Assembly: GCF_963921235.1 (NCBI RefSeq)
Contig: NC_086097.1
Coordinates: forward strand, 89,406,001-89,470,000
DNA from: Mobula hypostoma
Taxonomy: Eukaryota
Direction of reading: 5' to 3'
DNA length: 64,000 nt
A model generated the notes under the pieces. That model searched no databases. It was not told the DNA's origin and saw only the letters and a list, made by a program, of their open reading frames with translations. Each line of letters begins with the position of its first letter. The stretch's first letter is position 1. This document shows, in pieces, positions 1 to 64,000 of this stretch. A program made the position numbers and the translations under genes.

Positions 1-3000
1 CTAGGGGGACCAATATCCTGGCAGGGAGATTAACGAGGGCTACTGAGGTGACTTTAAACTAGAATGGTTGGGGGGTTGGGAATCAAATTAAAGAGGCTAG
101 GCGAGAGGAGGTTAGTTCACAACAGGGGGATGGGAACCAGTGCAGAGAGACAGAGGGGTGTAAAATGAGGGTAGAAGCAAAAAGTAGTAAGGTGAAAAGT
201 AAAAGTGGCAGGCTGACAAATCCAGGGCAAGCATCAAAAAAGGCCACTTTTCAACATAATTGTATAAGGGCTAAGAGAGTTGTAAAAGCGCGCCTGAAGG
301 CTTTGTGTGTCAATGCAAGGAGCATTCATAACAAGGTGGATGAATTAAAAGTGCAGATTGTTATTAATGAATATGATATAGTTGGGATCACAGAGACATG
401 GCACCAGGGTGACCAAGGATGGGAGCTCAACATTCAGGGATATTCAATATTCAGGAGGGATAGACATTAAAGAAAAGGAGGTGGGGTGGCGTTGCTGGTT
501 AGAGAGGAGATTAACGCAATAGAAAGGAAGAACATAAGCCGGGAAGATGTGGAATCGATATGGGTAGAGCTGCATAACACTAAGGGGCAGAAAACGCTGG
601 TGGGAGTTGTGTACAGGCCACCTAACAGTAGTAGTGAGGTTGGGGATGGTATTAAACAGGAAATTAGAAATGTGTGCAATAAAGGAACAGCAGTTATAAT
701 GGGTGACTTCAATCTACATATAGATTGGGTGAACCAAATTGGTAAGGGTGCTGAGGAAGAGGATTTCTTGGAATGTATGCGGGATGGTTTTTTGAACCAA
801 CATGTCGAGGAACCAACTAGAGACCAGGCTATTCTAGACTGGGTATTAAGCAACGAGGAAGGGTTAATTAGCAATCTTGTCATGAGAGGCCCCTTGGGTT
901 AGAGTGACCATAATATGGTGGAATTCTTCATTAAGATGGAGAGTGACATAGTTAATTCAGAAATAAAGGTTCTGAACTTAAAGAAGGGTAACTTTGAAGG
1001 TATGACACGTGAATTAGCTAAGATAGACTGGCAAATGACACTTAAAGGGTTGACGGTGGATATGCAATGGCAAGCATTTAAAGATCGCATGGATGAACTA
1101 CAACAATTGTTCATCCCAGTTTGGCAAAAGAATAAATCAAGGAAGGTAGTGCACCCGTGGCTGACAAGGGAAATTAGGGATAGTATCAATTCCAAAGAAG
1201 AAGCATACAAATTAGCCAGAAAAAGTGGCTCACCTGAGGACTGGGAGAAATTCAGAGTTCAGCAGAGGAGGACAAAGGGCTTAATTAGGAAGGGGAAAAA
1301 AGATTATGAGAGAAAACTGGCAGGGAACATAAAAACTGACTGTAAAAGCTTTTATAGATATGTGAAAAGAAAAAGATTGGTTAAGACAAATGTAGGTCCC
1401 CTACAGACAGAAACAGGTGAATTGATTATGGGGAGCAAGGACATGGCAGACCAAGTGAATAATTACTTTGGTTCTGTCTTCACTAAGGAGGACATAAATA
1501 ATCTTCCAGAAATAGTAGGGGACAGAGGGTCCAGTGAGATGGAGGAACTGAGGGAAATACATGTTAGTAGGGAAGTGGTGTTAGGTAAATTGAAGGGATT
1601 AAAGGCAGATAAATCCCCAGGGCCAGATGGTCTGCATCCCAGAGTGCTTAAGGAAGTAGCCCAAGAAATAGTGGATGCATTAGTGATAATTTTTCAAAAC
1701 TCTTTAGATTCTGGACTAGTTCCTGAGGATTGGAGGGTGGCTAATGTAACCTCACTTTTTAAAAAAGGAGGGAGAGAGAAACCGGGGAATTATAGACCGG
1801 TTAGCCTAACATCGGTGGTGGGGAAAATGCTAGAGTCAGTTATCAAAGATGTGATAACAGCACATTTGGAAAGCGGTGAAATCATTGGACAAAGTCAGCA
1901 TGGATTTGTGAAAGGAAAATCATGTCTGACAAATCTCATAGAATTTTTTGTGGATGTAACTAGTAGAGTGGATAGGGGAGAACCAGTGGATGTGGTATAT
2001 TTGGATTTTCAAAAGGGTTTTGACAAGGTCCCACACAGGAGATTAGTGTGCAAACTTAAAGCACATGGTATTGGGGGTAAGGTATTGATGTGGATAGAGA
2101 ATTGGTTGGCAGACAGAAAGCAAAGAGTGGGAATAAACAGGACCTTTTCAGAATGGCAGACAGTGACTAGTGGGGCACCGCAAGGCTCAGTGCTGGGACC
2201 CCAGTTGTTTACAATATATATTAATGACTTGGATGAGGGAAGTAAATGCAGCATCTCCAAGTTTGTGGATGACATGAAGCTGGGTGGCGGTGTTAGCAGT
2301 GAGGAGGATGCTAAGAGGATGCAGGGTGACTTGGATAGGTTGGGTGAGTGGGCAAATTCATGGCAGATGCAATTTAATGTGGATAAATGTGAAGTTATCC
2401 ACTTTGGTGGCAAAAATAGGAAAACAGATTATTATCTGAATGGTGGCCGATTAGGAAAAGGGGAGGTGCAACAAGACCTGGGTGTCATTATACACCAGTC
2501 ATTGAAAGTGGGCATGCAGGTACAGCAGGCGGTGAAAAAGGCGAATGGTATGCTGGCATTTATAGCAAGAGGATTCGAGTACAGGAGCAGGGAGGTACTA
2601 CTGCAGTTGTACAAGGCCTTGGTGAGACCACACCTGGAGTATTGTGTGCAGTTTTGGTCTCCTAATCTGAGGAAAGACATCCTTGCCATAGAGGAAGTAC
2701 AAAGAAGGTTCACCAGATTGATTCCTGGGATGGCAGGACTTTCATATGATGAAAGACTGGATGAACTAGGCTTATACTCGTTGGAATTTAGAAGATTGAG
2801 GAGGGATCTGATTGAAACGTATAAAATCCTAAAGGGATTGGACAGGCTAGATGCAGGAAGATTTTTCCCGATGTTGGGGAAGTCCAGAACGAGGGGTCAC
2901 AGTTTGAGGATAAAGGGGAAGCCTTTTAGGACCGAGATTAGGAAAAACTTCTTCACACAGAGTGGTGAATCTGTAGAATTCTCTGCCACAGGAAACAGTT

Positions 3001-3197
3001 GAGGTCAGTTCATTGGCTATATTTAAGAGGGAGTTAGATATGGCCCTTGTGATTAAAGGGATCGGGGGTATGGAGGGAAGGCTGGTACAGGGTTCTGAGT
3101 TGGATGATCAGCTATGATCATACTGAATGGCGGTGCAGGCTCGAAGGGCCGAATGGCCTACTCCTGCACCTATTTTCTATGTTTCTATATTTCTATG
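1..3197 (+). mobile_element. CR1-clade LINE, young copy (family A): end of ORF1, ORF2 (APE endonuclease + RT), (TTTCTATG)n tail; 5' part runs off the window
   Basis: 3-62 reads RGTNILAGRLTRATEVTLN* (ORF1 esterase C-terminus). ORFs 165-470, 486-902 and 915-3002 are in one frame, separated only by TAA (468-470) and TAG (900-902). Motifs NARS, GITETW, GDFN, PGPDG, YRPVSLTS, YLDFQKGFD, PQGSVLGP, FVDD. A 2-nt loss near 2958 shifts the last codons. Tail at 3174-3197. Confidence 0.96.
165..3002 (+). pseudogene. CR1 ORF2 endonuclease/reverse transcriptase with two in-frame stops and a late frameshift
   Basis: Same-frame ORF pieces with APE and RT motifs; the intact C-terminus can be read from the sister copy at 13598-14348. 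Confidence 0.93.
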
Positions 3198-3679
3198 TAC
3201 ACTTTCATCCAGGTCATTTATATACATCACAAACAACAGAGGTCCCAGCACAGATCCTGCGGAACACCAATAATCACAGACCTCCAGCTAGGATAAGTCC
3301 CTCCAACCACTACCCTGTTGTCTTATATGGGCAAGCCAGTTCTGAATCCAAACAGCCAATTCACCATGGATCCCATGATCTTAATCTTCTGGTTGAGCTT
3401 TCCATGAGGGAAGGATTTTTATCTGGTAGTTTCTACTTCTTGGCGATCCACAATCCTGGAGATGCCAGATTTGAGGCAGTGGTGAAAACAAGAGGAGCAA
3501 AGAGTTTGTTTTTAATGGGGTGTTATAATCTGGAAGGCTCAATCGGGGGAAAAATGGTAGAAGACTATTCATTAGCAGTATTCGAAGGAAAATGTTTAAG
3601 TACAACTTCAAATGTTTATAGCCATTGAATAAAGAGCAAGCAAAGTTGAACCTATTGAATAGCTCAATCAAAAATAAAG

Positions 3680-3835
3680 AAAATGCTGAAAATATTCGGC
3701 AGGTCAGGTAGCATCTGAAGAAAGAGAATAAAGTTCATGTTTCTGGTTGAAGTCTCTATACCAGAACTGAAATGTTAACTTATTTCTCTTCTCTCAGATG
3801 CTACTTGACTTGCTAAGTGTTTCTAGCATTGTCTA
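3680..3835. mobile_element. old fold-back pair of Penelope-like element ends
   Basis: aatgctgaaaatattcggcaggtcaggtagcatctga ... tcagatgctacttgacttgctaagtgtttctagcatt are degenerate inverted arms like those of the younger copies. Confidence 0.65.
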
Positions 3836-5894
3836 CTATTGGACATTCAGTTTCTGTAATTTTTTTTTGTATTTTTCATTTAATTCGATCATTTGGATCT
3901 TGGTGGGCCAAGTAGCTTCCTGTCTGCAGAGCTACATTCTTGGAAACCTTTCTGCACTTGCTGTTTCATGTCTGTCGTGTCCGTATCAGATCTAATCTTT
4001 ACTCTTCCCTAAACCCACAGAACAGTCTCGGGAATGAGTGGAGTGTTGTCTGAGAGATTTATGCTTGTGATAACCTCGATGTTTGCTGAGCTGTTTTCTT
4101 ATAATATCTTACTTATGGTGGTGCAGACATGTTGTGACCCAGAATCCAAATACCACCCATACACCGAAAAATCTTTGCAATAAATGGGAAAGGAAAACCC
4201 TCGCGTCTTCTACATAACTTGAACATTATAAGGAACCGGTCCTGATCAAATTGATTGTGAAATCATTTAAAATTTATTATAGTCATGTCCCTTTCCATCC
4301 AATTCATGAACCAGTCACTACTTCCCTGAACATGGCTTCCAGTTAAAATCAATCTTGTTCCAATTCACTTCTCCGTCACCAAAAAAACAACACTGGAAAT
4401 ACTTGGGAGGTCAGGGAGCACCTGTGGAGAAACTGAATTAATGTTTCTGTTTCTCTCGCGACTGATGTTGACTGGCCTGCTGATTATTACCAGAATATTG
4501 TTTTCATTTCATATTTCTGTGGTTTTATAATTTTCTTTCCTCAGTTTGTCCCGCTCTTTGGTTTGTTCCTTGTTACCATCTCTCCACTTACCCCCCTCTA
4601 CGTTTCATGATCTCAGCATCAAATCCACAGCCAGTGCTGCCATCATCTCTGCCCCTGAAGTAGGCAATAGATCAGAACATAGGTTGGCATCAAGTAGCGG
4701 AGTATCATTGATCAGAAACTCATTGTGTTCTGTATCTTCCTGGGTGCTGTGAACTGGTAGGAGGTACACAGTTAAGGGGTGAGGTCTATAGTACTTTGCA
4801 AGCACAAATCCACTAGTTCACAGGCAGCGCCATGAACTTTAGAGAAGTTTTATTGGGAGTTTTGTGCCAGATTTATACTCTGACTGAGGACTCACTGCTG
4901 ACAAATGGTGAGAGCTTCATTGAAACGTTTAATTGCAAAGGCTCAGTTTCTGGACACCGTTTCTGGAGCAGTGTGGGTCAGACCTCCGCTTGGAGCTGGG
5001 TGGTAAGGAGAAATTGGTCACTGTCTCAATATAGGGTCAACACATTTGGTGTTGACAGAAGTTTGTCAGCTCTGAAGGTTTAACAGACCTGTGGAGAGTC
5101 CTGTCAAATAGTTGAGAGATGTGTATTTGTAAAGTGATTGTGAGGTACCCACAGTCAGTGAAGTAACTTTGAAGCGTAATTGTTGTTACAGTGTAAAACA
5201 CAGCTGGTAATTTAAGCACAGGAACTTCCACAGACATTGGCGATGAATCTTTTCATCTATTTTCAGTTTTTTTTCTTAAAAGTCAGAATAGGTGACTTGG
5301 CCCCTAAATTCAGAGCAACCAGATGTTCACCATTCAGGACCATAGTTGATCTTTTACCTCAGCACCACTTTCTGGCACTTACCCCATATCCCTCAATGTG
5401 TTTAAGGGATAAATATTGACCAGAGCATCCGGGGGAGACCTCTGTATTTTTTTCAGAGTAGTCACCACAGACTGGTCAGAGGCAGAAGGGAGCTCAATCT
5501 GACACTTCATCTGAAATCCAGCACCCCCTCAGTAAACTGGTGTGCTAGCCTCTGAAGTCAGCCCCACGAGCTTCTGATGGAGAGGATTAGAGTCTTTCCT
5601 ATCTCGATCACTGCTGGTGCGAGTGAGATACCAGTAGTGTGTCAGGAGTCAAAGATTAGAATGCAAGATGGTTAGTCTGAGAATTATACAATCTTCATCC
5701 CACTGTGTTTAGGCTGACCATTGTGCCTACCTTTACTAATGCCAGTTGCTTGCATTGACCCCATATGATTCGATACACTGTTCATTCAAGTACCTGCCCA
5801 AGTGCTTCAAGTCCACCATCTCTCTGGCAGCAACTCATTCTAGATGTCAATTACAATGTGTGGAAACTTTTACCCCTCAAAACTCCTTTAAGCC

Positions 5895-6432
5895 TAGACA
5901 CAGAATAGAGGAACATCTCTTTTTTTTTGGTCGTCTCAAACCTTTACGGCATGAAGATTGATTTCCTTTTATCTAACTTCCAGTAACCACTCCCCTCTGT
6001 TTTCCCCTGCTGGCCCCTTCACTTCTTTTCCCTTCCCCATCCCCAAGCCTCACGACTTTCTCATTGCCTTCACCTCCTCCCTTTGATTCCTCTACCTCCC
6101 TTCCCTTTATTCCGTGGTCCACTGCCCTCTCCTATCAGATTGGATCTTCCTCAGTCGTCTTCCACATATCACCTCCCAACTCCTCACAGTATTCCCCTTC
6201 CCTGTCCCTCACCTACCTACCTTCCCCCTCTCAGGTGAATTTGCCTGTCACATGCCAACTTGTGTACCCAGCCCTCCTGCCGTCATTTTATTCTGACTTC
6301 TGCTCTGTTTCTTTCCAGTCCTCGCCAAGGGTCTTGGCCTGAAATGGCAACTGTTCATATCTCTCCATGGATGCTGTCTGACCTGCTGAGTTCCTCCAGC
6401 ACTTTGAGAGTGTTGCCACAGCTTTCCGGCAT
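5895..6432 (+). mobile_element. Penelope-like element 3' remnant (GIY-YIG C-terminus, pyrimidine-rich UTR, decayed hammerhead end)
   Basis: 5900-5985 resembles the decayed EEQHLIFRLG..QP.GMNIDFSNF ending of vertebrate Penelope GIY-YIG domains (recalled). It is followed by a C/T-rich tract and ccagtcctcgccaagggtcttggcctgaaatggcaactg...gacctgctgagttcctccagc. Confidence 0.7.
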
Positions 6433-6591
6433 TTATGGTCACTCTGGGTCCTTAAACTTGCTTTCTCTTATCATTCTACCCCTACCATAGGAAACAGACC
6501 AGCTATCTACCCTATTTACATCTCTCATCATATTATATATCTCTGTGACATCACATCTCAGCCAGTTTTCAGGGAAAACGACCTAGTACGG

Positions 6592-6865
6592 AATGGTAGT
6601 GGAGTGATTTGCACAACACTTTACTCTATAGGCAATCTGGGTTCAATTCCCGCCATTGCCTGTAAGGAGTTTGTACGTTCTCCCTGTGACCACATGGGTT
6701 TCCTTCGGGTGCTCTGGATTACTCCCACATTCCAAAGACGAACAGGTTGGTGGGTTAATTGGACATTGTAAACTGTCCTGTGATCAGGCTAGGATTAAAT
6801 TGCTGTGTGCCATGGCTCAAAGATTCAGAAAGGCCTACTCGGTCCTGAATTTCAATAAATAAAAA
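6592..6865 (+). mobile_element. tRNA-derived SINE (V-SINE/HE1-like)
   Basis: B-box-like gggttcaattccc, V-domain-like tgtaaggagtttgtacgttctccc...gggtttcc...gggtgctc..ccacattccaaagac, aataaata tail; related copies at about 37640-37895 and 59770-59953. Confidence 0.75.
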
Positions 6866-9105
6866 AAATTTTAAAATAACTCAAGCCCTCCTGAACAAGC
6901 AATGTTTTCTGTGCTCTCTCTGACTTATCTGGGAGATGCAGAAACAAAGCAATTTTTTTTCTGTCACCCAGGGACTCCAGTCCTCGTTCCACATTTCAAC
7001 CCCAGGCATTCCCAGGGACGTGAGCTCATCGAGATTGGTTTAAGGTGGGGGTGGATGTGTTGACAGCTCTGAAACCCTGTGTTGAGTAACGACGTTTGGG
7101 TGGTGGAGGGGAGATGTCTGTGATTGGAGTGAATTCTGTATGGTCAGGGTTTAAACATTAACACAACTCAGCAGGCTGAGGCCCTGTGAGAGAAACAACA
7201 AATTGCAAACCAGACGTCCAGCAACACCCTCAAGCAGGGCCCATTTTTAGAGTTATACTTTTTCCCTATGAGAGGCCCTCAAAAGCAACTGTCCATGATT
7301 TTTCATTTTCAAATAACAAATAACTTTCTTTTACTATTTCCCTCCCTCTTCGCATCTGTTTTGATTGGCAGTGTTGGAGATTGCTCACGTATATGTTGAA
7401 GTGGCTCAGACTGTGGGAGATTGAAACTCCAGATCTAAACTGGCCTTCAATTCGTCAGCTTTGGCTGCAGGCTTCTCCACCTCTGCCTATTAAGTCCACC
7501 ACTGAGGGATGGAGGGATTTGCAGTGCAACAAACAAGACTTGGGCTCCCTCCAGAACTATCCAAGTGTCTGTAGAAATTGAAGGTTTGAATACTGGGTGT
7601 TGTTTCCAAACTTCTGCTTGATTTGTCATCAAGAGTGATCTCATTGGGCACTTAAGTCTGTCTGCCTGCTGATTGGCTGAAGATGGTGTGAGGAAGGCCA
7701 TAGTAAGCAGATGATGGACAGAAGTTGGGGGCAGGGTGGTTGAAGGCAAGAGATTTGTGTCATGGAAGCTCCAAGGCTGCACGCAGAGCTGGCAACACTG
7801 ACTGCTGTGGGACAGGAGTCTGGCTAAATGGATGAAACCATTCATTGCCTCTTTAACAAGAGAAGAGGAAACTGCATTCCTGTAGTGCCTTTTTCACATC
7901 CTTGAAGGATCCCAAATCCCACTGCAACTACTGAAGTCCCTTTAAAGGTTCTCACTGATTCCTTGCTAGAGACAATTCTGATTTTCATCCAGCAAAGCAC
8001 CAAAGTGGACTCAACCTCATAAGCAAACTTTTTATGATCTTGTACTTTATTGTTTACATGCATTGCATTTTTTCAGTAGCTTTTACACTTTGTCATGCAT
8101 TCATATTGTTTTACCTTGTACGACTTCGATGCATTATGTAATGATTTGATCCGAATGCACAATATGCAAGACAAGGTTTTCACTATATCTTGCTGCTGTG
8201 ACAACAATAAAGGAACACCAATGTCGACATAACGTATTTTCACAAAAGCTCTTTTAGTGGCATTGTTTGCTGGATAGCTGCTGAGTGGTGTTTTGCAGGA
8301 ATTGCAAACAAGTATGAGTTTGAACTACAGTATCTGACCAGTTTGGTGTGCAGTGCAATACCAAGCTTAATTTGAAGCTGAAGTATAATGGTTCAAAGTA
8401 TACAGGGATCAGGGTTGACTACTTCCATAGTCTGCTGGTAATAAGGAGGGGGTGGATTTCAACTGGGGCTAGACATCTTCCTGTACCTATTCAGGTCAGC
8501 GGCACAGTCAGCATCATTTCAAAAGAGGTTGGTCATTTGCTGCTTCAGTCGATAGACCACCCATGTGTGTTGCATATAGGACCCTGATGGGCACTTAGGG
8601 AAGGAGTCTCTCTGAGGTCGAGCTGAGCTCCATGTGAGTGGCACTGCAGATGGTGGAGCCAAAGCAATCTGGCAGAGTTGAAAGCGTTGTTCACCTTTGT
8701 GAGCTTCTTCTCTCTCAGGTTCTGTAGTGTGGCCAGTTCCTGCATGGTAACATGAGAAAGGTACTTTAATTACAAGTGAATTTACATTGTGCAAAGCAGC
8801 AGTTCCTGTGGTTTTTGTCTGCAGAAACTGCCTCTCCCCAGAAGTAAACAAAGAGTCCATGACACACTCTAAACATATTACAGCAACATTTAGGGAAGTT
8901 AATTGTTGGTCTGGTATTGCAGAATTAAGAGGAAGTGTATGGTCATGCACTTTGTTGGAAAGAATGAAGTTGTAGACCATTCTCTGAATGGGGAGTCCTC
9001 ATGCAGGATTCCCTGAAGGTTAAGTTCCAGGCTGGTAAGGTGGATGCAAGGTTAGGCTTCTTTCTGAGAGGCCTATGAAAACAAGGATGTAATACTGAGA
9101 CCTTA

Positions 9106-9200
9106 CAGTCAGTGAGCACTTTATTAGGTACACCTGTACACTGCTCATTAATACAAATATCTAATCAGCCATTCATGTGCACGAAACCATGCAAAAATCA
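9106..9200 (+). mobile_element. Tc1/mariner-type terminal fragment
   Basis: TA followed by cagtcagtgagcactttattaggtacacc...aatatctaatcagcc, resembling a Tc1-like terminus; no partner end found. Confidence 0.55.
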
Positions 9201-9673
9201 AATCAAATCATGTTTAGTTATCATTCAACCATGCATGGATGGATACAGCCAAACGAGACAGTGCTCCTCTGGGGCCAAGATGCAAAACATACACAGCACA
9301 TTCAAAAATAACAAGACACAAAGAAAACATAATCATGCAAGAAAACATATATACAGTCCAAAACTTTGAGATGCATGCTAAAAGTTCCTAGCAATTCAGC
9401 CTGTCATTCCACTGATCGTACATAGGAGGGTAGCACCAATGGGAGAGGCCAGCCCCCAACTGAGCACAGATGCTACACTACACCACCACTGGCATTTCCT
9501 CACCTGTACTGCAGCAGCAGACAAGCCCACGGCTTAAGGCCTAATCCTCACTGCTACTAAGGACATGCTGTCGCCTTGCTGCCTGTCACACCATCAAACA
9601 GGGGAAATAACCCTGCTTCATCTTAAAATTATCAGTGTCCAACTTGCTCTTGCGAGGCAGTCACTCACAGTTA

Positions 9674-10188
9674 ATGCTGATTTATACTTGTGCGTCAAAT
9701 GGACGCTGTAACCTATGCAAGTGGCCTACGCACGTTGTGAGCATTTATACTTGTGCGTTGGTGTGTCTGCGTCACTCTGCAATTCGGGCACGTCACTCAG
9801 ACGCACACACCTTCCCGTGCAAGGCTTCATGGTCATGGTAGTCTTTCTCGGGGTAAACAAGTTTAAAGCGAGCGTCTTTTTTCGTAAAAGGGAAATGTGT
9901 CCTCCATAATTTCGGAGGTCTGTAAAGCTTTATGGAAAGCATTGCAGCCAGAGTTCCTTCCCTGCCCTTCAGTCACCCAATGGGAAGCTATTGCAGCGTA
10001 GGAGGAAATGCGATGCTACCAAGCGGGCCAATCACAGTTGTTGCGGTCTGCGTTGCTGCGACGCGCAGTTACATTTTGGGAGAGGTGCGCATCAGGCTAC
10101 GGCGTAGGGATCCATGTAGGCTCTGCGTAGGGTTTGCGGCGACGCCGTACCTACGGCGTCCATTTGACGCAGAAGTATAAATCAGCCT
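9674..10188. mobile_element. non-autonomous TIR element, probably PIF/Harbinger-type MITE
   Basis: 35-bp TIRs gctgatttatacttgtgcgtcaaatggacgctgta (9676-9710) and tacggcgtccatttgacgcagaagtataaatcagc (10152-10186), 2 mismatches; TTA on both flanks (9671-9673, 10189-10191); CpG-rich interior. Confidence 0.85.
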
Positions 10189-13100
10189 TTACACTGCATG
10201 CCGCTTTCACGCACCAACTCCGATGCCTTTGAGTAGCAGTCTTGGACCCAGGTCAGCTCCTCCAAACCCAATCTGGCTCCTCCAACCCACTGTCCGGCTG
10301 CTTCGAACAATGATCACTGATGAGGTAGACCTGCCATCCCTGTAGTTCTTGGAGTTCAGTATAGTCTTACGATAATAAAAACACATTTAACAAAGAAAAG
10401 TACACGTTACAGCCATCTTTGATGGAAGAAGGCATAGCCTGGATGTTGGAGGTCTTTCCTGGATACTGTTGTCTTGTGCAATACTTCATGTAAATGTACA
10501 CAGTGGTGGAGAGGGCTCTGCCTGTGATGGACTGGGCTGCATCCACCACTTTGCAGTCTTTTTTGTTCCTGGGCATTGGTGTTTTCGTACCAGGCTGATA
10601 TGTATCCAGTCAGGATATCCTCCAGTCACACAATCATGCATATAAAGTGAGTAAGACGGTAACGAGAGAGGATAAAGATTTGGCAAATAGAATATAATGA
10701 AGCTCTCCAATTTTTGAAGGAAATATCAAGTCCCTTAATATCCAAGCAGTGAGAAATTGCAGAGTTCCAAGACACAGAGGGATCTGTGTCACCCAGTGTA
10801 TGATTCACCGAAAGTTTCTGTGTTGTTACAGAAAGTAATTAGGAAAGATAGCAATATTATCAGTTATTGCTTGGGGAATTGAATACAAAAGGAGCGAAAC
10901 TGGACTTCAGTCATAAAGATTGGCGAAACTGCAGAATTAAATATCCACAGAATTAGTTTTTATTTAAGGACGTGTGTTAATGAGCTGTAAAGTTCCGAGG
11001 TGATTTTCCCAGGCTAGTATCTGGAATGAGCAATTGTCTTGTGGGTGAAGGTCAGACAGGCTGGGTTTGCATCTACTAGAGTGCAAAACTGAGAGAGGAG
11101 GTGATTGGAATAAAGGATCCTCAAAGGTCTTGATAGGGTGGATGTTGGGTTGAGTTTAGCATTTAACCCAAACATTGAAATGTGGAATATATTCAAAGTT
11201 CAAAGTAAATTTATTATCAGAATACATGTATGTCAGCATATATAACCCTGAGATTTATTTTCTTGCAGGCATACTCAATAAATCCATTATAGGATAATAA
11301 TCATAATAGAATCACTGAAGACCACACCAATTTGGTCGTTCATTCAGTGTGTGGATGAGAACAAACTGCTATTGTTTTATTGTTGTCACATGTAGCAAGT
11401 TACAGAGAAGAGCTGGTTTTGCATAGTGTTCATGTGGATCACGTTATTACACAGTGCCATGAGCTAGAATAAGGTAAAACAGTAACAATGTATAATAAAG
11501 TGCAAGAGGTATTGACAAAGTGCAGTGCAGGTAAGTGGTAAAGTGCCAGATCATAACGAGCTAGATTGTGAGGCCAAGACCCCATCTTATTGTACAGGAG
11601 GGCCATTCAAGAACCGGATGGCAGAGGGCAGAAGAGAGAACTTCTGAGGTGGGTGGTGGGATCAGAAAGTCAAGCATCCAAGTGAAGAGGGATGCACAAC
11701 TCCCAGGGTCAGAGGTTGGTGATGAGTTTGGGTAATTGAATTGAAGGCAGAGAACTGTAATCAATAAACAGTAGTCTGAGAGAGTGCTGCCATATTGGCA
11801 TTCCAGAATACGTTCTGTGCCCCTTCCAGGTGCTGCTTAGCATGGAGAAGTGCTGGCTGAGGGAGGATAATCACCAGTAATCGGAAGGAGGCTACCTCGC
11901 CCAAATGTCACCTGATGCCATGAGACATTAAATGGACTGCAGTGTTGAGAGCTCCTATGGTTGCTCCCTCCTACTTGTATTCCACTGTGCGAAGGCCATA
12001 TTGTGATTCTGTGAGTTGGGCTGTGACTTGGCTGCTTTGCCCGTGCGGTCACCAGCACCACAGTCCCGAGGAGAGACAGGATTGCCTTGAGGCAGAGAGA
12101 GTTCAAAAGAACTGAGTGGGTGCAGTTCCCGAGGAGACATGAGATTGTGTATAATTAGGCACTTGGCAGGTACCATTAAAAAGTTAGGTTTAAGCAGAGT
12201 GGCCATTGTGTGAATCTGCCAGTGTCGGAGTGGGTAGTTGAGGCTTTGGCTCATCAGGGCTTATGAGAGGAGAGATGTAGGCCATAGGTTGACATTTTTT
12301 TCATTTTTTAATTCTTTACTCTTATTGCACATTTAGAGAAGTGGGGCTGCCAGATTGAGGGCTTCCAATTTTTGGATCATTGGGCTCTCTTCCAGGGAAG
12401 GTGCGACCTGTACAGAAGGGACGGTTTGCACACGAACTGGAGAGGGACTAATATCCTAGTAGGAAGGTTTTCTAGTGCTGCACGGTGGGGGGGGGGGGAA
12501 GTTAAGCTAAAGATGCAGGGGGATGGGAACCAGTGGGCCAGAACATATAGCGGAATGGTTGTGGGGAAAGATATTGTTAAGCCAACGTACAAAGTCAGGA
12601 TCAAAAAGTAGAGTAGGGTGTGAAGTTCTGAGTTGTGTGTATTTTAATGCAAGGAGTATTGTAGGAAAGGCGGATTAGTTTAGGGCGTGGATCAGCAGGT
12701 GAAATTATGACATTGTAGCCATTAGTGAGATTTGGTTTGCGGGAGGGGCAGGACTGGCAACTCAATGGTCTGGTGTTCTGTTGTTTTAACTGAGATAGAG
12801 TGGGAGGGATTAAAGGGGGAGGGGCGGCATTACTAGTCAGGGAAAATGTCACGGCAGTTCTCAATCAGGACAGACGGGAGAGCTCGCCTAGTGAGGCTTT
12901 ATGGGTAGGACTGATAAGAAAATTATGACCGTGTTAAAAGGATTATATTATAGACCACCTAACAGTCCACGGGATTTAGAGGAGAAAATTTGTAGGGAGA
13001 TTTCAGGCTGTTGCAAGAAAGATAAGGATGTGATAGTAAGTGATTTTAACTTTCCACGTATTGACTGTAAAAGGACTGGATGGGAAAGAGTTTGTTTAAT

Positions 13101-13495
13101 GTGTTCAGAAAAATTTCCTTAATCAGTACATAGAAATCCCAGCTATACAGCGTGTGATACTAGATCTTCTTTTAGGGAATGAAACAGGGTAGGTGCCAGA
13201 GTTTGTGGTCACCTAGTGGTCATAATGCTATTAGTTTCAAAGTAATTGGGGAAAAGGATAGGTCTGGTTCTTAGATTGAGTTTCTAAATTGGAGAAAGAG
13301 TGATTTTGATGATATCAGAAAAGACCTGGCAAGCATGGATTGGGACAGGCTGTTTTATGGCAAAGGTGTACTTGGTAAGTAGGAGAATTTCAAAAGTGAA
13401 ATTTTGAGAGCCAAGAGTTGTATCTTCCTGTCACAGTAAAATACAAGGATAAAGAACCTTGGATTTCGAGAGATATTGAGGCCCTGGTTAAGAAT

Positions 13496-14348
13496 AAACA
13501 TAGAAACATAGAAACATAGAAAATAGGTGCAGGAGTAGGCCATTCGGCCCTTCGAGCCTGCGCCGCCATTTATTATGATCATGGCTGATCATCCAACTCA
13601 GAACCCCGCCCCAGTCTTCCCTCCATACCCCCTGATCCCTGTAGCCACAAGGGCCATATCTAACTCCCTCTTAAATATAGCCAATGAACTGGCCTCAACT
13701 GTTTCCTGTGGCAGAGAATTCCACAGATTCACCACTCTCTGTGTGAAGAAGTTTTTCCTAATCTCAGTCCTAAAAGGCTTCCCCTTTATCCTCAAACTGT
13801 GACCCCTCGTTCTGGACTTCCCCAACATCGGGAACAATCTTCCTGCATCTAGCCTGTCCAATCCCTTTAGGATTTTATATGTTTCAATCAGATCCCCCCT
13901 CAATCTTCTAAATTCCAACGAGTACAAGCCCAGTTCATCCAGTCTTTCTTCATATGAAAGTCCTGCCATCCCGGGAATCAATCTGGTGAACCTTCTTTGT
14001 ACTCCCTCTATGGCAAGGATGTCTTTCCTCAGATTAGGGGACCAAAACTGCACACAATTCTCCAGGTGTGGTCTCACCAAGGCCTTGTACAACTGCAGTA
14101 GTACCTCCCTGCTCCTGTACTCGAATCCTCTCGCTATAAATGCCAGCATACCATTCGCCTTTTTCACCGCCTGCTGTACCTGCATGCCCACTTTCAATGA
14201 CTGGTGTATAATGACACCCAGGTCTCGTTGCACCTCCCCTTTTCCTAATCGGCCACCATTCAGATAATAATCTGTTTTCCTATTTTTGCCACCAAAGTGG
14301 ATAACTTCACATTTATCCACATTAAATTGCATCTGCCATGAATTTGCC
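13496..14348 (-). mobile_element. 5'-truncated CR1 family A copy inserted antisense in CR1 family B
   Basis: (CATAGAAA)n tail at 13496-13522; translation nearly identical to the ORF2 C-terminus of the 1-3197 copy; homology stops at aatttgcc (14348). Confidence 0.95.
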
Positions 14349-14570
14349 ATGAAGGTTGTTGTTGCAGGCAGGTATATGCAAGTAGGAACAAATGAGGTAC
14401 TTGAGTATAAGAAATGTAAGAGACACTTAAGGAAATCAGGAAACCTAAAAGAAGATATGAGGTTACTCTGGCAGACAAGGTGAAGGAGGGACTCACGGGC
14501 TACTACAGATATATCAAAAGCCAAAGGAGAGCAAGGGACAAAATTGGTCCCCTGGCTGGAAGATCAGAGT

Positions 14571-16172
14571 GAATGAATGAATAAATGAAATTTATTTCGG
14601 TCAGTACAAACATTACAAAAAGCATAATTTTGAACAAAGATTTCATAGGACAAAATTACAACAAAAAACATCGATATTCTTTATAACAGACTGAAAGGGT
14701 GTAGGCTGAAGCTACAGCTTATTACACCTACCCCTCTTACTTATACAACAACATATTTGGTGTCAATTATAACATCAAAACAAAAAGTTTCATAATCCTT
14801 TAACACAAAATCCAATTCCAAGTATCATTTATTTACATTACACCCATTCATTTTAAATCATGTATTTTATATTTGTTCATTAAATTATTTTTAAATAATT
14901 TTTTAAACTTAAGTGTGGTGCATGCTTTTAAATTCTCACAACTGTTCCATAGATTCACCCCTCTGACTGAAATACAATGATTTTTTACATTTGTTCTTAT
15001 CCTTTGTTTTTGAAATATACATGTCCCTCCCAAATCATGTTGACTTTCTCTCATTTTAAAGAACCTTTGGATACTTTGTGGTAGCTGTCCAGTTTTTACT
15101 TTGTACATAATTTGTATTATTTTAAAATCTATGAAATCTCTGATTTTTAAGGTGTTTAGTTGAGTAAATAGTGGATTGGTTGGCTCATAATAACTTGTCT
15201 TATTTACAATTCATATGACTTTCTTTTGGAGTACAAAAATTGAGTTTGTATTTGTTTTGTATGTATTTCCCCATACCTCTACACAGTAAGTCATGTATGG
15301 GTCTATAAGTGAACAGTATAATGTATACAAAGATTCCTGATTTAAGAAATCTTGCACTTTGTACAGTATTGCAATAGATTTTGACATTTTTGCTTTGACA
15401 TAATTTATATGCGGTTTCCAGTTCAATTTATTATCTATTACCACTCCTAAAAAATTTAGTTTCAGATACCTTATCAATTTCAACATCATTTATTCTAAGT
15501 TTACTATATGAGTTTGATACATGGTTTCCAAATATTATGACGCAAACAACAGGAATTCTGCAGATGCTGGAAATTCAAGCAACACACATCAAAGTTGCTG
15601 GTGAACGCAGCAGGCCAGGCAGCATCTCTAGGAAGAGGTGCAGTCGACGCTTCAGGCCGAGACCCTTCGTCAGGACCAACTGCTGATGAAGTTGGTCCTG
15701 ACAAAGGGTCTCGGCCTGAAGCGTCAACTGCGCCTCTTCCTGGGGATGCTGCCTGGCCTGCTGCGTTCACCAGCAACTTTGATGTGTGTTGTCCAAATAT
15801 TATGAATTTAGTTTTACTTAGATTCAGTGATAATTTGTTAGTATTAAACCATTTCTTTATAATTTTTAGTCCTTTCTCCAGTGTATCCAAAAGTTGTTTC
15901 AGATGTTCCCTGCTACAAAATATAGTTGTATCATCAGCAAATAATACACATTTTAATGTCTTGGAGACCATACATATATTGTTTATATACAAAATGAACA
16001 GCAATGGACCAAGCACTGAATCTTGTGGAACCCCCCAAGTTACTCTCAAAAGTTTTGAATTCGAGTTGTTTATATGTACATACTGATATCTGTCTTCCAA
16101 ATAACTGCTTAACCAGTCATGTGCCACCCCTCCAATGCCATATCTTTCTAATTCTGTTAATAATAATTTATG
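14571..16172 (-). mobile_element. 5'-truncated AT-rich L2/Crack-like LINE inserted in CR1 family B
   Basis: Minus-strand GVPQDSVLGPLLFILYINN, LFADDT, FLGVVIDNKLNWKPHI, YCVEVWGNT; AATAAA plus (ATTC)n tail at 14571-14600; the host resumes in register (gatcagagt|ggtaatc). Confidence 0.85.
15541..15791. mobile_element. fold-back Penelope-like end (inverted pseudo-LTR pair) with 14-bp TSD
   Basis: TSD tccaaatattatga at 15527-15540 and 15792-15805; arms about 15580-15681 and 15690-15791 around an 8-nt loop. Confidence 0.9.
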
Positions 16173-16918
16173 TGGTAATCAGTGCATGGTTCAGAAAGAG
16201 TTGGGGGCGATCCTTTGCACCTGTATTTACTCAGGAGATGGACAGAGTCTATAGATGTTGAGGCAATGCAACAACAAGGTCATGGACCAAACACAGACTC
16301 GAGAGGAGGAGGTGTTTGCCATCTGAGTCAAATTAGGGTAGATAAATCCCGAAGGCCTAGCAGTGTGTTCCCTTGGACCACGTGGGAGGCCAATTCAGAA
16401 ATTGCAGGGGTCCCAACAGATATTTGAAACATCCTTAGCTGTGGTTGATTGGAGCATAGCCAGTGTAGTTCTGTTGTTTAGGATAAACTCTAAGAATAAG
16501 CCAGGAAATTATAGGCCAATGAGCCTGACATCAGTAGTGGGAAAGTCACTGGAAGGTATTCTAAAGGACAGGATATATAAATATTTAAGTAGATAAGGTC
16601 TGATTATGGATAGTCAATGTGGCTTTGTGCGTGGTAAGTTGTGTCCAACTAATCTCAGAGATTTTCAAGGAAATTGCCAGGGAAAGTGGATGAAGGCAAG
16701 GCAGTGTATGTTGTCTACATGGACTTTAGCAAGGCCTTTGACAAGGTCCTGCATGGGAGATTGGTCAAGAAGTTCAGTTGCTTGGCATTCAAGATGAGGT
16801 AGTAAATTGGATTAAACATTGTCTTTGTGGAAGAAGCCAGTGGTTGAATCTAGATGGTTGCCTCTCTGACTGGAGGCCTATAACTAGTGGAGTGCTACAG
16901 GGATCAGTGCTGGGTCCA

Positions 16919-17096
16919 TACAAAAGAAAATCTGCAGATGCTGGGAATCCAAGCAACACACACAAAATGCTGGAGAAACTCAGCAGGCCAGCAGCATCTA
17001 TGGAAAAAAGTACAGTCAATGTTTCAGGCCAAAACATCAACTGTACTTTATTCCGTAGATGCTGCCTGGCCTGCTGAGTTCCTCCAGCATTTTGTG
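16919..17096. mobile_element. fold-back Penelope-like end with degenerate 13-bp TSD
   Basis: agtgctgggtcca (16906-16918) and agtgcctggtcca (17097-17109); inverted arms joined at gtttcaggccaaaac. Confidence 0.8.
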
Positions 17097-17484
17097 AGTG
17101 CCTGGTCCAATGTTGTTTGTCATCTATATCAATGATCTGGATGATAATGTGATTAATTGGATTGGGGGGTGTGGTGGACAGCAAGGAAGACTATCAAAGC
17201 TTGCAGCAGGATATGGACCTGGTTGAAAAATGGCAGATGGAATTTAATGCACACAAGTGTGAGGGGTTGCATATTGGGATGACCAACCAGGGTAGGTCTT
17301 ACACGGTGAGTGGTTAGGCACAGAGAAGTGTGGTAGAACAGGAGGATCTGGCAATACAGGTCCATAATTCCTTGAAAGTGTTGTCACTGGTAGTGAGGGT
17401 TGTAAAGAAAGCTTTTGGTACATTGACCTTTGTAAATCAATGTATTGAGTATGGGAGTTAGGATGTTTTGTTGAAATTGTATAA

Positions 17485-19072
17485 GTTTAAAGTAAATTTG
17501 TTATCAAAGTACATATATATCGCCATTTACAACCCTGAGATTCATTTTCTTGCAGGCATACTCAATAAATGTCCAATAACTGTAATAGAATCAATAAAAG
17601 ATTGCACCAACAGGGCAGTCAACCAGTGTGCAAAAGCCAAACAGCCTGTAAATATAGAAAGAAAGAAAATAAAGAAATAATATTAATAATAAATAAATAA
17701 GCAATAAATATTGAGAACATGAGATGAAGAGTCCTTGAAGCTGAGTCCATAGGTTGTGGAACAGTTCAATGAATGGGCAAGTGATACTGAGTGAAGTTAT
17801 CCCCTCTGTTTCAAGAGCCTGATGGTTGAGAAATAATAATTGAAGCTGGTGATATGAATCGTGAGAAGTCCTGTCGCAAGTTTCTGATGTCAGCAGCATG
17901 AAGAGAGCATGATCTTGGTGCTGGGGTTCCCTGACGATTGATGCAGCTTTTCTGGAACAATGTTCTTTGTAAGTGTGTTCAATGCTGTGGGTGCTTTATC
18001 GTGATGGACTAGTCCATATCCTCCACTTTGTTGTAGGATTTTCTGTTAAAGTATATTGGTGTTTCCATATTAGGCTGTGATACAGCCAATCAATGTATTC
18101 TCCACCACATACCTGCAAGAGTTTGTCAAAGTTTTAGATGTCATGTTGAAACTTTGCAAACTTCTAAGGAAGTACTGGCATTGCCGTTGTTTCTTTGTAA
18201 TGCATGCTGGATCCTCTGAAATGATAACACTGAGGAATTTAAAGTTGTTGACCTTCTCCACCTCTGATTCCCTGATGAGTTCTGGTTCATGATCCACTGT
18301 TTTCTCCTCCTAAAGCTAGTAATCATCTCTAACGAAGTTAGTCCTGACGAAGGGTCTTGGCCCAAAACGTCGACTGTACCTCTTCCTAGAGATGCTGCCT
18401 GGCCTGCTGTGTTCACCATGTGTGTTGCTTGAAATTCCAGCATCTGCAGATTTCCTCGTGTTCGCGTTTTTAAAATCATCTCCTTGGTCTTGCTAACATT
18501 GAGTAAGAGGTTGTTGATGTGGCACCACTCAACCAGACTTTCAGTCTCCCTCCTGTATGCTGATTCGATTTAGCTTATGACAGTGGTGTCATCAGCAAGC
18601 TGAATATGGCATTGGAGCTTTGCTTGGCCACGTAGTTGTTACCATATAGCGAATAGAGCAGAGGGGTAAGCGCATAACCTTGTGGTGCACCTGTCCTGCT
18701 GATGTTTGTGGTGGAGTTGTTGCTGCTAATCCGAACTGACTGGGGTCTGCAAGTGAGGAAACCGAGGATATAATTACACAAGCACATTTTGAGGCCAAGA
18801 TCTTGAAGCTTATTTATTAAGTTTATAGGATGGTATTATTGAATGCCGAGCTGTATACAATAAAGTGCATCCTGATGTAGGCATCTTTGCTGTCCAAATG
18901 TTCCAGGGTTGAGTGCAGAGCCAATGAAATGTCATCTGCTGTTGTCTTGTACCGGTAGGCAAATTGGAGCAGATCCAAGTTGCTTCTCAGGCAGGAGTTG
19001 ATGTGTTTCATCACCAACCTCTCACTTCATCACTGTGGATGGAAGTGGTACTGGACAATGGTTACTGAGGTC
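17485..19072 (-). mobile_element. decayed Rex1/Babar-type LINE inserted in CR1 family B
   Basis: Minus-strand LQFAYR...DDISLALH, YSSAFN, TGAPQGYALTPLLYSLY, VNNFKFLSVIISED; tail aagtttaaagtaaatttgttatc on +. Confidence 0.82.
18330..18473 (+). mobile_element. Penelope-like end with 9-bp TSD; hammerhead core carries G12A
   Basis: TSD aatcatctc at 18321-18329 and 18474-18482; agtc-CTGACGA-agggtcttggccc-AAAAC-GTC-gact at 18340-18375. Confidence 0.85.
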
Positions 19073-21449
19073 ACACAACTTAGATGAAACTTAATTTGGA
19101 GCATTGTATCCAGTTTTGGTCACTGCCTACAGGAAAGATGTCAATAAGATTGAAAGGGTGTAGAGATATCGCTGGGACTTGAGGACCTGAGTTACAAGGA
19201 AGTGCTTAATAGGCTGAGACTTAATTCCTAGAACATAGAAGTTTAGTGGGGGGGAGATTTAATAGAGGTATAGAAAATTATGAGAGGTATAGATAGGTTA
19301 AATTAAAGCAGGCTTTTTCCACTGAGGTTGAGGTGAGACTTTAACTGGAGGTCATGGGTTAAAGGTGAAAGGTGAAATGTTTAAGGGGAACATGAGGGGG
19401 AGCTGCTTCATTCAGAGGGTCCTGAGAGTGTGCCATGAGCTGCCGGTGCAGGTGGTGTATGTGGGGTTAATTTCAACATTTAAGAAAAATTTGGAAATGT
19501 ATACGATGGGAGGTGTATGGAGAGCTATGATCTGTGTGCAAGTCATTGGGACTGGGCAGATTGATGTTGCAGCACAGACTAGATGGGCATAGGGGGCTTG
19601 TTTCTGTTCTGTAGTGTTCTATGACTCTGTGACCGGATGTCTCTCAGGAAAACTTGGTGAGGTCAAATGGTCAGTGGACCTTAACTTTCAGTTATCTCCT
19701 CACCATTCTGCACTCATGGCTGCCAGCCCAGCCGAAGGCCCATCTGATTTAATCCTTTTTCTGGATAAAGTGAATAGTTTGCTCAGCTGTTCACAGGGGG
19801 GTTAAGTTATCAAAACTGAGTAGTTTCATTGCCATCGTCATTGTTGACTTCTATTTAAATTTGAGATTAACTGAATTTGCATTCTACAGCCTCCAAATGG
19901 TATCTGAATTTGCTGCTCTAATTTGCCTGTAAAGGCCTTGAACTTAACCACTGCATTGCATTTGTATCTCTTTAGAGCTCAGAACAGAATTTACCATCAC
20001 TGACTTAAATGACATGAAATTTGTTTGGATTTAGATTAATATTTAAAAGGGATACTTCGGACTCTTGAGAGAATGAGGGAGTGGGCCAGCTCTTCCCAAA
20101 GTCCTAAGCTAGATAATGGCCTCTGTTGCAAGAGTGTACGGATTTGCTTGGTTCTGAGCAGATATGTTGAGGACTAGAATTGGAGAGAGAATGTGTCCAA
20201 CAGTTGGTAAGATGTGGGAGGCAGAGGTCTTGATAGTGCTGTAACTGCCACAGGAAGTCTGGTGCCCTGCATTAGGATTCTCCCTTGAGTATAGTGGGTA
20301 TTCGGACATAAACAGACATCGTATTTAAAGTGTAGGACGATCACTCAAGTAGGCACCAGACTGCCTGTGAGGAAAATGAGAACACAATGAGAGTAATATT
20401 TGGGAGGCTCAGATTATTTTGACTGTACCACATGGTGTGAAAAACACTACTCTTACACGGCCGTCTTCTCACACTCGCACAGTCTCTTCCCTCCTCCAAT
20501 CCTGCTTGTGCATGCATCTGCACCCACCTTGCACCCACATTCCCTTGTCCCCTGGCAATCGCATTACTACTGAACTCCCTGACAATGGTCCTGGTGTCAG
20601 TGAGACTGCTGGCTCCTTTGATGAGGGGTGTATCTGGTGTGGGAAGCGGGCAGAGTCAGGCATTCCATCTGAAGGAGCAGACTTTGAGAACTGAGGGCAT
20701 GGAGACGCGTTTCCTGACTGTTTTCCAGATATTGCATCAGTATGTATTTAGGTTGATCCTTAGGCAGAAGGGTTCTCACATTTTTCCTATTTCTTTTTGA
20801 CATTGCAAGAGGCCATGTAAGTTTATACTGACTCTTGCAGCAATCGCATCAGTCTTATCCAAGGTTGGTGTTTGAGATTAATTACTGAGGGAGTGCTCCA
20901 CTGTGAATGGCATTACATCAGATTCTGATGGAGCATTTAACCAAGGTGCCGTCTTCCCTCTTGGGCAGCATTAAAAAGATGCCATAGTGTAATCGGAGTA
21001 AAAGCATTCTATTTGTGTTTTCCTCTATTAATATCAGTAAAATGAATTCCTTAGTTATTGTTACATTGCTCTGTGGGATCTTGCTGTGCACTGGCTGCTG
21101 CTGAAGCTCCATTGTTGTGACAGAAGCTGCTTCAGAAGGTAAATTCATTGACTAAAACCAACTGTGACCACAGCTTGCAGGGTGGGATCTGAACTCTGGT
21201 CTTTGGATCATTAGTGTCGGCCTCTGGGTTACTCATCTGGTAACTTAATCTGTCCACCACCACAATACGCTTCCGGTAGTAGCTCTCTTTAGAGCTCCTT
21301 TCATCTTCTCTGTGTTAATTGATGTTGTGTCTGGATGCAATGGATTTTTTTCTACATATCAACTTACCATGGAAGTGCTTTGCTTCAAGAAGATTGCACT
21401 GAAGTGTTCCTAACAAGAGTTCAACTGAAAATATTTCTTTTTGAAACTT

Positions 21450-22490
21450 AACCACAAGACACAGGAGCAGACTTGGGCAATTAGGCAAGTCTGTCCTGCC
21501 ATTCAATCATGGGAATTTTTTCCCCTCCTCAACCCCATTGCCCCGGCCTTCTCCCCAAAACCTTTGATGCCGTGTCCAATCAAGAACTTATCAAGCTCTG
21601 CCTTAAATACACCCAACAACCTGGCCTCCATAACTGCTGGTGGTAACAAATTCCACAAATTCACCACCCTCTGGCTAAAGAAATTTTCCGCATCACTGTT
21701 TTCAATGGATACCCCTCTATCCTGAGGCTGTGCCCTCTTGTCGTAGACTCATCCACCATGGAAAACATCTTTTCCACATCTACTCTGTGTATGCCTTTCA
21801 ACATTAAAGAAGTTTTAATGAGATCTCCCCTCATCCTTCTAAATTCCAGCAAGTGCAGACCCAGAATTATCAAACGGTCCTCGTATGATAACCCTTTCAT
21901 TCCTGGAATCATCTTTCTGAACCTCCTCTGAACCCTCTCCAATGCCAGCACATCTTTTCTTGGATGAGGAGCCCAAAACTGGTTCACAATAATCAAGGTG
22001 AGGCCTCACCTGTGCCTTATAGTCTCAGCATCACATCCCTGCTCTTGTACTCTAGACCTCGTGAAATGAATAATAACCGACTCTACCTGCAAGTTAACCT
22101 TAAGAGTGTTCTACACAAGGACTCCCAAGTCCCTTTGCATCTCAGATTTTTGGATTTTCTCCCCTTTTAGAAAATAGTCTGCACATTTATTTCTACTACC
22201 AAAGTGCATGACCATGTATTTCATTTGCCACTTCCTAATCTGTCTAAGTCCTTCTGCAGCCTACCTGTCTCCTCAACACTACCTGGTCCTCCACCAATCT
22301 TCGTATCATCTGCAAACTTGGCAACAAAGCTATCTATTCCATCATCTAAATCACTGATGTGCAACATAAAATGAAGCAATCCCAACACTGATCTCTGCAG
22401 AACACCGCTAGTCAATGGCAGCCGACCAGACACGGATCCTTTTATTCCTACTCGCTGCCTCCTACCAATCAGCCAATGCTCTAACCACGT
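21450..22490 (-). mobile_element. CR1 LINE 3' fragment
   Basis: Minus-strand SGVLQRSVLG, KFADDTKIGG, QFWAPHPRKDVLALERVQRRF. Confidence 0.88.
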
Positions 22491-22984
22491 TTTAACATAG
22501 AACGTAGCAGTATAGTGCAGTCTGGGCCTTTTGGCCCACAGTATAATGCTGATCTATATATACCTACTCTTTCCCTCCTACCCAACTCATAACCTTCTGT
22601 CCGAGTGGGTTGCCTCCTCAACCAAAATTGACAAACGAGCGACAGACTAGATCTTGTGCTCCATTCTCCAGAGCAGTGATGGGAGTGAATGAGTAAGATG
22701 CTGAATGAGGTTCCAGGTTCCAGCCAAGGTAGCTGTTTCACTGAGGTGAAATTGAGCAGGGCTGATTTTGGCAAGTATTGCACCAGATGTTGTTGGAAAT
22801 CATGCAGTTGTGAGATGAGTCTCAAGTTGGAGACCTCGGTAGTGTAGGTGGAATAGCAACTTAGCGAGGCTGATATTGCTGAAAGTCTGGAGTAAGCATT
22901 AGATTGCATTGCCATCATTGAACCCCTCAATATCAATATCCTGGGGGCGTTACTATTGACCAGAAACTGAACTGGAATTGCTTT

Positions 22985-23020
22985 AGTCCTGAAGAAGGTT
23001 CTCGGCCTGAAATATTGACG
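22985..23020 (+). ncRNA. minimal type-I hammerhead ribozyme motif, sense to host gene, core intact
   Basis: (a)gtc-CTGAAGA-aggttctcggcct-GAAAT-ATT-gac(g); helix III palindrome AATATT; lies in a Penelope-like end (about 22980-23112). Confidence 0.55.
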
Positions 23021-23364
23021 GTATATTCATTTCCAAAGATGCTGCTTGGCCGTCTGAGTTCCAACAGGATTTTGTGCGTGTTGCTTTGGTTTTCCAGCAT
23101 CTGCAGACTTTCTCATTCATTTTATGCAATGTGGGTGCAAGAGCAAGGAGTCCTGTTGCAATTAACTCAACTCCCAACTCCCCAAAGCCTGTCCATTGTC
23201 TACAAGTCTCAAGGTGTGAGTATGATGGAATACTCCCCACCTGCCTGGATGAGTGCAGCTTCAACAGCACTTGTGAAACTCAACGCCATACAGGATATGT
23301 TAGCTTACTTTGTAGACGCTCCTCCACAATCATTAAGTCCTTCCTCCATCCATGTACGGTAGTG

Positions 23365-24161
23365 CAAGGGTCCCCAACCTTTTTTGCACTGCGGTCCGGT
23401 TTAATATTGACAGTATTCTTGCGGACCCGCCAACCCGGGGGGGGGGGTGTCAAGTAGGGTTAAACTCACCTCACCGTGTTTTTTATAGTTAGGGTTGCCA
23501 ACTTTCTCACTCCCAAATAAGGGACAAAAGTAGCAGTCAAATACAGGACACTTTTGTTTACCCCGAGAAAGACTACCATGACCATAAAGCCTTGCGGGGC
23601 ACCAGTGTGCGCACGCGTGACATGCACATCTGTGACGTGCGCATGCATGTACGTGCCGATTTTTTCCCCCCACAAATTGGTTTTGGCTTGATCTTCCTGA
23701 CTACACTGTTCATACATTATTTCTGCTTTATATAGGCTGTGTATTTATCATATCATTCATTCATGTTTTTATTATATGTTATTTTAGGTTTTATGTGTTA
23801 TTTGGTATGATTTGATAAGTTATTTTTTGGGTCTGGGAACGCTCAAAAATTTTTCCCATATAAATTACTGGTAATTGCTTCTGCACTTTACGCCATTTCG
23901 GCAGGAAAGGTTTCATAGGAACACTCTACCTTAGCGGGGGAAATACGAGAAAGGGTGGTCCCGTATGGGACAAACCAATTCAGCCCAATATATTGGATGT
24001 CCCAGCAAATACGGGACAGTTGGCAATCCTATGTTCAAGTTCAACAGTGCGTGACAGGGAATGAGGAAAGGTACAGCTGACTCATATTGTTTCCTCGCGG
24101 CCCGGTGGCACACGTTCTGCTGCCCGGTACTGGTCCGCGGCCCGGTGGTTGAGGACCGCTG
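23365..24161. mobile_element. composite hAT (Charlie-like) non-autonomous element
   Basis: Termini caagggtccccaacc and ggttgaggaccgctg; 8-bp flanks cggtagtg and cagtggtg (6/8); internal second TIR pair tagggttgccaact (23490) and agttggcaatccta (to 24031). Confidence 0.82.
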
Positions 24162-26411
24162 CAGTGGTGACACTCTGCCCTTCTACAAGATGCACGGCAG
24201 CAACTCACCAAGACTCCTTGGACGGCACCTTCCAAAGCCACGATCTCTGCCAGCTGAGAAGGATAAGGCTGGTAGAAGCGAGGGAACCACTGTCAGGTGG
24301 AATTTGCCCTCTGATTTGCATACAGTCCTGACTTAGAATTGCTTTTCTTTCTCCGACATGGGGTGAAATTCCTGTAACTGCCTCCCCAACAGTGTGACGA
24401 ATAAAACCACTTTCCAAGGGTCTGCAGTGGTTCAAGAAGGCAGCTCATCACCACCCACATGAGGGGAAATTAAGATTGGGCAATTGGGTGCTGGTTCAGC
24501 CTGCAAAGCCCGCATCCCTTTAATGAATATATAAAATAAATTGTTCACAGATGGAATGAATATTGTTTTCCTGTTAGCCCATGTGTGAATGTGGTCTTGG
24601 TCTTGCTGTGTGCAGGTACAGTATGGACTGCATTGTTCACTGAAGAGAGAAAAGAATTGTGCAATCATCCCCCAGAACTTTCCCACCGCTCCACCAGTGT
24701 CTTTTTGTTGCTCAGTAGAACTAGCTGGCTGTCGTGGCAGTTCCATTTGTTAGATCTTGCTATGCACAAATTGGCTGCAACATTTCTTACAAGTGTGGCA
24801 ACGTTTTTCCAAACTCCTGTGTTGGCTCTGCATTCTGTTGAGACGACTGCCACTATGTGAGCATCCTTTCAATAATCTGACGAGAAGGATATCTGACGTA
24901 GAGGAGCTGGCCAGAGGCAGCCTCAAACCACTGGCTTACTGCCTCTATACAGCAGTCCAGTGCCCACAGTGTGGCTGCGCGCTGACCCGAGCAACTCATT
25001 GGGTAGAAACTGGGTAAGCTCCCATCTCCTGTCCCATTCCATGCAGGGTGTGTGCTGTTTAATATTCAAGCAAGAAGGTGCCAGTAATTCCCAGTTAGCG
25101 ATGCAAGCTGTGATGACAGTGACCTTGAGACAGGTTGTTTACACAGATCAGTCCCTCTGCCTGTCCTGTTCTGTGGCACTTCATTCTTATGTTTTGCACC
25201 CTCCTCCTCCTCCACTCCTCATCCCTACCCCCTGATCTTGTGCTATCCACATACACCTTCACCACTTCTGTTTGTTTCTGTCAACCCCACCTCCATTGAA
25301 CCGTGACCTGCTGCTGCCCCAGCTCCCCAAGGATTTTCTATTGAATCTTGACCATCCCAGGCTTTGCATCCCACTCACTCACCGCCTTTTCCTCCCTCCC
25401 TTCCTCCTCCTAATCAAGCACCTTCTCCCCATCCATTAGCTCCTCCAGCAGCCCCCCACCCTCATCAGGTGCTCTTCACCCTAGTCCCTTTACCTTTTCA
25501 TCCCATCTGCCCCCTCCCTCATTAGACTCTCTGCCCCCTGTGACTCTGCCCTCTCTCCCCCCCCCCCCGCCGTGCTGAGCTGTACCTCAGTTGTCCAAGA
25601 CCACTCACTCACCCTTCCACTGTCCTTTCGGACTCCAGACTGCCGCTCGACCTGCCCAGCATGAGGTGCCCGGAGCACTGCAACTTCAAAGTTTGGATGA
25701 TTGCCACTCTTCCCCCACACCCAAATCCCTTCCCTGTCCCACCCTGCTTGAAGACGTCAAGGTGTAGCTCCCCTTCCTCTCCCCCACCCTTCAAACTACC
25801 CCACACTCAGTCTGTGCTTCTGTCTCGGGGTCAATCTGTGACTACGGCAGTACGATCCAATTGCAGTTTGTTGTCTGGAGGGAGCCCTTCACTGAGAGCT
25901 CTTTCCAGTTTCCACATATACCTTCAATTGTAAGCCCATTCTGCAGTGTTTAAACAGTGCATCCCAATGGCTGTAGGACATCAAACTGGAAGAACCTTCT
26001 GGAATCTTGCTGTAGCCTCTTGAGGGTTGAGCTCCAGAGCAGAAAGGGACCTTGCTATAAAATTCCAAGCTACAGTTTATATTCAGCACTGCTAAGCATG
26101 CCTTAATAGCAACGCAAAGAACCACATTGAAGTAATATTGCTGGGCTGGGGAAAACGAGGCAGGATTTTGGAGACAAAAGGAGACAAGTTGACATTTGAG
26201 TTCAAGTCCCTGCATCAGGGCTAAGAGGGAAAGGGGAATATTGCCAGGATGTAATGGTAGAAGTGGGAGTGTGGCAGAGATTGGTAGGTGATAGATGGAT
26301 CCAGTTGTTGGGGGGATGGGGGAGAGAGCTGATGGTCAAATGAATCCAGTTGGAGTGAGGATGAAGATGAAAGAGATGAACAAATGGAGAATAAAACTAG
26401 GTACTGTAGAT

Positions 26412-26745
26412 GTGATGGAGTGGAGATATATCTCTACCAAAGAGGTGTAAGGTGTTCCTTACCTCCGCTAACCTGCAGGTCACCCTTGGGCAAGGTGTAG
26501 CACCTGCTTAACCATGGGACCAGGTGGTGGATGGTCGTACGTGCAGCTGGTACATATCACATGGCCTGGTTGTGCCACTGCTGACGCCAGGCAGCCAGAC
26601 TCTGAAAAGTATTGATGATGGCTGGGGTCACCCATCCTGTAAAGACACTACCCGGAAGAAAGCAATGGTAAACCACTTCTGTAGAAAAAATAGCCAAGAC
26701 CATGATCGCCCACGTCATAAGAAAGGGCACATAATGATGATGGTG
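26412..26745 (+). mobile_element. SINE-like repeat with (ATG)n tail; second copy at about 38718-39085
   Basis: Shared ggagatat.t.tctaccaaag.aggtgtaa...gcagctggt.catatcac...tgtaaagacactacc.gaag...cacataat(gat)n in both copies. Confidence 0.7.
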
Positions 26746-29271
26746 ACACCAGATGGGTGAGTGTGCACGTGTGGGAGTCCGTTGGGGAAGTCAAAGGCCG
26801 AATGACTGGGAATTCAAGCCCACTGGAGGCCAAAGACTGCCTGTTCTGGGGTTGAGGGACTGTATATGCATAGTTGGGTGGGGGGAGAATGGGTGTAGGG
26901 AGGAACAGTGCATGTTTTGCTGTTTTTGTTTTGTCGATTGTTGTGTTCTGTGTTGTTTTGCTGAGCATTGTGGACAGGCCTTGTTGATTCTGGATTATGT
27001 ACCGACACTTGCAAGCTGCCCCCAGCATGTCCTTGGGTCTGTCATTTGTTAATGCAAATGACACTTTTCACTATGTGTTTCCATGTACGTATGATAAATC
27101 TGAATCTTAAATCTTGACAGCATCACTAGTGTTGGTTGCCTGTAATTGAAAGAATCTGTTTTGAAAGAATTGGTTTGTAAGCTGCATAAGGAGAATACAA
27201 AATATAAAGCATTCCCATCTGCTAACGCCTATGACCTATCAGCCTCTGCCCCTCCCCCACTTGATTCCATCTGCCCATCACCCCTCCCATCTATCCTATC
27301 ACCATCTAACCCTTCCTCCCACTTGTACTGCTGTATACAGGCTAACTTCCTGCTTCCCTCTTTAGTTTAATACACAACAAAAACATTGATCATATCTTTA
27401 CCACCACGGATGCTGCTCAGCATAATGTGTTCTCCAGATATTCTGTCCTTTGTTCTAGATTCTTAAATCTGCAGCCTTTTCTGTTTTTGTGATATTACCA
27501 GATTGACTTGTTATCAAATGGACTTTTAAGTTGCGAGCTTTCATGGTTTATTTTGAGAATTCCTGAGAGCAGTGTTTACCTTGAACTCTTTCCTCAGGAA
27601 GTCTCTGCCATGGCCCACTTGACTGTCCTCACCACTGCTCCCTCCACCAATGTTAATGAGTCTGCTCTTTCTGCTTACGGTCTACTGGTTACAGTTTCTT
27701 TGCACAAGCCACATAAGGGCAAGGCTGTGTTTGTTCTGCACGTGCTCTTATCTCTTGCTTTTGCTGTCTCAGTTGCAAGACAGAAGGCGAGCGAGGAACA
27801 TGCCACGAGAAAAGGCATTTGGAAGAAGTCATGAGGGAGCTGGATGTTTTGTGCCAGTCGCTGCCTAGCACGTCTTGAATGATGTATTAATGAGTGGTCT
27901 TCTGCGCTCTGACATAGACGTGACAGATCGCACAGCGTTTTCAGAAGAATGTGGTGTTTCCTTTGTGTTGTACCAAATACTTACTTTAATTATCATTTAT
28001 TTACATAGCAAGACAGTGTGGAGTTGGTCCTTCGGCCCTTCGAGACATGTCTCCACAGCAGCCTCCAACAACCCCAATTTAAGGCTAACCTAATCGCAGG
28101 ACAATTTACAATGACCAGTTCATCTACCTGGTATGCCTCTGGACTGAGGGAGGAAACCGAAACACTTGGGGAACACCATTCCCTGAGCAAGACAGAGACC
28201 TCTTACAGGCATTTCAACATGTTCCTTGGTTCAGTAACGCTCGCTAGCTGGACATTGCAAAAATGCTAGAAACCTGAAATAAAAACAAAATAATAAGTAA
28301 GCACTGCAGGTCAGGCAGCCTCTGCAAAGGGAGAGACGGAGTTAACATTTTCAGAACCTTGATTTGAAGCATTACCCCTGTCCTTCTCTTTGCCTGACCT
28401 GCTGAGTGTTTCCAGCATTTTTTGTATCTGGTCTCATCACCTGTCAGGTGCCTGAAGACAGTGAGAGATCTTGAAAGGTGTTATAGAACTGTCAATATTA
28501 CAAGTGCAAGGCTTTCTGTTCTTAATACTAGAAGTGAAGTGAAGAATTAGTTGTTTAGTTGTACTCAGGAGGAAGGATGTCAGACTGAACTCTGCCAGTT
28601 AACTCATGTCAAAGCAGCACAAGCCAGCACTTTGATGCTGGAGGGTGGTGGTGGCTGGTGTTGCAGAGGCTGGGAGGTGCAAGGGAAGAATATCAGCCAA
28701 GATGTGGGCTCTGATTTCTATCACTGGCCAGCCACGGGGTGTGTAAATGACAACCATTTTACATTGTCTTGGATGTTGTTTCTTGGTGCACTTTGTATCT
28801 GCTTGAGTAAGGCTAAATTGCCAGGACAGTTCTCTGTTGCAAGGATAAACCAATCTTTTGTGGTCAAGGACACCATAATTGGCATGGTGCAACCAAAGAA
28901 TGAACACTCAGCCAATGAGTTGGGTATAGGGAAGGATGACTAAGGCTTGGCCAAAGTGAATAGCTAAAGATATAGCTAAAAGGCCAGAGATGGGCAAGGA
29001 ATGCCAGGTGCCAAAAATAAACTGTTGGGGAAAAATAAACAGCAGGTGGAGCAGCATCTGTGGGGGCGAAAGGACAGCTGATACTTTGGATTGAGTCGAG
29101 ATCTGGCTTCAATGCTGAGAGCGTAGAGGGAAGGTAGCCAGCACACAGGACTTTGAGAACAGAGCACTAAGGGAGGGAGCACCATGGGGATGAGTACTTA
29201 ATCCCCTGCTCTACTCGCTTTACACCTATGACTGTGTGGCTATGTACATCTCAAACACCATATTTGAATTT

Positions 29272-30459
29272 ATTTAAATCTTACATCCATCCCACAACGT
29301 GAGGGAGTGAAAAACTTTGTGTTATGACTCCGTTGCATTGTACAGACATGTGTATTTTAAAATCTAATTGCTTGTAGAAAGAAGCTGTAGCCTGTTGGTC
29401 CTGGCTTTAATGCTGCGGTACCGTTTGCCAGATGGAAGCAGCTGAAACAATTTATGGTTGGGGTGACTGGAGTCCCCGATGATCTTCCAGGCCTTCTTTC
29501 TGCACCTGCTGCTGTAAATGTCCTCAGAGGAGGGAAGCTCACATCCACAGATGCACTGGGCTGTCTGTACCACTCTGTGCAGTTCCCAGTGATCAAGGTT
29601 GGTGCAGTTTCTGTACCAGGCGGTGATACAGCCAGTCAGTGTGCTCTCAGAGGTGTCCCTGTAGAAGGTCTTGAGGATCTGGGGGCTCGTGCTAAACTTC
29701 TTCAGTTGCCTGAGATGGAAGAGATGCTGTTGTGCTCTTTTTGCCACACAGCCAGTGTGTACAGTCCCGGTGAGATCATCGGTGATGTGTATACTGACGA
29801 ACTTGAAACTATTCACCTTCTCAACTGCAGACCCATTGATGTTAATCAGAGCAAGCTTGTCTCCATTCCTCCAGTTATCCATAATCAACACTTTTGTTTT
29901 ATAGACATTGAGGGAGAGGTTGTTATCCTGGCACCACTGTGTCAGGGTGTTAACCTCTCCTCTGTAGGCTGTCTCGTCACCACTAGAAATAAGGCCGATC
30001 AGAGTTGTGTCCTCTGCGAATTTGATCAGCCGATTGGAGCTGTGTGTGACAGTATAGTCGTGGGTGTAAAGGGAGTAGAGAAGGGGACTCAGGACACAAC
30101 CCTGGGGGGCACCTGTGTTGAGGGTCAGAGGGGCAGAGGCGAGGGAGCCCATCCTTACCACCCGTTGGCGATCTGATAGGAAGTCTAGGATACAGCTGCA
30201 CAAGGCAGGGTGCAGGCCAAGGTCTCAGAGTTTCCTGTCAAGTCTGGAGGCAATTATGGTGTTGAATGCTGAACTGTAGTCCAGGAGCAGCATTCTAACG
30301 TATGCATCCCTCTTCTCCAGGCGAGTGAGGACGGTGTGTAGTGCTGTGGCTACATCGACATCGGTAGGCAAATTGTAGGGGTTCAGTGTGGGTGGTAGCA
30401 TGCTGCAGATATAATCTTTACCACCCTCTCAAAGCATTTGTTTATGATTGAAATCAGTG
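29272..30459 (-). mobile_element. Rex1/Babar-type LINE RT fragment inserted antisense
   Basis: ORF 29364-30203: TGAPQGCVLSPLLYSLYTHD, IKFAEDTTLIGLI, LSLNVYKTK, FQLLPSGKRYRS. Confidence 0.9.
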
Positions 30460-31069
30460 TGAGTTTGTTGATGAGTTGGTCATGGGCTGTATCAAACTTG
30501 ATGTTGAATCAGCATACAGGAGGGAGACTGAAAATTTGGCTGAGGGGTGTAATACCAATAACCCCTCACTCAGTGTCAGTAAGAGCAAGGAACTGATTGT
30601 AGACTTCAGGAGGGGGAAAAACCAGAGTCCATGAGCCAGTAATCATCAGAGGTGGAGAGGGTCAGTAACTTGAAATTCCTGGGTGTCACTATCTCAGAGG
30701 ACCTGTCCTGGACCCATCATATCAATATAATTGCAAAGAAAGCATGGCAGCACCTCTACTTCCTTAGGAGTCTGTGGACATTTGGCATGTCATCAAAAAC
30801 CTCGGCAAATTTCTATAGATGTGTGGTGGAATGTGTTATAGTCTGGCATGGGAACACCAATGCCTTTGAGCAGAAAATCCGACAAAAGGTAGTGGATTCA
30901 GCCCAGTACATCGTGAATGAAGCCCTCCCAACCATTGAGCACATCTACATGAAATGTTGATGTAGAAAAACAGCATCCATCATCAAAGATCCTCACAACC
31001 CAGGCCATGCTCTTTTCTCGCTGCTGCCAACAGATAGGAGATACGAGAGCCTCAGGACTTGCACCACCA

Positions 31070-32644
31070 TATATTTTTATAGGCATCCATTACAGGTTTC
31101 CCCGCCATCCGAAGGTACAGCGTTCCTATGAAACCATTCGTAAGCCGGAATGTCGTAAAGCCAAGAAGCAATTACCGTTTATTTATATGGGAAAAATTTA
31201 TGAGCGTTCGCAGACCTAAAAATAACCTACCAAATCATGCCAAATAACACACAAAACCTAAAATAACAGTAACATACAGTAAAAGCAGGAATGATATGAT
31301 AAATACACAGCCTATATAAAGTAGAAATACTTCACTACAATCATTGCCTGCACTGTTCTCCATAGCGAAAATCTCATGCAAGCGCTCTCGGCAGAAACAC
31401 GGCATAACGCCTCTGATCTGGGCCAACATTTACGTGCCGGGCGGCACCTAATTAATTAGCTTGTTTATTTCGGCTTTTTTTTCTCAAAGATGTGCTGGGT
31501 GCGTCCCGGCTACCGCTGCATTCTCCGCGAATTGGTATCTGTCCGCGGCCCAGGGGTTGGGGTGGTGTGACACTGAGGTGCCGTCTATTTCCATCAGGGC
31601 AGGCAGCTCATCTTCTCCTATGTCTGCCTGCCTCGATGTCGAAGTTCGAGGTTCGTCATCCGCTGTGGCTGATGTGGAAGGCTTGAAAAACGACAGTATG
31701 CTTGACTGCTTAGCCTCGCGCATTTTTCTATCATACAGTTCTTTGTAAGCACTCAAACCATCTTGCAAATATGCCCTAAACCGGCGTACCCTTTCAAAAT
31801 TAAAGTCGTACTTTATCATTGCAGCGAAAATCTCATGCAGTTGCTTCACATTCAGTTCCTGGACGACTTCACTTTCGCTACTGCATTTGGTTTTGATTGT
31901 TATCCTTTCCTCTTCCAATTGCATCAGCTCTTCATCTATCAGTTCTTGGTCATGGGATGCCAAAACTTCTTCAACATCATCTTCGTCAACTTCCACAAGC
32001 CAAACTCACTTTGTCCTTACTTCATTCACCACGACCGAAATGCTTAATTATGTCTAGTTTTACGCTAAGTGTTACGAGCTCTTTTAGGCTTTTCTGATAC
32101 CTTAGAACTCATCTTGCAAATGGATGCTCACAGGCATGTGTTTAAGCAATGCCGGTGAGAATGCCGTTCCAAATACAGGGGAGGAGCAGCTGCTTGGGGC
32201 ACACACTGCCTTTTATCGCGTGCTGCTTTTTCTGCACGCTGCCTTTTTTCGTAACAGTGAAAACATTGTTAGCGAAAACAGGTAACTAATGTAGGTCTTT
32301 CGTAACAGTGAGGTTTCGTAAAGCGAACGTTCGAAAAGTGGGGGACACCTGTAGTCTCATGAGATCATGGATTTGCACCTTGGAAGGTTTCCAGAGTGCA
32401 GGCCTGGGCAAGGTTGTATGGAAGACCAGCAGTTGCCCATGATGCAAGTCTCCCCTCCACCAATGTTGTCCAAGGGAAGGGCATTAGGCCCCATACAGCA
32501 TGGCACCGGTGTCGTCACAGAGCAATGTGTGGTTAAGTGCCTTGCTTAAGGACACACACACTGCCTCAGCCAAGGCTCGAACTAGCGACCTTCAAATCAC
32601 TAGACAAACGCCTTAACCACTTGGCCACGCGCCAACACACTACG
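31070..32644 (-). mobile_element. tRNA-derived SINE with 10-bp TSD, split by a Tigger-type element
   Basis: TSD tgcaccacca at 31060-31069 and 32645-32654; minus-strand A box TGGCCAAGTGG and B box AGTTCGAGCC at about 32572-32627. Confidence 0.85.
31093..32351 (-). mobile_element. Tigger/pogo-type DNA transposon, internal-deletion derivative
   Basis: TA flanks (31091-92, 32352-53); termini caggtttccccgc and gtgggggacacctg. Minus strand has an N-terminal remnant from ATG 32112 (MSSKVSEKPKRAR..TLSVKLDIIKHF) fused to a Tigger-like C-terminus (EVDEDDVEEVLASHDQELIDEEL...YKELYDRKMREAKQSSILSFFKP); no DDE core. Confidence 0.9.
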
Positions 32645-34448
32645 TGCACCACCAGGTTCAAGAAATATTACTACCCCTCAACCATCAGACACTTGAACAA
32701 AAGGGGATAACTATACTCATTCTACTTCTGGTGTTCCCACAACCGATGGTCTCACTTTAAGGACTCCTTATCTTGTAACTTCATGCTCATTATTTATTGC
32801 TATTTATTTATATCTGCATTTCCACAGTTTGTTGTTCATTGATCCTGTTTACAGTTACTGTTCTATAGATTTGATAATTATGCCTGCAGAAAAAGAATCT
32901 CAGGGTTGCTTGTACCCTGATAATAATATTTTACTTCGAACTTTGAGAAGTGAGAGGGAGGGGTGAGAAAGGGACCAGAAGGTGGAACCAGGTGAGGAGG
33001 GGATATTGGGCAGATGGACCTAAGTGGGGGGTGGAAGCTGGTAGTTGATAGGTGGAACCAAATGGTAGGGAGATGATCCCCGTTGTTATACCCTCCCCTA
33101 CCTGAAGCATGAGCTCTATTTCTCTTCCCAACAGGTGTGGCCTGACCTGCTGAGGATCCCAACAATTTTTGTTTTCATGCCAGACATTTGGGTTTGAGAA
33201 GTTCACTTTTTTCCATTTTGTTTTCTGAAAGTGATGGAGGACATTTGGCTCATGAAGTCTACACCGGTTGTCAGAGCAATCTCTCCACCCATTTTTCCCT
33301 ACAAGTTATTCTCACACATGCCTATCAAAATCCCCAATTCTCCCGCAAAACACAGCAGAAAAAGGCCCTTCAGCTCACAATATTTTGCCAAACTAATTAT
33401 CCTAATGGTGCCTAATCCCTTCTGTCTACATAAGGAGGCTGTTGATGGTGGAGAATTAATCTACTTGCAAAGCTTGGGGACGTGGGAGGAAATTGGAGCA
33501 CCTGGAGGAAACCCATGCAGTTCCAGGGAACGTGCAAGGTCTACACCGGCAACCCAAGTCAGGATTGAACTCATGACGCCAGATCTATGAGGCATGGGTT
33601 GACTCACTGCACAACTCTTTGTGCAAGCTGAAAAGCACTGCTCCATGAGGAGGATCAATTCTGTTGCACAAGAGGCCAAAATTGGAAGAACGTAGGGAGG
33701 AAGGGTGAGGACGTGAGGGTGTCAAGGCATTACTGGACTCTTGAGTCAATGTGGATCAGAATGCACTTGACTGCATTTGCTATACAAGGCAGGGTACATC
33801 CAGCAGAGGTTTTGATATTCCTTTGGAGTTTACTAGAATGGGTAATAAAAGCACCGCTGAGAGTTTAGGGGCAGATGAATTCTGATAAGAGCGGATAGTG
33901 GAAGATAGCAGTCTTGTGGAATAAATAGGAATAGTAGTTCTTATATAGGCACATGGGTGATAGGAAAATGGAGGGTTATCTGGGAGTGCTGGTTGGTGGT
34001 GTAGTGGCACAAGCACTGAACTTCGATGCAGGTGGTCCTGAGTTTGAATCCGGCCTGGTCCCAACCTGGGCAGCAGCAGTATCTTCTTGGAAGAAAGGTC
34101 TGGCAGTCTACTTCCGTATCTTGCCATGAAAACCCTGTCCAAAGGGTCGCCATGAGTTACTCAACAACAACAGCATGTGGTTAGATTGACTTTGGAGTAG
34201 GGTAAAAGTTTGGCACAACATCATGCGTTGAAGGGCCTGTACTGTGCTGTAGTGTTCTATGTTCTGTCTCAGGGTCAAATGGAATGCTCATTTGACAAAT
34301 AGTCTAGTTCTTTAAGTGAGCACTTAATGGGATTGATGGGGGTCAGTGACTTGGCGACATCAGGTAAAAGGCACTGGCCACCAATACTGACTCTGGTTCA
34401 CCAGTTGCACATCTAATCTCTTGTAACTTTTGCCTTTTCCCATGCCAG

Positions 34449-34549
34449 GACTATCTCGGTTGCATCATCGATGCTTCAGATTTGCCCATCAGACCCGAGC
34501 ACGTCTCTGCACTGTTTGGAAACATTGAGGACATCTATGAGTTCAATAG
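34449..34549 (+). CDS. PLEKHG3: PLEKHG3 coding exon (DH): [33 protein letters not shown](S)
   Basis: catgccag|GAC ... AATAG|gtatgg; 101 nt, phase 0 to 2; LFGNIEDIY is a typical DH motif. Confidence 0.93.
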
Positions 34550-34791
34550 GTATGGAGAGAAAAGAGACCTGTCTTCTCAGTTAAGTGTTCTCATCTCTAA
34601 TCATGTGGTCAGTTCCCTTTTTTAATTCCTACTTAATCCTCCTCTTTAGTCTCATCCTTTGCTTGGTTCCTAGAATAATTCCTCTCTTTAATTCTGTTTG
34701 ATTTCTGTCATTTATTTTAATATTCAACAAAGGTGTTAAAAATTTATGGGTAGTTTTGATAGAATCAGGTGAGAGAAAGCTTTCTACTGGC

Positions 34792-35665
34792 CATAAGACC
34801 TAGCAGCAGAATTAGGCCATTCTATCTAGTCTGCCATTCTATCATAGTTGATTTATTATCCCTCTCAACCCGTTCTCCTGCCTCCTCCCTGTAACCTTTG
34901 ATACCCTTCCTTATTAAGAACCTACCTATCTCTGCTTTGAATATATCCAAAAGACTTGGTCTCTACAGCCATCTGTGGTAATGAATTCCACAGATTCACC
35001 ACCCTCTGGCTAAAAAAATTCCTCGTCATCTCTATTCTAAGATGATGTACTTGTATCCTGAGGCTGTGTGTTCTGGTCCTTGACTCACCCTCTATTGGAA
35101 ACATCCTCTCCGCATCCACTCTATTTAGGCCTTTCAATATTTGATGGGTTTCAATGAGATCCTCCCTTATTCGTTTAGAGAGTTCAGGCCCCCTGAGCCA
35201 TCAAACACTCCTCATATACTAACCCTGTCATTCCTGGGATCATTCTCATTAACCTCCTCTGGACCCTCTCCAATTCCAGCACATCTTTTTTACGGTAAGG
35301 GGCGTAAAACTGCTTACAATACTCCATGTGCAGTCTGACGAATGCCTTAAAAAGCGTCAGCATCACATCCTTGCTTTTGCATTCTAGTCCTGTCAAAATG
35401 AATGCGACTGGCCACCAATACTGACTCTTCATGGAATGTATTCTCTTTCTTTACCTCAGACTCAACCTGCAAGTTAACCCCCAGGGAGACCTGCATGAAG
35501 ACTTCCAAGTCCCTTTCCACCTCTGATTTCTAAATTTTCTCCCCATTTGAAAAAATAGTCTACACCTTTATTCCTTCTGCCAAGGTGCATGACCATATAC
35601 TTCCCTACACTATGTTCCATTTGTCACTTCTTTGCCTATTCTTCTAATCTGTCTAACTCCTTTGG
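34792..35665 (-). mobile_element. CR1 LINE 3' fragment
   Basis: Minus-strand KDVMLTLFKAFVRLHMEYC, ERVQRRLMRMIPGM, RNFFSQRVVNLWNSLPQ. Confidence 0.85.
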
Positions 35666-36045
35666 AGATTGACATGGGTCACCAGTACAGATAGTGGAAG
35701 ACAACTGAGGAGAATTCCTCACAATGCCATGAACTGGAAAGTACTATGCTAGAATGCTCCAAGTGGTTCGCAATATAAGATTTCCTCATTTTAACAGGAA
35801 GGTGTGTGCATATTGATGATGCTTTAGAGGGGAAGAGTTGAGAGTTAGACCAGTTGCAGGCTGCTTCTGAAGAATTGCTGTCTTGGCAGCAAAGTGTTAA
35901 TAATTTCTGTACTCTGAAAATAATCTGCACTATATACAAACAAATTTAACATTGCAAAGTTGGCATTACTTGTGAAATGCGTCTCTTGTGGTTACAAAAT
36001 GCGTCAGTTGTGTTACTGTGATCTGCCCAGCTGGAGTGTACAGAG

Positions 36046-36125
36046 CAGGGGTTCCCAACCTTTTTGATGCCATGGCCCCCTACCATTAACTGAGGAGTCC
36101 ACGGACCCCAGGTTGGGAACCCCTG
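36046..36125. mobile_element. 80-bp hAT (Charlie-like) mini-MITE
   Basis: Perfect 15-bp TIR caggggttcccaacc / ggttgggaacccctg; 8-bp flanks match only 5/8. Confidence 0.8.
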
Positions 36126-39100
36126 CCACAGGGGGTTTTCAGCGAATTAATCTATCAGAAACTTTTTGCAGCAACAAAAAACTTGGGGGAAATAATTGGC
36201 TTTGAAGAGCCATGCAAAAACTCTGACAAAGTCTGTGTGACAAAGCTATTGTCAAGTTATGTTGACATTGCATGAGCCCTAATGATCATCTAGCTTGAAG
36301 TGAGCTTACTCTCGGCTCTCGTAAGGTGAATTTGTGTTGAACATCTTGATGGTGACTGGGTGGATTTGAAACCCCTTGCCACTGCATGGGTCAATGTGTC
36401 AGATACCAGTTGGGTGCTGTTAGACTCTGAGATCTGGCTGCAGGTCTTGTTACAGTCACCCATAGCCCACTCTATCTCTTCTTCACTTGCACTCAGCTCA
36501 GTGGCAAGAGCTAGGTTGATGGGTACTGGATAGAGTAATATTCAATTAGCAAGCAAATTAAGCTAATTCGATGTTAGTTATAATCACCTAATGTTGGTTG
36601 GTCTCATTGCTCTGAATTGATCTTTCCTTCACGTAGGACTTCCACCTTTTCTGCCGGTGAGTTTTGTGCACAGCTCTTGATTTTCCAATCACAATCTTGC
36701 CATCATTCCTCACTCCAGTGTGTTGTGCATGTGTGTGCCATTTTGCACGTGTTGGTTTGTGTCTGTCTGTTTGTCTGTTCTCTCCCTCCAACCATCCGTG
36801 CCTCCTCCATCCCCACCGCCGCCATCCCCACCACCTCCATCCGCCTCCTTCCTCCCCCTCCTCTCCCCACCCATCCCCCAGCCCCCCCCTTGCTCCTCCA
36901 TTCCATGCATGACTACAGGAGTAGGGTTGCATTACCATCTTCCCCACATTGATGTCCACTCACTCCCCTCATTCCGTTAGTTTCCTGGTGGAGTAAGTCA
37001 TCAATTGATTTCAATGATCACATTGAGGTGGGCCAAGCCCTACTGTTTGTTTCTGTGTCTGGGTGTAGGAAGGCAGTGGGGGGTAGTGAATGTTTGGAAT
37101 CAGTGCTACGCTTGCATCCAGTCCATTGCAATAACCTGGAATTTAGATTTGTGATCACAGACAGACACACACAGCAACAGGCCCTTCAGCCCATCAAATT
37201 TCACTGTCTCCACCTATTTGCACTGATCCCACACTAAACCACTTTTTTCTTTCCACACTCCCATTAACTCTCCCAGATCCCAGCACTCGTAGTGAGAAGA
37301 GGAAAGTCACAAAATGATTGATCTACCAGCCTGTAAGTCTTTTGAATGTGGAGGAAGCTAGAGCACTCGGAGGAAGGTTACATGGTCTGAGGGACACTGT
37401 GAAAGCAGACAGACCGTACCAGAGATCAGTTTCACACAATCATCACTGGAGCTGTGAGACAGCAGCTCGCCAGTCACACCACCTGCCGCCACCAAAGGTG
37501 GTTTGTTCCTTACTTGTGCTCACCCTACGTTTCTCCATGATTCCAGCTCTATAACTTGGCATCTTCCTTAGCCTGGAAGAGATTGCACATGACACAGATG
37601 GCTGCAGCCACCCCTGCCGAACTCTGTTTCCACAGGTAGGGCATCACAGCAGCATAGTGATTCGCATGAATCTATTACAGCTCAGGGCGCTGGAGTTTGG
37701 AGTTCAGTTCTGGCACCGTCTGTAAGGAGCTTGTGACCATATGAGTTTTCCACGGTGCCCCGGTTTCCTCCCACAGTCCAAAGACGTAAGACATACCAGA
37801 TAGTAGGTTAATTGGTCATTGTAAATTGTCCTGTGACCAGGCTGGGTTGCTGGGTATCACGGCTGTCTCATTCGGTATCTCTAAATAAATAAATATGACG
37901 TCATTCTTCCCCAGGCCACCTTCATTCTTGTTTCTGCTGCCCGTTACGCTGCTGGTGTTTAGGGCAGCAATGAAGATCCTCCATTTCTGGGGGTGTTCAT
38001 GGCTTCTGTCGTTGTGTCAGTAGCTTCCTCTCAGTCTTCACAGGCTGTTAGTCATGCAAGTCCCAGCTGGAGACTCGAGAATACCATCGCACTCAAATAT
38101 AGAGAGAATCTTCATTGCTGTTTCCATAACAATTTTGTTTTACCAGTCAGGGTTGTTCGCCTTGAGCTGATACCCCTAACCTGAAGGACCATGGGCCACT
38201 CTTAGTCTGGCCTCTACTCTTTGACCTCATGTTTGGCATGAGTTGACCCTACCAAGAGCCAAAGCGTAAAGCCCCGATGCCTGCCAACATGGGTCTCTGA
38301 GTCATTGAGACCTGCAAGCCTCCAAACCCTATGGCAACGTTATGGCCCTCTTGGAGGTTCATCCTTGTGTCCTCTGACAATCTTCTCACTTAGCCTTTCA
38401 CTCGTAGATCACCAAAATTTCCTGAGAGCAATTCCACAATTATCTTGGTCAGTTCTAGCAATAACATTGGATGTATTCCTTTCTATTACATCTAACTACC
38501 CCCTTTTTTTTCAATTTCTTCTATCCAACACCCGCTTTGTCGGTCAGTTTTTAGATTCCTGGCTTATTAAGGTTTTACAATCCCTCTTCGGTGCTCCATT
38601 CTGATACTGCTAGTTTGCAAAACTATCCACTATTAACCTCCTTTGACTGGATGAAGATTTCCATTTCCTTCCTCCAAATATAACAAACCATTATGAGGAC
38701 CTATATGTGTCCGTGTAGGTGGTGGGATGGAGATATGTTTCTACCAAAGGAGGTGTAAAGCCCTCCGCTAGCCTGCGAGTCATCCTTGAGGGTGTAGCAT
38801 CTGCTGAGCCGACACCCCCTCCCCCACCCCCCACCAATCAGGGTCACATAAAGCTATAGGAGCATGTGGTGAATGGTTGTATGAGCAGCTGGTGCATATC
38901 ACAAGTCCTGGTTATGCAGCCACTAACACGAGGCAGACACTCTCTGCAGAGTTTTGAAGATGGTTGGGATCACCTGTCTTGTAAAGACACTACCCAGAAG
39001 TGGTAGACCTCTTCTGTGGAAAAATTTGCCAAGCGTAATGATTGCCACTTCATACGACTCAGCACATAATAATAATGATGATGATGTGTCCTTGGCCACT

Positions 39101-40604
39101 GGAGTAGAACCTAACTTCATCATCAAATGCAACATCCTGAATTTTGTGGAAGTTGTCAGTTTTTGCGCTCAAAGCCAGGAGACACTTTTGGAGCCTATCA
39201 TTGGTATTAAATGTGGAACTTGAGGTGCTGTGGGCACAGTTCCCTCTGAGCTGCGTAGGTAGGCGGCTGCACGGTATCTGAAATGCTCCTGCACACATAG
39301 CCTTTGTTGCCATGCAGCTGGAATTGGATGCATAGAGAAAAAGCTTACAAAATGTGAAAGATTTTTTTTAACTGTATTTCATTAATCCCTTCAATTGATA
39401 AATAAAATCACAACTATGTGTTCTTTCAATTTTCATTCTAAATGTTCATAGTCTGCATATTACAAATCAAAAAAAAATTTAAAGTGCAGTGCAGTTTTCA
39501 GGCCATGTACAAATTCCCTGCTGAGAGTAATGGTTGGTCCATGCAACTATATTAAAAAAAATTAGAAGGAAGGTTGGCCGTGTGTAGCGATTCTCTATTC
39601 CTCCTGCGGTGCAATACTTAGCTGCCATCTCCAGTGTGATCAGTGATCCGATGAGATATTCAGGTATTGATAAGGAATCTTGTATTTGAAAAGAACCCTT
39701 GACAGTAGGATATATGAGTTTGATATGATAGTATGCAAAGCCCACTCATCACCAGACAGTGGCCTTAGGATGGGACATTGGAATAGACACTCATTTAGAA
39801 TAATTTCCTAAATGCTTACTCGGAGATTGAGTGATGGTGCACTGGAGCAGGTTAGCACCCTCCACACATCAGTCTCCTGTAGCTGAGAGGCAACATCTTT
39901 ACTAGCCGCACCATAGCGCCACCTAGTGGGCTCCGAGTCTTTGCCCTCATCTCCACGATTCCCGCTCTGACTCGGCAGGCTGTCAACCCTGAAGAGATTG
40001 CAAAGTGATTCTGACATTGCACAGGGTCATTCATGGGCTGTTACTTATGCTATGAGACAGCTGATCAAGTAATTGCCTCTTCAACAAACATTTAAATGTC
40101 GTGGGTGTGTCAACTACACTCACTGATGTCCACTCCAATAATGTGAAGATCGAGCAGGTGTGTGAAATAGCTGTAAATGATTGACTGACTAGTGAGCACT
40201 GGACATACTCATTCTGTTCATTGTTTCCTTTCTAGGCAAGTTTATGTAAAAAATTATCAGTTGGAATGGAAGCACTGAGTTGGCAATTTTTATTTCGGCA
40301 AGTGATGTTGTCTGCTATCTGCCCTTTATTTCCTGAACTTTTCTCTCTTACAATGGCTTTTTCAGACTCTCTCACTCCCTGCAACACACTAAGAAGATGG
40401 AGGAATTCGGACGGGGCGGGGGGGGGGGTGAGGTCAGACTATGGAGGAAAATGAACAGTAGACATTTCTGATTGAGACCCTTCATCAGTCCTGAAATATC
40501 CACTGTTAATTTCCCTCCTGAATTCTTCCATTTCCAGCGTGTGTGTCACTCAGTTTCTGGTTCCTTCACCCTCTTCCTGCTAGCATTTTCCTCATTTCCA
40601 CTTT

Positions 40605-40687
40605 TCACTCTCTCTCTCTTCCTCCTTCTTTTCTTTCTCTCTCTCTCTCTCTCACTCTCTCTCTCACTCTCACTCTCACTCTCACAG
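40605..40687 (+). repeat. (CT)n/(CTCACT)n microsatellite abutting the acceptor of exon 40705-40774
   Basis: Directly visible. Confidence 0.9.
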
Positions 40688-40704
40688 TTTTTCTCTCTTC
40701 ACAG

Positions 40705-40774
40705 TAACCTGCTGCAAGACCTTGACAGCTGTCACCATGACCCGGTTGCCATTGCTCGGTGCTTTGTGGACAAG
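40705..40774 (+). CDS. PLEKHG3: PLEKHG3 coding exon (DH): NLLQDLDSCHHDPVAIARCFVDK
   Basis: ttcacag|T ... AAG|gtgggt; 70 nt, phase 2 to 0. Confidence 0.93.
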
Positions 40775-41988
40775 GTGGGTCATGTATTTTAATACACACC
40801 AGAATGCACACAGGAACATAGTAGCATGAATATGCCATTTCGTATTCACTGTGCTGGCTACTTTCTCTCCCAGGTGTGGCACACACCTGTGAGATAATCC
40901 TGTTGGTGAATGTCACACTAGGTATATCAGCCCAAGAAGGAGATGCCCTATTTTATCTGCTATTGTGTGGTTTGCGGGTCCAAGCTAAATAGACTTGTTT
41001 GGTGGGGCAAAGGACTTTTCCACTTCTGATCTATGTTCCTGGGAGATTTGCCTTCAGAAGCTAGTCTGTTAGAGCCTATACTTGTGATTCCTTGACCTGC
41101 CCTGAGGCCCTTCCAGGGTATAATTTACTGCATAATGTAGATAGAGCTCACTTGCTAATAGAGGGCGACCAGTCCATGCATGGTATGGGGAAAGCATATA
41201 CGACAACTGTGCAGAGAAACAGGATTTTAAAAGACTGAAACTCCCCAGAACCTATGGCTTGGGGTCAACCCTGAGAGTAAATCCCCTTCATTCAGGAAGA
41301 GAATCCCAATCATAATTCCATATGGTCTTAAAATGTAGTTGCGGACTTGTACCATTTGGGTCACTGTCTGCTCCAGGATTCAATCATGGCTGATTTTTCG
41401 TTCAACCCACTTGCCAATCAAGAACTTATCAATCTCTGCCTTAAATACACCAAATGACTTGGCCTCTGTGGCAACAAATTCCACAGATTTACCAGCCTCT
41501 GGCAGAAGAAATTCCTCCTCAACTCAGTTTAATGCAACCATTCTCTCTACGTCCACGCTACTCGGCCCTTTTAATATCTAGTGGGTTTCAGTATGATATC
41601 CCTCATCCTCCTGAACTCCAATGAATACAGGACCAGAGACATAAAACACTCTTCATTTCTGGATCATTCTTGTGGACCTTTTTTTAGACCCTTTCCAGAG
41701 CCTGTGCATATGTGGTTCAAAATTACTTGCACCTTGAACCCAACCATGCTTGGATGTCCCTCTGTCTCAGTTACGCATGTCCTTTATTACTTTATGAATG
41801 AGTTCTAAAGTTTACATAGTGACTTTGTATAATTTAAGACATACAGTAAGTCCAGGGGCTTCTACACACTGATACATCCAAACATAACCACAGTGGCTGG
41901 ATCAGGGGAAATGTTGGAAGCATTCACATGTTTAGATTTTCTGTTTACACAGCAGAGAAATCATACCATCTTCTATTCTCTCTTCTAG

Positions 41989-42035
41989 AGTCAGGATTTT
42001 GACATTTATACCCAGTACTGTACCAACTACCCCAA
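41989..42035 (+). CDS. PLEKHG3: PLEKHG3 coding exon (DH): SQDFDIYTQYCTNYP(N)
   Basis: tcttctag|AGT ... CCCAA|gtaagt; 47 nt, phase 0 to 2. Confidence 0.94.
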
Positions 42036-42094
42036 GTAAGTATGGATCTTTTGATCAAGATATTGTACTCATTTAATACTTTGGGCAAGAATCA

Positions 42095-42758
42095 GCATGA
42101 CATCTACAACTTTGACAAACTGTATAGATGTGTAGTGGAGAATATATTGACTGGCTGCGTCACAGCCTGGTCTGGAAACACCAATGCCCTTGAACAGAAA
42201 ATCCTACAAAAAAGTAGTGGATACGTCCCAATCCATTGTGGGTAAAGCCCTCCCCACCATTGAGCACATCTACATGAAACGCTGTTGCAGGAAAGCAGGA
42301 TTCATCATTAAGGGACCCATCACCACCCAGGACATGCTCTCTGCTCGCTGCTGCCATCAGGAAGAAGCTACGGGATCATTAGGACTCACACCGCCAGGTT
42401 CGGGAACAGTTATTACCCCTCAACTGTGAGGCCCTTGAACCAGAGGGGGTTAACTTCACTCATTGTTCCATCATTGAAATGCTCCCACAACCTATGTACT
42501 AACTTTCAAGGACTCTTCATCTCACATTCTTGATATTGATTGCTTATAAATTTATTATTATTATTTCTTTCTTTCTTGTATTTGCACAGTTTGTTCTCTT
42601 TTTCACACTGGGTGACCATCCAAGTTGATGTGGTCTTTAATTGATTCTGTCATGGTTGTTATTCTCTTATGTATTTACTGAGTATGCCCGCAAGAGAATG
42701 AAAACCAGGTTTGTATATAGTGAAATATATGTACTTTGATAATAAATTTACTTTGAAC
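42095..42758 (+). mobile_element. Rex1/Babar-type LINE 3' fragment just downstream of exon 41989-42035
   Basis: LYRCVVENILTGCVTAW, LPTIEHIYMKRC; tail gataataaatttactttgaac. Confidence 0.82.
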
Positions 42759-44049
42759 AAGAAGGTTGAGCACAAGAAAGGAGTTCTTCGTTACCTGATC
42801 AGAGATTCCTATTCTGTAAACAAAGATAGGCAGTCGCCAGGAGTGATATCCAGAATGGATCATTATGTTGTTTCAGACCCAGCAGCTCCATGATGGTGGT
42901 GTTCACTCAGGTCACCTTTGAGTAGCACTGGTAGCATTCCTGTTTCTGTGTTGGAAGGTCATGGGTTCAAGTTCCTATGTCAGGTACGAGAGCATCTAAG
43001 CAAAGTTGCCATTCCCTGTGCAGCAACACAGTAACAAGGCACGAGTAAGCTTCTTTGTCCTGCTTTACTTTTTAATGCCATCGTGGGTGATCATTTACTT
43101 CAGCAGCTTGTCTCTACATTCTCCCTCATCCTTGTGAAATGTAATTATGTCATTATTGAATGAATTTAATGATTTGAGGGAATGCCAAGCCGTATTTCAG
43201 TTGGGATGTTAAACTCCAATTTCACCTGCTTTCTTCTCCACTCCTGAATTTAACTGAAGTTGTGTTGCTGCTATGCTATCACGTATGAGGAAGTTTGGTT
43301 TTGCTGAGAGATTAGTGAAACTGGGACAGTTCTCAGAATGGTGAAGGTGAAGCAAAGGTTTAGCAGAGGTATTTAAGAGGCAGTTGTTTCAGCCAACAGG
43401 AAGCTCAGTATCCAGAAAAAAGAAATGTTTATTAGATGATTTGTTGAATAAGTTGAGGTTAATATTTTCAAGTGGCACATTGTGATGATTTGAAATAAAA
43501 CAAGTTTGAATGCTTACAGCACGAAGGAGGATGTTCGGTCCATCCAGGCTATACCCGCTCCATATAGGAGCAACCCAGCTTGTCCTACTCTCTGCCCGCT
43601 TCCTTTGCCCTGCATACTCTTTGTCTTTTCAGCCTGGGAGAGGAGTGGCTATTCAGTAGGGTGTACTCCAGTAAGTAAACTCCTTTGTTAGTGACTAAAC
43701 ACACACATTGATACTCAGTAAATTGGAGAGGTCATGACTGCCTTGCCTGTGTGTTAAAGAGAAACTTACAGTGGAAACTATAAACTCAGTTACAACATAA
43801 CTATTCTGTAAGCAATAACTATCAAAGGGAAACTGGTTAAGGGTTTGGGAATATGTGAAAGCGAAGCTTGGGACTAATTCGATAGCTCCTATTAGGAATG
43901 AGCACAGCAGGAGCAGCTGAGTAACTGCACTGGGCATCACCTACTTGCTTCATTAATCTGACTGTCTCCTGAGAGCCTCCTCACTGTTGCTTGGTTTTCT
44001 CCTTGCTCATATTGAGTGGGTCACCCTCTTCACCTTCTGCATCCTGCAG

Positions 44050-44200
44050 CTCTGTGGCGGCCCTGACCGAGTGCATGAGGAACAAGGTCCTGGCCAAGTT
44101 CTTCAGGGAACGGCAGTCAACACTGAAGCGCTCCCTCCCTCTGGGCTCGTACCTGCTGAAGCCAGTTCAGAGGATCCTTAAGTATCATCTCCTGTTGCAG
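44050..44200 (+). CDS. PLEKHG3: PLEKHG3 coding exon (DH): [12 protein letters not shown]...[16 protein letters not shown]
   Basis: cctgcag|C ... CAG|gtaagc; 151 nt, phase 2 to 0; [13 protein letters not shown] is the conserved DH CR3 motif. Confidence 0.96.
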
Positions 44201-45479
44201 GTAAGCAAGGTGAATGGTCAGCCTATGTCAGAATCCACCCAGGGCATAACCAGCGACCTCCACCACCATGAAGGTCAAGGATATGGGCTGCCGGTAATAC
44301 TAATCCCTGTAGAGTCACCATCTTGGATGTATATGGCTGAGCCAAAAACCTGTTGCTCCCTTCTCAGAAACACTGTAGGAGTTCCTTGACCAGGGAACTC
44401 TCGTGGGTCACCTTTTCATGATCTCTTTGTTTCAGTATTATTTCAAATACAGTAGATGTCTGGGTACAAGAGTTCTGTTACTACTTTTCTTTTGGCGTTT
44501 GCACTGGTCAAGCTCTTTCAGGCTCCACTCTGATGGTTTAATTGCATTATTCGATATCCAATCCCTCCTTCAAGCAAGGACTGTGACTGCAGGAGATGCC
44601 TTTGGTGGAACTCATTGTACTTCCCCAACCAGACTACTCATCCACACCTCCCAAACGTGTGACCCATGTCACCAGAAGAACAAGAGCAGCAGGCAAATGG
44701 AAGCATCAGTGCCTTCAGGCTCCACTCCATGTCACCCATTTATTGTTTCTGCCCCATTCTGGTGGCCCTCTCGCTCTTCCCTGCCCTCGTGACCTACCCA
44801 TCGCCTCCCTCTGGCTCCTCAGCTCCTTCCCTTTATTCCACTGTCCTCTCCTACCAGATTCCTTCTTCAGCCTTTACTTTTTCCAACCCTCCCCACCCAC
44901 CTTCCCGCTCACCTGATCTCACCTATCACTGGTCAGCTTATACTCTTTCCCCTTTCCACCCATCTTCTTATTCTGGTTTCTGCCCCCTTCCTTTCCAATC
45001 CTGCTGAAGGATCTCAGCTTGAAACAGAGCTGTTTATTCCCCCTCAGTGATGCTGACTGACTTGCTAAGTTATGCCATCATTTTGTGTCTCTGTTGCTCA
45101 AGGAAATGGATGATGGTTCCTTTATCATTGTATCTAGGTCAGGGAACACCTGACCCAACAACACCAGAAGGAAGGCAACCGTTGAAAAAGGTGCTCACTA
45201 CCACTTTTCCAAGGCCAGATAGGGATTGACAATAGATAATGGCCTTGCCTTATAATTCAGTGGAAAAAAAATCAGTGCTAATATTGAGAATGTACTGAGG
45301 GAGGACTGCACCATTGGAAATGCTGTCTTCACAGAACAATTGTTTAAACTCTGCTCAACATGTCAGGTTGATGGATGCATTAGAATCCATTGAAGTGTTG
45401 GAGAGGAGCGAGGGAAATCTCATCTGCCTAGTAATTTAATCTCAGCCACAATTATCAAAACAAATCACTTTATGTGGGA

Positions 45480-45832
45480 CACGAGGAATTCTGCCGATGC
45501 TGGAAATTCAAGCAACACACATCAAAGTTGCTGGTGAACGCAGCAGGCCAGGCAGCATCTCTAGGAAGAGGTACAGTCGACGTTTCAGGCCGAGACCCTT
45601 CGTCAGGACTAACTGAAAGAAGAGATAGTAAGAGATTTGAAAGTGGGAGGGGGAGGGGGAGATCCAAAATGATAAGAGAAGACAGGAGGGGGCGGGATGG
45701 AGCCAAGAGCTGGACAGGTGATTGGCAAAGGGGATATGAGAGGATCATGGGACAGGAGGCCTAGGGAGAAGGAAAAGGGGGGGGGGACCCAGAGGATGGG
45801 CAAGTGGTATAGTCAGAGGGACAGAGGGAGAG
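45480..45832 (-). mobile_element. young Penelope-like 3' end with 11-bp TSD
   Basis: TSD tttatgtggga at 45469-45479 and 45833-45843; first about 130 bp nearly identical to 15545-15675. Confidence 0.9.
45575..45610 (-). ncRNA. minimal type-I hammerhead ribozyme motif with fully canonical core
   Basis: Minus strand AGUC-CUGACGA-AGGGUCUCGGCCU-GAAAC-GUC^GACU: stem I AGUC/GACU, stem II hairpin, palindromic ACGU helix III, GUC cleavage triplet (predicted cut between 45579 and 45578). Confidence 0.72.
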
Positions 45833-46623
45833 TTTATGTGGGAGTTTGCTCTGCACAAATTGACTGTTGCTTTATCCATCTTTTAACAGACTGTATGTCC
45901 AAAGTTTCTGCCCAGGGGAGCAGTAGAGAGGCTACCTCAATTAAAACGCAGTTAGGTAGATTTTTGCATAACAGGTGAATTCAGGATGATGGGGGGAAAG
46001 GCAGGTAGGTGGAGTTGAGAGCATGTCCAGATCAGCCATGATCTTCTTCAATGCAGTAGCAGGCTCGACTGGCCAGAATAGCCGATTACTACTCCTGTGT
46101 CTTAAGTTCTTAAAACATTTTGTTGCTGAGATGTGTTTTCAGGTATGCTGCTGTTACTGAAAGGCATTATATTAATCAAAGTTCATTCTTTTTCCATCGA
46201 AGCCTGAAGATCCTCTGGTGCGCTGTTTATTTCCGTGCCGTGAGATTGAAAATCTGCCCTCTGCTGAGTGCTAGCAACCCCTTCTGGGTTGTTTCACGTC
46301 ACTGGAAATTTTGCGTATTGAGCGTTTGATGTTTCCTTTGAACAGGTTCTATGGTGTTCCTTTGTTTCATGGTTGTCTGTGGGAAGACGAATCTCAGGGT
46401 TGTAAACTGCATACATTGATAATAAATGTACTTTGAATCTTGGAAATGAGCATGCACAAGTGAGATATCAGTGTACTACTTTTTAAATAAGAAGAGAACT
46501 GGCTGGGATGTACAATTGAAGAGGAAAAGCTGGAAGAGAAAGGAGAGCAATGTGTGTCCTGATTGAATGATGGAGTAGACTTGAGTAGCTGCATTCAGAT
46601 TTTCCTGTCTGTTCTTGCCACAG

Positions 46624-46755
46624 GAAATAGCAAAGCACTTTGACATCAACCAGGAGGGCTATGAGGTGATTGATGAAGCTATTGACACCATGACAGGTGT
46701 GGCCTGGTACATCAATGACATGAAGAGGAAACACGAGCATGCTATTCGACTGCAG
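46624..46755 (+). CDS. PLEKHG3: PLEKHG3 coding exon (DH end): EIAKHFD...[15 protein letters not shown]
   Basis: gccacag|GAA ... CAG|gtacgt; 132 nt, phase 0 to 0. Confidence 0.95.
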
Positions 46756-46958
46756 GTACGTACGTACACACACACTCAACAAACTCTCTCCTTCGTTTCA
46801 GCTTGCCCGTTCCGTCATCTGTCTCATGTTTTCAGGCCTCATTCCTCTCATACACACATTCAGATAGAATCCCGTGGGGCTGTTGGGTCACGTGGGATAT
46901 CTTCATTCCCTGTGATAATATTTTGAGAAGAAGCTGACCTTTCATCTTGCCTTTCCAG

Positions 46959-47141
46959 GAGGTTCAGAGCTTGATGATACACTGGAATGGGCCGGACCTG
47001 ACAACGTATGGAGAGCTTGTCCTGGAAGGAACCTTCCGGATTCACCGGGCCAAAAATGAACGCACTTTACTCCTTTTTGACAAGATTCTGCTGCTGACCA
47101 AGAAAAGAGGCGAACACTTCGTTTACAAGACTCACATTATG
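46959..47141 (+). CDS. PLEKHG3: PLEKHG3 coding exon (PH start): [26 protein letters not shown]...YKTHIM
   Basis: ctttccag|GAG ... ATG|gtatct; 183 nt, phase 0 to 0. Confidence 0.95.
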
Positions 47142-47370
47142 GTATCTCCTATAAGCAGCTTTTTGCAAATCAACACAGTTAAATATACAAGAGGTCTATT
47201 GATGGGTGGCTTCTAGGGAGTAATTGACAGGCTGGAGTCCTAATCAGGATGTCCGAATGATTTACATGGAGAATAAAATGGATAAAATCTAATATGTATG
47301 TAGCTTGGATGATTTAAAGAGTGAGTTACAGACTGCTATCTGTTGAAGGGGTTTGAGTGCTTTGTACATA

Positions 47371-47883
47371 CGGTACTGTGCAGAAGTCTTAGGCACATAT
47401 ATATTACTAGATTGCCTAAGACTTTTACACAGTACTGTAATAATTTTGTGTATTGAATTGTACTGCTACCACAAAAAAAAAATCATGACCTGTGAGCAAT
47501 GATAAACCTGATTCTGATATGGGTCTCAATTGTGGACTGAGAGTGGGAAAGGGGCCGGGAGCGGGGAATTGTGGTTGGGAAAAGGGGAAGGGAGAGTGCA
47601 GGGAGTGGGAAGCACCAGAGAGACATTCTGTAATGATCAATAAACCAGGTGTTTAAATGATTTGCCTGGTGTCTCAGGGCTGGGTGCATCTGCCCGGGCA
47701 CACCTTCTCTGCCAACTGTCCCACAACCCTCCTGGAGTGCTCCACTCTCGCCATTCCCAGCATCCTTTGCTCCCATCAGATTTACAAACTCACTCTCCGC
47801 TCCACATTGACAAATATAGTATAGTGCCAAAGTCTTAGGCACCCCAACTGTATAAATGTGCCTAAGACTTTTGCATAGTACTG
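47371..47883. mobile_element. compound Tc1-type non-autonomous element: two about 67-bp palindromic mini-MITEs flanking about 380 bp of cargo
   Basis: TA then cggtactgtgcagaagtcttaggcac...tgcctaagacttttacacagtactg (47371-47437); second unit about 47817-47883; cargo repeated at about 59360-59730. Confidence 0.82.
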
Positions 47884-48198
47884 TTGCTTTAAGGAACTGA
47901 GTACCCAGCTGTAAGCTAGTTTCACTGTGGATGTGCTACAAAGTGCATCTTTGAGAAGCCTACAGGGAATTGCTTTCTACCAGTGTTAAAGGTTCTGCCC
48001 AAACGTTTCAGGTTTGTAGCCTGTGCAAACTCGAGGTTCCATAGAGAGAAGCTTCAAGGTTTAATTGCTGCTGGCACCAAAATTAGGTGGTGGGAATGGC
48101 TGTTGCTGGTTTCCTGGGGAGCTCTGGTCAGCTAAAGTGAGGGAAGTAAGATGTCAAGCTGGGATTGTAATGGATTTGTTTTCTTCTCTCCCTGACAG

Positions 48199-48291
48199 TG
48201 CTCTGCATTGATGCTTATTGAGAGCACAAGAGACTCTTTGTGCTTCGGGCTGTCCCATTACAAGAACCCAAAGCAGCAACACACTGTCCAG
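48199..48291 (+). CDS. PLEKHG3: PLEKHG3 coding exon (PH): CSALMLIESTRDSLCFGLSHYKNPKQQHTVQ
   Basis: cctgacag|TGC ... CAG|gtacgg; 93 nt, phase 0 to 0. Confidence 0.95.
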
Positions 48292-48702
48292 GTACGGGAG
48301 TGCTCTGGTTTGAAGAAACTTGGACCACATGGAACCTTTGTCTTCCTTCCACTCCATTACACAATGTTCACCTTAACCTTCCCATGGCCCTAACGCTTCA
48401 TGTTGGTAAATAATTGAGTAGTGTTTGACTGATGCCTTGTTAGGCTGTTATTTAACTTTTTTCCTTGCTTCTTTCCCACAATGGTGCCAGCTTATTGGTC
48501 TAGTAGACATGAGGGTGGTATATCCTTCCAGGAGCATTGGTGGTGCTGTGAGGAATCCCCACCTCAAAACACTGCTAGAAGTTTTGATAGCCAGCTAAAC
48601 ACCAGGTCTATTTCTTTGCAGGTTGGAAAATCTGAGGAACGTTTAATTTTAAAACGCCTCTAACACTCAGGTGCTCTCTCTCTCTCTCTCTTTCTCTCGT
48701 GG

Positions 48703-48801
48703 TCCCAGACATCCCACCCTGCAAAAACTCATTTCAGGGAGGTAGCACCATCAATTTGCGGGAGACTCCTGGAACTTCCGGGAAAGGTGGGATGTCTGGG
48801 A
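48703..48801. mobile_element. about 99-bp TIR mini-element (probably hAT-type MITE)
   Basis: Perfect 16-bp inverted repeat tcccagacatcccacc (48703-48718) / ggtgggatgtctggga (48786-48801). Confidence 0.7.
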
Positions 48802-49123
48802 ATGGGATATTTGACAATGCACATACAGCAGTCCTGCACTTCCATTTAGGGTGGTGTGGCACTGAAACAGGCCACCATGCTACACTAATACCACTTACCC
48901 ACAATACACCTATAGCCTTGGTAATTCAAGTCTTGTCTAGGTTCTTTTTGAATATCGTGAGGTCATCTGCCTCCACCAGCTCCTCGAGCAGTGTGTTCCA
49001 GAATCCAAGCATCCTCTGTGTGAAAAATGTCCCCCACAAATCCTCTCTAAACACTTTGAATGGATACTCTCTTGGTTTAGACAGACCCACCATGGGGATA
49101 CAGATTTTTAATATCTACCCTAT

Positions 49124-49610
49124 CATAGTCATAGTCATACTTTATTGATCCCGGGGGAAATTGGTTTTCGTTACAGTTGCACCATAAATAACTAAATAGT
49201 AATAAAACCATAAATAGTTAAATAGTAATATGTAAATTATGCCAGAAAATAAGTCCAGGACCAGCCTATTGGCTTAGGGTGTCTGACCCTCCAAGGGAAG
49301 AGTTGTAAAGTTTGATGGCCACAGGCAGGAATGACTTCCTATGACGTTCTGTGTTGCATCTCGGTGGAATGAGCCTCTGGCTGAATGTACTCCTGTGCCC
49401 AACCAGTACATTATGTAGTGGATGGGAGACATTGTCCAAGATGGCATGCAACTTGGACAGCATCCTCTTTTCAGACACCACCGTCAGAGAGTCCAGTTCC
49501 ATCCCCACAACATCACTGGCCTTACGAATGAGTTTGTTGATTCTGTTGGTGTCTGCTACTCTCAGCCTGCTGCCCCAGCACATAACAGCAAACACGATCG
49601 CACTGGCCAC
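49124..49610 (-). mobile_element. Rex1/Babar-type LINE 3' fragment, little decayed
   Basis: VVASAIVFAVMCWG...RINKLIRKASDVVG...ILDNVSHPLH...RKSFLPVAIKLYN; minus-strand AATAAA plus (TATGAC)n tail. Confidence 0.85.
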
Positions 49611-49875
49611 CACATCCATTCCCCTCATAATTTTACATCCCTTAAGTGCTGACATTTGTGAGTGAGGTCTGGCCTGTTGTTTTCTGTCCAGTTGAAGAAA
49701 CACTGCAAAAACATTTCAGGGCTGTGAGTCCAGACAAATATGGAGACTGCAAAAGGTGCTCCTGCACATTGTCCCTTAGTGGACCAATGAAAGAAAAGAA
49801 GAAAGTGTTTTTATTTATGAAGCTATAGGACAATGAAAAATGGCTTTCAGACAATTGCATGGTGGCTTTGAGAGT

Positions 49876-50095
49876 AACACACACAAAATTCTGGAGGAAC
49901 TTTGCAGGTTAGGCAGCTTCTGTGGAGAAGAATAGACAGTCGATATTTTGGGCTGAGACTCTTCAATAGTCTTGATGTGAAGGTCTTTGCCTGAACTTCG
50001 ACTGTTATTCCTCTCTACAGATGCTGCCTGACCTGCTGAGTTCCTCGAGCATTGTGTGTGGTGTGTGTGTGTGCTTCTCTGGATTTCCAGCATCC
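49876..50095. mobile_element. older fold-back pair of Penelope-like ends
   Basis: acacacaaaattctggaggaac...cagtcgatattttgggctgagac ... ttcgactg...atgctgcctgacctgctgagttcctc...tgtgtgt. Confidence 0.75.
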
Positions 50096-50512
50096 AGAAT
50101 AATGCACACTTCTGTTATGCCTGGTTGCCTTTATAATGTGGGAGTTTAAGTATAGCAAGCTTCTGCAAAGAGCAGTGACAGAACAGCCAAGTAATTTATT
50201 TTGCAGCAAAGGCATTGTTCAAAATACTATAGACAATGTCCCAACTCTTCAAAGCAGTGCCTTGGGATTTTCTTTACATCCACCAGAGGTTAGGCCAGGT
50301 CACTTCAGATTTAGCAGCCCCTCTGACTGTGGCAGTACCCCAGTATTGTACAGGGTGACATTTTTGCTTTGTGTTGAAGTGAGACTTGAACCTAAAACTG
50401 TCTGACTCAGAAATGTTGATAATGAATTGCAATTGGATTATACTTCAATCCACTAAATTTACCTGAGAAATTGATATCAACACTTAATAAAGATACATCA
50501 GGCCTAGTTCCA

Positions 50513-50611
50513 CAGCATTCCCTCAGCATTCCCTCAGTATTCCCTCAGCATTCCCTCAGCATTCCCTCAGCATTCCCTCAGCATTCCCTCAGCATTCCCT
50601 CAGTATTCCCT
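50513..50611 (+). repeat. minisatellite, 9 x 11-bp CAG(C/T)ATTCCCT
   Basis: Nine contiguous units; units 3 and 9 carry the T variant. Confidence 0.95.
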
Positions 50612-50665
50612 ATGCCTCAGTGTTTCTCTGTATCATAGTAACCATGATGTTCTCATCTTCCGCAG

Positions 50666-50752
50666 GCAAAGACTGTGGAAGAGAAGCGTCTCTGGACCCA
50701 TCACATAAAGCGGCTGATCCTGGAAAATCACCATGCCATCATTCCTCAGAAG
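50666..50752 (+). CDS. PLEKHG3: PLEKHG3 coding exon (PH C-terminal helix): [29 protein letters not shown]
   Basis: ttccgcag|GCA ... AAG|gtgagc; 87 nt, phase 0 to 0; contains the conserved PH-helix Trp. Confidence 0.95.
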
Positions 50753-51586
50753 GTGAGCTCCTGCTGAAGCATGATGAGCTGCACAACACAGTACTTAATA
50801 TCAGCTCCGTTGTGGCTTTAGAGAGAAGCACATAATGCCAGGGTGCTCAGCAGCATTTAATCCAGAGCCATAGTTGTTAATGCAGTGTAGTGTTCATCCA
50901 CAGAGCTATAGTGTGTATTTCAACAAATGCCAAGAACTAAATGGATGTATTTGCCTTCACCTTGAGGAATCGCAGTAATTCACTTCGAATTGTTGTGTTG
51001 AAGGGCATGTTTTCTATTGACTTTTGGGACCCAGATTGGTGCTTTTAGGAGGGAGACCTCTTTTTCAATGGAGGTTTTATACTGGATTCAATAAATGTCA
51101 TACAGTTTTTATTTTAATTTTGGGGTCATTGGTTTTAACCTTGTAGCATTCTTCCTATTCCAATCTAACTAAACCAGCCTGATTCTGGCCGACCCATCCA
51201 AATAAAGTCCAGCCCAGTCCCTAGCTTATACTAACCCTACTGTTCAATCCACTCCAGCTCCTAACAATCCAACCCACTCAGTGTCTCACTTGCCCAGCCC
51301 CTATTCAATCCGGCTTCAATCTCCGGTGCACAAATCCATCACACCCTAGCTCTTTCACACCGAAGGTGTTACAGGTGCTAAACCTTGAAATGCAGAAGCA
51401 GGCACCAGTGTTCTGGTTACGTGATTTGATTCTGTTTGTACATTCTCGATGCATGGTATGCCAAACTGAGCAGCTGAGCTTGATACCAGCTCTCCGAGGA
51501 AGTTTGTATCTTTGTCAACTTTACCAATACTAATTCCCCGGCCCCTTTGGTATGAAGTGACTTAATGCTTTGTTCTTTATATTCAG

Positions 51587-51620
51587 GCAAAGGAAGCCAT
51601 CTTGGAAATGGATTCCTATT
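51587..51620 (+). CDS. PLEKHG3: PLEKHG3 coding exon: AKEAILEMDSY(Y)
   Basis: atattcag|GCA ... TATT|gtaagt; 34 nt, phase 0 to 1. Confidence 0.93.
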
Positions 51621-53535
51621 GTAAGTATAAACCAATACATTACCTTAATACTTTACAAGTTAAGTTTTAACTTAACTACTGCCTTCATCAACTTGGCAAT
51701 TAATCTTCAATAAATCTCAGGTGCTTTTCCTCCTTGTGATAGTCAGGGTTTCCCAAAATTTGGTGCCTTGTTGTTCTATTAGCTTCAGAGCAATCATAAG
51801 GAAACCCAGAGTGTGTAGCAGGAAGGAAAGCTGAGGGAAAGTTGGAGGGGAGGATGGGGTGGGGGCTTGGTGATGGGGCAGTGGCATTTGCTGGGGGCAA
51901 AGCAGAACAAATGCTTTTGTACACCAGGCCAGATACTCCATACAGCAGAAATATCAAAGTGCAGTCCTTTGTCCACACTGGAATAGGCTGAACCCATTCA
52001 ACACCTTCAGAACAGCCTCCACCAAGAAAGTGGCTCTGCCGCCAGCCCACATGCTATCTAAAAGACAACTCCATTTGAGCTCCTTCCTTCTACGAAAGGA
52101 CTAGAAAATTTTAACATGATGAGACGAATCCCTTTCTACATTGTTTAATGTCATTTCCTGTACTCAAGTGTAAGGAGAACAAAATAATGGTTACTCCAGA
52201 TCCAAGCAGCACAGAAAGAACACAGAAAAGATAAATAATATAATAACAAACACAGAATAAATATACATAACATATCTTAGGTACATAGATTGTATGGCCA
52301 TATAGTGAAGCTAGGCTGTACATAGGTTAGTGGGTGGAGTCTTACTGCTTGGGGAAAGTAACTGTTTTTGAGTCTGGTGGTCCTGACGGGGATGCTCCGT
52401 AGCCTGCTCCCTGATGGGAGTGTGACAAACAGTCCACGAGCAGGGTGTGTGGGATGCTTCATCATGTTACTGGTCCTTTAATGGGTTATAAACAAGATGG
52501 CACCAGTGAACCACGGTGATGTTCTGTGGGCCATGGAAATACTTGTGAATTATTCTCACTGTAATCCGCAGCATGTTCTTTTTCTTTCTTTTTGTACTTG
52601 CACAGTTTGTTGTTTTTTGCACACTGGTTGAATGTCCAAGTTGGGTGATCTTTCATTGATTTTGTTATGGTTATTATTCTATAGATTTATTGAGAATATC
52701 CAAAAGAAAATGAATCTTAGGGTTGTATATGGTGACATATATGTACTTTGATAATAAATTTACATTGAACTTTGAACCTTTTTGTATATATATCCTTGAT
52801 TGCGGGTTGGCTGGTGCCACTAATGTGTTGGGCAGTTTTGACTGCTTATCGTAGAGCCATCCTGGCGCCTGCACTGCAGTTTCCAGGCTAAGCAGTGAGA
52901 CATTGCTAGGGTGCCCTCTACTGTGCATTTGTAGAATGACTCGAGTACAGCTCTCTTTAGCCTCCTCAGAAAGTAGAGGTGCTGGCAGCTTTCTTGACTG
53001 TGTTGGATGTGTTATGGGCCCATGAGAGGTTGCACTTGATATGAACTGCCAGGAGTTTAAAACTGTTTGCAGTTTCCACTGCTGTGCCACTGATGTAGTT
53101 ACCTTTACCTGGTATAGTGCAATATACTCAGACTTTATCCTTGAAGGATTCAATGTTTAAAAACAATTCGATTGAAATTGGAATTGATTTATTTTTACCA
53201 CTTGTATCGGGATACACTGAAAGAATTGTCTTGTGTACTGTTCATACAGATCAGATCATTATATCAGTGCGTTGAGGTAGAACAAAGTAAAACAACCGCA
53301 ATACAGCGAGAGAGTAACTGTAGTGCAGGTGATCACTAATGTGCAAGATCATAACAAGGTAGATTGAGGTTAAGAGTCCCATGTATCATACCAGGGGTCT
53401 AGTTAATAGTCTTATAACAGAGGGGTAGAAGCTGCCTTTGAGCCTGGTGGTAAAGGCTTTCAAGCTTTGCTATCTTCTGCCCAACCCTGAAAGGCAAGAA
53501 GGGAGTATGCCCAGGCTGGGTGAAGTCTTTGATTA

Positions 53536-55855
53536 CAGTACTGTGCAAAAGCCTTGGGCACATGTTAAAAAAAAATACTCTGTAAAGTGAAGATGCTTTC
53601 AAAAATAATGAAATGAAACTTTCTTAAGTATCAAAAAGATTATTATAAAGAGCAGTAAACAGTAAAAAAAAAAGTAAACCAAATCAATATTTGGTGTGAC
53701 CACCCTTTGCTTAAAATTACAGCAATTCTCTTAGGTACACTGTTGTACAGTTTTATAAGAAAATCGACTGGTAGGTTGTTCCAAGCATCTTGGAGGACTT
53801 GCCACAGTTCTTCTGCAAACTGGCTGTCTCACTTGATTCTGCATCTAGACAGACAGTCTCGATGATGTTGGGATCAGGACCTGCGGAGACCGTACCATTT
53901 GTCGCAGAACTCCTTGTGCTTCTTTTCACTGAAACTAGTTCTTTATGACCTTGGCAATGTGTTTGGGGTCATTGTCCTGCTACAGAATGAAGTTGGGATT
54001 GATGAGACACCTCCGTAGAGATCGTTAGGAGCACCAAATTTCTTGGTTCTCACCTGGTCCCTTAACACCAGCTCCATAGCAAAGAAAGCCCAGCAGCATC
54101 TCTACTTTCTGCAAAGGCTGAGAAAAGTCCATCTCCCACACCCCATCCTCACCACATTTTACAGAGGTTGTATTGAGAGCATCCTGAGCAGCTGCATCAC
54201 TGCCTGGTTTGGAAATTGCACCATCTCGGATCGCAAGACCCTGCAGCGGATGGTGAGGTCAGCTGAGATGATCATCGGGGTCTCTCTTCCCACCATTACA
54301 GACATTTACACCACACGCTGCATCCGTAAAGCGAACAGCATTATGAAGGACCCCACGCACCCCTCATACAAACTCTTCTCCCTCCTGCCATCTGGCAAAA
54401 GGCACCGAAGTATTCGGGCTCTCACGATCAGACTATGTAACAGTTTCTTCCCCCAAGCCATCAGACTCCTCAATACCCAGAGCCTGGACTGACACCAACC
54501 TACTGCCCTCTACTGTGCCTATTGTCTTGTTTATTATTTATTGTAATGCCTGCACTGTTTTGTGCACTTTATGCAGTCCTGGGTAGGTCTGTAGTCTAGT
54601 GTAGTTTTTGTGTTGTTTTACATAGTTCAGTGTAGTTTTTGTATTGTTTCATGTAGCACCATGGTCCTGGAAAATGCTGTCTCATTTTTACTGTGTACTG
54701 TACCAGCAGTTATGGTCGAAATGACAATGAAAAGTGACTTGACTTGATTTGACTTGACTGATTCCATTGCCTGATGGATGAGAGTCTGTGTGTACTCAAC
54801 ATTGACAAATCCATTAATTTTGACTAGATCACCAACTCCATTTGCAGAAATGCAGCCTCAAACTTGCAGGGATCCTCCACTGTGCTGCACAATTGGTTGC
54901 AGACAATCATCTGTGTAGCACTCCCCAGCCCTTTTATGACAACCTGCCTCCTGTTTGAACCAAAAACTTCAAATTTTGACTCGTCAGTCTCGAGCACTTG
55001 CTGCCCTTGTTCAGCACCTTAGTCCTTGTGCTTTTGTGCGTAGGTGAGTCTCTTGGCTTTGTTTCCGCTTCAGAGGATTTGCTTTTTGACAGCAGCTCAT
55101 CCATAAAGACCACTTCTGACAAGACTTCTCCGGACTATTGAAGAGTCTACTTGGGTTCCAGTGACTTCTGTAGTTCAGAGTTGATAGCAATGCTGAACAA
55201 CTTCTAATTTAGAAGGGGTGTCATTTGACGCATCTCTCAGCTGCTGCACTCAGTTTCCAAGTCTGACCACTGTGTTTCTGGTCCTTAGCCTTGCCCATTT
55301 CTTTGTGCTTCTTCAGAAGAGCTTGGCAGCTCATCTTGAAAGTCTTGTCTGTTGTGAAATTTCTATTTGGGAGAGAACTTGCTGATTCAGGATGACTACT
55401 TTGTGTCTTGTTGCTATGCTCACTCTTGCCATGGTGCATTGATGATTGGAAGATTAAACTGTCACATCTGCCACACCCTTACCTTTTAGTTTGGTTGTCC
55501 TTCACTTAGTTTGATTCCTTCTTCACCTGTTTCTGTTTCAGTTAATCAGTTTAGTTCATTCAACTTATTATGTCATTGATCATTAGCATTCTGTTTGTTA
55601 TCTTTGTTTAATCATGCACTGGCCTATAACATACAAAATAATCAAGGTTTTATTTGAAAAGCAGCCTATTGCTTAATAGATTACTTTCTTAGAAATAGAA
55701 AAACATTCTGTAACTTTTTTTTTGGGAAATTAATGTTTGGAAATCTAAAATTTGCTCATTTCTGCTGACACGCTATTGCAGAAGACAGAAAATAAATGTG
55801 TAAAACAAAATTTATATGAAAAATCTGGGGTGCCAAAGACTCTTAGACAGGACTG
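53536..55855 (-). mobile_element. Tc1-type DNA transposon with decayed transposase, interrupted by a LINE
   Basis: TA then cagtactgtgcaaaagccttgggcac ... gtgccaaagactcttagacaggactg. Minus-strand ATG 55432 MARVSIATRHKVVIL, QALLKKHKEMG, TDESKFEVFG (about 54960-54990), QDNDPKH (about 53960-53980), PDPNIIE (about 53858-53880). Confidence 0.88.
54015..54758 (+). mobile_element. Rex1/Babar-type LINE 3' fragment inside the Tc1 element
   Basis: ORF 54043-54492 [15 protein letters not shown]...[19 protein letters not shown]...LLPSGKR; (GACTT)n tail at 54736-54758. Confidence 0.9.
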
Positions 55856-56569
55856 TGCAGGGGCTGATTTGCTGAGATGGTGAGAAATAAGAGTTCAGAG
55901 AGGGGAGGCTAGTTTTTACGATGTGCTGAGCTGTGTCCACAACTTGATGCAATTTCTTGAAGTCGCAAGCAGAGCGGTTGCCACAAGACGTTCTGCATCC
56001 AGGTAGTGTTTCAGTGAACGAGTTATCAATTGGAACAGATTCCATAGAAAAAAATCAATAATTCATTAAGTTCAATTGAGTTAATTTATTAATTTGATTG
56101 ATTCCTTTATTGTAGGAAGTGAGAAATTTGGACCTCTGGATCCAAAACCCTTTATCTGAGTCTATTATAAACAGTTTGCTAAAGATTAATTATAATTGTT
56201 CAACAGCTTCAAAATCATTCAGACTTGCTGTCAGCAGGATTGTTCAAAGTTCAAAGTAAATCTACTATCAAAATACATCTATGTCACCATATACTGCCCT
56301 GAGATTTTTTTTTTGTGGGCAATCACAGTAAATACAAAGAAACAAGAGAATCAATGGAAAACTGCACACAAACAAAAGACAGACAACCAATGTGCAAGAC
56401 AACAAATTGTGCAAATACAAAAAGAATAAAAATTGAGAATGTGAGTTACACAGTCCTATAACGTGAGTCCATAAGTTGTGGAATCAATTCAGTGTTGGAA
56501 TGAGTGAAGCTATCCACTCTGGTTCAGGAGCTTGATGGTTGAGGGGTACTAACTGATTATTACCCCTCA

Positions 56570-57444
56570 AGGGATTCTATATAAATGAATTTCAAAATGA
56601 TCAAATTACGTCAAGTGAAAATGCTGAATGAGTGGCCTCCAAGTTTTTTCAAACTTAATAGAAGGGTCATAAACTGCACTTGTAATTTTCTCCAAATTTA
56701 AACACACCATAGTTTGTGAAAACCAATGAAATACCTTAGGAGGGTTGATCTCTTTCCAATTCAACAAAATGGACCTTCTAGCTATTAAAGTAAGAAATGC
56801 AATCATCCTTCGTGATGAAGAGGTTAAATTATTTAAGTCTATCATTGGTAGTCCAAAGATAGCAGTAATTGGATGAGGTTGTAAGTCTATATTTAGGACC
56901 ATTGAAATAATATCGAAAATATCTTTCCAGTATTTCTCCAACAAGGGACATGACCAGAACATGTGGGTTAAAGAAGCTATCTCGGAATGGCATCTGTCAC
57001 ATATTGGATTAATATAAGAATAATAACGCGATAGTTTATCTTTGGACATATGAGCCCTGTGCCCTACTTTAAACTGTATCAACCTATGCTTAGCACATAC
57101 AGAGGATGAATTCACCAACTGAAGAATTTTTTCCCATTTTTCAATCGGTATATTAATCTCAAGCTCTCTTTCCCAGTCAGCTTTGATTTTATTAGAAGCA
57201 TCAGGACATAGATTCATAATTATATTATATATAATTGCTACTACACTTTTCTGAGAGAGATTTAAATCTAAGATTTTTGTATTATCCGTGGTTAGTTCTA
57301 CATGTTTGGGAGCTTTGTTAATTTCCACTACTTGGTTTTGCAATTAATTTTTTTAAGTGTAACATTACATCTCCTTCTATTTGTATTATGGCTATGTTCT
57401 GTTTCTGTATTTTGAAATTAATAAAAAGATTGAAAAAGAAAGAA
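56570..57444. mobile_element. L1-clade LINE 3' portion with 5' inversion
   Basis: Minus-strand ORF 56606-57343 with CCHC knuckle CDRCHSEIASLTHMFWSC, joined to a plus-strand T-rich 3' UTR ending AATAAAAAGATTGAAAAAGAAAGAA (57420-57444). Confidence 0.78.
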
Positions 57445-57579
57445 TTTCGGACTTCCCTCCTCCAATAAGTGATGTGTGCGTAAACCTCAGTGGTTCTGTT
57501 CCATCTCTTCTATGTTCCTTGATGACAAACCAGTTGACTGATGGGTTACTGACTGCTCATCTTGCTGTGTTCCTTCTAG

Positions 57580-57675
57580 ATCCTTCCAAATACCGATACA
57601 GTCCAGAACGATTAAAAAAACCGATGTCCTCCCACGAAGAACTATTGGGCTATCGTAAGGGCCGCAGGCAATCTG
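57580..57675 (+). CDS. PLEKHG3: PLEKHG3 coding exon: PSKYRYSPERLKKPMSSHEELLGYRKGRRQS(E)
   Basis: ccttctag|AT ... TCTG|gtaagg; 96 nt, phase 1 to 1. Confidence 0.92.
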
Positions 57676-57796
57676 GTAAGGTCAAGTCTGGGGCCGTTCA
57701 AGCAAGAGGTACTGTAGATAAGGAAGCATTAAAGGGTCTTAAGCAGGAGTTCTCAAACTGGGGTCCATGGTATTGCTTAATGGTACTGATCCATGG

Positions 57797-58207
57797 ACCT
57801 GTACTCACTGGAATTTAGAAGTATGCAGGGGGATCTCATTATAACCTACCGAATGTTGAAAGGACTAGATAGGGTGGATGTGGAGAGGATGTTTCCTCTG
57901 GTGGAAGTATTCAGAACTAGAGGGCACACCCTCAAAATTGAGGGCTGACCCTTTAGAACAGAGGTAAGGAGGAATTTTTTTAGTTAGTGAGTAGTGAATC
58001 TGTGGAATGCCCTGCCACAGACTGCAGTGGAGGCCAAGTCCTTGGGTATATTTAAGGCAGAAGTTGATAGTTTCCTGATCGGTCAGGGCATCAAGGGGTA
58101 TGGCGAGAAGGCAGGTGTATGGGGTTGAGTGGGATCTGGGATCAGCCATGAAGGAATGGTGGAGCAGGCTCGATGGGCTGAATGGCCTAATTCTGCTCCG
58201 GTGTTAT
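57797..58207 (+). mobile_element. CR1 LINE 3' fragment
   Basis: tactcactggaatttagaag...gtgaatctgtggaatgccctgccacag...gggctgaatggcctaattctgctcc, homologous to 2775-3170. Confidence 0.85.
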
Positions 58208-59351
58208 CGTCTAGACCCCTGGTCTAAAAGAAGAGAGAGAATCATCCAAGATTGCAGTAAATGGCCAACCAGGTTTAAAGGCCCAGCTGATTCTAATTTA
58301 CTATGTTTCCTTGAGAAAGCAATCCTCTCTTTCAACCAATCCCATTTGCCCCTTCACCTCTGCTAGAGAACCATGGTTAACCTTGGCACAGGTGGTAGGA
58401 GGTTTTGGTTAAGTTCTGCTGGGGATTGAGCCTGCTGAAAAGACAGTGAGGATTGAGTGTAGAACAGTGGGCCTGGGGATTGACCCTGGGATGGTGGAGA
58501 ATGCCCATACCAGATGCTCAGTTCACTACCATCCAGAAACATTGATAGAGAAGTCATATGGAACAATAGTGAATGACTTCCTCTGCCCAAGGGTGCCACT
58601 GAGAACTCTCAGCACCTCAAGCATAGGTGTCCTTATAGCCCCACCATGAATCCAGTGGGGTGCTTTCCACACCCGAAGACAGCGCAGGTGCAACAGGAGT
58701 GTTCCCGCACAGGTCTGGCAAAGAGCTTGAAAAAGCAGCAAGTTTTTCCACAGGAGTTCTTGATTGGAGTGCTGCGCAGACACAAGTGCATTCAGTGCAC
58801 CTGACAAAGATGTTCGATGGGAAACCCACTCTCTATAAGCGTTCATCATGGGAGTGGTGAAAAACTGCTCCTCTTCTACTGAAGTGTACTCCTTGAGCTG
58901 TTGCTCATACAGAGGGTGCTGTGGGCTTGATCTTTGAGCAATCAAATGGAGCAAAGGAGTGTTCGACAAGAGAGAGATACTAAAAGAAAGTATGGATGTC
59001 TCAAAGTTCTTTAGGTTAGGAAATCATTGGCTTTAAAAAAAAACAACTTGCATTGCTGGGTTGAACATACATGAATCGACTGCTAACGTTGCTTACCAGA
59101 GCCTGTCATTGGTTCCTTTGCATTGACTTGTGATGCAGGAAGGCCATTTGGCCAATCAGAGTCCTCGGAGCAATCATGTGTCCTCGCTTATTTCCCTGTA
59201 ACCTATACTCTCTCATATTCCCGTCACTCCACCCTTCCAGCTGATCCATTTGGCACCCACCCATTTACACTGGCTTATGAAACTACATGCCTTGGGCACT
59301 GGGAGAAAATCAGTGTGCCCACAGAGAACCCACATGGTATGGGAAAGCACT

Positions 59352-59983
59352 CTGTACTGCAGTAATTTTACGTATTGCACTGTACTGCTGCCACACACCA
59401 AAAAAAAAGTTTAAATGACATTTGATAAACCTGATTCTGATATGGGTCTCCATTGTGGACTGAGAGTGGGAAGGGATCAGGGTGAGGGGGAAGGAGTGGG
59501 AAGCATCAGAGAGACATTCTGTAATGATCAATAAACAAATGGTTTGGAATCAAGTGAACTTACCTGCTGTCTCAGGGCTGGGTGTGTCTGCACCCCTGCC
59601 AGACCCTGCCCCGGCACTCCTCCTCTGCCACCTGTCCCACAGCCCACCTGCGGAGCCTCACTCTCGCCATTCCCAGCATCCTTTGCTCCCGCCAGATTTA
59701 CAAACTCGCTCTCCGCTCCGTGTTAACAAGTACTGTACTGTGTAGAAGTCTTAGGCACCCTAGCTATATTCCAGTGACCGTGTGAATTTCTTCCAAGGTG
59801 CTCCAGTTTCCTCCCACGTGCAAAAGACGTTCTGGTCTGTAGGTTAACTGGTCACTGTGAGCTGTCCCATGATTAGGCTAGGGTTAAAATCAGGGGATTA
59901 CTGGGCCGCGTGGCTTGAAGGGCCTTAGTCCGCACTGCATCTCAATAAATAAACATAGGTGGCTGAGACTTTGCACAGTACTG
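59352..59983. mobile_element. second copy of the compound Tc1-type element; right mini-MITE split by a V-SINE-like insertion
   Basis: Cargo matches 47440-47815; right unit tactgtgtagaagtcttaggcacc [SINE about 59770-59953] ...gagactttgcacagtactg then TA. Confidence 0.78.
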
Positions 59984-60160
59984 TAACTTCCGCACATTTT
60001 CAGCACCAAGAGGTCAATGACCATAGGGCCGGAGGTAGCAGCACTACCTTCTGCATTACCGTGCTGCTGATGAAGGGAAGAGAAGGCTTTGATGTGTAAT
60101 GTTGATAGTCTGACAATGCACCTTTATCCACTTACTTAATTGTTTCTATTCCTTTTTCAG

Positions 60161-60199
60161 AGCCAGCGAAACAGATCCTGAAGTCTTTGGTGCAGAGCG
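60161..60199 (+). CDS. PLEKHG3: PLEKHG3 coding exon: (E)PAKQILKSLVQS
   Basis: ctttttcag|AG ... AGCG|gtaagt; 39 nt, phase 1 to 1; completes the GRRQSEP motif. Confidence 0.88.
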
Positions 60200-62167
60200 G
60201 TAAGTGAGAGAGTCCAGTGCACTGTAACTCTACTTGCCGCGTTCCACAGGCGTGTCTGAAAACGCATCATTACTCCAGAATGACAAACTTAGCTGCATTC
60301 TTCACTTGTGAAGCTTGTCATCCCCCGTTCCCAAACTTTCCAACCAGCTGGTGTGGGATCTGAAAGGGGTAGGCTTCACAGCCAAATCACCAGTTGTACA
60401 AGTTGCACAAATGAGAATGTTCACTCTCGAAACCAGTTGTGGAAGTTACGGCCAACTCATTAGAAAATTTGATCACTTGTCGACAAAATCTTAGTTTTCT
60501 ATCAATCCCTGGCCTGGATGAATTGTTGGATTTCGGTCGTGGTATAGAAAAAGAAAGAGCAATATCATTCACCACGATGTTGAACAGTGCCTGCATGGGA
60601 TTGGCCTAATATTAATTTTTTGCCCTCCCTCACAGAGGAAGCAATTTCTTTCTTTATATAAACCTTTGATTAGCACAGCACCCTTAATCTTCTGCAGTGA
60701 AAAGAGAACACCCCTTTTCTACGGAACTTGCCCTCCTAATCTGCTCCTCTTAGCCTTGAATACTTTTGATGTCTCTGAGCTGCTTGCCTCCACTGATCCC
60801 AGCCCTTCCCACCACACACCAATTCTCCAAGGTTGGATAAACATCAAATGATATATGAAGCAGAAAATGCTACTTTTACTCAGCAAGTCAGGTAGCATCT
60901 GTGGAGAGAGATGGTGTGAATGTTTGAAATGGATGTCTTTCATTAGAACTCCGACAAGGGCATGAGTTGCAACTGTCTATCACATGGGTTGGCCTTGCTC
61001 CTTTTCCAGTAGGAAAGACTTCTGTTTGTATAGCATCTGTCAGGGGTGCTTCAAACTAAGGAAGAACCACTGAAGTGTAATCATTCAGAATATAGCAGCC
61101 AATTTGAGTACATCAGGGTGCCAAGGTGATAAATGACCAGACAATATTTTATCAAAAGGTGCCTGCTGGTGGGTTAGTATTGCTGTGCACCTTGGAGAAC
61201 TTCCTTAGCTTTCAATGTGTTGATATTGGATCATCCTCACAGGGCAGACAGTGATCTGGTCTATCCAAAAGTTTAACGTCTTAGCCAAGGAGCAGTGTCA
61301 CAATAGTAAAACAATCTTTTAGTGTTACACTGAAGAGGCAGCTTGGATTACACACTTATATCCTTCCAGAGAAATTTGAACCCAAAATTTTCTAGTGGGA
61401 GACACTAAGCCATTAGTTTAAGCATCTCTGCTCCAGTTTTTCTGTCCGATGTTCCTGCATCTTCTATTTTAATTTTGAGTTAACAAGCTAGTGAGCTTCA
61501 GTGAAAGGTCCGTTATCAAAGATCCTCCTGGTCCGTATTCTCTAACTGGTCTTTGGGTAGTAGCCTTCATTGGCTGTCTGGCTCAGGGCTTGGCGTTGTT
61601 GTCTCTGAGTCAGAAAGTTATAAGCTCAGGTTTAAAGACCCAAGCACATGTTCACGATGATACTACAGTGCTTATGTAGCGTGGCACTGGGAGACGTTCC
61701 ACCTCCAGAGTGAGATGTTACACCAACTTCCTCTCAGGCGGACGTAAAAAGAACCACTATCTTGTTTCACAACCACAACCAAGTTCTCGCTGGTGCTTTG
61801 GCCAATACTTATTTTTTTGGTAAACATCAGCTGAAAACTTCTGATTCGGTTTGTGGGCTTTGCCGTTTGCAAATTTCCTGTGAACAAGTTTCTAAATGTG
61901 ACCCATAAAGCACTTCTTGGCAACTAGTTGTTTACCCCCACACCTCACCACCATTACAAGGCACCAAGTGGGCTGCCTAGCTGACAAGGTAGTGGTTCCT
62001 CACAAATTGGACCTTGAGTCTGCTGCTGTCCCTTCGCTTCTCAAATTTCAGTCACAATTAAATTTAACTTATGATTATCTAAGCTGTGATGTCTAACCTC
62101 CTCTCTCCCTCTTTCCATTTCCCCACACTTCTTTTGTTCCTCGTGGTGATCTCTCCTTGAACTCCAG

Positions 62168-62178
62168 TTTCTCTAAAG
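62168..62178 (+). CDS. PLEKHG3: probable 11-nt PLEKHG3 microexon: (V)SLK
   Basis: CTAAC branch-point-like motif at 62093-62097, about 70 nt AG-free pyrimidine tract, then ctccag|TTTCTCTAAAG|gtaaga; phase 1 to 0, open. Confidence 0.62.
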
Positions 62179-62989
62179 GTAAGAGCAGCGCTTTCTTTTC
62201 CTTTCAGCAAGTTGCTATTGTTACTTTTTACTTAACTTAAACGTCGGTGCTGATTAGTCACTCGTGTAATAATTGAAGCCTTCAGTGTTAGTCTTGTGTA
62301 GGAGTTGACTGGTTCGCGGGCCCCTGAGCTGCCCTCCATGTATCAGGCCAAGATGGGGAGTGGTGGGGTGTCTTGGAGAGAAGGGGCTGTTTGACTCTGC
62401 AATGTGTCATGTGTCTTCATGTATGCATAGACCTTATGTGAATGTTCATTTACCCCTCCACCTCAAGTGGGGGTGCTGAAGAGAACTCCAGTAGCTACAC
62501 TGCTCTCCGACTCTGCGATCATGCGATCTCTGACTTTTATGAGCTTCGAGCATGGAGTTAGTAACAACCTGTACTGCAATATCTTGCTGTTGGAACCAAG
62601 GAGTTTAGTCCGAAACAACATCTGAGACAAATTGAGACATCTGGGAAAACTCTCCTTACATATTGATCTGTAGCCTCCCTTGGATTTTTCCTCTTTTCCA
62701 CCCACCCCCATACTTCCTCTTACAAGGGGAATCGGGTTCTCTGACTTGTTGACTTTCAGAGAATAGGTTGCAACTTGGCTCTAAATCTGTACTCTTTTTG
62801 CTCTGTTTACACTAGTGAGAGCTCCATCTTGCTGACTGACCAAAGCAGTGCTTTCCTTTTCAGATGACAGCCCCCTTCTTCATTTGGAATTCATGACATA
62901 AATAAGGTTGTGATGAACAATTTATTTAGTGCACTCATCTGACCTGGCATTGTGATCACGTTGACCAAACTGGTGCCAAATTACTTTAG

Positions 62990-63378
62990 GACCATAAGGC
63001 GTAGGAGCAGAATTAGGCCATTCGGCCTATCAAGTCTGCTCTGTCATTTCATCATGGCTGAACCATTTCCCCCTCAACCCCATTCTTCTGCCTTCTCCTC
63101 ATAACCGTTCATGCCATAACTAATCAAGAACTTGTCACCTCCACTTTAAATACACCCAATGAGCTGGCCTCCACAGCTGTCTGTGGTCATGAGCTCAACA
63201 GATTGGCCACCCTCTGGCTTTAAAAAAAAAATCTTCCCTGTATCTGTTCTAAATGCACATCCGTCTAACCTGAGGCTGTGCCCCTTTAGTCCTAGACATC
63301 CCCACTGTAGGAAACATCCTCTCCACGTCCGCTCCATCTAGCTTTTGAACATTCGATAAGTTTCAATGATATCCCCTC
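62990..63378 (-). mobile_element. CR1 LINE 3' fragment
   Basis: gaccataaggcgtaggagcagaattaggccattcggcc tail and decayed ORF2 end. Confidence 0.8.
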
Positions 63379-64000
63379 TTCCCCCATTCTCCCCCTGCCC
63401 CACCATGGATCCGGACGAGCAATATGACTGTTGTCTAGGCTGCCCTGCTCACTGCACTTGTGATCTCGCTCCCCAGCTCCTGACACCAGATGGCTATCCT
63501 TGCCTAAGCTGACAAATGTGAGTGAGGTTGGTGTTTCACAGTACTGTAGTAGGAGCCTCCTTGCTGGCCGAATGAATGGTTGATTATTGTGCCCATGTAT
63601 CTAAACATTCGGGTGTTTGATAGCATCTTGTGTTATTCTTGCTATATATCCCTTGGTTCCTTCAGGCACAGGGTAAGAACATGAGAGCAGTGGCTGGGTA
63701 TCTCTCTGTCCGTTATCAGGCACTCACAAACCTAACCTCATCCTCTGGGGCCTACATGTGTTGGGCCCCATGAAAATCCTAAGCGGATGGGACCAAAAGT
63801 ACTCTAGGATGGTGTTGGTATTAGGCCAGAGGCATCAGTGGCCAATCTAATGGTTAGCATTGTCGTGGAAATGAGACTGAACATTAGAGTCAGATGAATA
63901 TATTCTAAAAATGAGAAATAATAATTGAAGATTAGATCTTTAATGTATTCAGGAAGGTTTATGGGTCATCCTCGGTGCTTTGGAGAACATTAATAGTATA

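Follow-up and report, generated by a model that had tools for sequence, protein, structure and literature searches.

A hammerhead-bearing truncated end of a Penelope-like element, likely of the Neptune clade, in an intron of Mobula hypostoma

The 353-bp insert described here lies in a 64-kb stretch of DNA (the window, G000:C1:89406001-89470000, from a genome of 3.48 Gb). It is very probably the 5'-truncated 3' end (pLTR) of a Penelope-like element (PLE) with reverse transcriptase (RT) and GIY-YIG domains, likely of the Neptune clade, carrying the minimal type I hammerhead motif familiar from this group. Self-cleavage would probably be weak, requiring dimerisation or the protein of the element. 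The insert, its parts and its borders are as follows:

45469 to 45479, no strand: left copy of the 11-bp TSD, exact match to 45833-45843
45480 to 45832, minus strand: very probable 5'-truncated 3' end (pLTR) of a Neptune-type PLE, from identity to the full-length copy L175 and to longer sister copies
45480 to 45510, minus strand: PLE "tail" of about 30-35 nt between two preferred 3' end points of the family, from the 3' ends of young copies
45496 to 45559, minus strand: conserved 3' hairpin closed by a 7-bp helix, from MFE and centroid folds
45575 to 45610, minus strand: minimal type I hammerhead motif, from sequence, descriptor against shuffles, and conservation
45612 to 45832, minus strand: pyrimidine-rich 3' UTR part of the pLTR, from sequence
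45613 to 45631, minus strand: branch-point-like motif, pyrimidine tract and CAG directly before stem I, from sequence; copy 5' ends become denser from about here
45833 to 45843, no strand: right copy of the 11-bp TSD, exact match to 45469-45479

Read from the minus strand, the motif has a stem I of 4 bp (5' strand 45610-45607, 3' strand 45578-45575), C3 to A9 at 45606-45600, an extra A after A9 at 45599, a 12-nt stem II hairpin of 4 bp at 45598-45587, and G12-A14, A15.1, C15.2, G16.2, U16.1 and C17 at 45586-45579 without a loop III. The core (C3-U4-G5-A6-N7-G8-A9, G12-A13-A14-A15.1 and U16.1-H17) is complete, and the cut is predicted between 45579 and 45578. Helix III is palindromic, being a self-complementary 4-mer with the 15.2-16.2 pair and a duplex energy of -1.7 kcal/mol. 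An earlier note on this DNA had laid out the minus strand in the same way (stem I, core, stem II, GUC and an ACGU helix III), and the sequence confirms that layout. The note had also spoken of a canonical minimal hammerhead. The word minimal is appropriate for this PLE variant, with its 4-bp helix I, helix II hairpin and unpaired base after A9, but canonical is an overstatement, the variant being reported to cleave poorly (PMC4209133).

The 10.1-11.1 pair of the window copy is a G-U wobble (U at 11.1), in contrast to the G10.1-C11.1 pair typical of such motifs. Either register of stem II had been thought plausible, and the choice now falls on the extra-A register, since position 11.1 is C in 15 of the 23 copies sharing the window copy's 3' end and this C cannot pair with the extra A. 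The A-U register, 1.4 kcal/mol weaker and impossible in the C11.1 subfamilies, was rejected. Because C11.1 predominates in the subfamily with the same 3' end, the extra-A register is taken to be ancestral and the U11.1 of the window copy is likely to reflect ordinary CpG decay. In the other young subfamily 31 of 34 copies have U at 11.1, and a master element with the G-U pair (G10.1-U11.1) was still successful.

The exact 11-bp TSD that had been reported around the insert is present, the base adjoining the element's 3' end also fitting the element's own end, such that 1 bp may be microhomology. The 5' end of the insert lies 226 nt upstream of the hammerhead C3 (-226 in the numbering used below) and 73 nt downstream of the ORF stop, and over 350 nt the insert shares 91.7% identity with the 3' end of the full-length copy L175, whose stop is at -299. 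Over the ribozyme end the window copy is 95-98% identical to its sisters and is therefore young, while the pyrimidine-rich 3' UTR part is not conserved between old subfamilies. When the genome was searched with the ribozyme end, 41 matches were obtained, 30 of which were taken as loci (one being the window copy); most of the 29 others run upstream past the window copy's 5' end, by differing lengths, into GIY-YIG and RT frames. With the N-terminal part as query, 5 of 30 loci proved to have a direct pLTR some 660 nt farther upstream. Since longer collinear sisters exist and the insert matches the 3' end of L175, it represents a truncated pLTR end and not a SINE. The dispersed short, SINE-like retroelement of the earlier note does not hold up, 353 bp being the truncation point of one copy. 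Its proposal of a ribozyme-bearing Penelope end or a non-autonomous derivative was correct in its first half only, as the same end is joined to RT/GIY-YIG frames in many sisters and flanks the full ORF of L175; the genome search that it recommended for RT and GIY-YIG elements ending in this way did find them, complete in L175.

L175 (G000:C1:243943500-243951500, element 1546-5669) consists of a pLTR, an uninterrupted ORF of 1016 aa and a second pLTR, its two 611-bp repeats being 98.5% identical and 3513 bp apart (a 3513-bp unit). In the long frame, the first ATG comes 166 nt after C3. The single ORF with RT plus a CCHH-carrying GIY-YIG at the C-terminus that marks EN+ PLEs is thus found in this sister and is absent from the window copy. 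The RVT_1 and GIY-YIG Pfam matches of the ORF are both weak and under the curated cut-offs; its motifs include DKG, a C-x4-C-x2-C linker (residues 883-891) and two cysteines inside the GIY-YIG motif. The RT catalytic motif reads YIDN, and a tandem array of 30-bp period begins at 6272. The closest named homologue among the matches listed is a Chiloscyllium (shark) protein, 71% identical over 592 aa; most other homologues among the at least 120 matches listed are 45-57% identical, and the remaining named ones among them are a second shark record and marine invertebrates. Taken by themselves, these homologues would point to a cartilaginous fish as the probable host. A PDB sequence search with the ORF gave 0 matches at E<=0.01. 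The CX2-5CxxC linker is described as belonging to Neptune and Nematis and as absent in Penelope/Poseidon (PMC8557442). By-eye comparison with the printed rows, in which the linker is long in Neptune and short in Nematis, gives the long form for L175, and about 57 of 90 residues, counted by eye, match the printed Neptune1_Ap row. From these motifs and this by-eye match, the element likely belongs to the Neptune clade.

The ends of the copies reveal how such insertions are built. The 3' ends of young copies cluster, relative to C3, at +129 (25 ends) and in the interval +92 to +97 (23 ends), leaving a 35-nt tail between the two points. An inverted part was found in 19 of 45 young insertions in 1.4 Mb and an exact TSD of at least 8 bp in 17, which together with the tail gives the PLE signature described in PMC8557442. 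The traits of EN+ PLEs seen here are hammerhead-containing pLTRs, partial tandems, inverted partners with 5' truncation, a tail of 30-40 bp and a variable TSD. The 34-nt interval -20 to +13 holds 11 of the 62 mapped 5' ends, compared with 5 in the 80-nt interval -100 to -21 (p 0.0015 relative to a flat rate, for an interval picked after looking and with short copies favoured anyway). The density downstream of +13 is of similar size, making this a step and not a lone peak. A clustering of 5' ends at the cut site, which could have signalled cleavage in vivo, was looked for and rejected, as 4 of the 25 ends between -20 and +90 fall in +25 to +36 (p 0.28). Two copies start exactly at +28, one junction being explained by stem I microhomology and the other being ambiguous. 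In the near-full copies L177 and L178, the upstream pLTR starts at -25 and at -4, respectively. A copy that spans both sides of the cut site must derive from RNA that was uncut or had been re-ligated, which agrees with PMC11167929. The inserted templates were probably uncut, with 5' ends stepping up just upstream of stem I and not at the cut site.

The simplest reading of these ends is that the RNA starts just before stem I and that RT primed behind the first motif runs off its end. The pyrimidine tract and CAG before stem I could be an initiator-like RNA start or a 3' splice site, as a splice acceptor is in Drosophila virilis Penelope (PMC2377424). Among contigs of 7 runs, from which a rare spliced RNA could escape, no GT..AG joint at this CAG was seen in the 15 joints shown of 360, nor in a narrow stretch. 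In 239 loci, 3 of the 29 matches starting at -12 to +3 (overlaps included, two being the same insertion) are preceded by a collinear piece of the element, none at a GT donor. Two copies, L178:2064-3865 and L038, have internal deletions in which the ORF jumps to -8 or -7 before the hammerhead, and are candidate mini-elements or nested stubs. The fold-back L150:5612-5809 has as its junction a 4-nt stem I sequence common to both arms, which suggests a template switch via the stem I of the ribozyme.

The abundance of the family was estimated from a 1.4-Mb sample of large contigs, made up of 140 stretches that each cover 10 kb from a round coordinate (spread by hand and not strictly random). Strict motifs number 40 in this sample, spread over 34 of the stretches, and one of them is probably unrelated; scaled up to the genome, this amounts to about 99,000 intact motifs (Poisson 71,000-135,000). 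Of the sampled DNA, 3.5% belongs to the young family. With an iterated profile, 317 end fragments were recovered at E<=1e-3, of which 23 lie within the window, or roughly 700,000 per genome. Two further copies in the window are:

15541 to 15791, no strand: second young-family insertion, two short ends back to back, one with and one without the tail, from sequence, the inverted repeat I8 and the start points
18336 to 18460, plus strand: third, short copy of the same PLE end, from 87% identity and sequence

In the first of these, both ends begin 8-9 nt before C3 and a 14-bp TSD (15527-15540 / 15792-15805) surrounds the insertion; 8 bases at the turn of the fold-back are unexplained. The window also holds a long inverted repeat (2351-3223 and 13473-14348; I1, I2 and I6), 88-98% complementary and about 10.2 kb apart, that is either two young inverted copies from another repeat family or the product of a local inversion, and a tandem repeat, D1, of 11-bp period at 50499-50622.

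Two other subfamilies were observed. In an old A6C subfamily with its own upstream sequence, 11 of 12 pattern matches look genuine (1.46 Mb) and some have T at N7; its members are L184:8772-8932, L156:4621-4780, L164, L210, L098, L120, L129, L199, L115 and window:44996-45102. Its core change, which is reported to favour Mn2+ in a phage hammerhead, did not prevent this subfamily from amplifying. The other (L195:8060-8215, L186, L192, L217 and L159) is a separate low-divergence subfamily about 4-6% from its own majority line, differing in loop II and flanks and having the same core and stems.

Whether the motif can act as a ribozyme may be judged from its conservation and folding. Across 100 full-length ends, old and young, conserved sequence begins at stem I, the low conservation upstream being due in part to truncated copies and the profile having been seeded on this region. 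N7 alone in the core shows three common states (T in 43, C in 39 and A in 17), in agreement with hammerhead rules. Loop II varies within one subfamily with its stem held. The downstream 3' hairpin is about as conserved as the hammerhead core, with 97.6% of cells paired in 12 copies and no compensatory change, and is likely to be the recognition and priming region for the element's RT. The covariation of core and stems across copies that the earlier note had asked for was not seen in 12 copies of one lineage: 0 of 15 pairs in stem I, stem II and the 3' helix change on both sides, including 0 of 8 in stems I and II, which barely vary. The structure thus rests on its fit to the known consensus. 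In the predicted folds of the monomer, a core-burying rod at -10.8 kcal/mol is favoured over the open core at -6.8; in the rod, core bases are paired to the cleavage segment, and pairing of this kind persists in the predicted homodimer. Minimal hammerheads are reported to show no cleavage as monomers and weak cleavage as dimers (PMC4209133), and the motif of an anole PLE cleaves with protein and needs it, a C3G/G8C double change giving rescue (PMC11167929).

The insertion is intronic and antisense to a RhoGEF gene, whose transcripts carry the complement of the hammerhead. The exons concerned are:

44050 to 44200, plus strand: exon of the host RhoGEF gene on the 5' side of the intron with the insertion, from Pfam RhoGEF (E 1.1e-09) and AG/GT borders
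46624 to 46755, plus strand: likely next host exon, an in-phase continuation, from the open frame and AG/GT borders, with no informative Pfam match of its own

The sequence of these exons (DH domain) is reminiscent of PLEKHG-type GEFs. Since the window copy has no ORF and no second same-strand motif nearby, and the host transcribes the opposite strand, the copy is most likely inert.

Several other explanations must be weighed against a truncated PLE end with a weakly cleaving hammerhead. The earlier note had proposed scanning the window and genome with hammerhead models, and a strict descriptor (core, 4-bp stem I and the 15.2-16.2 pair) gave 23 matches in 800 kb of the genome and 0 in each of 10 dinucleotide shuffles, a looser core pattern having a single site in the 64-kb window, at 45575-45610. 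This shuffle control, together with the fixed position of the motif in both repeats of L175, rules out a chance match in repeat-rich DNA, the probability of which we regard as vanishingly small, and the pLTR location agrees with PMC4209133. What might have spoken for chance is that an Rfam search of the window at E<=1 returned no hammerhead, just three microRNA-family matches far under their gathering scores, and that the isolated motif is no more stable than shuffles (fold z -0.88 and 0.73). Since Rfam misses this type of hammerhead, genome annotations undercount it. It is also highly improbable that the 353 bp are a discrete non-autonomous element, such as a SINE or a retrozyme monomer, copying itself via PLE enzymes. 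In the 1.4-Mb sample 5' ends range from -3379 to +85 with no fixed 5' end common to many copies, and most of the 29 other loci pass the window copy's 5' end, each by its own length. Two sampled copies do start at -228, close to -226, but one of them (L131) is a tandem copy placed at -236 in another mapping, and beyond these two no sharp peak near -226 is seen among the 62 mapped 5' ends. The insert has its own exact TSD and no ORF, and pLTR-derived non-autonomous hammerhead repeats average 363 bp in one chondrichthyan (bioRxiv 10.64898/2026.07.22.740005), which would suit a discrete element; however, the 64-kb window holds no tandem array of a 353-bp unit, and the copy is single and TSD-flanked where retrozymes have tandem units each with a hammerhead. 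No tRNA-derived head was found in L175 by ARAGORN or in the window by Rfam, both of which a decayed head could escape.

A more serious alternative, which we nevertheless think unlikely, is that the motif has lost catalysis and persists as a relic because the PLE RNA uses it to bind protein or as a promoter element, not for cutting. In its favour are the preferred rod fold and the lack of excess 5' ends at the cut site, and hammerhead mutants of the anole element left insertion in vitro unaffected (PMC11167929). Furthermore, the A6C and fixed-U11.1 subfamilies both amplified, which weakens the view that the motif is selected for cleavage. Against a relic, N7 and loop II change between subfamilies with the other core bases and the stems constant, just as hammerhead rules would have it, the anole motif has the protein-assisted cleavage and C3G/G8C rescue noted above, and natural A6C hammerheads can be active, favouring Mn2+ (PMC7151607). 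Domestication of the window copy as an intronic ribozyme regulating the RhoGEF gene is very improbable. The position in the intron and the intact core would be in keeping with it, but the copy runs antisense to that gene, its U11.1 has the appearance of common CpG decay, and in a young copy of a family with about 100,000 intact members an intact core is expected without selection.

For the truncated PLE end favoured here, the insertion might have proceeded as follows. The GIY-YIG domain would nick the target, RT would begin at an internal position of the RNA, the tail site some 100 nt downstream of the hammerhead, copy through the uncut hammerhead and stop after 353 nt, and repair would leave the TSD. 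The hammerhead would be selected in master elements and not in the window copy. On a larger scale, we tentatively suggest, as a possibility that falls short of an even chance, that the approximately 100,000 intact copies record the replication of Neptune. The RNA would start 5-20 nt before stem I, and RT would prime internally behind the first or the second hammerhead. Priming behind the first would run off the RNA end, giving stubs of 110-150 bp and short upstream pLTRs that start at the front edge of the ribozyme. The ribozyme would be shut in the rod fold at insertion and cut only as a regulated side reaction, and hence the A6C and G-U subfamilies could have reached thousands of copies. The single locus matters little, being one probably dead end among about 100,000, but the family is a natural data set on the role of the hammerhead in PLEs. 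With its two fixed 3' end points, its 5'-end step and its subfamilies with altered ribozymes, the model of an uncut template and internal priming (PMC11167929) becomes testable in a Neptune element.

The insert belongs to a type of element already known, as both the class of its motif and the location in the pLTR have been published (PMC4209133). Minimal hammerheads occur in the pLTRs of the metazoan PLEs Xena, Poseidon and Neptune (Cervera and De la Pena 2014, PMC4209133), including fish Neptune pLTRs, and both the extra A and the palindromic helix III are described there; fugu and lamprey rows of the supplement have the same C-G-U-C at 15.2, 16.2, 16.1 and 17. Our literature search found no paper on this family in cartilaginous fishes, one file of that supplement has no shark entry, and one chondrichthyan is included in bioRxiv 10.64898/2026.07.22.740005. 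In contrast to the Schistosoma families of PMC4209133, with 7-8 bp, helix II has 4 bp here, G10.1-U11.1 is fixed in one young subfamily, and the approximately 100,000 intact motifs compare with about 4,000 in the coelacanth and 9,000 in Xenopus.

With the Neptune EN+ PLEs (Craig et al. 2021, PMC8557442) the element shares a C-terminal GIY-YIG, two cysteines between GIY and YIG, a linker of Neptune length and DKG, as well as pLTRs, 5' truncation, an inverted partner and a one-sided tail of 30-40 bp. Unlike those PLEs, its TSDs have no evident (TA)n microsatellite bias, being AT-rich but not simple repeats. The non-LTR retrozymes of animals (bioRxiv 10.64898/2026.07.22.740005) are likewise short, non-coding, hammerhead-bearing and pLTR-derived, but are defined as tandem arrays with a motif per unit, whereas the window copy stands alone, is flanked by a TSD and runs collinear with an autonomous element. 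The Anolis Poseidon element PAc (Frangieh et al. 2024, PMC11167929) resembles the present one in having a tail defined by a pair of internal start sites for RT, located within or next to a stem-loop that lies downstream of the hammerhead, and in that its templates are mostly uncut. The two differ in where this happens: the ORF of PAc starts inside stem II and its start sites lie in an AC-rich loop within the ORF, whereas both end points here are GU-rich and lie before the first ATG.
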